Positions 1 to 38,063 of a stretch of 38,063 bases of DNA are shown piece after piece. Positions within the stretch are counted from its first letter, which is position 1; each line of letters opens with the position of its first letter. Both the position numbers and the translations under genes were made by a program. The notes beneath the pieces were generated by a model. The model was not told the DNA's origin and did not search any database. It saw only the letters and a list, made by a program, of their open reading frames with translations. This DNA comes from Methanobacteriaceae archaeon (lineage in GTDB: Archaea; Methanobacteriota; Methanobacteria; Methanobacteriales; Methanobacteriaceae): positions 1 through 38,063 of the forward strand of contig PWMT01000175.1 in assembly GCA_003558085.1 (NCBI GenBank), read 5' to 3'.

Positions 1-2
1 AA

Positions 3-1997
3 GAACATCCCATATTACCAGCTCACTTTGTTGATCCTGAATATGCTACTGGTGTGGTATTTTCGGTTCCTGGACATGCTCCAGCAGATTATATAGCGCT
101 GCAAGATCTTAAAAAAGATGAAAAGCTATTAGAAAAATATGGATTAAAAGAACTTGTCTTTAACATTCAACCCCAAAACGTTATCACCTTAGACGGATTT
201 GGTGAAATTCCAGCCCAGGATATGATTAAAAAAATAGGGGTGAAAAATCAAAACGATCCCCTTCTCCAGGAAGCTACCAATGAACTATATAAATTGGAAC
301 ATGCCCAAGGGATTATGAGCAAGCACATTGATGATTATAAAGGACAAGAAGTTTCAGTTGCGCGTGAAGAAATTATTAAAGATTTGAAAAATAAAAATAA
401 AGCAGATCATATGTTTGATTTTGCAGAACATCCAGTTATATGTCGCTGTGCTAGTAGATGTGTAGTAAAAATTATGGAAGATCAATGGTTCATGAAATAT
501 TCAGATGAATCATGGAAAAATATGGCTCAAAAATGTTTAGGAAAGATGAAAATTATTCCAAATGAAGTTAGATCTAATTTCGATTATTATATTGGCTGGT
601 TGCATGATTGGGCTTGCTCTAGAAGAATTGGTCTGGGTACACCAATACCATGGGATCCCCAGTGGATCATAGAACCACTTAGCGATTCCACAGTTTACAT
701 GGCCTATTATACTATTGCCAAATATTTGAAGAATATTTCAGTTGAAGATTTAGATGATGATTTATTCAATACAGTTTTTCTAAATCAAAAAGGCGATATT
801 GAATTAGATTATGTTAAAGACATGCAAAGTGAATTTAAGTACTGGTATCCTTTGGATTGGAGACTTTCAGCTAAGGATCTTATAGGAAATCATCTAACTT
901 TCCATATATTTCATCACTCTGCTATTTTCACTGAGGATAAATGGCCTCAGGGAGCAGTAGTATTTGGTATGGGATTATTAGAGGGGCAAAAAATGTCTTC
1001 ATCTAAAGGTAATGTGATACTATTATCTGATGCCATAGAAAATCATGGCGCGGATGTAGTAAGACTTTTTTTAATGTCATCTGCTGAGCCCTGGCAGGAT
1101 TTTGACTGGAGAGAAAAAGAATTAAAAGGAACTAAAAGAAGACTGGAATGGTTTGAAGAGTTTGCAGAAAAAGTTGCCGAAATAAATGGAACCGACCTAA
1201 ACCTAGCCCAACTAAAAAATCAAGACGTGGAAAGATTCATAAGTTTATGGATGTTAGGACAACTTAATTTAAGAATTAAAGAAGTTAACGAGGCATTGGA
1301 AGGATTTCAAACCAGAAAAGCAATTCAAAATGGACTCTTCCTTCTTAAAAAGGATGTGGACCATTATTTCCGCCGGATAGAATATTACGTTAAAGAAGAA
1401 TATGAAATAAAAGAAATATCCTATGTTCTAAAAAAAGTGTTAGATGCTTGGATACGATTACTGGCACCCTTCACCCCCCATATTTGTGAAGAAATTTGGG
1501 AGAAATATGGGGGAATGGGAATGGTTTCTCAAGCTTCCTGGCCAATTTATGAGGAGAAATTTATAAATGAAAAGGTGCAGAAAGCAGAGGAAATCGTACA
1601 AGGAATAGTAAAAGATATCTCTGAAATTAAAAAAATGGTGAGTATGGAACCCCAAAAAATTCATATTTATTTAGCTCCGGACTGGAAATGGAAGATATTT
1701 GAAATTGCAGAAGAAGTAGGTAAACCAGATATTGGTCGAATAATGGGCCAATCTATTCAACATAATGTCCATGATAATAAAAAAGAAATTGCTAAATTTG
1801 TTCAAAAAATCAGCCGAGAAATGACCCGTATACATTATGTGGGTCCAGTTAATGAAAAGCAAATTCTTAATGATGCTAAGGATTATTTAGCTAAGGAGTT
1901 TAATGCAGATATCATAATACATGAAGATGCAGCTTACGATCCAGAAAATAAGGCCTCGAATGCTGTGCCTTATAAGCCAGCTATTTTCATGGAATAA
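3..1997 (+). CDS. leuS: Leucyl-tRNA synthetase, archaeal type (5' end lies upstream of the window)
   Basis: Frame is open from position 3 (EHPILPAHFVDPEYATGVVFSVPGHAP, editing-domain motif); WACSRRIGLGT, SAKDLIGNHL, KMSSSKGN (KMSKS motif), LAPFTPH and C-terminal PYKPAIFME. Confidence 0.97.
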   Translation, partial: EHPILPAHFVDPEYATGVVFSVPGHAPADYIALQDLKKDEKLLEKYGLKELVFNIQPQNVITLDGFGEIPAQDMIKKIGVKNQNDPLLQEATNELYKLEHAQGIMSKHIDDYKGQEVSVAREEIIKDLKNKNKADHMFDFAEHPVICRCASRCVVKIMEDQWFMKYSDESWKNMAQKCLGKMKIIPNEVRSNFDYYIGWLHDWACSRRIGLGTPIPWDPQWIIEPLSDSTVYMAYYTIAKYLKNISVEDLDDDLFNTVFLNQKGDIELDYVKDMQSEFKYWYPLDWRLSAKDLIGNHLTFHIFHHSAIFTEDKWPQGAVVFGMGLLEGQKMSSSKGNVILLSDAIENHGADVVRLFLMSSAEPWQDFDWREKELKGTKRRLEWFEEFAEKVAEINGTDLNLAQLKNQDVERFISLWMLGQLNLRIKEVNEALEGFQTRKAIQNGLFLLKKDVDHYFRRIEYYVKEEYEIKEISYVLKKVLDAWIRLLAPFTPHICEEIWEKYGGMGMVSQASWPIYEEKFINEKVQKAEEIVQGIVKDISEIKKMVSMEPQKIHIYLAPDWKWKIFEIAEEVGKPDIGRIMGQSIQHNVHDNKKEIAKFVQKISREMTRIHYVGPVNEKQILNDAKDYLAKEFNADIIIHEDAAYDPENKASNAVPYKPAIFME

Positions 1998-2017
1998 ACT
2001 AATATTAAATAACCATG

Positions 2018-2036
2018 CCCCCCCCCCAAAAAAAAA
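2018..2036. repeat. Homopolymer tract C10 followed directly by A9
   Basis: Read directly: C at 2018-2027, A at 2028-2036. Confidence 0.9.
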
Positions 2037-2057
2037 TATCTTTAGAACTCGATCTAA

Positions 2058-2465
2058 GTGATTATTATGAAGATTCGGAATTTAGTTGCGATTTATTCGC
2101 TAATCATTGGTTTGTTAATGTTATTGATGTGGGCCTTTTTCTTGATAAGTGGCCAAGTCCCTGAAATTATTGATCGTCCTGCAGAAATAATATTACACCT
2201 TATAGCTGAATTTTCAACAGCCACTGTATTAGTTATAGCTGGTTTAGGTTTTTTATTTAAAAAAAGAATAGCCTATAATCTGAATTTGCTTGGACTAGGA
2301 ATGTTAATTTATACTCTGATTTTAAGTCCAGGATATTATATTCAAAGAGGGGAATGGTCTATGGTTATTGTTTTTGGAGTTTTATTAGTTTTAACCCTAA
2401 TTTTTTTAATAGTTAGTCTAAAAAAGGAATATGAAATAAAATTAGATCGTTTATCTTCCCCTTGA
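2058..2465 (+). CDS. Hypothetical membrane protein, about 4 TM helices (start may be ATG 2067)
   Basis: 135-aa ORF with four hydrophobic segments; fills the gap between leuS and the convergent FAH gene. Confidence 0.75.
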   Translation: MIIMKIRNLVAIYSLIIGLLMLLMWAFFLISGQVPEIIDRPAEIILHLIAEFSTATVLVIAGLGFLFKKRIAYNLNLLGLGMLIYTLILSPGYYIQRGEWSMVIVFGVLLVLTLIFLIVSLKKEYEIKLDRLSSP

Positions 2466-2495
2466 ACTATAAATATGTTTTTCTTAATTATAAAA

Positions 2496-3275
2496 TTAAA
2501 ATGATTTAACCTGGTTCTCCAGTAGGCCAATATCTTCTACTCCAGCCTGTATAAGATCGCCTGGTTGCATGGATCCCACTCCTGGAGGAGTGCCCGTGGC
2601 AATAATATCCCCAGGATAAAGAGTCATGATGTGGGAGACAAATTCTAATAGTTCTTCAATTCCAAAAATCATGTTGCGCGTATTTGAGTCTTGCCTTATT
2701 TCCTTATTTAGGCTTAAAAAAATATGTTGATCTTTGGGATTCATTTCAGTTTCAATCATGGGACCTAGGGGACAAAAAGTATCAAAATTTTTCGCTCGAG
2801 TCCATTGATCATCTTTACGCTGTAAATCACGGGCGGTGACATCATTAACTATAGTATAGCCTCCTATATAATCAGAGGCCAGTCTTGAAGAAATATTTTT
2901 AGCTTTTTGAGCTATTACTAGGGCTAGTTCTACTTCAAAATTTATTTCCTTAGATTGAGGCGGACATATAATTTGCTCTTGAGTGGATATGATAGAGCTA
3001 GGGGCTTTCAGGAAAATAATAGGTTCTTCAGGCAATTGCATGTTGAGTTCTTGAGCATGATCTTTATAATTTAATCCCACACAAATTATCTTGGAAGGAT
3101 TGATTGGAGTGAGTATTTTTACTGTTTCAAGTTTATAAGACTTATTAGAATATTTTAAGGCCTTTTCAGGATTTTTCATAGCATCTAATAAATCTAATGA
3201 AATTTCATTAATCTCATTTTCCCTCATAATCCCATTTTTTATTTTGTTTCCTTTTTTAAACCTTAAAAGTTTCAA
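2496..3275 (-). CDS. Fumarylacetoacetate hydrolase family protein
   Basis: KIICVGLNY, FEVELALVI, NDVTARDLQ, KNFDTFCPLGP and GDIIATGTPPGVG motifs; TTG start with GGAGTGGA RBS-like sequence. Confidence 0.93.
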   Translation of the reverse strand: MKLLRFKKGNKIKNGIMRENEINEISLDLLDAMKNPEKALKYSNKSYKLETVKILTPINPSKIICVGLNYKDHAQELNMQLPEEPIIFLKAPSSIISTQEQIICPPQSKEINFEVELALVIAQKAKNISSRLASDYIGGYTIVNDVTARDLQRKDDQWTRAKNFDTFCPLGPMIETEMNPKDQHIFLSLNKEIRQDSNTRNMIFGIEELLEFVSHIMTLYPGDIIATGTPPGVGSMQPGDLIQAGVEDIGLLENQVKSF

Positions 3276-3307
3276 ATACTTCCACTCCCGGGATTAAACC
3301 TTATATT

Positions 3308-4171
3308 TTAATTTATGATTCTTTCAATAGACATTACCAGTATATCTTTTGCCCCTACTTTTTTAAGTCGGTTTACTAATTTAAATACTTCCTTTTCATC
3401 TACCACAGCATGTACTGCTACCATGTTCTTATTAGATAAGACTTGAGAAACAGTAGGTCCGGTCATGCCAGGCATGGCTTTTTCAACTTGTGCTAATCTC
3501 TGTTTCTCAACATTCAGCATGATCAATTTTTTACTTTCTGCCTCCATAACCCCCTGGATGCCAGTTAAAACTTCTTCAATGATTACTTTTTTTTCCGTGA
3601 AAGAATCATGGTTAGCTATTAATCTCACTGAACTTTCCACTATAGTGTCTACAACTTTTAGATGGTTCATTTTCAAAGTTGTGCCAGTGCTACTTAAATC
3701 TGCAATTAAATCTGCCACACCAATAAAGGGAGCTATTTCTGTAGAACCGCTAAGTTCTACTATTTTGATATTTATTCCCTTTTCATGTAGATAATGATGG
3801 GTTAAATTAGGAAACTCTGTAGCCACTACCATGTCATCTTTTAAATCTTTTAGGCTGGTTATAGAAGAATCTTCAGGAGATGCCAGCACTAAATTAGCTT
3901 TTCCAAATTTAAGATCTTCTAAAATCTTGACTCTATCTCCTTTTTCTAAAATTAAATCCATACCAGTGATTCCTAGATCAGCTGCCCCATCTGCTACAAA
4001 TTCAGGGATGTCTGCAGCACGAGTAAACATTACACTAATATCAGGATGTTGAGTATCTGCAAATAATTTCCGATTGACCGTATCTTTTAAACCAATACCT
4101 GCATAACCTAATAGTTTTAGTGCAGGATCACTGATTCTTCCTTTAGAGGGAATAGCTATTTTAAGCTTCAT
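3308..4171 (-). CDS. hisG: ATP phosphoribosyltransferase, long form
   Basis: IAIPSKGRI, ADLGITGMD, VATEFPN, GSTEIAP, IADLSSTGTTLKMN and a C-terminal regulatory domain. Confidence 0.97.
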   Translation of the reverse strand: MKLKIAIPSKGRISDPALKLLGYAGIGLKDTVNRKLFADTQHPDISVMFTRAADIPEFVADGAADLGITGMDLILEKGDRVKILEDLKFGKANLVLASPEDSSITSLKDLKDDMVVATEFPNLTHHYLHEKGINIKIVELSGSTEIAPFIGVADLIADLSSTGTTLKMNHLKVVDTIVESSVRLIANHDSFTEKKVIIEEVLTGIQGVMEAESKKLIMLNVEKQRLAQVEKAMPGMTGPTVSQVLSNKNMVAVHAVVDEKEVFKLVNRLKKVGAKDILVMSIERIIN

Positions 4172-4346
4172 TTTTATACTCCAAATAATTAAATAGAATA
4201 AACCATTTTAATTAGTTACAAGTTTAAATATTTGTACTCACATCCAAAAAATTTGGATCTTTAGGTATATACATTGTATTTTAAACATATTAGTATTCCG
4301 AGTTAACCTTAAAGCAAAAAATAGAATCTACCTATAGAGTGATATT

Positions 4347-5642
4347 ATGGAGAGTAAATCCATATTAATTAAAGATACAGTAATTGTCGACCCTGGTAAA
4401 ACTAAGAAAGGTTCCGTTTTAATTGAAAATGATAAAATCGTTGAAATTTCAAAGGATATTGGAGTTAATAATGCAGAAGAAGTTATAGATGGATCAGATA
4501 AAATTCTTATTCCGGGAATGGTTAACAGCCATACTCACCTATCTATGACACTTTTAAGAGGTTTGGCTGATGATTTAAATCTTGATGAATGGTTAAATGA
4601 GCATATATGGCCTGTGGAAGCTAATTTAAATGGTGATTATTGTTATGCTGGTGCTTTGTTGGGTTGTTTGGAAATGATTAAATCAGGTACCACTACCTTC
4701 AATGATATGTATTTTTTTATGGATGATGTGGCTAGGGCAGTCGAAGATTCTGGACTGCGAGCAAAACTATCTCATGGAATGATAGACCTTTTTGATGAAG
4801 AAAAAAGAAAAAATGAATTTAAAGAAAGTATAAGGATAATAGAAAAATGCCATAATACGGCAGATGGACGTATAAAGGTTGATTTTGGGCCACATTCACC
4901 TTATACTTGCTCTCCTGAATTACTTGAAGAAGTCCGAGAAAAGGCAAATAAATACGGGGTTAATATTCATATCCATGTCAGTGAAACCAAGAATGAAGTA
5001 GATCAAGTAATCCAAGCCCAGGGCAAGAGACCTTTCGAATACTTGCATGATATAGGTTTTTTAGGTGAAGATGTGTTGGCTGCCCATGCAGTTTGGCTTT
5101 CTGATTATGAAAAAGAAATCATAAAAGAGAATGATGTGAAAATATCTCACAATCCCGCTAGTAATATGAAATTGGCCTCAGGTATATCGCCCGTGAATGA
5201 ATTAATTAATAATGGAATATGTGTATCGCTTGGTACTGATGGTGCAGCATCTAATAACAATTTAGATATGATAGAGGAGCTTAAAATTGCATCACTACTG
5301 CAAAAAGTTAATACTTTGGATACAACAGCTTTAAATGCAAGTAAAGTATTTAAAATGGCCACCTTTTATGGTGCTCGTGCTTTAGGACTGGAAGACGAAA
5401 TAGGAAGTATTGAATTAGGAAAAAAAGCTGATCTAGTACTTTTAGATAGGAACAGTGAGCATTTTACACCTTACCGGCATCCTATTTCTCACCTGGTTTA
5501 TGCAGCAAATGGATCAGATGTTAACACGGTTATAGTTAATGGTGAAATTTTAATGAAAGATAGAGATATATTTACTATAGAAGAAGCTGCAGTTTTAGAA
5601 ATTGCTGAAAATGCTGCAGAAGAATTAGTTTCTAAATCATGA
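4347..5642 (+). CDS. mtaD: 5'-deoxyadenosine / 5-methylthioadenosine / SAH deaminase (DadD/MtaD-type amidohydrolase)
   Basis: PGMVNSHTH, PHSPYTC, HIHVSET, AHAVW, HNPASNMKL and LGTDGAASNN metal-binding motifs. Confidence 0.88.
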   Translation: MESKSILIKDTVIVDPGKTKKGSVLIENDKIVEISKDIGVNNAEEVIDGSDKILIPGMVNSHTHLSMTLLRGLADDLNLDEWLNEHIWPVEANLNGDYCYAGALLGCLEMIKSGTTTFNDMYFFMDDVARAVEDSGLRAKLSHGMIDLFDEEKRKNEFKESIRIIEKCHNTADGRIKVDFGPHSPYTCSPELLEEVREKANKYGVNIHIHVSETKNEVDQVIQAQGKRPFEYLHDIGFLGEDVLAAHAVWLSDYEKEIIKENDVKISHNPASNMKLASGISPVNELINNGICVSLGTDGAASNNNLDMIEELKIASLLQKVNTLDTTALNASKVFKMATFYGARALGLEDEIGSIELGKKADLVLLDRNSEHFTPYRHPISHLVYAANGSDVNTVIVNGEILMKDRDIFTIEEAAVLEIAENAAEELVSKS

Positions 5643-6346
5643 AAAAATGGAGACAAAATATGGGAAATAATGGTATTTTAGCGCTTTTTGATATCGATGG
5701 CACCTTAGTTAGGGGAGCGCGATGTCATTACCAGGCCTTTGTAAAAGCTGTTGATAAGTTTTACGGTATGAAAGAAGATATAAGTGGTATAAATTACGCT
5801 GGAAAGACTGACCCCCAAATTCTCAAAGAAGTGCTGGAATTAGGAGGATTTGAAGAAGAAATAATTGAAAAGAATTTTCAGAACTGTCTAACTTATATGA
5901 CTAAATATTATCTCACTAATGTGCATCAAGAAAATGTCATAGCGCTTGCAGGTGTTAAAAATCTATTAGATCTGCTTGAAAAGGAGAAGGTTTTCCTGGG
6001 ACTGAGCACTGGAAATTTAGAACCCATTGCATATGCTAAATTAAAAAGAGCAGGATTAAATGAATATTTTTCTTTTGGTGGTTTTGGAAGTGATCATGCT
6101 GAACGTCCCCTATTAGTTAAAAAAGCTATAGAAATAGCTAAAGTTAGGTATAATTATGCGGGAGACCGAATCTATGTAATTGGTGATACACCACTAGATG
6201 TGGAAGCCGGTAGAAAAGCAGGCGCTAGAACTATTGCTGTTGCAACTGGCCGATATAGCACTTCAGAATTACAAAAAACTAAAGTAGATTTCATCATGGA
6301 TGATTTAACTGATCATGAGAGTTTCATTAAAAATATAGGATTATAG
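5639..6346 (+). CDS. HAD-superfamily phosphatase (phosphoglycolate phosphatase-like); start may be ATG 5660
   Basis: FDIDGTL (motif I), STGN (II), IGDTPLD (IV); ATGA overlap with the mtaD stop. Confidence 0.9.
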   Translation: MKKWRQNMGNNGILALFDIDGTLVRGARCHYQAFVKAVDKFYGMKEDISGINYAGKTDPQILKEVLELGGFEEEIIEKNFQNCLTYMTKYYLTNVHQENVIALAGVKNLLDLLEKEKVFLGLSTGNLEPIAYAKLKRAGLNEYFSFGGFGSDHAERPLLVKKAIEIAKVRYNYAGDRIYVIGDTPLDVEAGRKAGARTIAVATGRYSTSELQKTKVDFIMDDLTDHESFIKNIGL

Positions 6347-6395
6347 AATAATTTTTAAAACTTTACTCTCAAAAATTACCCTCCAAGTATAAAGC

Positions 6396-8045
6396 TTACC
6401 TTTTAATAAAATTAACGCCTTTGGATTTATTTAGAACAATGCTTTTCTTCCATTCCGCCTTTCTATGCGGATAATCTTCTCTAAAATGTGAACCTCTACT
6501 TTCTTTACGAAGTAAGGCCGATTTAGTTACCAGTTTAGCAATATTAATCATGCTCTCTACCTCTAAAACTTTTTGAAGGTTAACATTGTAACTAGAACCA
6601 TCCGGAACATTCATGTTAGGTAATAGAGATTCTAAACTGTTTATTTTTATTAGAGCCTCTTTTAATCCCTTCTCATTCCTAAGTATAGCTACCTGGTCCC
6701 ACATTATAGTATTTATTTGGTTTTTTATATGCTGGGGTGAAATATCGCCTTCCTTAATCAAATTGTCTAAACGAGTATTAACCTGATTTAAATGTTTATA
6801 ATTCATTTTATTAGAAGATTTTAAGGCATTAGATGCAGCAGCTTTCCCTGCTCTTTTACCGAATACTTGTGTATCGGCTAAAGCATTACCACCAAGTCTA
6901 TTTGCTCCATGTACTCCGCCACTAGCTTCTCCTGCTGCAAAAAGATTTTTTATCGTGCTTCTACACCAAGGATCAATTTTAACTCCGCCCATAAAATGAT
7001 GTGCTGTGGGTGCTACTTCCATAGGTTCTTTACGGATATCTACGTCCACATCTAAAAATTGTAAGAGCATAGTTTCCAGTTTTTCTTCCATAACTTCCGC
7101 TGGAAGATGACTTACATCCAGATAAACTCCACCATTAGCAGTTCCTTTATTTTCCCTGATTTCATTATAAATAGCTCTGGAAACTACATCCCTAGTAGCT
7201 AGTTCCATCCTTTCATCATATTTACTCATAAAGCGTTCATTCTGATTATTTAATAAAATGCCTCCCTCTCCACGAACTGCTTCGGTTACCAGAACTCCTT
7301 TGCGTGATTCAGGATAAACCATCCCTGTAGGGTGGAATTGAACTTGTTCCATGTCTATTAAATCTGCGCCTGCATTCCAGGCCAAATGAAAACCATCACC
7401 ACCTTTCTGCATAGTGTTTGAAGTTACAGGATATATTTGTCCTGCTCCTCCAGTGGCTAATATAGTGGATTTGGATTCAAAAATAATAGTTTTAGAGTCT
7501 TTTAAAGAAAAACCTAACGCGCCCCGAACACTGCTTTTGGAATCATCTAAAATAAGGGATATGATCATTATTTCATCTAAAGTATTAATTTCTCTGCGAT
7601 TAATTTCTTCTTTAAGGGCAGTGATGATCTCATGGCCAGTTCGATCACCTAGAAAACAGGTCCTCCTATAAGTTTGGCCTCCAAAAGGTCTTTGATTCAA
7701 CTCGCCAGATTCTTGGCGATCAAAAAGAGCACCATAATTTTCTAAATCAACTAAACGATCTGGAGATTCATCCACTAATATTCTAGCCAGTTCTGGATCG
7801 TTTAAATAAGCCCCTCCCTTTAAGGTGTCCTGATAATGAATATCTGGATTATCATCACAATCTACAAAGGCAAAGGCTGCATTATATCCTCCTTCAGCCA
7901 TGCCTGTACATCCTGATTTAAAGGATAATCCTTTTGAAACTATTAACGGTTCTAAATTATGATCAGAAATCTCTATAGCAGCTCTACAACCTGCGCCTCC
8001 CGATCCAATAATCAATACGTCACATGTATATATTTCGTTTTCCAT
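6396..8045 (-). CDS. tfrA: Thiol:fumarate reductase (CoM/CoB) flavoprotein subunit A
   Basis: GSGGAG FAD motif, QFHPTG, TEAVRGEGG, HHFMGG, HGANRLGGN, ESRGSHFR; SGCTGMAEGG lacks the covalent-FAD His, as in methanogen TfrA. Confidence 0.9.
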   Translation of the reverse strand: MENEIYTCDVLIIGSGGAGCRAAIEISDHNLEPLIVSKGLSFKSGCTGMAEGGYNAAFAFVDCDDNPDIHYQDTLKGGAYLNDPELARILVDESPDRLVDLENYGALFDRQESGELNQRPFGGQTYRRTCFLGDRTGHEIITALKEEINRREINTLDEIMIISLILDDSKSSVRGALGFSLKDSKTIIFESKSTILATGGAGQIYPVTSNTMQKGGDGFHLAWNAGADLIDMEQVQFHPTGMVYPESRKGVLVTEAVRGEGGILLNNQNERFMSKYDERMELATRDVVSRAIYNEIRENKGTANGGVYLDVSHLPAEVMEEKLETMLLQFLDVDVDIRKEPMEVAPTAHHFMGGVKIDPWCRSTIKNLFAAGEASGGVHGANRLGGNALADTQVFGKRAGKAAASNALKSSNKMNYKHLNQVNTRLDNLIKEGDISPQHIKNQINTIMWDQVAILRNEKGLKEALIKINSLESLLPNMNVPDGSSYNVNLQKVLEVESMINIAKLVTKSALLRKESRGSHFREDYPHRKAEWKKSIVLNKSKGVNFIKR

Positions 8046-8258
8046 ATTTTCATAATTGATAATTATGATTATTTAAATTATGTGATCTTAGGTTTAAAAA
8101 TAGATTAATGAAAAAAAATGAAAAATTCTCTTATTAATATCCAGAGTAATCAGATTATTATAAATAAATAAAACTATAACCGATAATATAATCATTAACT
8201 TATTCTTAAGCTGATATCCTTAAAAAAAGTTGGAAAAAATCAGGACCGAGGGTAAAAA

Positions 8259-9854
8259 TTGAACAAAAAAAAGATTATTAAACTCTCAAAAAAAGATTTT
8301 GAAAAAGCTTGGGTTGAAAGTGGTAAGCTTCTCAAAAAACCACACCATGACTACCAATATCCTCGTTTACGGTTTAAAAGCGGGAAATCACATCTTTTAT
8401 ATGATACCTTATGGGAAATAAGACAAGCCTATTTAAAATTAGGTTTTAGTGAAATAGTAAACCCCCTTTTCATCGAAGAAGAACACATCTATAAACAATT
8501 CGGACCTGAGGCACCTGCAGTTTTAGACCGGTGTTTTTATCTTGCAGGACTACCTAGACCTGATATTGGATTAGGGATGGATAAGATAGAAAAAATAGAG
8601 AATCTGGGAGTGAAAGTAAGTGAAGATTCTTTAAAAGCGCTTCAAAATGTTTTTAGAGCATATAAAAAAGGTGATCTTTCTGGTGATGATTTAGTATATG
8701 AGGTATCCCAAGCTTTAGAAGTAAGAAATGATATGGGATTGAAAGTTTTAGAGCATGTTTTTCCTGAAATTCACCAGTTAAAGCCCCTAGCCAGTAAGAA
8801 TACTTTAAGGTCTCATATGACTTCTGGTTGGTTTATATCCCTTCAAAATATGCATGATCGTTCAAAATTACCTTTAAAACTCTTTTCAATTGATCGATGT
8901 TTTAGAAGAGAACAGAAAGAGGATAGTAGCCATCTAATGACTTATCATTCAGCTTCATGTGTAATAGTAAATGATGAAGTTTCTCTGGATATGGGGAAAG
9001 CTGTCTCAGAAGCCTTATTAGAACATTTCGGATTTTCTAAATTCAAATATTTGCCAGATGAGAAAAAATCAAAATATTATATTCCTGGAACCCAGACAGA
9101 AGTTTATGGTTATCATCCCCACTTAAAAGAATGGGTAGAAATAGCTACTTTTGGTTTATATTCCCCTATAGCTTTAGCTGGATATGGAATTAAGGAGGAA
9201 GTAATGAATCTAGGTTTAGGAGTGGAACGTCTAGCCATGATTTTACATCAGGAAAATGATATTCGAGAGATGGTTTACCCCCATATATACGGTAAATGGC
9301 ATCTTTCTGACCGGGATATCTCGACCATGCTTTTAATCAACTATTATCCCGTCACAGAAGAAGGTAAAAATCTTATGCATAGGATTTTAGAGGTATGGGA
9401 GGAAAATGCCGGAGCTGAATCCCCTTGTACATTTAAAATTTTTTCTGGGCAATTTTTAGGTAAAAATATTCAGGTTATGGCGATAGAAGAAGAAGAAAAT
9501 ACTAAATTGTTAGGACCTGCCGCCTGGAATCAAGTTTACATTTATCAAGGAAATATAGTAGGGGTGCCTACTGAAGGACCTGTAGATAATCCATTTATAA
9601 AAGAAACTAGAAAGAAGGGTATAAATACGAAAATAAATTATATGGAATCGTTAGCTGCAAAAGCTGCTTATCAAATAGAAGAAATGGTGCTAGCAGGAAC
9701 TAATGAATTAAAAATAAGAACTACCATTGCTCGTTCTATCTCTGATATAAACCTAAAATTAGATGGGGTGGCTTTAAATTATATTACCAGTGCGAACAAG
9801 GAAATTGATATTAGAGGGCCGATTTTTTCCACCATATTAGCTAGAATAGAATAA
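8259..9854 (+). CDS. sepS: O-phosphoseryl-tRNA(Cys) synthetase
   Basis: QFGPEAPAVLDRCFYLAGLPRP, TLRSHMTSGWF, DRCFRREQ, SKYYIPGTQTEV, NLGLGVERLAM; TTG start after GAGGGT. Confidence 0.97.
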   Translation: MNKKKIIKLSKKDFEKAWVESGKLLKKPHHDYQYPRLRFKSGKSHLLYDTLWEIRQAYLKLGFSEIVNPLFIEEEHIYKQFGPEAPAVLDRCFYLAGLPRPDIGLGMDKIEKIENLGVKVSEDSLKALQNVFRAYKKGDLSGDDLVYEVSQALEVRNDMGLKVLEHVFPEIHQLKPLASKNTLRSHMTSGWFISLQNMHDRSKLPLKLFSIDRCFRREQKEDSSHLMTYHSASCVIVNDEVSLDMGKAVSEALLEHFGFSKFKYLPDEKKSKYYIPGTQTEVYGYHPHLKEWVEIATFGLYSPIALAGYGIKEEVMNLGLGVERLAMILHQENDIREMVYPHIYGKWHLSDRDISTMLLINYYPVTEEGKNLMHRILEVWEENAGAESPCTFKIFSGQFLGKNIQVMAIEEEENTKLLGPAAWNQVYIYQGNIVGVPTEGPVDNPFIKETRKKGINTKINYMESLAAKAAYQIEEMVLAGTNELKIRTTIARSISDINLKLDGVALNYITSANKEIDIRGPIFSTILARIE

Positions 9855-10155
9855 ATAAAGGTAATTTAATGCTTAATTCTCATTTTTTATGTTTGGATTA
9901 ATTTATTTATGAATGAATGGTAAACTGATTAATTAAAAAGAGGATTATATTCCATAAAAATAGGTATTAGTAGTTTTTATAATATTAAATCAAATATTGT
10001 CATGTATGACTTCTCTCTTACATAGCAATATTAGTAAATATTAGTTATAGTAATCGCATATATTTAAAATGTAGATAATCTCAAATAAGCATGAGCTATC
10101 AAACCAATATGAAGACTAACTATCTTCCATACATTATTAAAAATAAAGGTGTATT

Positions 10156-10536
10156 ATGAAATTAAAAGGTATGGTGACTTCTGGAACACAAAAAGGAACC
10201 TATTTTATGTCACAAAAGATTTATTCCAAACAATTTAAAGATAAATTGGGCTTTAAACCCTTTAAAGGAACTTTAAATATTTTGATTAAAGAAAAAGATT
10301 TAGAAAAAATAGATGAAATTAAAAAAAAAGATATGGAACTTTTAAAGGGCTCAGAAGGTTTCGGAGACGTTTTATTCATAAAAGCTAAACTACAAGAATT
10401 TATAGATGGAGCAATCATTTTCCCTGAAAAAAGTAAACACCCTGAAGAATATTTAGAATTTGTAGCAGAGGAAAATCTAAGAGAAAAATTAAATTTAAGG
10501 GATGGAGATGAAGTCATACTCACAATTCAAAGTTAA
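10156..10536 (+). CDS. ribK: CTP-dependent archaeal riboflavin kinase, without N-terminal HTH
   Basis: GMVTSG..KG.YF, LGFKPFKGTLN, LEFVAEENLREKLNLRDGD; directly upstream of ribB. Confidence 0.9.
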   Translation: MKLKGMVTSGTQKGTYFMSQKIYSKQFKDKLGFKPFKGTLNILIKEKDLEKIDEIKKKDMELLKGSEGFGDVLFIKAKLQEFIDGAIIFPEKSKHPEEYLEFVAEENLREKLNLRDGDEVILTIQS

Positions 10537-10543
10537 TAACTAA

Positions 10544-10587
10544 ATATTTGAATTTAAAGCCTTAAAAAAAAGATATTTGAATTTAAA
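10544..10587. repeat. 15-bp direct repeat ATATTTGAATTTAAA x2 (29-bp period)
   Basis: Exact copies at 10544-10558 and 10573-10587, between ribK and ribB. Confidence 0.85.
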
Positions 10588-10632
10588 CCCCGAATAATAA
10601 TATTCAATTAAAAAAATTTATTAAGTGATTAT

Positions 10633-11310
10633 ATGGTCCAAAATGCTTTAAAAGCCTTAAAAAATGGAGAAATAGTTTTAGTTTTTGATAATGAAAACCG
10701 TGAACGAGAAACCGACATGATAATAGCTGCTGAATTTATGACCCCCCAACACATGACCACCATTAGAAATGATGCGGGTGGACTGGTTTGTGCTCCTATA
10801 TCTGCAGAAAATTCCTTTAAATTAGGAATACCTTTTATGACCGATATAATGGAGACTGCAATTGATAAATATCCAGTATTAGGGGAATTATCTCCCACAG
10901 ACATACCTTATGATGAAAAATCTGCTTTCTCAATCACTATTAATCATCGAGAAACCTTTACTGGGATTACCGATAATGATCGGGCCTTCACTATTCGAGA
11001 ATTGGCTTGGTTATGTAAAAATGAAAAACAAGGCGATTTAGGCAAATATTTCCGCGCTCCAGGGCATGTAACCCTTTTAAAAGCTTCTGAGGGAAATGTA
11101 CTTAAAAGAAAAGGGCACACCGAAATGAGCATTGCCCTTATGGAGATGGCTGGACTTACAGAAGTAGCAGTTTGTTGTGAAATGATGGATGATGAAAATG
11201 GTGAATCTCTAAATACTGAGCACGCGGAAAACTATGCTAAAGAAAATAATTTGATTTTTCTAAGTGGGGATGAAGTTATAGAAGCTTACAAAGAATTTGT
11301 AAGTGATTAA
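10633..11310 (+). CDS. ribB: 3,4-dihydroxy-2-butanone-4-phosphate synthase
   Basis: DNENRERETD, FSITINHRETFTGITDNDR, FRAPGHV, RKGHTE, CCEMM. Confidence 0.96.
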   Translation: MVQNALKALKNGEIVLVFDNENRERETDMIIAAEFMTPQHMTTIRNDAGGLVCAPISAENSFKLGIPFMTDIMETAIDKYPVLGELSPTDIPYDEKSAFSITINHRETFTGITDNDRAFTIRELAWLCKNEKQGDLGKYFRAPGHVTLLKASEGNVLKRKGHTEMSIALMEMAGLTEVAVCCEMMDDENGESLNTEHAENYAKENNLIFLSGDEVIEAYKEFVSD

Positions 11311-11431
11311 TTTTAATTATACTCGTTATAATAATTAGATACATCCCATAAAGCTGGAAAATAAAATTTTTTTAAAATATGTCAAAATTACATATTAAAA
11401 TCTTCAAAAACCATTCAAGGAGGCTGAGACC

Positions 11432-12160
11432 ATGGAAAGGATTGCAACTGGAATAAGTGGATTGGACAAATCTTTGGGAGGATTTCCCCAAGGAAGATCT
11501 GTACTTATAACCGGAGATGCGGGTTGTGGTAAAACTATCTTAGGATTAAGATTTGCTATAAGTAGCTGTGAAAATGGTTACAAAACTGTTTATATTACTG
11601 CAGAAGAAGATTCCCATGATTTGCATATGCAGGCTAATTCATTTGGATGGGACACTCAGGAATTAGAAGAAAAGGGATTGCTTACTTTTATTGAATTGAC
11701 TAGAATAAAGGTTAAAATTACTGAAGCAGAAATAAGCATGGAAATGGATCCTATTAAAGGAAATTTTTATAAAATTCTGGAAGATATACCTTCTGGAACG
11801 GAAGTAGTAGTAATAGACAGTCTAGGAGGATATACTGCTAAATTAACACCATACGAGTTTCGTAACCAGTTTGATCTTTTAGTTTATGAATTGAAGCAAA
11901 GAGGTATAACCTCTCTATTGATCATGGATTCTTCCACGTCTTTGGAATTCAATGAAGTCGCTCTTTTCTCAGTTTATGGTGCTATAAATTTAAGTCGTCG
12001 AGAAAACCCTTATACTGGACGGAGAGAAAGAGTTATGGATATTATTAAAATGAGAAATACTAGAACTCCTACTCAATTTTTAGCCTATGATATCCAAGAT
12101 AAGGGTATAGAAATAATAAATGGAGAAGAAATAGATGATATAGATACTGATTTAAATTAA
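11432..12160 (+). CDS. Single-domain KaiC/RAD55-family ATPase
   Basis: TGISGLD..LGGFP, Walker A GDAGCGKT, Walker B VVIDS, IIKMRNT; GGAGG RBS. Confidence 0.9.
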
Positions 12161-12192
12161 TATGGCCTGCTATATTTTGGTTTAAATTTGAT

Positions 12193-13734
12193 TTATTTTA
12201 TTTGAAACAATTCTTCTAAATTATCCCTAGTCATATAGTGGCTAAATAACGGGTTTTCCGCCATCATTAATATTTGATTCAAATTCAAATGATTTTTTAT
12301 GGTTTTCTGTGCAGAAATACAGAAATCTTCTAATTTGATTTGTACTTCTGGAGTGGAACTCCTTGCTTTTAGATTAATCTTGGGTATACCCATTACCCTA
12401 GCAACACTGGTTTCTTTTTTAATATATTGGCTTGCTTTCTGGAAAATTTCCTGATCATATACACGATTAAGAATTACCGCGGGAATATTCAATTGCATTT
12501 TACGCAAAATCTTAATATGGGCCACTAAATCAACTGCAGCAGTTTCTATACCTCCTTTATTACAACCAGACACCAAAATAATAGGTATATTGGCGGCGGA
12601 AGCGATTTCTGCCCCAGAATAGGGAATTTTTTCGTTTAATATGCCGGTAAGTATACCCATAACCCCTTCAATGATCACTAAGTCAAATTTATTGCGTTTT
12701 AGATACTCTAAAACTAGTTCTAGCTCCATCCAGCCAAGATCACCAATTTTTATTGATGCATATTGCTCCATTTTCCCTTTAGTTAAATATAGGGCGGGTA
12801 CTATATCCCTAACATCAGGACCTATTTTTAGTATAGCTACCTTTAAGCCATTTTCATGAAAATTACCGGCTAAACCAGTAGAAATAAAGGTTTTACCCGA
12901 ATCAGATCCTGTGCTGGCTATAATTATTGTAGGGGGAATTAGTTTCGGATCTTTTTTTTGAAGTTTGGCTTGATTGGATTTCCAATTGTTAAATATCCCT
13001 GAAGATTCTTTGACTTTAATGCCGGTATTAATACCTACTTCTTTTTTTATTTTTTTAAGTAGAATCCTATTAAATTCATTTATACGGGATTTTTGTTTTT
13101 CATCAGCACCTAAAAAATTTAAGATATTATCTATTAACTCTGGATTTTCATCAAGGCTTCCGTGGAGCATAGTTCCTACTACATTACCTTCCTGATTTTT
13201 AACACCGGCTAGAATTTCACGAGGATTTTCAGAATAATCTGTGCGTTTAATCTTAGATTTTAATATTGGTTTAGCTTCACCTTCTATATGACCATAGGTA
13301 TGGCAATGAAATCCGGTGATAAAATCCCCTAATAAACCCTTAGTCAGGAATGATTCGCCAACTACCTGGGCATTCACTCTATCATTACTGATCATAGGAT
13401 AAAAATTAACATCTAAAATTCCCAAACCCCTTTTTATTATGGGACACGGCGAACGGCGGCCCAAATCTGTTTCATTTGCTAAAACTTGAAATCCAGAACA
13501 AATGCCTAGAATAAATTTGCCTTCCCTATTCATTAAATGGATTTCTTCTTGTAAATCCTGGCTTAGGCTAGCTGATTCAACTATAGTTCCACCAGGGATT
13601 ATTAATCCATCTAAAATTTTATGAGCTTTAAAACCCTCCACCATACCATTATTTCTAACTATATGGGTTGGAAGAAATCCAAAGTCTTCAAAAGCAGGGA
13701 CAGCGCCTTCAACATATACTAAACCGATTTTCAT
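12193..13734 (-). CDS. CobQ/CobB-like glutamine amidotransferase plus P-loop synthetase (GATase domain N-terminal)
   Basis: N-terminal LIIPGG, GICSGFQVL (nucleophile Cys) and GTMLHG; C-terminal STGSDSGKT, IIEGVMG and VILNRV. Confidence 0.8.
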   Translation of the reverse strand: MKIGLVYVEGAVPAFEDFGFLPTHIVRNNGMVEGFKAHKILDGLIIPGGTIVESASLSQDLQEEIHLMNREGKFILGICSGFQVLANETDLGRRSPCPIIKRGLGILDVNFYPMISNDRVNAQVVGESFLTKGLLGDFITGFHCHTYGHIEGEAKPILKSKIKRTDYSENPREILAGVKNQEGNVVGTMLHGSLDENPELIDNILNFLGADEKQKSRINEFNRILLKKIKKEVGINTGIKVKESSGIFNNWKSNQAKLQKKDPKLIPPTIIIASTGSDSGKTFISTGLAGNFHENGLKVAILKIGPDVRDIVPALYLTKGKMEQYASIKIGDLGWMELELVLEYLKRNKFDLVIIEGVMGILTGILNEKIPYSGAEIASAANIPIILVSGCNKGGIETAAVDLVAHIKILRKMQLNIPAVILNRVYDQEIFQKASQYIKKETSVARVMGIPKINLKARSSTPEVQIKLEDFCISAQKTIKNHLNLNQILMMAENPLFSHYMTRDNLEELFQIK

Positions 13735-13824
13735 GATTTTCCTTTATAATTTTCTTTGGAATTACTAGAAATTTATCATTGATTAGAAAAAAATCTCAGG
13801 AGAATTCCCTAAAATGATCTACTT

Positions 13825-15210
13825 TCAACTTTTATTAAAATTTTCATAGGCAGCCATGGCCTTAATAATCTTTTCTTCTTCTAATGGTTTGGCTTGTAAT
13901 TGTAAGCCCACGGGGATTTTTTTGAATTCCCCTGCTTTTAAACTGCAAGCGGGTATGCCTGATAAATTAGCACTAACTGTTAATAAATCATAAGCATACA
14001 TATCTAATGGTTCAAGTACAGTTCCAATCTTGTGGGGTAACTTGGGTACGGTGGGGCCAATTAGTAAATCCACATCTTTTAATAGATTATTAATCTCCTT
14101 TTTAATCAAAGAACGTGCTTGAAGGGCTTTTTTATAATATTTTCCACTGAATTCTTTTTGAGATATATAAGATCCCATAAAAATTCTGCGTAATACTTCC
14201 TCGCCACAATTATCTTCTATTTTGAAACCATATTTTCGGCCATCATATTTGCGGGTAGCAGAAAAAAACTCAACAAAGGTTATCAGATAAAAAGTAGCTA
14301 AGCATAAATCCATATAATCAAAACTTAATTCAACTACTTCTGCCCCCATCTCCTTCATTTTATCAAGGGAATTTTCAATTATCTTCACTATATGATCATC
14401 ACTTGCCTCTTGAAATTGCTTTACCACCCCTAACTTTACTCCTCTGAGTGACTGTCCTGCATTTTCACTTACCATAGAGCTGAAACTAGGCACCTCCCAT
14501 TTCAGTGAAGTACAATCATAAAGATCTTCTCCAGCCATAGTTTCAAGTAAGAGTGCAATTCCTGAACTATCAGAAGCAAATGGGCCGATTTGATCCAGGC
14601 TCATAGCTAAATCAAGTAGTCCTTGCCGTGAAACTGCACCGTAAGTTGGTTTAAAACCTATTATACCACAGTGGGAAGCTGGGTTACGAATAGAACCGCC
14701 AGTATCAGATCCAACAGCCAAGTCACACATACCTGCTGCAATAGCTGCTGCACTACCCCCACTTGAACCTCCAGGAATATGCCCTGGAGCAGCAGGGTTA
14801 TGGGTGGGACCATAATAAGAGCTTTCAGTAGAGCTCCCTGCAGCAAATTCGTCCATATTAGTCATTCCAATTATTATACCGTCTTCTTTTTTAATTTTCT
14901 GTATAACGGTTGCATCATAACTGCCTAAATAATTTTTCAAGGTTTTTGAAGCAGCTGAGATTGTGAAATCTTCCACGCTTATATTACTTTTGATTCCAAT
15001 AACCATTCCAGCTAATTTTCCAACCTTTTGCCCATTTTTTATACGTTGATCGATTTCTAGAGCTTTTTCTCGAGCCTGTTCCTCATGGACTTCTAGGAAA
15101 GCATTAATATTTTTATTTTTCTGATTAATTATTGTGCTAAATCGTTCTAAATTCTCACTAGCAGAGAGTTCCTGATTCTTTATCAATTCTGTTTTTTCCA
15201 GAATATTCAT
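13825..15210 (-). CDS. gatA: Asp/Glu-tRNA amidotransferase subunit A
   Basis: Amidase signature: [50 protein letters not shown]. Confidence 0.95.
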
Positions 15211-15455
15211 AGTAACACCTGATAAATCTTCACAGTAAATTTAAAGGTAGTAAAACTCAAATAGGGTTTCTTAGGCCCCCATATATCCAAATAATATCTT
15301 ATACTTTAATAGCAAATACTCTACTTTCAACATTAATTTACTCTTGAACTTATAATATAATTCTTATAATAAGTAGATTAATATTATGGCAATATAGTAC
15401 CAAGATAAGTAAAGCTCTAGGATAAGTAACTAGATCCAGTTAGGATAGAGATATA

Positions 15456-16160
15456 ATGAAAGTAGGTAAAAATATCATATTTAAAGTTTTTCTAATTTCC
15501 TTACTCCTAGTTCCTTTGTTTTTTCTTGAAGATTTTTACCATCATTTTTATACTTATTTAACCAGTAATATCATCACCTTAGTAGTTACTGAGCAATGGA
15601 AAGTAGTAATTTTTTTTATTTTTATATTTATGGCATTTTTAATTCCTTTATCCTATCGGAGAAAATCTGAATGGTTGGAGTATGGTCTAGTTACCGCCTT
15701 TTTTGTGTCTTTATTTGTTGAAATGTATGGAATACCCTTAACTATTTTATTAGCATCTAAATAATTTTTTGTACCTGGCACTGAACTACCCCCTAATATT
15801 TTCGAATTTAGTTTTTTGGGGGTTAAGCTGGGAATGGATTTAGCCATGTTATATGGTTCTATATTGATTATAGTGGGATCCATGCTAATACTGATTAGCT
15901 GGATTACTCTATATCGGAATTCTAAAGAAAATAAAATAGTAAATAAAGGTATTTATGCTTACAGTCGTCATCCTCAGTATTTAGGATTTATTATATTAAT
16001 AGTTGGTTGGTTTTATGGATGGCCCACCCCTTTAACCTTATTATTTGCGCCTATTTTGATCTATAAATATGTAAAAGTATCCCATAAGGAAGAAAAAGAA
16101 TTAATACAGAAACATCCTGAATATAGACAATATAAGGATCAGGTGCCTTTTATGTTTTAA
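15456..16160 (+). pseudogene. Isoprenylcysteine carboxyl methyltransferase / PEMT-family membrane protein interrupted by one in-frame TAA (15762-15764)
   Basis: ORFs 15456-15764 and 15816-16160 share a frame; the intervening codons are open (ASK*FFVPGTELPPNIFEFSFLGVKLG); family motif GIYAYSRHPQYLG and EEKEL..HPEYRQYK.VP. Confidence 0.82.
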
Positions 16161-16262
16161 TTTTAAATTCAGCTTTAAATCAGTATAATTTAAATTTAAT
16201 GTTTTTTAAAAACAATAAAAAAAGCATATTTCAAGTTATATCAAGAAAAGGAATGATGGAGC

Positions 16263-17255
16263 ATGGCAGATACTATCATACTAAACAAATCAGAAATAAA
16301 AGAATTAATAGATATAAAAAGAGTGATCCGGGATGTAGAAATTGCCTACGCAGAAGATGCTAAAGGTAAAGTTCAAATGCCGCCCAAAGATTACTTATTT
16401 TTTAATAAGTATAAAGGTGATATTAGGGTAATGCCCTGTTTTCTAGAAGAAACTGAAAAAGCAGGGGTTAAAATAGTTAACGTTCACCCTGATAATCCCC
16501 AAAAACATGGACTCCCTACTGTAATGGCTGTTATTGAATTGTTAGATCCTAAAACAGGATTTCCGATAGCCATAATGGATGGAACTTGGATAACAGATAT
16601 TCGTACAGGTGCTGCAGGAGGAGTGGCTACTAAATATTTATTTAGAGATAATTCAGAAACTATAGGTATTGTTGGAGCTGGAAAGCAAGCCGTCACTCAA
16701 TTTTTAGCTTTAAATGAGATAATGGATATTGGTGAAGTTCAAGTTTTCTGCCGTACTTGTTCAGCTCGGGAAGAATTTGCTATAAAAATGACTGAAAAAT
16801 ATGATATACCTGTTATAGCTGTGGATAGTATCCAAGAAGCCGTTCAAAATAAAGATGTAGTAGTTACAGCTACACCATCAGCAGATCCTATCATTAAAAA
16901 AGATTGGATATCTCCGGGAACCCATATTAATGCTATGGGAGCGGATGCTCCTGGAAAACAAGAATTAGACCCTCAAATTTTGCCAGAATCTAGCATATTC
17001 ATTGATTCTTGGGATCAGGCCGGACATAGTGGTGAGATTAATGTTCCTTTATCCCAAGGCATAATACAAAAACCAGATGTTAAAGGCCAAATAGGAGATG
17101 TTATCCTAGGTAATATAGCAGGACGAACGTCAGATGAAGAGATTACTATTTTTGACTCTACTGGATTGGCTGTACAAGATATCATCACTGCCTGGTCAGT
17201 ATATGAACAGGCAAAATCCAAAGGAAAGAGTCGTGTAATTAATTTATTAAAATAA
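16263..17255 (+). CDS. ala: Archaeal alanine dehydrogenase (ornithine cyclodeaminase / mu-crystallin family)
   Basis: GDIRVMP, GVKIVNVHPDN, TDIRTGAAGG, IVGAGKQA, HINAMGADAPGKQE, FDSTGLAVQD. Confidence 0.88.
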   Translation: MADTIILNKSEIKELIDIKRVIRDVEIAYAEDAKGKVQMPPKDYLFFNKYKGDIRVMPCFLEETEKAGVKIVNVHPDNPQKHGLPTVMAVIELLDPKTGFPIAIMDGTWITDIRTGAAGGVATKYLFRDNSETIGIVGAGKQAVTQFLALNEIMDIGEVQVFCRTCSAREEFAIKMTEKYDIPVIAVDSIQEAVQNKDVVVTATPSADPIIKKDWISPGTHINAMGADAPGKQELDPQILPESSIFIDSWDQAGHSGEINVPLSQGIIQKPDVKGQIGDVILGNIAGRTSDEEITIFDSTGLAVQDIITAWSVYEQAKSKGKSRVINLLK

Positions 17256-17540
17256 TTCTTTATCTTTTAGAACATTGTTTTCATTAAGATAATCTAAAAA
17301 TTAGTTTAATAGATACTTTTTTTTGAATAATTGAAAGTATTAAAACTTAGCAAAGCTAAAAAAATAATATTAAATCTAAAAGAAAAGGTCTTTTCAATCA
17401 AGAGCTTCTATATTAATAACTACATATTTAAAACCTTGTTTTATAAAATATTAAATATAAATTAAACTAAATTGTTTTCTAAATAAATACTAAAGCAATA
17501 ATATGAAGATTTAATTGAAATTCAATTTATTTGTGATTTT

Positions 17541-18182
17541 ATGATTGAATTACTTTTATTTGTAGTAACTTCTTTCTTAGTGGGACTATCCGGAGCATTA
17601 GCTCCCGGGCCAATGTTAACAGTTACTATTTCCGATTCCATTGAAAAAGGTTTTATCGCAGGTCCCTTAATTATCTCCGGCCATATTATAACTGAAATAG
17701 TCCTTATCCTTTTTTTATTTGCTGGTATAGGCTGGTTAATAGATTCTATTTTAACAGGGATAATTATTGGTATTATAGGGGGATTAATATTGATTTTGAT
17801 GGGTTTACAAATGTTTAGGAGTAGAATAGGTTCTAGTAATAAAAAAGTTAAAAGAAGCTACAAGTCAAAATACCGTTCCATTCTAGATGGGATGTTAACC
17901 AGTTTAGCTAATCCATATTTTTTTATATGGTGGGCTACTATTGGCGCTGCTTTTTTATTTAAAGGAATCGCAATAGCAGGTTTTTTAGGAATATTAGGGT
18001 TTCTTATAGGACACTGGTCTGCTGATATAGCATGGTACGGTACTGTTTCATTTTTAACATCACGAGGATCTAATCTAATGACTCCTCGCTCCCATGAATA
18101 TATTTTAAAAGTTTGTGGCAGTTTTTTAATAGTAACTGGTACATATTTTATCATTAGCACCCTTAATATAACTCTTCATTGA
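17541..18182 (+). CDS. LysE-family translocator
   Basis: GLSGALAPGP, GHIITE, ANPYFFIWW; hydrophobic, about 6 TM. Confidence 0.88.
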   Translation: MIELLLFVVTSFLVGLSGALAPGPMLTVTISDSIEKGFIAGPLIISGHIITEIVLILFLFAGIGWLIDSILTGIIIGIIGGLILILMGLQMFRSRIGSSNKKVKRSYKSKYRSILDGMLTSLANPYFFIWWATIGAAFLFKGIAIAGFLGILGFLIGHWSADIAWYGTVSFLTSRGSNLMTPRSHEYILKVCGSFLIVTGTYFIISTLNITLH

Positions 18183-18260
18183 CTGATTCTACATATTATC
18201 TTAAATGTTAACGCACATATTACAAGTAAACCTATAATTTTTAAAGGGAGGGATCAATTT

Positions 18261-19061
18261 ATGTATATGAAGAAGAAAGCAGTAGTATTTGATAACTCCG
18301 GGACTCTTACCAGAAGAGATAGGGTTTTAAAAGATATTAAAACTGGGAAACTATATGATCATTTGAATTCACTAGAAGTTATATACTATTCTCCTAATTC
18401 GGTACTGGTAGTTTTACAAACCGATCCTGCCAAGTGTTTAGTGAATGCCAAGCCTTACCAGACCATATATCAATTCATCATGCGGAATAATATAGATTTT
18501 GATATTAGCTATTCTAATGAATTAGTAAGCAAAGAAGAAATTTTAGAGGCGTTGAAGAATGATCAGAGCGTTATTAAAGATGTGCAAGAGACTATAAATG
18601 CCCTTGTAGAAAAAAGTTATGATGTGGAAATATGTAGTGGATCTGGTTTTATAATTGATATATCCCAAGGCAAAGTTGAATATACCATTAGTTCTGGAGG
18701 TAAAATATTTCCAGAAGTAAAATCAGTCATAGCATATTTAAAAAACAAAGGTATTGATATTTATATTGCCTCTGGAGATCGTAAAGGATCTTTGCAACAA
18801 CTGGCCAAATACTTAACTATATCCCTTAAAAATGTGTTTCCCACTGCCCATGCTAACCAGAAAAGAGAGATTGTAAAAGAACTTAAAAATAAATATAAAG
18901 TTATGATGGTTGGAAATAGTATAAACGATGCAATGGCATTAGAAGAAGCAGACTTAGGGGTTCTAACTACCCAACAAAAAGAAAATCTTCCCATTGAGGT
19001 TTTTGAGGCCGCAGACATAGTGATTAAAAATATAAAAGAAATTAAGGATATAGACTTTTAA
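18261..19061 (+). CDS. Soluble HAD-family hydrolase (P-type ATPase catalytic-domain-like)
   Basis: VFDNSGTL, IASGDR, K, MVGNSINDAMALEEAD; no TM segments. Confidence 0.82.
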   Translation: MYMKKKAVVFDNSGTLTRRDRVLKDIKTGKLYDHLNSLEVIYYSPNSVLVVLQTDPAKCLVNAKPYQTIYQFIMRNNIDFDISYSNELVSKEEILEALKNDQSVIKDVQETINALVEKSYDVEICSGSGFIIDISQGKVEYTISSGGKIFPEVKSVIAYLKNKGIDIYIASGDRKGSLQQLAKYLTISLKNVFPTAHANQKREIVKELKNKYKVMMVGNSINDAMALEEADLGVLTTQQKENLPIEVFEAADIVIKNIKEIKDIDF

Positions 19062-19094
19062 ATTTATAAAATTTACACAGTTAAATAAATATTT

Positions 19095-19315
19095 TAAATA
19101 TTTTCTTTATTCCCTTCTTTTAGAGCATTAATCGAATTCATTTTTTTTCATCATTAATCCAGATTTTAACTTCTCTCCAAACAACATTGCACTTTTCATT
19201 ACTATTTTGGCCGATTAAATGGCGAATAGCTAAATCAACATTCTTTCTTTCTTACTATGGGTTTCTATTCCTGCCTCTCTAACATGAATTTCATATGTTT
19301 TAAATAGCAGTTCAT
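19095..19315 (-). pseudogene. Frameshifted small (about 65-75 aa) conserved hypothetical gene; 3' end approximate
   Basis: GGGGTG RBS then ATG at 19315; successive frames give MNCYLKHMKFMLE / AGIETHSKKER / VDLAIRHLIGQNSNEKCNVVWREVKIWINDEKK. From memory this matches small MxCYxxHM...AGI...D.AI...C..VW.EVK proteins. Confidence 0.6.
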
Positions 19316-19527
19316 ACACCCCGCCCCCATTAATTACTAATTAAGGTGTAGGGTTTAAATGAAGTACTTATCCTTAATAAAAAGAGTTATGTTAAAGCTT
19401 AGTTTAAGTCTTACAATTATCATAATTAGTTAAAGGAGTTATACTGGGCCTAATATTTTTTAGTCAAAATATATAAATGAAATCTAAGATATTATATAGT
19501 TGATTAATCGATAATGTAGGTAATTTA

Positions 19528-20976
19528 ATGAGTCGTCCTCTGGAATTGAGTATCATTCAATTAAATGATAGTCATGGTTACCTGGAACTACATCCCGAAC
19601 TATTTTGGAAAGGGAATAAAATAAATCATGCGATGGTGGGGGGTTATCCCCGTATATCAAGTATAGTTAAGGAAATAAGGAATGATAACCCTGGTAAAGT
19701 CATGTTTTTTGATGGTGGGGATACCATTCATGGAACCTATCCCGCCATCAAAAAAGAAGGTTTTTCACTGGTACCTCTTTTAAATGAACTTGATTTTAAT
19801 GCGATGACCGCCCACTGGGAATTTGCTTATGGTCCTAAAAATTTTGAAAAATTGGTTAAAAAACTTCACTATCCCATGCTGGCCATTAACTGTTATCGGA
19901 AGAAAAATAATAAGCTACTATTTCCCCCTTATACCATCCTAGAAGTTAATCATTTAAGAATTGGGATAGTGGGAATCGCAGCCACCATAGTGGACAAAGT
20001 AATGCCAGCTAAATTTAGTGAAGGTATTTATTTTACATTGGGTAATGATGAATTAAGCCATTATGTGACCCAGCTTAAAAATGAAGAAAAAGTAGACTTG
20101 ATAATAGTTCTCTCTCACCTTGGTTTTCCTCAGGATATGAAACTAGCACAAGAAATAAATAATATTGATATTATATTAAGCTCCCATACTCATAATCGCA
20201 TTTATAGGCCTTTATTAACCAATAATACTATTGTGATTCAATCAGGATGTCATGGATCCTTTTTAGGTCGTTTAGATCTAGAATTAACAGTAACAGGCAT
20301 TAAAAAATTTTCTCACAAATTAATAACTGTGTTTGAACATATTAAACCAGATCCCCCCATGGAGGAAATGGTAAACCAGGTTATGGACCCTTATCGAGAA
20401 TATTTAAATACGGTTGTAGGTCAAACAAGTACTTCTCTTAATAGAAATACCGTATTAGAATCCACTACAGATAATTTTTTGTTACAAAGTATTTTAGATG
20501 CTTTTCCAGCAGAAATGGCATTTTCTAATGGTTGGAGATATGGAGCTCCTATCCCACCAGGACCTGTAACTATGAATGATTTATGGAATATAATACCAGT
20601 TAACCCTTTAGTAGTACGGGTTAAACTAACCGGAAGAGAACTTTGGACTATGATGGAAGAAAATTTAGAGCGAACATTTTCTAGAAATCCTTATAATCAG
20701 ATGGGAGGATATGTGAAACGTTGCATGGGCATTAATACTTATTGCAAAATAGAAAATCCCTATGGATATCGGATCCAAGAAATTTTTGTCCAGGGAAAAA
20801 AATTGGAACCAGATAAAATTTATGATGCAGTATACCTTACTAGTCAGGGTGTTCCTTCAGAATATGGTAGAGAACACTCTTCAACTAATAAAAGAGCTAT
20901 TGAAGTACTAGAGAACTATTTAGAACGTTCAAAAATAATTGAAGCTCCATTGGTAGGTAGCATAGTAGCCATTTAA
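19528..20976 (+). CDS. SoxB-like calcineurin-type dimetal hydrolase (5'-nucleotidase superfamily), no signal peptide
   Basis: NDSHG, DGGDT, MTAHWEF, LSHLG, SHTH metal motifs; C-terminal SNGWRYG and FSRNPYNQMGG. Confidence 0.85.
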   Translation: MSRPLELSIIQLNDSHGYLELHPELFWKGNKINHAMVGGYPRISSIVKEIRNDNPGKVMFFDGGDTIHGTYPAIKKEGFSLVPLLNELDFNAMTAHWEFAYGPKNFEKLVKKLHYPMLAINCYRKKNNKLLFPPYTILEVNHLRIGIVGIAATIVDKVMPAKFSEGIYFTLGNDELSHYVTQLKNEEKVDLIIVLSHLGFPQDMKLAQEINNIDIILSSHTHNRIYRPLLTNNTIVIQSGCHGSFLGRLDLELTVTGIKKFSHKLITVFEHIKPDPPMEEMVNQVMDPYREYLNTVVGQTSTSLNRNTVLESTTDNFLLQSILDAFPAEMAFSNGWRYGAPIPPGPVTMNDLWNIIPVNPLVVRVKLTGRELWTMMEENLERTFSRNPYNQMGGYVKRCMGINTYCKIENPYGYRIQEIFVQGKKLEPDKIYDAVYLTSQGVPSEYGREHSSTNKRAIEVLENYLERSKIIEAPLVGSIVAI

Positions 20977-21000
20977 TAAATTAAGTTTAAGGTGTGAATA

Positions 21001-21348
21001 ATGTCAAAGTATAAGGTTATTTTTCATATAGATGAAGATGATCCCTATAGAGTGAAATTAGTTATGAATAATCTCAATAATCTGATTGAGGATATGGGAT
21101 TAGATAATCTAGAATTAACATTGGTAGCCTACGGCCAGGGGATAAATATTTTCTTAAAAATGTCTCCTTATGCAAAAAATATGGAAAAAATAGCAGATTT
21201 AGGAGTTATCTTTGCAGCTTGCGGTAATACCGCCAAGAATCTGGCAATTGAAGCCAGTGATATGTTGGATTCAGTTCAGATTGTCTCTTCTGGAGTGGGG
21301 GAACTAGTTAAGAAACAGTCCCAGGGCTGGGTTTATATTAGGCCATAA
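21001..21348 (+). CDS. DsrE/DsrF-like protein (recalled as MTH1491-like) with a single Cys
   Basis: KVIFHIDEDD, VAYGQG, FAACGNT (Cys74), VSSGVGELVKKQ.QGWVYIRP; GGTGTG RBS, 24 bp after the SoxB-like stop. Confidence 0.9.
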   Translation: MSKYKVIFHIDEDDPYRVKLVMNNLNNLIEDMGLDNLELTLVAYGQGINIFLKMSPYAKNMEKIADLGVIFAACGNTAKNLAIEASDMLDSVQIVSSGVGELVKKQSQGWVYIRP

Positions 21349-21400
21349 TTGGAGAAGTATTTTATAGGTAAAATGATTTATTCAATATTTTAAATCTTTA

Positions 21401-22030
21401 TCAATTCTGTAATAGGCTCTTATCTATTTTTTTAAATAAGGGAATGAAAAGATATACTAAAGAGCTTGCAGTGGGGTTAAGGAAACTTACAATAATTGCC
21501 AGGACGGCAGTTAAGGGAAATATTAAATTCCGCCCTAAGTGACGGCGAAAAGTTAAGCTAGTATATTTCATAGAGGTTAATCCCTTCTTATAAGCATAGA
21601 ACCAGTTCAAAGAAGAAAAAAATGCAATAAAAAACAGGTTAATATGGAAAAAAAGAGTAGCGTAAAGTAAATGCCCATATTCACCGATAAGTGTGGTGGA
21701 AAAGGGTACCAGTGCCACAAACATTAACCAGACAACATTTATCCACAGCAGCTGGATGTTAGCTTTTTTTATAAAATGAAAATGATGATGATTAACTCTC
21801 CAGAAAACCGCTAGTAAAAGAAAACTCAATCCATAGACATAAAATTTGGGAATCAGGCTAATAAGATATTCATAGATAGTGGCATTGGTAATTGGGGGAG
21901 TAAAATCAGGCACTTCCAAAGTTAAAACCAGCAAAGTCATGGAAATGGCAAATATACCATCAATCAAAGTTTGTATACGGTTAGTGGTCATCCACTCTGA
22001 TTTAGGGCTTTTAACAGTAGATTCGGTCAT
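21401..22030 (-). CDS. TMEM175/DUF1211-family ion-channel-like membrane protein
   Basis: RIQTLIDGIFAISMTLLVL, LSFLLLAVFW..HH..F, VPFST; ATG 22030 follows a GGTGG RBS (ORF track starts at GTG 22039). Confidence 0.85.
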   Translation of the reverse strand: MTESTVKSPKSEWMTTNRIQTLIDGIFAISMTLLVLTLEVPDFTPPITNATIYEYLISLIPKFYVYGLSFLLLAVFWRVNHHHFHFIKKANIQLLWINVVWLMFVALVPFSTTLIGEYGHLLYATLFFHINLFFIAFFSSLNWFYAYKKGLTSMKYTSLTFRRHLGRNLIFPLTAVLAIIVSFLNPTASSLVYLFIPLFKKIDKSLLQN

Positions 22031-22069
22031 TAAAACCACCTTAAATTCAAATTGAATATCTTGACTAAT

Positions 22070-22822
22070 TTAAACTGAGATTGTATTTAACCTATCTCTA
22101 CTTTTTAAAACACCCTCATAATTGTTTAATTCTATAATTCCTTTTTCAATATTATTCAAAAGTTTTAAATTCAAATTACCATCGCCTAAAGGTAGGTGCT
22201 GATCTTTCTTTCCATTATTATCACTTAAATGATAATATGAAATATTTTTTATCTTAAAAAAATCTTCTGGTTTACCAGTGGTATTGGCATGGCCCATATC
22301 AACTGTTGCTCCAGATCCACATTTTTCTACCACCATTTTATGCTCTATGGCATTATTACAAATAAATGAATATTTATAGGGCATGTTTTCTATAGAAAAT
22401 TTTACTCCTCTATTATGGGCATATTCTGTGCATTGTATCAAAGTTTCTATAGAATGTTGTAGTGCATATTTTCTTACAAATTCATCTTGACGATTAATCA
22501 TCCCCGGGTGAGTAGTAATTGTTTCAGCCCCTATCTCTACTGCAAGATCAACAGTTTCCATAAGCTGTTTTTTTGTCTCTTCTCTTATACCGGGATTTAA
22601 ACTAGCGGGATTCAAATCAATTGTAGGGGAATGGATGAATATGGTGGTGTCATATGATTCAAAGATGTTCCATTCCTCTCTACTATTTTCCAGTAGATGA
22701 CGTGGCCAGTAAGGACCTTCACATAGAATCTCCAGGAGTTCAAAGCCATCTTTCTCTACAGTCTCTAGCATTTCTTTAAAGGATTGCATGAATAATGCTA
22801 AGGTTGAAAATCCTAACTTCAT
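22070..22822 (-). CDS. Sugar phosphate isomerase/epimerase (AP endonuclease 2 TIM-barrel) family protein
   Basis: IHSPTIDLN, TTHPG, SIENMP, DMGHAN, HLSDNNGKKDQHLPLGDG. Confidence 0.88.
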   Translation of the reverse strand: MKLGFSTLALFMQSFKEMLETVEKDGFELLEILCEGPYWPRHLLENSREEWNIFESYDTTIFIHSPTIDLNPASLNPGIREETKKQLMETVDLAVEIGAETITTHPGMINRQDEFVRKYALQHSIETLIQCTEYAHNRGVKFSIENMPYKYSFICNNAIEHKMVVEKCGSGATVDMGHANTTGKPEDFFKIKNISYYHLSDNNGKKDQHLPLGDGNLNLKLLNNIEKGIIELNNYEGVLKSRDRLNTISV

Positions 22823-23110
22823 CTAATTCCCCCATAGATCTAATTTTTCAAAATATACTATGATCTTTTAGATCATAAAACTACTGTAAATGGTCTATTA
22901 TAGATAGTTGAAAAGCTGGTGATAATATTTAATCTAAAATTACAATTGAGGTAATATAATTATTTATAATTTATGATAAATTATTACTTAAATATTTCTA
23001 CTTGGGAAAATATTTTTAAAGATTTTATGGGCTTCCCATGAATTATAGATTAATCTATCAAGAAAAAAATAGGATTATTAAGCTTAGCTATTAAAAAATA
23101 GAAAAAATGT

Positions 23111-23131
23111 TAAGATTAAAATTTAATCTTA
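23111..23131 (-). terminator. Inverted repeat just downstream of the albA stop, followed by T-rich tracts on the minus strand
   Basis: TAAGATTAAA-A-TTTAATCTTA, 10-bp arms; the minus strand continues CATTTTTTCTATTTTTT. Confidence 0.45.
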
Positions 23132-23133
23132 TA

Positions 23134-23406
23134 TCATTTTTGTAGTTGAATTTCAATTGCTGAGACATTTGTAGCTGTACCTTCGTTGCCTACGATTTCC
23201 TCAGTAGATATATCTATACTCTCAATATGTATATCCGGGATGAATCTGTTTCTAACAATTTCTGCTACATCTACTGCACGACTTATAGCTCTTCCTCTTG
23301 CTTTTAGAACAACATCCGTAGTTCCACCATTCATTTGAGTCACAACAGCTAATACATAGTTCATAACCGGCTTGTTTCCAATGTATACAACATTTTCCTC
23401 TGACAT
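23134..23406 (-). CDS. albA: DNA/RNA-binding chromatin protein Alba
   Basis: [40 protein letters not shown] 23406 (MSEENVV) has a GGAGGT RBS, so it is preferred over 23421. Confidence 0.97.
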
Positions 23407-23685
23407 CGCTTCGACCTCCATAAAAATGACATATATCTTTAAGTTGGTAAATATTTATATATTTTGTGATAAGCGATTAAAAAAGGAAAAATAGTTTTTT
23501 ATTTAGAATTAATAATAAGCAAAAAAATTTAATGCTTAATCTGAGGATTTTATTTATACCCTGAAAAAATGTTAGGTATAATAATAAACCTTTAAAAAAC
23601 AGGACAAAATAAGGAAATTTGATAAATTGTTTTAAATTAATATACTATCCTTGATTGTTCTATCTTTATATAAAATTTAGTAATT

Positions 23686-23715
23686 ATGGTCTTCTTTAGG
23701 ATGGTCTTCTTTAGG
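23686..23715. repeat. Perfect 15-bp tandem duplication ATGGTCTTCTTTAGG x2
   Basis: Copies at 23686-23700 and 23701-23715. Confidence 0.92.
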
Positions 23716-23870
23716 CTATTTAATTTTGAATTTAGGAAATATTGGCTTAAATAGAGTTGTTTAAAAGATTTTCGTTATTAGTTTAGGTGTTTGGTATTTA
23801 GAGTAAGCAAATTTTTAGCAATCCCACTTAGCAGGGCTAGGAAATTTTCATAAAAGGGGATATTAAGGAA

Positions 23871-25388
23871 TTATTTTAAAAGTAATATTTTATTTATTGA
23901 ATCTAAAACGGCCTCTACACTAGCCATGACAATATCTTCTCTGGTGGAACGTCCAGTTGCTGTATTGCCATTTAAATCTCCCATAACTACAAATACTTCA
24001 GCTAATGCATTTGTGCCTCCAGTTATAGCTTCTATATTATATTCTTTAAGTTCTATATCTGTTGTTTCACTTACTAAGCTATTTATGGCAGTAATGGCTG
24101 CGTCAACAGGCCCGACACCTGTTTTGGAAGTGGTTTTTATTTCATCTTTGATTCTAAGTTTAACGGTGGCAGTGGGCATGACATTTTCACCTGTCATGAC
24201 AGCGAAGCCTTCTAGTTTTACTAATTCTTCTTTAGCACGTCCTAAAACAGTTATAGCAATAGCCTTTAAATCAGCGTCAGTAATTTTTTTACCTTTATCT
24301 CCTAAATCCTTAATTTGTTCATATACGGTTAAAAATTGTTCTTCGCTCATCTCGATTCCATATTCATCTAATTTGGATCTAATAGCATTGGCACCAGTAT
24401 GTTTACCTAGAACGATTCGACGGGTATGACCCACCATTTCAGGAGTGATCGGTTCGTAGGTTTCAGCTTTTTTTAATACCCCATGAACATGGATGCCTGC
24501 CTCGTGAGCAAATGCATTTTCACCTACAATAGCTTTATTTGGAGGCATTTTAATCCCAGTAATTCGGGAGACAAATTCAGATAGGTCTAATAAATGAAAA
24601 GTTTTGATATTTGATTTAAGATTGTATCTAGTTATTAAGGCCATGATAACTTCTTCTAATGAAGCATTGCCTGCTCTTTCTCCCAGCCCATTTACTGTGG
24701 CATGTATCTGTTCTGCACCGGCTTCCACAGCAGCTAAGGAATTAGCTACCCCTAGACCAAAATCGTCATGGCAATGTACACTTAAAGGTATTTTTAATTC
24801 TTCTTTTAGATTATTTACTAACCAGTGCATAGCACTGGGAATCATAACCCCTACTGTATCAGGAATGTTAATATAATTAGCACCAGCGTCTTCAACTGCC
24901 TGATAAATTTGAGAAAGAAATTGATATTCAGTTCTGGTGGCATCTTCAGCAGAAAACTCTACTAACAAATCATGATCTTTAGCATATTCTACAGCCTGGA
25001 CTGCTTTATCCATTATTTGTTCTTTACTCATCTTGAGTTTATATTGTCGATGCAAAGGTGAAGTTCCAATGAAAGTATGAACATAATCTAAATTACTAGA
25101 AATCACAGCATCTATGTCTGCTTTTAAAACTCTAGCCAAACCACAAACTTGTGAATTTAATCCTAAATCTAAAATAGCTTTAGCTGCTTCTTTTTCACCT
25201 GCTGATGCAGCAGGAAACCCTACTTCAATTGCATCCACACCTAGTTGATCCAACTTATTAGCTATACTGATTTTTTCATCTACGGTTATGGCCACACCCG
25301 GTGTTTGTTCACCATCTCTTAATGTAGTATCAAATATACGCACACTTTCCGGTAAACGCATATTTTTTTTGACTTTTTCTATATACAT
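23871..25388 (-). CDS. leuA: 2-isopropylmalate synthase (DRE-TIM family; citramalate synthase not excluded)
   Basis: [37 protein letters not shown]-terminal allosteric domain with GVGPVDA. Confidence 0.85.
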
Positions 25389-25558
25389 GGGCTTGCCTCA
25401 TGGATTTGGCTTGATAAATATATTGTTATTATTTTTATTCCCTTATAGATTAATCCCATATAAATGCTATATTCTAATCTATTTCATAAAAGTTTTTGGA
25501 AGAACTTAGACATCCCCCCTAAAACTATCAGTGGAAATCTAAGAAAAGAAAAATAATT

Positions 25559-26356
25559 TTAAGTGCCCATACTAAGACTTAAAAGATTTCTTAACCCCGG
25601 TGCTAAACCTAAAATGAAAATAGATAATTTTAAAACGTTTCTAACCGTTTTATCTTCAATATAAAAATCTATAAGATAAATTGCTGCCAATATAACTGTT
25701 ATTTTTAATGGGAACATTATGGCAGCTGTGCCTAATCTACTAATAAGGGCCCCTGGTAATACGTGTTGTTCCCAGTACCCATAAAAGTCCACCGCTATGA
25801 AAGTGGAAGATGCATCAAAAAGATGGGCCGATAATACTGATAAATTAAATTTATCTTGCAGTAAATCCCATTTTTTTCCCAGCATAAAAAAACATAGAGT
25901 GAAAGCTGCCCAGATAATTATAACTGCAGAGAAAGCCACCCAATTAAAAGATTGTAAATTAATTAAGTTGGGTATGCATAACACTAGGCCAGTGAAAAAT
26001 ATAATATAACGATAATCTCTTCCTGTTTGCTGCTCAATATAAACCGCCCCTATAATGGTAAAAATAGTTATAAAACCAGTAATGATGTAAATTCCAGGAG
26101 TTACAAGAAGTAAATTAAAGGGATAAACAAAAATATCTACTAAGGCCCTAGTACTTGATCCTAGAAAAATAAAAGGAACTAAAGGAATTAAAAATTCCTT
26201 AGGATCCTTATCTATCCATTTAAACATTTTTATTATTGTTAAAACTGTCAAACCCAAAATTAAGCCAAAGAATAAAGTATTTACTATGTTGTAGCCTGGT
26301 TGGTTATTAAAAAAATATTCTTGTATGAATTGGGATAGGGAAGCGACTATAATCAT
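25559..26356 (-). CDS. DUF63-family membrane protein
   Basis: GYNIVNT, RALVD, LLVTPGIY, AHLFDASST, YWEQHV, LGLAPGLRN. Confidence 0.82.
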   Translation of the reverse strand: MIIVASLSQFIQEYFFNNQPGYNIVNTLFFGLILGLTVLTIIKMFKWIDKDPKEFLIPLVPFIFLGSSTRALVDIFVYPFNLLLVTPGIYIITGFITIFTIIGAVYIEQQTGRDYRYIIFFTGLVLCIPNLINLQSFNWVAFSAVIIIWAAFTLCFFMLGKKWDLLQDKFNLSVLSAHLFDASSTFIAVDFYGYWEQHVLPGALISRLGTAAIMFPLKITVILAAIYLIDFYIEDKTVRNVLKLSIFILGLAPGLRNLLSLSMGT

Positions 26357-26419
26357 AAAAACTAATAGAAATCTTTGACATTTAATGCTATCGTTGATTG
26401 TTTATAATAAAATATTAAG

Positions 26420-27076
26420 TTAGTATTCTTGAATTTTTTTGATTTTTTTGTTAATCACTTCTTTGAATATAAGAGTTAAAGATGTTCTCTCCCCATGGGG
26501 TGTGGTTTTTCCTTTTTTAATAGACTTTATTATGCTATCTACCGAAAAATCAGCTTCTACCATGGTTATACAACTGCCTATAGCTTCAATAAAATGAGCA
26601 TCACTAGCCCCTATTTGAGGAATATTCTCTCTTTGAGCTAATTTTTTAGCCTTCCAGTTGGAATACCCAAAAATATAACGAGAATTAAGAGTTTCTATAG
26701 CATCCATCTTTAGTTTACTGGTACGGCTTAAAATACCATTACGATATCTGACAAAAGGATGGGGAATTATAGCCAAACCCCCGGCTTCATGTATCTTTAA
26801 AATAGTTTCTTCTGGAGATAAATTTTTTTTAATTTCTTCATTAATACCCAAGGCGATCATATGCCCTTTAGCGGTAGTAATCTCCATAGAAGGTATTATA
26901 AGAATATCTGTAAATTCTTTAACTTCTTTAAGAGCAATATCAGATCCTTTGAGAGTATTATGATCAGCTATGGCTATAGCATCTAAGCCTATAGTCCGAG
27001 CTTTTTTTATGATTTCGCGAGGTGTGCCCGTGGCATCTCCGGAGTAAATACTGTGAATATGGGGATCTATTATCAT
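26420..27076 (-). CDS. PHP-domain metal-dependent phosphoesterase
   Basis: DPHIHSIYSGD, IADHN, EIT..GH, PHPF, GASDAH. Confidence 0.9.
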   Translation of the reverse strand: MIIDPHIHSIYSGDATGTPREIIKKARTIGLDAIAIADHNTLKGSDIALKEVKEFTDILIIPSMEITTAKGHMIALGINEEIKKNLSPEETILKIHEAGGLAIIPHPFVRYRNGILSRTSKLKMDAIETLNSRYIFGYSNWKAKKLAQRENIPQIGASDAHFIEAIGSCITMVEADFSVDSIIKSIKKGKTTPHGERTSLTLIFKEVINKKIKKIQEY

Positions 27077-27155
27077 AACTAAATCACAACAAAAATTGGA
27101 GACTCTTATTATTTATTTAATCAAATATATATTCTGTCGATCTATATGCATAACT

Positions 27156-28205
27156 TTATCTAATTTGGGTTTTCATGCATTTTATTAAGCCTGCTGGTCC
27201 AGACATCATAACATCACCGGCAGGAGCAGCATTGTAAACAGGTAAAGAACTGGATTCTGCCAATTTACGGCGAGGTCCAGTTAGAATCACTTTCTCTAAT
27301 TTATCAATAGATTCTAATACCCAGGCCCCATGACCACCGTCATTATAAATTTCATCGTTGGTTAAATTAGCAGATACTAATTTTTCTACGAATTTGATGA
27401 TTTTTTCTGGAGTGAGCATATTAGTATGATGCTCAAAAACTCCCTTAATTTTTTTATTTTCTATAGAAGCCGCCATTGTATGTCCATTACCCACATCCAT
27501 AACTACATAACTGTTTAAATTTTGTACATATTTATCACATGTTGCAACGCAAACTGCAGCAAATTTAGAATCCATTACAATAGATTTAAATCCTTTCAAG
27601 GTTCTTTTAACTGCATTCATTCGTGTAAAATGATCAGGTACCTTCTCAACATAAGCAAATTCTTCAGGAGGCCGTGGTTTATTTAACTTTTCTTTGATTT
27701 TTAAAAAACGAAAATTTCTATCACCCATATTTTCACTGAAACCATGATCCTGTACTGCCACCCCCACCCAGTCAAAATCAAGTTCTAGGTTGAAAGGGGA
27801 AAGGGAAGAAGCTATGGCATCTAAATCAATATCTTTTAGAGTGATTTTTTTAAAATTATGGTGGTCATTGAATGCAGTTTTCTTTATTTTTTTAGGCTGA
27901 TTTAGAATATTTATTCCTAAAGATTGCACTCTATTTAAATCATCACGTATGGTACGAGCAGCTTTTTCTGTCATGCTTACTTGATAGCCTTTCTTTAAGT
28001 GGTTTTTTATAGCCCAGTTAACTGGCCCTCCACCCATAGTCTCACCATTCAAATAAAGATGCTGATTAGTTTTATTTATTTTTTCAGAAAAAATTACCGT
28101 GGGAGAGGGAACTACTAGTTTTATAGCGCTTTCCAATGTCTGACGATCATCATAAAGCATTATATCTTGGGTACCCTTACCTATATCTATAGCCAAAAAT
28201 TTCAT
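27156..28205 (-). CDS. DUF1786-family protein (ASKHA-like phosphate motifs)
   Basis: LAIDIGKGTQD, GETMGGGP, AVQDHG, DRNFRF, MDVGNGHT, FEHHT, DGGHGA. Confidence 0.78.
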   Translation of the reverse strand: MKFLAIDIGKGTQDIMLYDDRQTLESAIKLVVPSPTVIFSEKINKTNQHLYLNGETMGGGPVNWAIKNHLKKGYQVSMTEKAARTIRDDLNRVQSLGINILNQPKKIKKTAFNDHHNFKKITLKDIDLDAIASSLSPFNLELDFDWVGVAVQDHGFSENMGDRNFRFLKIKEKLNKPRPPEEFAYVEKVPDHFTRMNAVKRTLKGFKSIVMDSKFAAVCVATCDKYVQNLNSYVVMDVGNGHTMAASIENKKIKGVFEHHTNMLTPEKIIKFVEKLVSANLTNDEIYNDGGHGAWVLESIDKLEKVILTGPRRKLAESSSLPVYNAAPAGDVMMSGPAGLIKCMKTQIR

Positions 28206-28337
28206 GTTAATAATTATTGGTGAGCTTGATATAAATATAATTAAATCTAATTAATTTAAGGCCTAAGATAATTAATATTTTGTAGCATTATTTTTTTTTA
28301 TGATCAACTATTTTTTAAGATCAGCCTAAAATATATA

Positions 28338-28383
28338 TGTACAAATTTGTACAACAAAGGTTTAAATAGTACTGTAAAGTATA
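28338..28383 (+). promoter_or_regulatory. trpB2 promoter with paired TRP boxes (TrpY operator) flanking a TATA box
   Basis: TGTACA-AATT-TGTACA (28338-28353), TATA box TTTAAATA (28361-28368), variant pair AGTACT-GTAA-AGTATA (28368-28383). TGTACA is the known TrpY TRP-box consensus in Methanothermobacter. Confidence 0.8.
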
Positions 28384-28422
28384 GATTTATAGTAAGAAAT
28401 AAAATTATCCATTGGTGATTAA

Positions 28423-29712
28423 ATGCATAAAATAACTTTACCTTCAGAAGAAATACCACGGAAATGGTATAATATAACTCCAGACTTACCAGTAGAAATG
28501 CCTGCGCCTAAAAATTCAGAAGAAGGAGGCAATTTAGAAAATTTACCAAAATTATTTTCTAAAGGTGTTTTGGAACAGGAAATGTCTCAAGATAGATGGA
28601 TTAAAATCCCTAAGGAAGTAAGAAAAGTTTACAAGATGATTGGTAGGCCCAGCCCTCTTTTCCGGGCAAAAAGGCTGGAAGAGATGTTAGATACACCCGC
28701 CAAAATATACTATAAAAGAGAAGATTACTCACCCACAGGGAGCCATAAATTAAATACAGCCATAGCTCAAGCTTATTATGCTAAAAAAGATGGGGCTGAA
28801 CGATTATGCACAGAGACTGGTGCAGGTCAATGGGGTACAGCTCTATCTTTAGCCTGTTCTATGCTGGATATGGACTGCACAGTTTATATGGTGAGGATTT
28901 CCTTTAATCAGAAACCATTTAGAAAAACAATTATGCAATTATACGGTGGAGAAGTAATACCTTCCCCTAGTGACCAAACTACATTTGGAAAGAAAATGTT
29001 AAAAGAGGATCCCAACCACCCCGGATCTTTAGGAATAGCCATTTCCGAAGCGGTTGAAGATGCATTAAATAATGAAAATGCTTATTATTCTTTAGGAAGT
29101 GTTTTAAATCATGTTCTATTACATCAAAGTGTAATCGGATTGGAAACTCAAAAACAATTAAATATTGCAGGTGAAACTCCAGATGTGATGGTTGGATGTG
29201 TAGGTGGCGGAAGTAACTTTGCTGGAGCCATCGCTCCCTTCATAAAAGAGCATATAGATGGCAAAATTAACTGTAAATTTTTGGCAGCTGAACCAGAATC
29301 TTGTCCTACACTTACCCAGGGAAAGTATGCCTACGATTTTGGAGACACCGCCGGTATGACACCCTTACTAAAAATGTACACCTTAGGACATGATTTTGTT
29401 CCCTCATCAGTGCATGCCGGAGGTTTAAGATACCATGGAATGGCACCGCAACTATCCTTATTGGTTAATCAAGGAATAGTAGAAGGTAGAGCCATCAACC
29501 AAAAGGATACATTCCAAAGTGGAGTCGATTTTGCTAAAGCAGAAGGAGTAGTTCCAGCACCTGAAACCACACATGCCCTAAAAGTAGCCATGGATGAAGC
29601 AAGAGAGTGTAAAAAAACGGGTGAAGAAAAAACTATAGTAGTTAGTTTCTCTGGACATGGTATGTTAGATTTAAAGGGATATGATGATTTTTTAAATGGT
29701 AAAATTGTCTAA
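28423..29712 (+). CDS. trpB2: Tryptophan synthase beta chain, TrpB2 type (stand-alone)
   Basis: WYNI.PDLP, SPTGSHKLNTA (PLP Lys), TETGAGQWG, HPGSLGIAISEA, HAGGLRYHG, SGHG. Confidence 0.95.
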   Translation: MHKITLPSEEIPRKWYNITPDLPVEMPAPKNSEEGGNLENLPKLFSKGVLEQEMSQDRWIKIPKEVRKVYKMIGRPSPLFRAKRLEEMLDTPAKIYYKREDYSPTGSHKLNTAIAQAYYAKKDGAERLCTETGAGQWGTALSLACSMLDMDCTVYMVRISFNQKPFRKTIMQLYGGEVIPSPSDQTTFGKKMLKEDPNHPGSLGIAISEAVEDALNNENAYYSLGSVLNHVLLHQSVIGLETQKQLNIAGETPDVMVGCVGGGSNFAGAIAPFIKEHIDGKINCKFLAAEPESCPTLTQGKYAYDFGDTAGMTPLLKMYTLGHDFVPSSVHAGGLRYHGMAPQLSLLVNQGIVEGRAINQKDTFQSGVDFAKAEGVVPAPETTHALKVAMDEARECKKTGEEKTIVVSFSGHGMLDLKGYDDFLNGKIV

Positions 29713-30158
29713 AAAGATTTAAATAAATAAAATATTCCCCTTTTTTATTTTTATTTAATAAATTAGTATTAAAAAAGAATTCTATTTTAATAGATTTAAA
29801 AAACCTGAATTAGAGGTAAATACTAAAACTTAATGATTTACTATAACTTTAAGCAAATTTTTACTTTGTGGTTTCTAATAAAGCAACCTTAACTAGAACT
29901 ATGCTTTTAGAGTAAAAAAACCCTCTAACTTATAACCTAAATAGAGTAAAATATATTAATTGCTTGTTTATCATTCTAATTCTTTATCCAATTCTTAAAC
30001 TTATTTAGTAAATCTTTAAATGGTGGATAATGGAAAACTATCTTATTATAATAATAGGATAGATTGCTAAGCTCTTATCTATTATATTTTTTTTTAGAGA
30101 GTAGATTATGAGATTTAGTTAAAGAAAAAAATATAGGATTTTACAAATAATTCAATAA

Positions 30159-30197
30159 AGGGAAAATTTTCCCTGAAAATAAGTTATGGTTATATAT
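30159..30197 (+). promoter_or_regulatory. Perfect 16-bp palindrome plus TATA-like box upstream of fae-hps
   Basis: AGGGAAAATTTTCCCT (30159-30174), TTATATAT (30190-30197), then GGAGG RBS and ATG 30233. Confidence 0.5.
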
Positions 30198-30232
30198 TTA
30201 AATTCATAAAATTATTATTAGGAGGATTTTTT

Positions 30233-31453
30233 ATGTATAAAATTGGAGAAGCTTTAATTGGAAGCGGTAATGAAATTGCTCATGTTGATTTAATTATTGG
30301 TAATAAAGAAGGACCAGCCGGTATCGCATTTGGTAATGGTCTTTCTCAACTTTCCCTGGGACACACTCCCATATTATCGGTTATACGGCCTAATTTAATG
30401 ACCAAACCCGCCACCCTGATTGTACCTAAGGTTACGGTAGGAGATTTAATCGATGCTGAGAAAATTTTCGGACCGGCACAAGCTGCAGTAGGAAGAGCGG
30501 TGGCTGATGCTGTAGAGGAAGGTTTAATCCAGAAAGACCATGCCGAGGATCTGGTAATGGTGGTGAGTGTCTTCATCCATCCGGAAGCAAAGGATTACCG
30601 TAAAATTTACCAGTACAACTATGGTGCCACCCGATTAGCTATAAGAAGAGCTTTAGGCGAATATCCCCCCATAGATAAGGTTTTAAATGAGAAAGACCGG
30701 GGAGCCCACCCTATTATGGGCTTTAGTGTGGTAAGATTATGGAATCCGCCTTACCTGCAGGTAGCCTTGGATTTGGATAACCTGGAGGAGATGGAACGCA
30801 TCATCAATAGTTTACCTAACCGCGAAAGGATACTCTTAGAAGCCGGTACTCCCTTGGTGAAGAAATTCGGAGTGGGTATTGTCAGTAAGATCCGAGAAAT
30901 GCGCCAAGATGCCTTTATCATAGCTGATTTAAAGACTTTGGATGTGGGCCGAATCGAAGTCAAGATGGCTGCTGATGAGACTGCAGATGCAGTGGCCATA
31001 TCTGGTCTGGGTACCACTGAATCCATTGAAAAGGCCGTTCATGAAGCTCAAAAACAGGGCATATACTCTATCCTAGATATGATGAATGTGGAGGACTTTG
31101 TGCAGAAACTGAAGGGTCTAGATTATAAACCAGACATAGTGCTCCTACATCGTAACGTGGACCTGGAAACCTTAAAAGCTGAGCGTGGTGAAGCCCAGGC
31201 TGAAATGACTGAATGGGGTAACATCCAGGAGATCAAGAAAATCATGAGCGACAAAGGTCTGGTGGCGGTAGCCGGAGGTATCACACCCTCTAAAGTAGAA
31301 GAGGCCCTGGATAGTTCCGCAGATATCATCGTGGTGGGTCGCTACATCATCGGATCCCGTGATGTGCGTCGAGCAGCCGAGGACTTTTTAGACCACATGC
31401 CCCAAGACCCGGATACCATGCGTTTAGCCCTGGACGAGGATGAATCACTCTAG
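30233..31453 (+). CDS. fae-hps: Bifunctional formaldehyde-activating enzyme / 3-hexulose-6-phosphate synthase
   Basis: [31 protein letters not shown] (Fae); [30 protein letters not shown] (Hps). Confidence 0.96.
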
Positions 31454-31482
31454 TGATTCTTTAATTTTTTTTCTTTTTTTTT
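31442..31482 (+). terminator. Hairpin spanning the fae-hps stop, followed by long T-tracts
   Basis: GAATCACT-CT-AGTGATTC, then TTTAATTTTTTTTCTTTTTTTTT. Confidence 0.65.
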
Positions 31483-31604
31483 GATAATTTTTTTAAGTTC
31501 ATTCTAATTTTTTCCCTCAAAAGAAAATAGTGTTAGCACTCTATTTTTATTTAACTGGAGTTTTGAAAATGAAATGAGAAACTAAAGCATCGCTGTTCCA
31601 ATTC

Positions 31605-32006
31605 ATGGATGAGAAGATAATCAAACGCCTTAAAGGTTGCCGGGGGATAGCAATAATTTTTCTGGTGATAGTAACCTTAGAAGTAATTTTAGGCTATTTT
31701 AATGTGTTCCTGGCTATAGGGGGTATAGTGGCTGGGGTGGTGATCGGTATCCTTTCCAATCGCATCTTCCATCTCCAGTGGGATGATCAATCACAGCAGG
31801 TTATAAGCAATATAGACCGGGTGGGTGTGGTGGTCCTGGTAGTTTATTTTATAGTGATTGTTTATCGGCACTTTCTCCTGGGAGATTATTTTGAGGGAAC
31901 GCCTTTACTGCTTTTAACTCTCTCTATTATTGCTGGGACTATGATTGGCCGTTTATTGACCACTATAGTATTTGTGAAGAGAATTTTAAGAAGTTTGGGT
32001 TTGTAA
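31605..32006 (+). CDS. Hypothetical membrane protein (about 4 TM)
   Basis: 133-aa hydrophobic ORF with W..D..VIS.IDRVG and AG.MIGR segments. Confidence 0.72.
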   Translation: MDEKIIKRLKGCRGIAIIFLVIVTLEVILGYFNVFLAIGGIVAGVVIGILSNRIFHLQWDDQSQQVISNIDRVGVVVLVVYFIVIVYRHFLLGDYFEGTPLLLLTLSIIAGTMIGRLLTTIVFVKRILRSLGL

Positions 32007-32532
32007 AGTTATCTTATTCGTTTAGTACCAATTAATAGATAGTTTTTAGGATTATATCTTTTTTTTATATATTATCTAAATAATTTATAAAGGAGTCTAA
32101 GTTTATAGGAATAATATATTCCTGATAAATGGATTAATTAGCATTTCATCGGATTTTTTCCAGGTATTTTCTTATTTTTTGGCCACATCACACTCAGGGG
32201 CAATCGATGGGGGCCAATAGCATCCCGATGATGTCTGGTTCGCAGAAACTCAGAATAGTGAAGATTAATGCTACTAGGGAAATTTCCAGATCCCGGGTAA
32301 AAATCATCCCTTTTCAACAGCCAAGTGAATAAATTGTTGGTACCTGGAAGATAAGGTGTCTTTTTCTAAAAAAGGAGATTAGATGCACATGGTCTGGTGG
32401 TAATATTTAGTTAGATAAAAAAATGGTTCAAGAGAAAAATCCTTAGATAGAAAAATTAAAGTGTAGCCTAAATACAAAATATTAGAAAGGGATTAATATT
32501 TAATTTAAGCTGAAAATGATTAAAATGGGGAG

Positions 32533-33135
32533 ATGTTTGTGATAGTGGGAATATGCGGTAGTCCCCGGAAAAAGGCCACTGATTATGTTTTAACTGAAGC
32601 ATTGAACATGCTAGAAGAGAAGGGTTTTGAAACCGAATTTTTCGCAGTTCGAGGTAAAAATATAGGTCCTTGCCGCCACTGCGACTACTGCCTGCGGAAT
32701 AAAGAATGTGTACTTAAAGATGATATGGTTCCTCTTTTTAAACTTCTCAAAGAATCAGAGGGTATAGTAATGGCCAGCCCCATGTACAATGGGGGAATAA
32801 GTGCTCAACTTAAAGCGATTATGGACCGATGCCGGGCTTTAGGAGCCGAAGATTATGATGCACTGCGAGGCAAAATAGGTATGGGTATTTCAATTGGAGG
32901 GGATCGAAATGGAGGTCAAGAACTTGCCATGCAACAAATCCATACCTATTATATTCTCTCCGGAGTAATACCTGTAAGTGGCGGTTCTTTTGGAGCTAAT
33001 TTAGGGGCATGTTTCTGGTCTCAAGATACTTTAGAGGGAGTAAAAGAAGATGAAGAAGGATTTAGAAGCCTTCGAAAAACAGTTAACATGTTTTCACGTT
33101 ATTTAAAAAAATACAGCCCCAATAGTATTCTTTAA
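32533..33135 (+). CDS. Iron-sulfur flavoprotein (multimeric flavodoxin, Isf-like)
   Basis: GSPRK, CRHCDYCLRNKEC (Cx2Cx2Cx5C), ASPMY, LKAIMDR, GGDRNGGQE. Confidence 0.9.
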   Translation: MFVIVGICGSPRKKATDYVLTEALNMLEEKGFETEFFAVRGKNIGPCRHCDYCLRNKECVLKDDMVPLFKLLKESEGIVMASPMYNGGISAQLKAIMDRCRALGAEDYDALRGKIGMGISIGGDRNGGQELAMQQIHTYYILSGVIPVSGGSFGANLGACFWSQDTLEGVKEDEEGFRSLRKTVNMFSRYLKKYSPNSIL

Positions 33136-33266
33136 TTAGAAGCTATTTTATAATGGATTTTGCACACAAGTATATAAGCATTATTTTAAATAATATCTAA
33201 TTCAATTTATCCTTTTATTTTAAAGAAAATTTACTTATTTTAGTTAACATATTCGCCGGTGATTAA

Positions 33267-34838
33267 ATGGCTGAAACTAATGATTCAATGAGTGGTACAT
33301 CAAAACTAGTGAAAGGAAGTTTCCTTATTTTGATTAGTAGCCTCATTTTCAGATTAGGAGGTTACATCTATAGAGTACTTATGAGCCGTTTATTGGGTCC
33401 TGCAGGCTACGGTCTTCTAGGACTGACTTTGCCTTTTCAAGGAATATTCCAAATATTATCTGCTGGAGGATTGCCTCCTGCTATTGCCAAATATGTAGCC
33501 CAGCATAAAGCCCTGGGCGAAGATCAAATGGCCAGACAAGTAGTATATACCTCTTTGAAATTCATGATGTTTCTTGGAATATTCTTCTCCATGGTGATGT
33601 TTTTCATTGCACCATGGCTAGCAAATGATGTATTTAATACCCCCCAGGCGGTCTATCCACTCCAGGCAGTGGCACTTATTACTCCTTTCAGTGTAATCGT
33701 AGGTGCTTTCCGGGGGGCTTTTCAGGGCTTATATAAAATGGAATATATAGTAATAACCCGGGCAGTTGAACAAGTTTTTATGATCGTATTTGCGGTGGTT
33801 TTAGTTATGGCAGGCTTTTTCGCTGCCGGAGCAGTGATTGGAACAGCAATTGGATTTGCAGCTTCATCCTTATCGGCCTTAATTATATTTAGAAAATTTT
33901 TGTGGAGATATTTGCCTGAAATAGATTCAGAGCATCGTTTTAATTTTAGACAAGAAGTGGGTTTGATGAAAACTCTGTTTGCCTTTTCCATACCTGTAAT
34001 TATAACCGCTCTTTCAGAAATGGCCATTTATGATATTGGAATTTTTGTAATGGGAATTTATATGGCTATTCAAGATATTGGTTATTATACTGCTGCTGAT
34101 CCCTTGGCCCGTCTTCCTTTAGTAATATCTCTTTCTTTGGCTACTGCAGTACTTCCTGCTGCTTCAGAAGCTTATGCTTTGAAAGATAGATCACTGTTGA
34201 ATTCCTATGTGGTGCAGTCCTATCGTCTGGTTATTTTATTGGTTTTGCCGATGTGTGTAGGTATAGCCATATTCTCCGAACCTCTTTTGGAACTGCTATT
34301 TGGAAGTCAGTTTATTTTCGGAGCTGACGCTTTAAGCATACTAGTTATTGGTATGAGTTTCTATACTCTTTTTATAGTCTCCTCCAGTATTACCCAGGGA
34401 ATAGGATATCCCCGTATTCCTATGTACATTTTGGTGGGGGGTACTATAATAAATCTAATCTTAAACCTCATTTTGGTGCCTTTATATGGTATTGAGGGAG
34501 CAGCCTTAGGCACTACTATCGCTGCCTTTATTATTATGGTAACTATTCTATATCAGACTTTCAAAATCACTAGGGTTAAACTACCCTACCTAGCCTTTGG
34601 AAAAATAATTTTAGCATCATTGGCTATGGCTTTAATTATATTTTTCTTACCACAAACTATTCTAGGGCTTATAATTGCTCTAATCATATCACCAGTCATC
34701 TACATAATAGCTCTTTTGCTTTTGCGAGGATTTGAAAAAAAGGATGTGCGTTTAATGGGTAAAATCGCTCGTAGAGCAGGACCGTTAACTAAGGCACTCG
34801 AAAAAATTATTTCCGTTATCGATAAATTCGCATCATAG
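33267..34838 (+). CDS. MOP-superfamily polysaccharide/oligosaccharide flippase
   Basis: SRLLGPAGYG, GLPPAIAKYVA, GYYTAA, VLPAAS, LNLILVPLYGIEGAA; many TM segments. Confidence 0.9.
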   Translation: MAETNDSMSGTSKLVKGSFLILISSLIFRLGGYIYRVLMSRLLGPAGYGLLGLTLPFQGIFQILSAGGLPPAIAKYVAQHKALGEDQMARQVVYTSLKFMMFLGIFFSMVMFFIAPWLANDVFNTPQAVYPLQAVALITPFSVIVGAFRGAFQGLYKMEYIVITRAVEQVFMIVFAVVLVMAGFFAAGAVIGTAIGFAASSLSALIIFRKFLWRYLPEIDSEHRFNFRQEVGLMKTLFAFSIPVIITALSEMAIYDIGIFVMGIYMAIQDIGYYTAADPLARLPLVISLSLATAVLPAASEAYALKDRSLLNSYVVQSYRLVILLVLPMCVGIAIFSEPLLELLFGSQFIFGADALSILVIGMSFYTLFIVSSSITQGIGYPRIPMYILVGGTIINLILNLILVPLYGIEGAALGTTIAAFIIMVTILYQTFKITRVKLPYLAFGKIILASLAMALIIFFLPQTILGLIIALIISPVIYIIALLLLRGFEKKDVRLMGKIARRAGPLTKALEKIISVIDKFAS

Positions 34839-34897
34839 ATATTTACTGTAGATATTTAAGAATGCTGGTACATAGAATAATTTCAGGGAGGCTTTAA

Positions 34898-35593
34898 ATG
34901 GCAAAAATTCGGGATCAGCCTGAATATAAGTTAAAAATAGGTAAAAATTATTTATTAATAGATGAGAAAAAATTCCAACTCTTAGATAAAATTGATTCTT
35001 GCGGTTCTATTAGTAAAGCTTCCCAAAAAACTGAAGTACCCTATCGAACTGCTTTGAAATACATTGAATTGATGGAAAAGATATTAGATTCTCCAGTGGT
35101 ACTGAGTGAAAGGGGAGGTAAAGGGGGCGGTGGGAGCAGTAGGTTAACCGAGACTGGTAAATTAATTGTTAAAGAGTATTTGAAATTTAATAAAATTCTG
35201 CAAAAACATGAACAAATTAATGAAATTGAAGGTAGTATTAAAACTGTTGATAGTAAAAATCAATTAATGAGTATCCTGGTGAATGATCATGACATTATTA
35301 TCCCCTTTTCTGAAGATTTTCAAAGGGGAGATAAAGTTTTAATTTTAGTTAATCCTGAAGAAATTTTTTTAATGAAAAAAAAGCAGAAATCTAGTGTGCG
35401 CAATGTTATTAAAGGAAAAATACGGGGTATGGAGCTTAAAAATAATATAGTAAGACTTAAAATAGATTTAGGCGAAAACATTCCTATTTCAGTAGACATA
35501 ACCCGTTATTCTTGGCATGAACTTAATCTAGACCTGGAAAAAGAAGTATTCGTTGGTTTCAAAGCTACATCATTGCGAGTTATCAAAATATAA
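34898..35593 (+). CDS. ModE-like regulator (winged HTH plus TOBE domains)
   Basis: GSISKAS..VPYRTA, RGGKGGGGSSRLT; TOBE motifs SSVRNVIKGKI and FKATS. Confidence 0.88.
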   Translation: MAKIRDQPEYKLKIGKNYLLIDEKKFQLLDKIDSCGSISKASQKTEVPYRTALKYIELMEKILDSPVVLSERGGKGGGGSSRLTETGKLIVKEYLKFNKILQKHEQINEIEGSIKTVDSKNQLMSILVNDHDIIIPFSEDFQRGDKVLILVNPEEIFLMKKKQKSSVRNVIKGKIRGMELKNNIVRLKIDLGENIPISVDITRYSWHELNLDLEKEVFVGFKATSLRVIKI

Positions 35594-35597
35594 TTTA

Positions 35598-35639
35598 TTA
35601 TAAGTAATAACTTATAAGTTATAAGTTATAAGTTATAAT
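35598..35639. repeat. 7-bp tandem repeat (TTATAAG)n, 6 units, 2 of them degenerate
   Basis: TTATAAG TAATAAC TTATAAG TTATAAG TTATAAG TTATAAT; contains the palindrome TAACTTATAAGTTA (35608-35621). Confidence 0.88.
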
Positions 35640-35654
35640 CTATTGGGGTATTAG

Positions 35655-35888
35655 ATGCAAATAAAAGTAAACCAGGAAAAATGCACTGGATGTGGAATAT
35701 GTGCAGAAGAATGTCCTAAAGGTGGTCAAATTTGGAGTATTGATAGAAAAACAAATAAAGCAAAAGCATCTAACCTGGAATTTTGTCATTTATGTACTAT
35801 ATGTGCTGCTAAATGTCCTACAGAAGCAATTCAAGTTATAAGGGATGATAAAAATGCGAAAGAAAAAATTGAAACGAAAAACTTCTGA
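35655..35888 (+). CDS. 2[4Fe-4S] ferredoxin
   Basis: CTGCGICAEECP and CHLCTICAAKCP. Confidence 0.92.
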   Translation: MQIKVNQEKCTGCGICAEECPKGGQIWSIDRKTNKAKASNLEFCHLCTICAAKCPTEAIQVIRDDKNAKEKIETKNF

Positions 35889-36429
35889 AACAGATATCCA
35901 AATATCCCTCAACTTAGATGGGGAAGGAAAAAACGAGATAGACACCGGGGTGGAATTTTTCGATCACATGTTAGAGTCCTTTGCCCGGCACGGATTTTTT
36001 GATTTAACTGTGCAGGCTAAAGGAGATGTCGAAGTGGATGACCATCACACCGTAGAAGATGTGGGATTAGTCCTGGGTGATGTTTTCAAAGAAGCGGTAG
36101 GAAATAAAAAGGGTATAAAACGTATTGCTCATGCCATAGTACCTATGGATGAAGCATTATCTACCATAGCAGTGGATGTTAGTGGTCGAAGTTACTGTAT
36201 ACTACATATGGAATTTAATAATCCCCAGGTTGGTGATTTATCCACCGAAAATGTATCCCATTTTATTAAATCATTTGCTCAAAATGCTGGTGTAAATATT
36301 AATGCACGTTTAGAAGGGGAAAATGATCATCATAAAATTGAAGCCCTCTTTAAATCACTGGCACGTGCTTTAAAGGATGCTGTATCGGTGGAACATGATA
36401 TCATACCCAGCACTAAGGGAATTTTATAG
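35854..36429 (+). CDS. hisB: Imidazoleglycerol-phosphate dehydratase
   Basis: RKTSETDI, FFDHML, DDHHTVED, PMDEAL, NDHHKIEALFK, PSTKGIL; start is ATG 35854 or 35845, overlapping the ferredoxin 3' end. Confidence 0.97.
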   Translation: MRKKKLKRKTSETDIQISLNLDGEGKNEIDTGVEFFDHMLESFARHGFFDLTVQAKGDVEVDDHHTVEDVGLVLGDVFKEAVGNKKGIKRIAHAIVPMDEALSTIAVDVSGRSYCILHMEFNNPQVGDLSTENVSHFIKSFAQNAGVNINARLEGENDHHKIEALFKSLARALKDAVSVEHDIIPSTKGIL

Positions 36430-36695
36430 TGCTCAGTTAACATTTGCAACAATGAAGTGGATTCTAGTAGTTAATGCATGTTTACTAGAGAAGATAAGGA
36501 ATCCTTTAAAAGTTGGGAAACTTTAAGATAAAGTTGATCTTAAAAAAAATAAAATTTTTGATTTCCAGCAAAACGCATCTAATTTCCGGCTATAATTGCT
36601 TATAGAATTAACTAATATGATTTAGTAAACATTATAAAAATTAGCTTAAATCATGAAATTATGTTCAGATAATACCAATGTTGGATAACATCAGG

Positions 36696-37226
36696 TTATT
36701 CCTCATCTAAATTTTCCTCCACCTCAGAAAGCCAAACTTGCCAGTCTTCATAATTTAAATTTGGGCAAGACATATCGGCATTAGGATGCATAAATCGACA
36801 CAGAGTCATGGTTTTAAGATGGGGAGCAAAATTTTTCAGGGTAGCTAATCCTTGGGATCCAATATAATACGGAACCCCAATAAAACAGACCAGATCGTAA
36901 TTTCCTTTACCATCCAAACCCTTCCATTGTGGATTTTTTAGATGATTTATAATTTCTATTACCCCCATGGTATCATCAGGCTTGAAATTAGATTTAGAAA
37001 GAGCTAAACTTGATCCTCCAGTTGCAACTACAGGTATATCTTTATTTTTAGCTATTTGTACTGATTTCTCAGTAATTTCTTGAGGAATTTCATTTAATAA
37101 AGAACCCATGATAAATAAAGGTCTTTTAGATTTTTTAATGCTCAAGGCAGCCATTTTAGAAGGCCAAACTTTAGCTTGATTAGTACTAGAAAGTGCAGGA
37201 TTCCATGCTGTCATAGTATCTACCAT
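36696..37226 (-). CDS. cdhB: CO dehydrogenase/acetyl-CoA synthase epsilon subunit
   Basis: IKKSKRPLFIMG, VVATG, LKNPQWKGLDGKGNYDLV.FIG.PYY, LKNFAPHLKT, HPNADMS.PNL. Confidence 0.9.
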   Translation of the reverse strand: MVDTMTAWNPALSSTNQAKVWPSKMAALSIKKSKRPLFIMGSLLNEIPQEITEKSVQIAKNKDIPVVATGGSSLALSKSNFKPDDTMGVIEIINHLKNPQWKGLDGKGNYDLVCFIGVPYYIGSQGLATLKNFAPHLKTMTLCRFMHPNADMSCPNLNYEDWQVWLSEVEENLDEE

Positions 37227-37233
37227 AGATTTA

Positions 37234-37254
37234 AATATAAAGTATGTTTATATT
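37234..37254. promoter_or_regulatory. Back-to-back TATA-like boxes forming an inverted repeat between cdhB and cdhA
   Basis: AATATAAA-GTATG-TTTATATT reads TTTATATT outward on both strands; the plus-strand box is suitably spaced from the GGTGA RBS at 37283. Confidence 0.5.
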
Positions 37255-37286
37255 ATAATGATTAATAATGATAGTATTTAAAGGTG

Positions 37287-38063
37287 ATGTTTTTGGTTAA
37301 AGAAAACCATGGTGAAATTAGCACATTTTCAGCCAAAGGTTTGAATGTGGATTTCAAGGATATTGATTATTATATTGAGCAAAAAAAGAAGGACAGTGAT
37401 CGATACAAAAAAACCATAAGTTTAGATTACCCTAAGCTTAGAGAATGGGATTTTAAGTTACTTTCTTATTTCAAGCCCTTCTATGCTCCCCTTTGTGATA
37501 TGTGCTGTATGTGCACCTTGGGAAAATGTGAACTTTCCGAGAATAGAAAAGGGGCTTGTGGTATCAATCTGGAAAAACAACAGTCCCGCATTGCACTAAC
37601 CACTTCTTGTATAGGTGCTTCCACTCATGCTGCCCATGCCAGAGATCTGGTGGATCGACTTATAAAAAAAGATCCCCAATTGGAACTAAAATATGATAGT
37701 TCTATTGACATAACATCACCACTTACTACTACAGCCACCGGCATAATCCCTAAAACAGCTTATGATCTGGATAAAATCCTAGCCTGTATAGAAAAGGAAC
37801 TTACTAATCTATTGTCCTCCACTCATACCGGTCAGGAGGGGAATTGTATAGAGTTTGAATCAAAAGCTCTTCACGCCGGTATGATAGATACCTTAAGCCT
37901 GGAAATAGCTGAAATAGCTCAGATAAATTTGTTTGATTTAAATAAGGGTGAAGCAGAAACACCCCTCTTAGAAATTGGTATGGGTGTAGTGGATCAAGAA
38001 AAACCAGTAATTTTATCCATAGGGCATGGTATAGCCCCAGGTAGTGAAATAATTGATTATGCG
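37287..38063 (+). CDS. cdhA: CO dehydrogenase/acetyl-CoA synthase alpha subunit, 5' part (runs off the window; absent from the ORF track)
   Basis: Manual translation gives 259 open codons: LREWDFKLL..FKPFYAPLCDMCCMCTLGKC....RKGACGI, HAAHARD, THTGQEG...FESKALHAGMID, KPVILSIGH; start is ATG 37287 or TTG 37293 after GGTGA. Confidence 0.92.
   Translation, partial: MFLVKENHGEISTFSAKGLNVDFKDIDYYIEQKKKDSDRYKKTISLDYPKLREWDFKLLSYFKPFYAPLCDMCCMCTLGKCELSENRKGACGINLEKQQSRIALTTSCIGASTHAAHARDLVDRLIKKDPQLELKYDSSIDITSPLTTTATGIIPKTAYDLDKILACIEKELTNLLSSTHTGQEGNCIEFESKALHAGMIDTLSLEIAEIAQINLFDLNKGEAETPLLEIGMGVVDQEKPVILSIGHGIAPGSEIIDYA

Follow-up and report, generated by a model that had tools for sequence, protein, structure and literature searches.

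A cytoplasmic sister family of the thiosulfohydrolase SoxB and its DsrE-like neighbour in a Methanobacteriaceae archaeon: a candidate sulfohydrolase of anaerobes

Methanogens are poisoned by sulfite and are generally held to depend on sulfide, and to our knowledge little is known of how they and other strict anaerobes manage intracellular thiosulfate, polythionates and sulfane sulfur. Two adjacent genes on contig PWMT01000175.1 of a Methanobacteriaceae archaeon (analysed over its whole stretch of 38,063 nucleotides, called the window here) raise the question of whether such cells possess an enzyme related to the periplasmic thiosulfohydrolase SoxB and, if so, what it would act on. A preliminary description made from the sequence had proposed a cytoplasmic SoxB-type hydrolase accompanied by a DsrE-family protein with one cysteine, that is, a candidate thiosulfate or persulfide module in a methanogen. 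A literature search returned no paper describing either a family of cytoplasmic SoxB proteins or, in methanogens, a SoxB-like/DsrE pair; the SoxB of PMC3512248 is an unrelated cytochrome oxidase subunit.

The hydrolase gene (19528..20976, forward strand; 482 amino acids, ATG start) is followed in the same orientation by a DsrE-family gene of the MTH1491/ST0148 type (21001..21348, forward strand; 115 amino acids, ATG start), both being present in the list of open reading frames. A Shine–Dalgarno-like GTAGGT (19516..19521, forward strand), whose last base lies 6 before the hydrolase ATG, and, within the spacer, a second such element, AGGTG (20990..20994, forward strand), separated by 6 bases from the start codon of the DsrE-like gene, were read from the raw sequence. 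Upstream, an AT-rich stretch (19466..19499, forward strand) is a candidate archaeal promoter by sequence reading only; it contains two TATA-like sequences, AAAATATATAAA (19466-19477, forward strand) and TATTATATAG (19490-19499, forward strand), situated 30–60 bases before the hydrolase start codon. Since the spacer of 24 bases (20977-21000) is too short for a promoter of its own, the two genes are probably co-transcribed and probably form a single small operon. The co-orientation, the 24-bp gap and the ribosome-binding site given in the preliminary description were thus confirmed, and every hydrolase motif that it quoted occurs in the translation, namely TAHWEFAYG (residues 94-102), FSNGWRYG (332-339) and FSRNPYNQMGG (384-394). 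The hydrolase gene is genuine, with 3307 homologues at E ≤ 1e-10 among 7999 candidates scored. The further neighbours of the pair in the window (LysE, HAD, a TMEM175-like channel and a TIM-barrel protein) are not sulfur-related. Pfam scans of the other open reading frames of the window detected no Sox domain, in line with the earlier remark that no other sox genes are present, and no Rfam match was found in the window.

What kind of enzyme is the hydrolase? Its Pfam domains are Metallophos (PF00149, 28.8 bits) and 5_nucleotid_C (PF02872, 67.2 bits), the two-domain architecture of the 5′-nucleotidase/UshA family, and its look-alike clusters in the Protein Atlas bear nucleotidase names only. More specific comparisons point to SoxB. 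The SoxB model TIGR04486 is matched with 349 bits (E 3.7e-104), about three times the score of the UshA model (111 bits), over profile positions 112-545 only, the first 111 being unmatched; the equivalog cut-off of this model is 550 bits and is passed by 10 of the 68 representatives scanned, with 603-855 bits. The top sequence match in the PDB is Thermus SoxB (2wdc, E 3e-45), and a fold search with the predicted structure (pLDDT 96.5) placed SoxB at ranks 1-7 (TM 0.92), compared with TM 0.84-0.87 for closed-form 5′-nucleotidases. The family tree (69 rows, quick IQ-TREE run, starred values denoting SH-aLRT support only) contains a 46-row clade (99*) made of the canonical SoxB group and the clade holding the window hydrolase; a 16-row subclade (96*) comprises all 10 canonical SoxB rows plus near relatives, and the hydrolase belongs to the 30-row sister clade (99*), separated from the nucleotidases by a 99* branch. 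Constraining the hydrolase family with the nucleotidases was rejected by an AU test (31 rows, LG+G4; delta lnL 195.7, p-AU 2.8e-9). The assignment to the SoxB type rather than to the nucleotidase type therefore holds in the profile, PDB, fold, tree and AU comparisons alike. The phylogenetic check against SoxB, which the preliminary description had proposed, gave a divided answer: the protein is a sister of canonical SoxB, away from the nucleotidases, but it falls outside SoxB proper and below the equivalog cut-off. Identification as a canonical SoxB was rejected on account of this score (349 against 550 bits), of the sister-clade position and of changes at near-invariant residues.

The active site supports the same placement. 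By alignment, each dimetal ligand has its expected counterpart (D14, H16, D65, H96, H197, H220 and H222), so that the earlier claim of a complete ligand set is borne out; these residues are invariant in a 20-sequence alignment (A1) and present in 77-81 of the 81 members of a larger set, where the shortfall comes from alignment gaps in sequences with truncated N-termini. The window hydrolase reads AHWEF where nucleotidases read GNHEF, a Trp (codon 19816-19818, forward strand) replacing the catalytic His. H96-W97-E98-F99 is found in 81/81 family members, canonical SoxB having H and W in 8/10 rows each, while at the positions of H96-W97 nucleotidases have Asn (16/16) and the catalytic His (16/16). 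R337 (codon 20536-20538, forward strand) and R398 are Arg in all rows of the SoxB clade, compared with Gly/Ala and Gln, respectively, in nucleotidases (Gln in 13/16 rows at the position of R398); both arginines and the PYxQxGG insert occur in 81/81 family members. Conversely, the position of G339 is Arg in 14/16 nucleotidase rows and Gly in the hydrolase family. Several near-invariant residues of canonical SoxB are nevertheless changed in the hydrolase, namely P334 to N, D395 to Y, K244 to S and D223 to N (giving N223-R224), the Asp at 395 (10/10 in canonical SoxB) being Tyr in 81/81 family members; its chemistry or substrate may thus differ from those of SoxB. C122, C241 and C399 were considered as catalytic or relay cysteines; they are invariant in 20 sequences but occur in only 67, 77 and 63 of the 81 members, and the idea was dropped.

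As to location, the hydrolase starts just 13 residues before its DxH motif, with neither a twin-arginine motif nor a hydrophobic run. This segment measures 11-20 residues in 11/11 family rows, compared with 44-60 residues and a Tat-like RR motif in canonical SoxB. The absence of a signal peptide noted earlier is upheld by this N-terminus, which places the hydrolase in the cytoplasm; judged from its sequences, the family is a sister of periplasmic SoxB that resides in the cytoplasm.

As originally proposed, the partner belongs to the DsrE family and has a single cysteine. It matches PF02635 (36.8 bits, cut-off 22.7), and its only Cys, C74, lies in FAACGNT (codon 21220-21222, forward strand) and forms the sole invariant column of a 22-sequence alignment of DsrE-like proteins. 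Direct homologues of equal length are MTH1491 (1l1s, E 3.5e-29) and ST0148 (2pd2, E 2.5e-11), whose Cys occupies the same aligned position as C74, the candidate active-site residue; both are structural-genomics DsrE-like proteins with depositor names that assign no function. A profile search returned the same two structures (1l1s, 7.7e-40; 2pd2, 9.6e-27), with 3pnx reaching just E 0.084. Prediction of a complex between the hydrolase and the DsrE-like protein (alignments A1 and A3) gave a score of 0.00 against a mark of 0.32, which is no answer, neither for nor against binding.

Neither the hydrolase family nor the module is particular to methanogens: the family is highly conserved and occurs in anaerobic archaea and bacteria alike, with at least 582 species genomes encoding it, among the carriers a Methanosarcina MAG (L055). 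The enzyme remains 54-71% identical from methanogens to Bacteroidota, whichever gene adjoins. Such conservation regardless of the neighbour suggests a small substrate that all hosts share. Gene neighbourhoods were surveyed at the best 80 loci, with 316 neighbour proteins scanned. A DsrE-like gene with the invariant Cys lies near the hydrolase gene at 22-23 of these loci, and at no fewer than eight loci of the Methanoculleus type the frames of the two genes share 4 bases. The linkage recurs, in at least five lineages, but it is limited to this minority of loci and is missing from most Methanobacterium loci (L017, L023, L026, L027, L031 and L033); on the family tree it requires 11 changes, at least eight of which are forced by starred branches. 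Neighbours seen at other loci are rhodanese, MBL-rhodanese, YeeE/YedE or TauE. With a set of sulfur-related neighbours comprising DsrE, rhodanese, MBL-rhodanese, YeeE/YedE, TauE, TusA, SoxA/TsdA cytochrome and SOR, at least one is found in 39/80 loci (at most three open reading frames away or inside the fetched locus) and none in 41/80. SoxYZ, SoxAX and SoxCD are absent from the window and from the neighbours scanned at the 80 loci, neither SoxY nor SoxZ being among the 316 proteins; cytochromes of the SoxA/TsdA type occur only at L078 and L079. Plasmid relatives of the hydrolase (47-54% identity) sit in sulfur islands with genes for rhodanese, TauE, a putative sulfate exporter, YeeE/YedE, an MBL-fold protein and DsrE. 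The DsrE of the Pontibacter plasmid island belongs to the same subfamily as the window protein (32% identity); the Novosphingobium plasmid DsrE family protein gave no BLASTP alignment with it. One relative (P0152) is a fusion with a SoxA/TsdA-type cytochrome. No fusion to DsrE or rhodanese was seen among 17 long or extended representatives scanned, and among the 150 best representatives no match exceeded 516 amino acids at 44% identity or more.

Three known systems help in interpreting these features. With SoxB of Thermus thermophilus (2wdc/4uwq) the hydrolase shares the dimetal two-domain fold, the metal-ligand positions, H-W-E-F, Arg337 within S-x-G-[FW]-R-[WY]-G, the PYxQxGG insert and Arg398. 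It differs in lacking a Tat signal and soxYZ/soxAX neighbours, in having hosts that are mostly strict anaerobes and in K397, invariant in the hydrolase family and mostly Val in canonical SoxB. According to the available part of one study, canonical SoxB physiologically requires a carrier-bound thiosulfonate and also hydrolyses trithionate, a small analogue, while a plain S-sulfonate on SoxY is too short for the SoxB metals and is not a substrate (PMC5336275). In Erythrobacter flavus 21-3, as far as the accessible text goes, SoxB-like genes annotated as 5′-nucleotidases are needed for the conversion of thiosulfate or tetrathionate to sulfur and sulfate, and tetrathionate has been proposed to be hydrolysed to sulfate and zero-valent sulfur (PMC7608252). 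As in the hydrolase family, these SoxB-like proteins stand outside a Sox system, and they are clustered with an MBL-fold/rhodanese protein and TsdA (PMC7608252, same portion); similar clusters surround family members from Pontibacter, Bradyrhizobium and Novosphingobium plasmids and from L078/L079. However, E. flavus is an aerobic bacterium with periplasmic TsdA chemistry, its evidence consists of knockouts and stoichiometry rather than of purified SoxB-like enzyme, and no DsrE partner is mentioned in the portion of the report available (PMC7608252); its three SoxB-like proteins (D0Y83_01365, D0Y83_01405 and D0Y83_01435) are likened here to the hydrolase family by description. Finally, DsrE3A of Metallosphaera cuprina is a cytoplasmic archaeal thiosulfate carrier of the DsrE family, which forms with tetrathionate a Cys-S-thiosulfonate, the very group cleaved by a SoxB-type enzyme (PMC4175335, in part). 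DsrE3A is marked by a Cys-X7-Cys motif and by linkage to dihydrolipoamide dehydrogenase, hdr-like and tusA genes in a DsrE3A/TusA system that, in the part of the report available, is without a hydrolase (PMC4175335); the window protein, of the MTH1491/ST0148 subfamily, contains a single Cys and has no tusA or hdr-like neighbour.

The reading that we prefer, with a probability of roughly 0.4, is that the hydrolase is a cytoplasmic S-SO3 sulfohydrolase acting on thiosulfate-level sulfur and that the DsrE-like protein is an accessory sulfur carrier. From the homology, the clade, the retained residues, the N-terminus and the neighbourhoods we infer the following course of events. As in SoxB, a hydroxide on the two metal ions would attack a terminal sulfonate held by Arg337 and Arg398, and the S-SO3 bond would be split with release of sulfate. 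The substrate, shared by all hosts of the family, could be thiosulfate, tri- or tetrathionate, or their S-thiosulfonates with cell thiols. The single Cys of the DsrE-like protein would, in this lineage, accept or pass on the sulfane sulfur remaining after sulfate removal, a role in which rhodanese or TusA may substitute for it in other lineages. The net result would be the conversion of thiosulfate-type sulfur to harmless sulfate and usable persulfide, without free sulfite. A wider version, in which the family would be a widespread cytoplasmic sulfohydrolase of anaerobes and the counterpart of SoxB, hydrolysing thiosulfate or thiol adducts to sulfate and sulfide or persulfide, with DsrE, rhodanese or TusA carriers collecting the reduced sulfur, and providing methanogens with a sulfite-free route, is doubtful at present.

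Other explanations share part of this evidence. The DsrE-like protein might replace SoxYZ altogether, a Cys74-S-S-SO3- adduct (arising from tetrathionate or through some oxidative step) losing sulfate to leave a persulfide on Cys74. This is a rather unlikely alternative, but one with substance: the genes lie 24 bases apart or overlap by 4 bases, the linkage is found in at least five separate lineages with at least eight forced changes out of 11, a DsrE of the same subfamily recurs in the Pontibacter island, and Cys74 is the sole invariant column of its alignment. It is further favoured by the fact that SoxB, the only member of the clade examined in vitro, uses a carrier-bound substrate, a dependence described in the available part of PMC5336275, and by DsrE3A, which makes exactly such a Cys-S-thiosulfonate (PMC4175335, in part). 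However, a DsrE-like gene is present at just 22-23/80 loci, most Methanobacterium loci being devoid of it. The hydrolase is equally conserved with or without DsrE, which is unexpected if a specific partner must dock. In addition, conversion of thiosulfate to a thiosulfonate needs an oxidant, for which there is no candidate nearby, and the Cys-X7-Cys motif of DsrE3A is missing. The Cys of the DsrE-like protein also lies inside a compact alpha/beta domain, compared with that of SoxY, which is reportedly carried on a flexible C-terminal arm.

The same chemistry as in the preferred reading could instead serve the repair of sulfite damage, which we regard as improbable. Sulfite or thiosulfate reacting with disulfides or persulfides would yield S-sulfonated or S-thiosulfonated thiols (cysteine, coenzyme M or protein), from which the hydrolase would strip the sulfonate, the DsrE-like protein being a client or helper. 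Thioredoxin-type neighbours (L039, L046, L047, L059, L060 and L063), the genes for TlpA, DsbA and peroxiredoxin in plasmid islands and the concentration of the family in anaerobes are consistent with such a role, as is the toxicity of sulfite to methanogens, sulfite and thiosulfate being described as stresses for a methanogen in the available part of one report (bioRxiv 10.1101/2024.03.05.583561). Yet SOR, TsdA-like cytochromes and MBL-rhodanese neighbours suit metabolism better, and an S-sulfonate on SoxY is not a SoxB substrate, as stated in the accessible part of PMC5336275. The least probable explanation is that of an ordinary cytoplasmic nucleotidase or phosphoesterase whose adjacency to the DsrE-like gene is functionally meaningless. 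The Pfam domains (Metallophos and 5_nucleotid_C only), the NCBI and Atlas cluster names, the TM values of 0.84-0.87 for closed-form 5′-nucleotidases and the remaining window neighbours, which are not sulfur genes, agree with it. It is opposed by the replacement of the catalytic His by Trp in 81/81 members, by the loss of the conserved Arg at G339 and the change of the conserved Gln to Arg at R398, by the AU test, by the threefold SoxB over UshA score and by the sulfur neighbours in 39/80 loci.

Should the wider version hold, the chemistry would amount to thiosulfate disproportionation without free sulfite, methanogens would possess an unrecognised sulfite-free route to use or detoxify sulfur derived from thiosulfate, tetrathionate or polysulfide, and the family would be the cytoplasmic counterpart of periplasmic SoxB, the latter having arisen from it or alongside it. 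If the hydrolase is indeed a cytoplasmic sulfohydrolase of thiosulfate-level sulfur assisted by an accessory carrier, anaerobes would be credited with a new step of sulfur assimilation or detoxification through a conserved sulfate-removing enzyme of the cytoplasm, and a function would be gained for the structural-genomics proteins MTH1491 and ST0148. Two clashing automatic labels, ‘5′-nucleotidase’ and ‘SoxB’, would also be corrected on thousands of genes; the latter label inflates sulfur-oxidation gene counts when anoxic habitats are surveyed by metagenomics. The forecast that automated annotation would call the protein a 5′-nucleotidase is correct for NCBI, where relatives are named ‘bifunctional metallophosphatase/5′-nucleotidase’, but not for JGI, where they are named ‘sulfur-oxidizing protein SoxB’ or ‘S-sulfosulfanyl-L-cysteine sulfohydrolase’.

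The hydrolase gene (window 19528-20976, plus strand, 482 aa) and that of its DsrE-like partner (21001-21348, plus strand, 115 aa) appear in the ORF listing in the same orientation, separated by a spacer of 24 bases, and a purine-rich stretch resembling a ribosome-binding site, recognized by reading the sequence, stands ahead of each start codon (GTAGGT, 19516-19521; AGGTG, 20990-20994; both on the plus strand). The motifs named in the preliminary description, AHWEF, SNGWRYG and FSRNPYNQMGG in the hydrolase and a single cysteine (Cys74) within ACGNT in the partner, were all found in the translations. In Pfam terms, the hydrolase combines Metallophos and 5_nucleotid_C domains and the partner is a DsrE protein (36.8 bits versus a cut-off of 22.7). 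The earlier statement that the window holds no other sox genes also stands, none being found by a Pfam scan of its ORFs. Overall, the window has a low G+C content and a methanogen-type gene content, including Alba, a Fae-Hps fusion, a CTP-dependent riboflavin kinase and CO dehydrogenase/acetyl-CoA synthase subunits, and the nearest genomic relatives of the hydrolase, among the matches listed, are from Methanobacteriaceae.

The hydrolase is of the SoxB type without being SoxB itself. The SoxB equivalog model ranks first in NCBIfam with 349 bits (UshA, 111 bits), a score below the curated cut-off of 550 bits and covering profile positions 112-545 only. The best solved relative by sequence is Thermus thermophilus SoxB (E 3e-45), followed by a cytoplasmic Escherichia coli nucleotidase-like protein (7e-31) and CD73/UshA. 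The seven top fold matches of the predicted hydrolase model (pLDDT 96.5, from a 55-row alignment) are all SoxB entries (TM 0.92, rmsd 2.6-2.9 Å), with closed-form 5'-nucleotidases ranking after them (TM 0.84-0.87). For phylogeny, a representative library of 1.84 billion proteins was searched and 68 representatives of 430-640 aa were scanned with NCBIfam; 10 of them pass the SoxB cut-off (TIGR04486, here called canonical SoxB) and 17 score best on nucleotidase models. The tree (a quick IQ-TREE search with SH-aLRT support only) contains 69 rows, namely 10 members of the family formed by the hydrolase and its close relatives and 59 of the 68 representatives; P0128, P0154, P0177, P0193, P0194, P0213, P0214, P0216 and P0258 were omitted as partial or carrying long inserts. 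It was rooted on 16 of the 17 nucleotidase-scoring representatives, P0193 having been dropped. Outside these root rows stands a 46-row clade (99, starred) with two parts: a 16-row clade (96, starred) of canonical SoxB plus near relatives, and a 30-row sister clade (99, starred), in which the window protein and its family are placed. In the suggested comparison with SoxB and UshA, the hydrolase falls on the SoxB side, a single clade of family and nucleotidases being rejected (delta lnL 195.7, p-AU 2.8e-9; 31 rows, LG+G4), but as a sister to canonical SoxB and not inside it.

Residue states were counted, in window numbering, over 81 family members, 10 canonical SoxB rows and 16 nucleotidase rows. 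Position 97, the catalytic His of GNHEF in nucleotidases (16/16), is Trp in the family (81/81) and in canonical SoxB (8/10); position 96, the preceding Asn (16/16 nucleotidases), is His in the same two groups (81/81 and 8/10). Arg occupies positions 337 and 398 in all family members (81/81), all canonical SoxB rows (10/10) and all other sister-clade rows counted (19/19), with Gly/Ala and Gln (13/16), respectively, in nucleotidases. The PYxQxGG insert is present in the family and in canonical SoxB and corresponds to a gap in nucleotidases. Fifteen columns are conserved in nucleotidases and different in the family, which has the SoxB majority state at eight of them. Taken together, the evidence supports the statement that the hydrolase 'works like SoxB' as regards fold, metal site and sulfonate-binding arginines, but not that it 'is SoxB'. 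The family differs from canonical SoxB by invariant N334 (P in SoxB), Y395 (D, 10/10), S244 (K, 9/10) and N223-R224 (D223, 9/10), K397 and H242 being likewise invariant. This signature entails a net loss of two acidic residues and a gain of basic ones, which would give the family a substrate environment unlike that of SoxB and perhaps more anionic. Three hydrolase cysteines that are invariant in 20 sequences are not so in 81.

Family N-termini have 11-20 residues ahead of the first metal motif and neither a twin-arginine motif nor a hydrophobic stretch (11/11), compared with 44-60 residues and a Tat-like motif in canonical SoxB (n = 10), and those of the sister clade are mixed (7/19 short, 12/19 signal-like). 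A short N-terminus lacking both features marks the window hydrolase as cytoplasmic, as judged from its sequence.

Two family peptide patterns run against GTDB (one genome per species) matched at least 602 stretches, of which at least 582 were confirmed. The best 80 of these loci (L001-L080), at 54-71% identity to the window hydrolase, belong to archaea (Methanobacteriales, Methanomicrobiales, mainly Methanoculleus, Methanosarcina, Methanothrix, Methanoperedens, Bathyarchaeia, Hadarchaeota and an Asgard MAG) and bacteria (Anaerolineae and other Chloroflexota, Clostridia, Tissierellia, Bacteroidota, Nitrospirota, Desulfobacterales, Geobacterales and Thermithiobacillus); further members, at 47-54% identity, reside on plasmids of aerobic soil bacteria. 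Given hosts across archaea, bacteria and aerobe plasmids, the hydrolase module is not a methanogen speciality. Many of these 80, the best of at least 582 loci, are MAG contigs, in which binning errors are possible; the ORFs of the loci are longest-ORF calls and the trees are quick searches. The hydrolase of L032, a contig labelled uncultured Methanoculleus, clusters within Bacillota proteins away from other Methanoculleus, which points to mis-binning or gene transfer.

The partner is homologous to the structural-genomics proteins MTH1491 (1l1s, E 3.5e-29) and ST0148 (2pd2, E 2.5e-11); the sole addition from a profile search, a 'putative sulfurtransferase DsrE' (3pnx, E 0.084), is a marginal match. 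It differs from DsrE3A in lacking the defining Cys-X7-Cys motif, as described in the available text of PMC4175335. Cys74 is the sole invariant column in an alignment of 22 DsrE-like relatives. A profile search of a large protein collection yielded 490 relatives, those named being 'DsrE family protein' of Methanoculleus, Methanobacteriales, Thermoplasmatota, Sporolactobacillus and Desulfobacteraceae. Within the 80 best loci out of at least 582, a DsrE-like ORF was detected in 23 by iterated profile and in 22 by tblastn (a remnant in L029 included). It directly follows the hydrolase on the same strand in about 17 loci, and at least eight loci of the Methanoculleus type have a 4-base overlap between the two frames. 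When linkage is mapped on a FastTree tree of the 81 hydrolases, it requires 11 changes, at least eight of them forced by starred branches. The conservation of linkage on which the preliminary description made its reading depend is partial: linkage recurs in five groups that are separate on the tree (the Methanoculleus group; the window together with L001 and L002; two Anaerolineales; Methanoperedens; a Thermodesulfovibrionales MAG), but 57-58 of the 80 loci, some ending at contig borders (e.g. L005), have no DsrE-like gene at the locus, among them six Methanobacterium-type loci close to the window (L017, L023, L026, L027, L031 and L033). The Pontibacter plasmid provides a sixth case: 2.7 kb away from its family member is a DsrE that belongs to the same subfamily (32% identity). 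Divergent C-termini, split frames or a remnant characterize the DsrE-like genes at L002:7447-7824, L006:7425-7868, L019:2596-2970, L004, L013 and L029 (the remnant-only case); in MAG loci, such alterations reflect either partner-gene decay or assembly errors.

Other neighbours were identified by Pfam scans of representatives of every neighbour cluster within three ORFs. They include MBL-fold-rhodanese fusions (eight loci: L003, L014, L018, L039, L043, L046, L051, L053), tandem rhodaneses (L003, L018, L043), ThiF-rhodanese (L040), YeeE/YedE-type Sulf_transp/DUF6691 (L039, L045, L046, L051, L075), TauE/SafE (L025, L041, L053, L060, L076), TusA (L060), SoxA/TsdA-type cytochromes (L078, L079), other c-type cytochromes (L061, L072, L073, L078), sulfur oxygenase reductase (SOR; L076) and, at several loci, thioredoxin-type proteins. 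At least one sulfur-related neighbour (DsrE, rhodanese, MBL-rhodanese, YeeE/YedE, TauE, TusA, SoxA/TsdA or SOR) occurs at 39 of the 80 loci and none at 41; no SoxY or SoxZ domain was found among the neighbours scanned at the 80 loci. At L076:52-4891 (Balneolales MAG, Cyclonatronaceae bacterium), SOR, the SoxB-like member, TauE and a second 5'-nucleotidase-like gene (505 aa) follow one another on a single strand. According to the depositors' annotation, the Bradyrhizobium betae plasmid (L081) has the order ArsR, rhodanese, TauE, rhodanese, DoxX, DUF302, family member and two c-type cytochromes. The Pontibacter akesuensis plasmid (L082) has rhodanese, a putative sulfate exporter and the family member, its island also holding two more 5'-nucleotidase-like genes, DsrE, YeeE/YedE, an MBL-fold protein and TauE. 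In the Novosphingobium resinovorum plasmid (L083), ArsR, MBL-fold, YeeE/YedE, FAD oxidoreductase, TauE, TlpA and DsbA precede the family member; genes for a sulfate exporter and a sulfite oxidase come farther along. An anion exporter would make sense beside a cytoplasmic enzyme that is expected to release sulfate. The three plasmids are conjugative or mobilizable; the hit table has three matching places in the Pontibacter record, whose displayed stretch carries three annotated 5'-nucleotidase-like genes, and five in that of B. betae. The library protein P0152 (803 aa) joins a SoxB-like domain to two cytochrome c domains, one of them of the SoxA/TsdA type; this natural fusion ties the wider clade to thiosulfate/tetrathionate chemistry.

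As far as the available texts of the following sources go, SoxB removes sulfate from SoxY-Cys-S-thiosulfonate and also hydrolyses trithionate, a small analogue, the plain S-sulfonate of SoxY being too short to reach the SoxB metals (PMC5336275); Metallosphaera DsrE3A and TusA form Cys-S-thiosulfonates with tetrathionate (PMC4175335). Erythrobacter flavus has, beside tsdA and an MBL-rhodanese gene, three SoxB-like genes annotated as 5'-nucleotidases; deletion of one of these three abolished sulfur-globule formation from thiosulfate, and the authors proposed that tetrathionate is hydrolysed, giving sulfate and sulfur (PMC7608252). In Methanococcus maripaludis, mutants without a sulfite reductase-like protein have their fitness lowered by sulfite and thiosulfate (bioRxiv 10.1101/2024.03.05.583561). 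Full-text literature searches yielded nothing on a cytoplasmic SoxB-like family or its DsrE pairing in methanogens. The reading favoured here, with a probability of about 0.4, is a cytoplasmic sulfohydrolase acting on a substrate that all hosts share, since the conservation of the hydrolase is the same whichever carrier gene, if any, adjoins it. Its substrate would be S-SO3 compounds at the thiosulfate level or thiol adducts of these, and the DsrE-like protein would act as an accessory Cys carrier.

The stricter model of the preliminary description, with Cys74 itself carrying the hydrolase substrate in place of SoxYZ, is chemically sound and fits the tight coupling of the genes; however, gene linkage is its one line of support and we consider it doubtful. 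Repair of sulfite-damaged thiols by the hydrolase seems improbable. A plain nucleotidase is very improbable. The leftover probability is assigned to functions not conceived of here.

Upstream of the hydrolase gene and divergent from it, a small-gene remnant (window 19128-19330, minus strand) is split across three frames, with 4-base and 1-base gaps relative to L001 and L002; the gene has either decayed to a pseudogene or been disrupted by sequencing error. Its homologous ORF is intact in L001 (5457-5684) and L002 (76 aa, two Cys) and matches no Pfam family at E<0.01; this small gene might regulate the hydrolase/DsrE-like pair. A class II aminoacyl-tRNA synthetase of phenylalanyl type (PF01409; 8259-9854, plus strand, 531 aa), which in size and type would match O-phosphoseryl-tRNA synthetase, the enzyme of the SepRS route to cysteine mentioned earlier, lies 10 kb from the pair and is unlinked to it. 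The stretch 17541-22822 has the order LysE-type translocator, HAD hydrolase, SoxB-like, DsrE-like, TMEM175-like channel and xylose-isomerase-like TIM barrel, the last two on the minus strand; we know of no action of the four outer genes on sulfur compounds. The same order is found in L001 and L002, the two closest Methanobacteriaceae loci.
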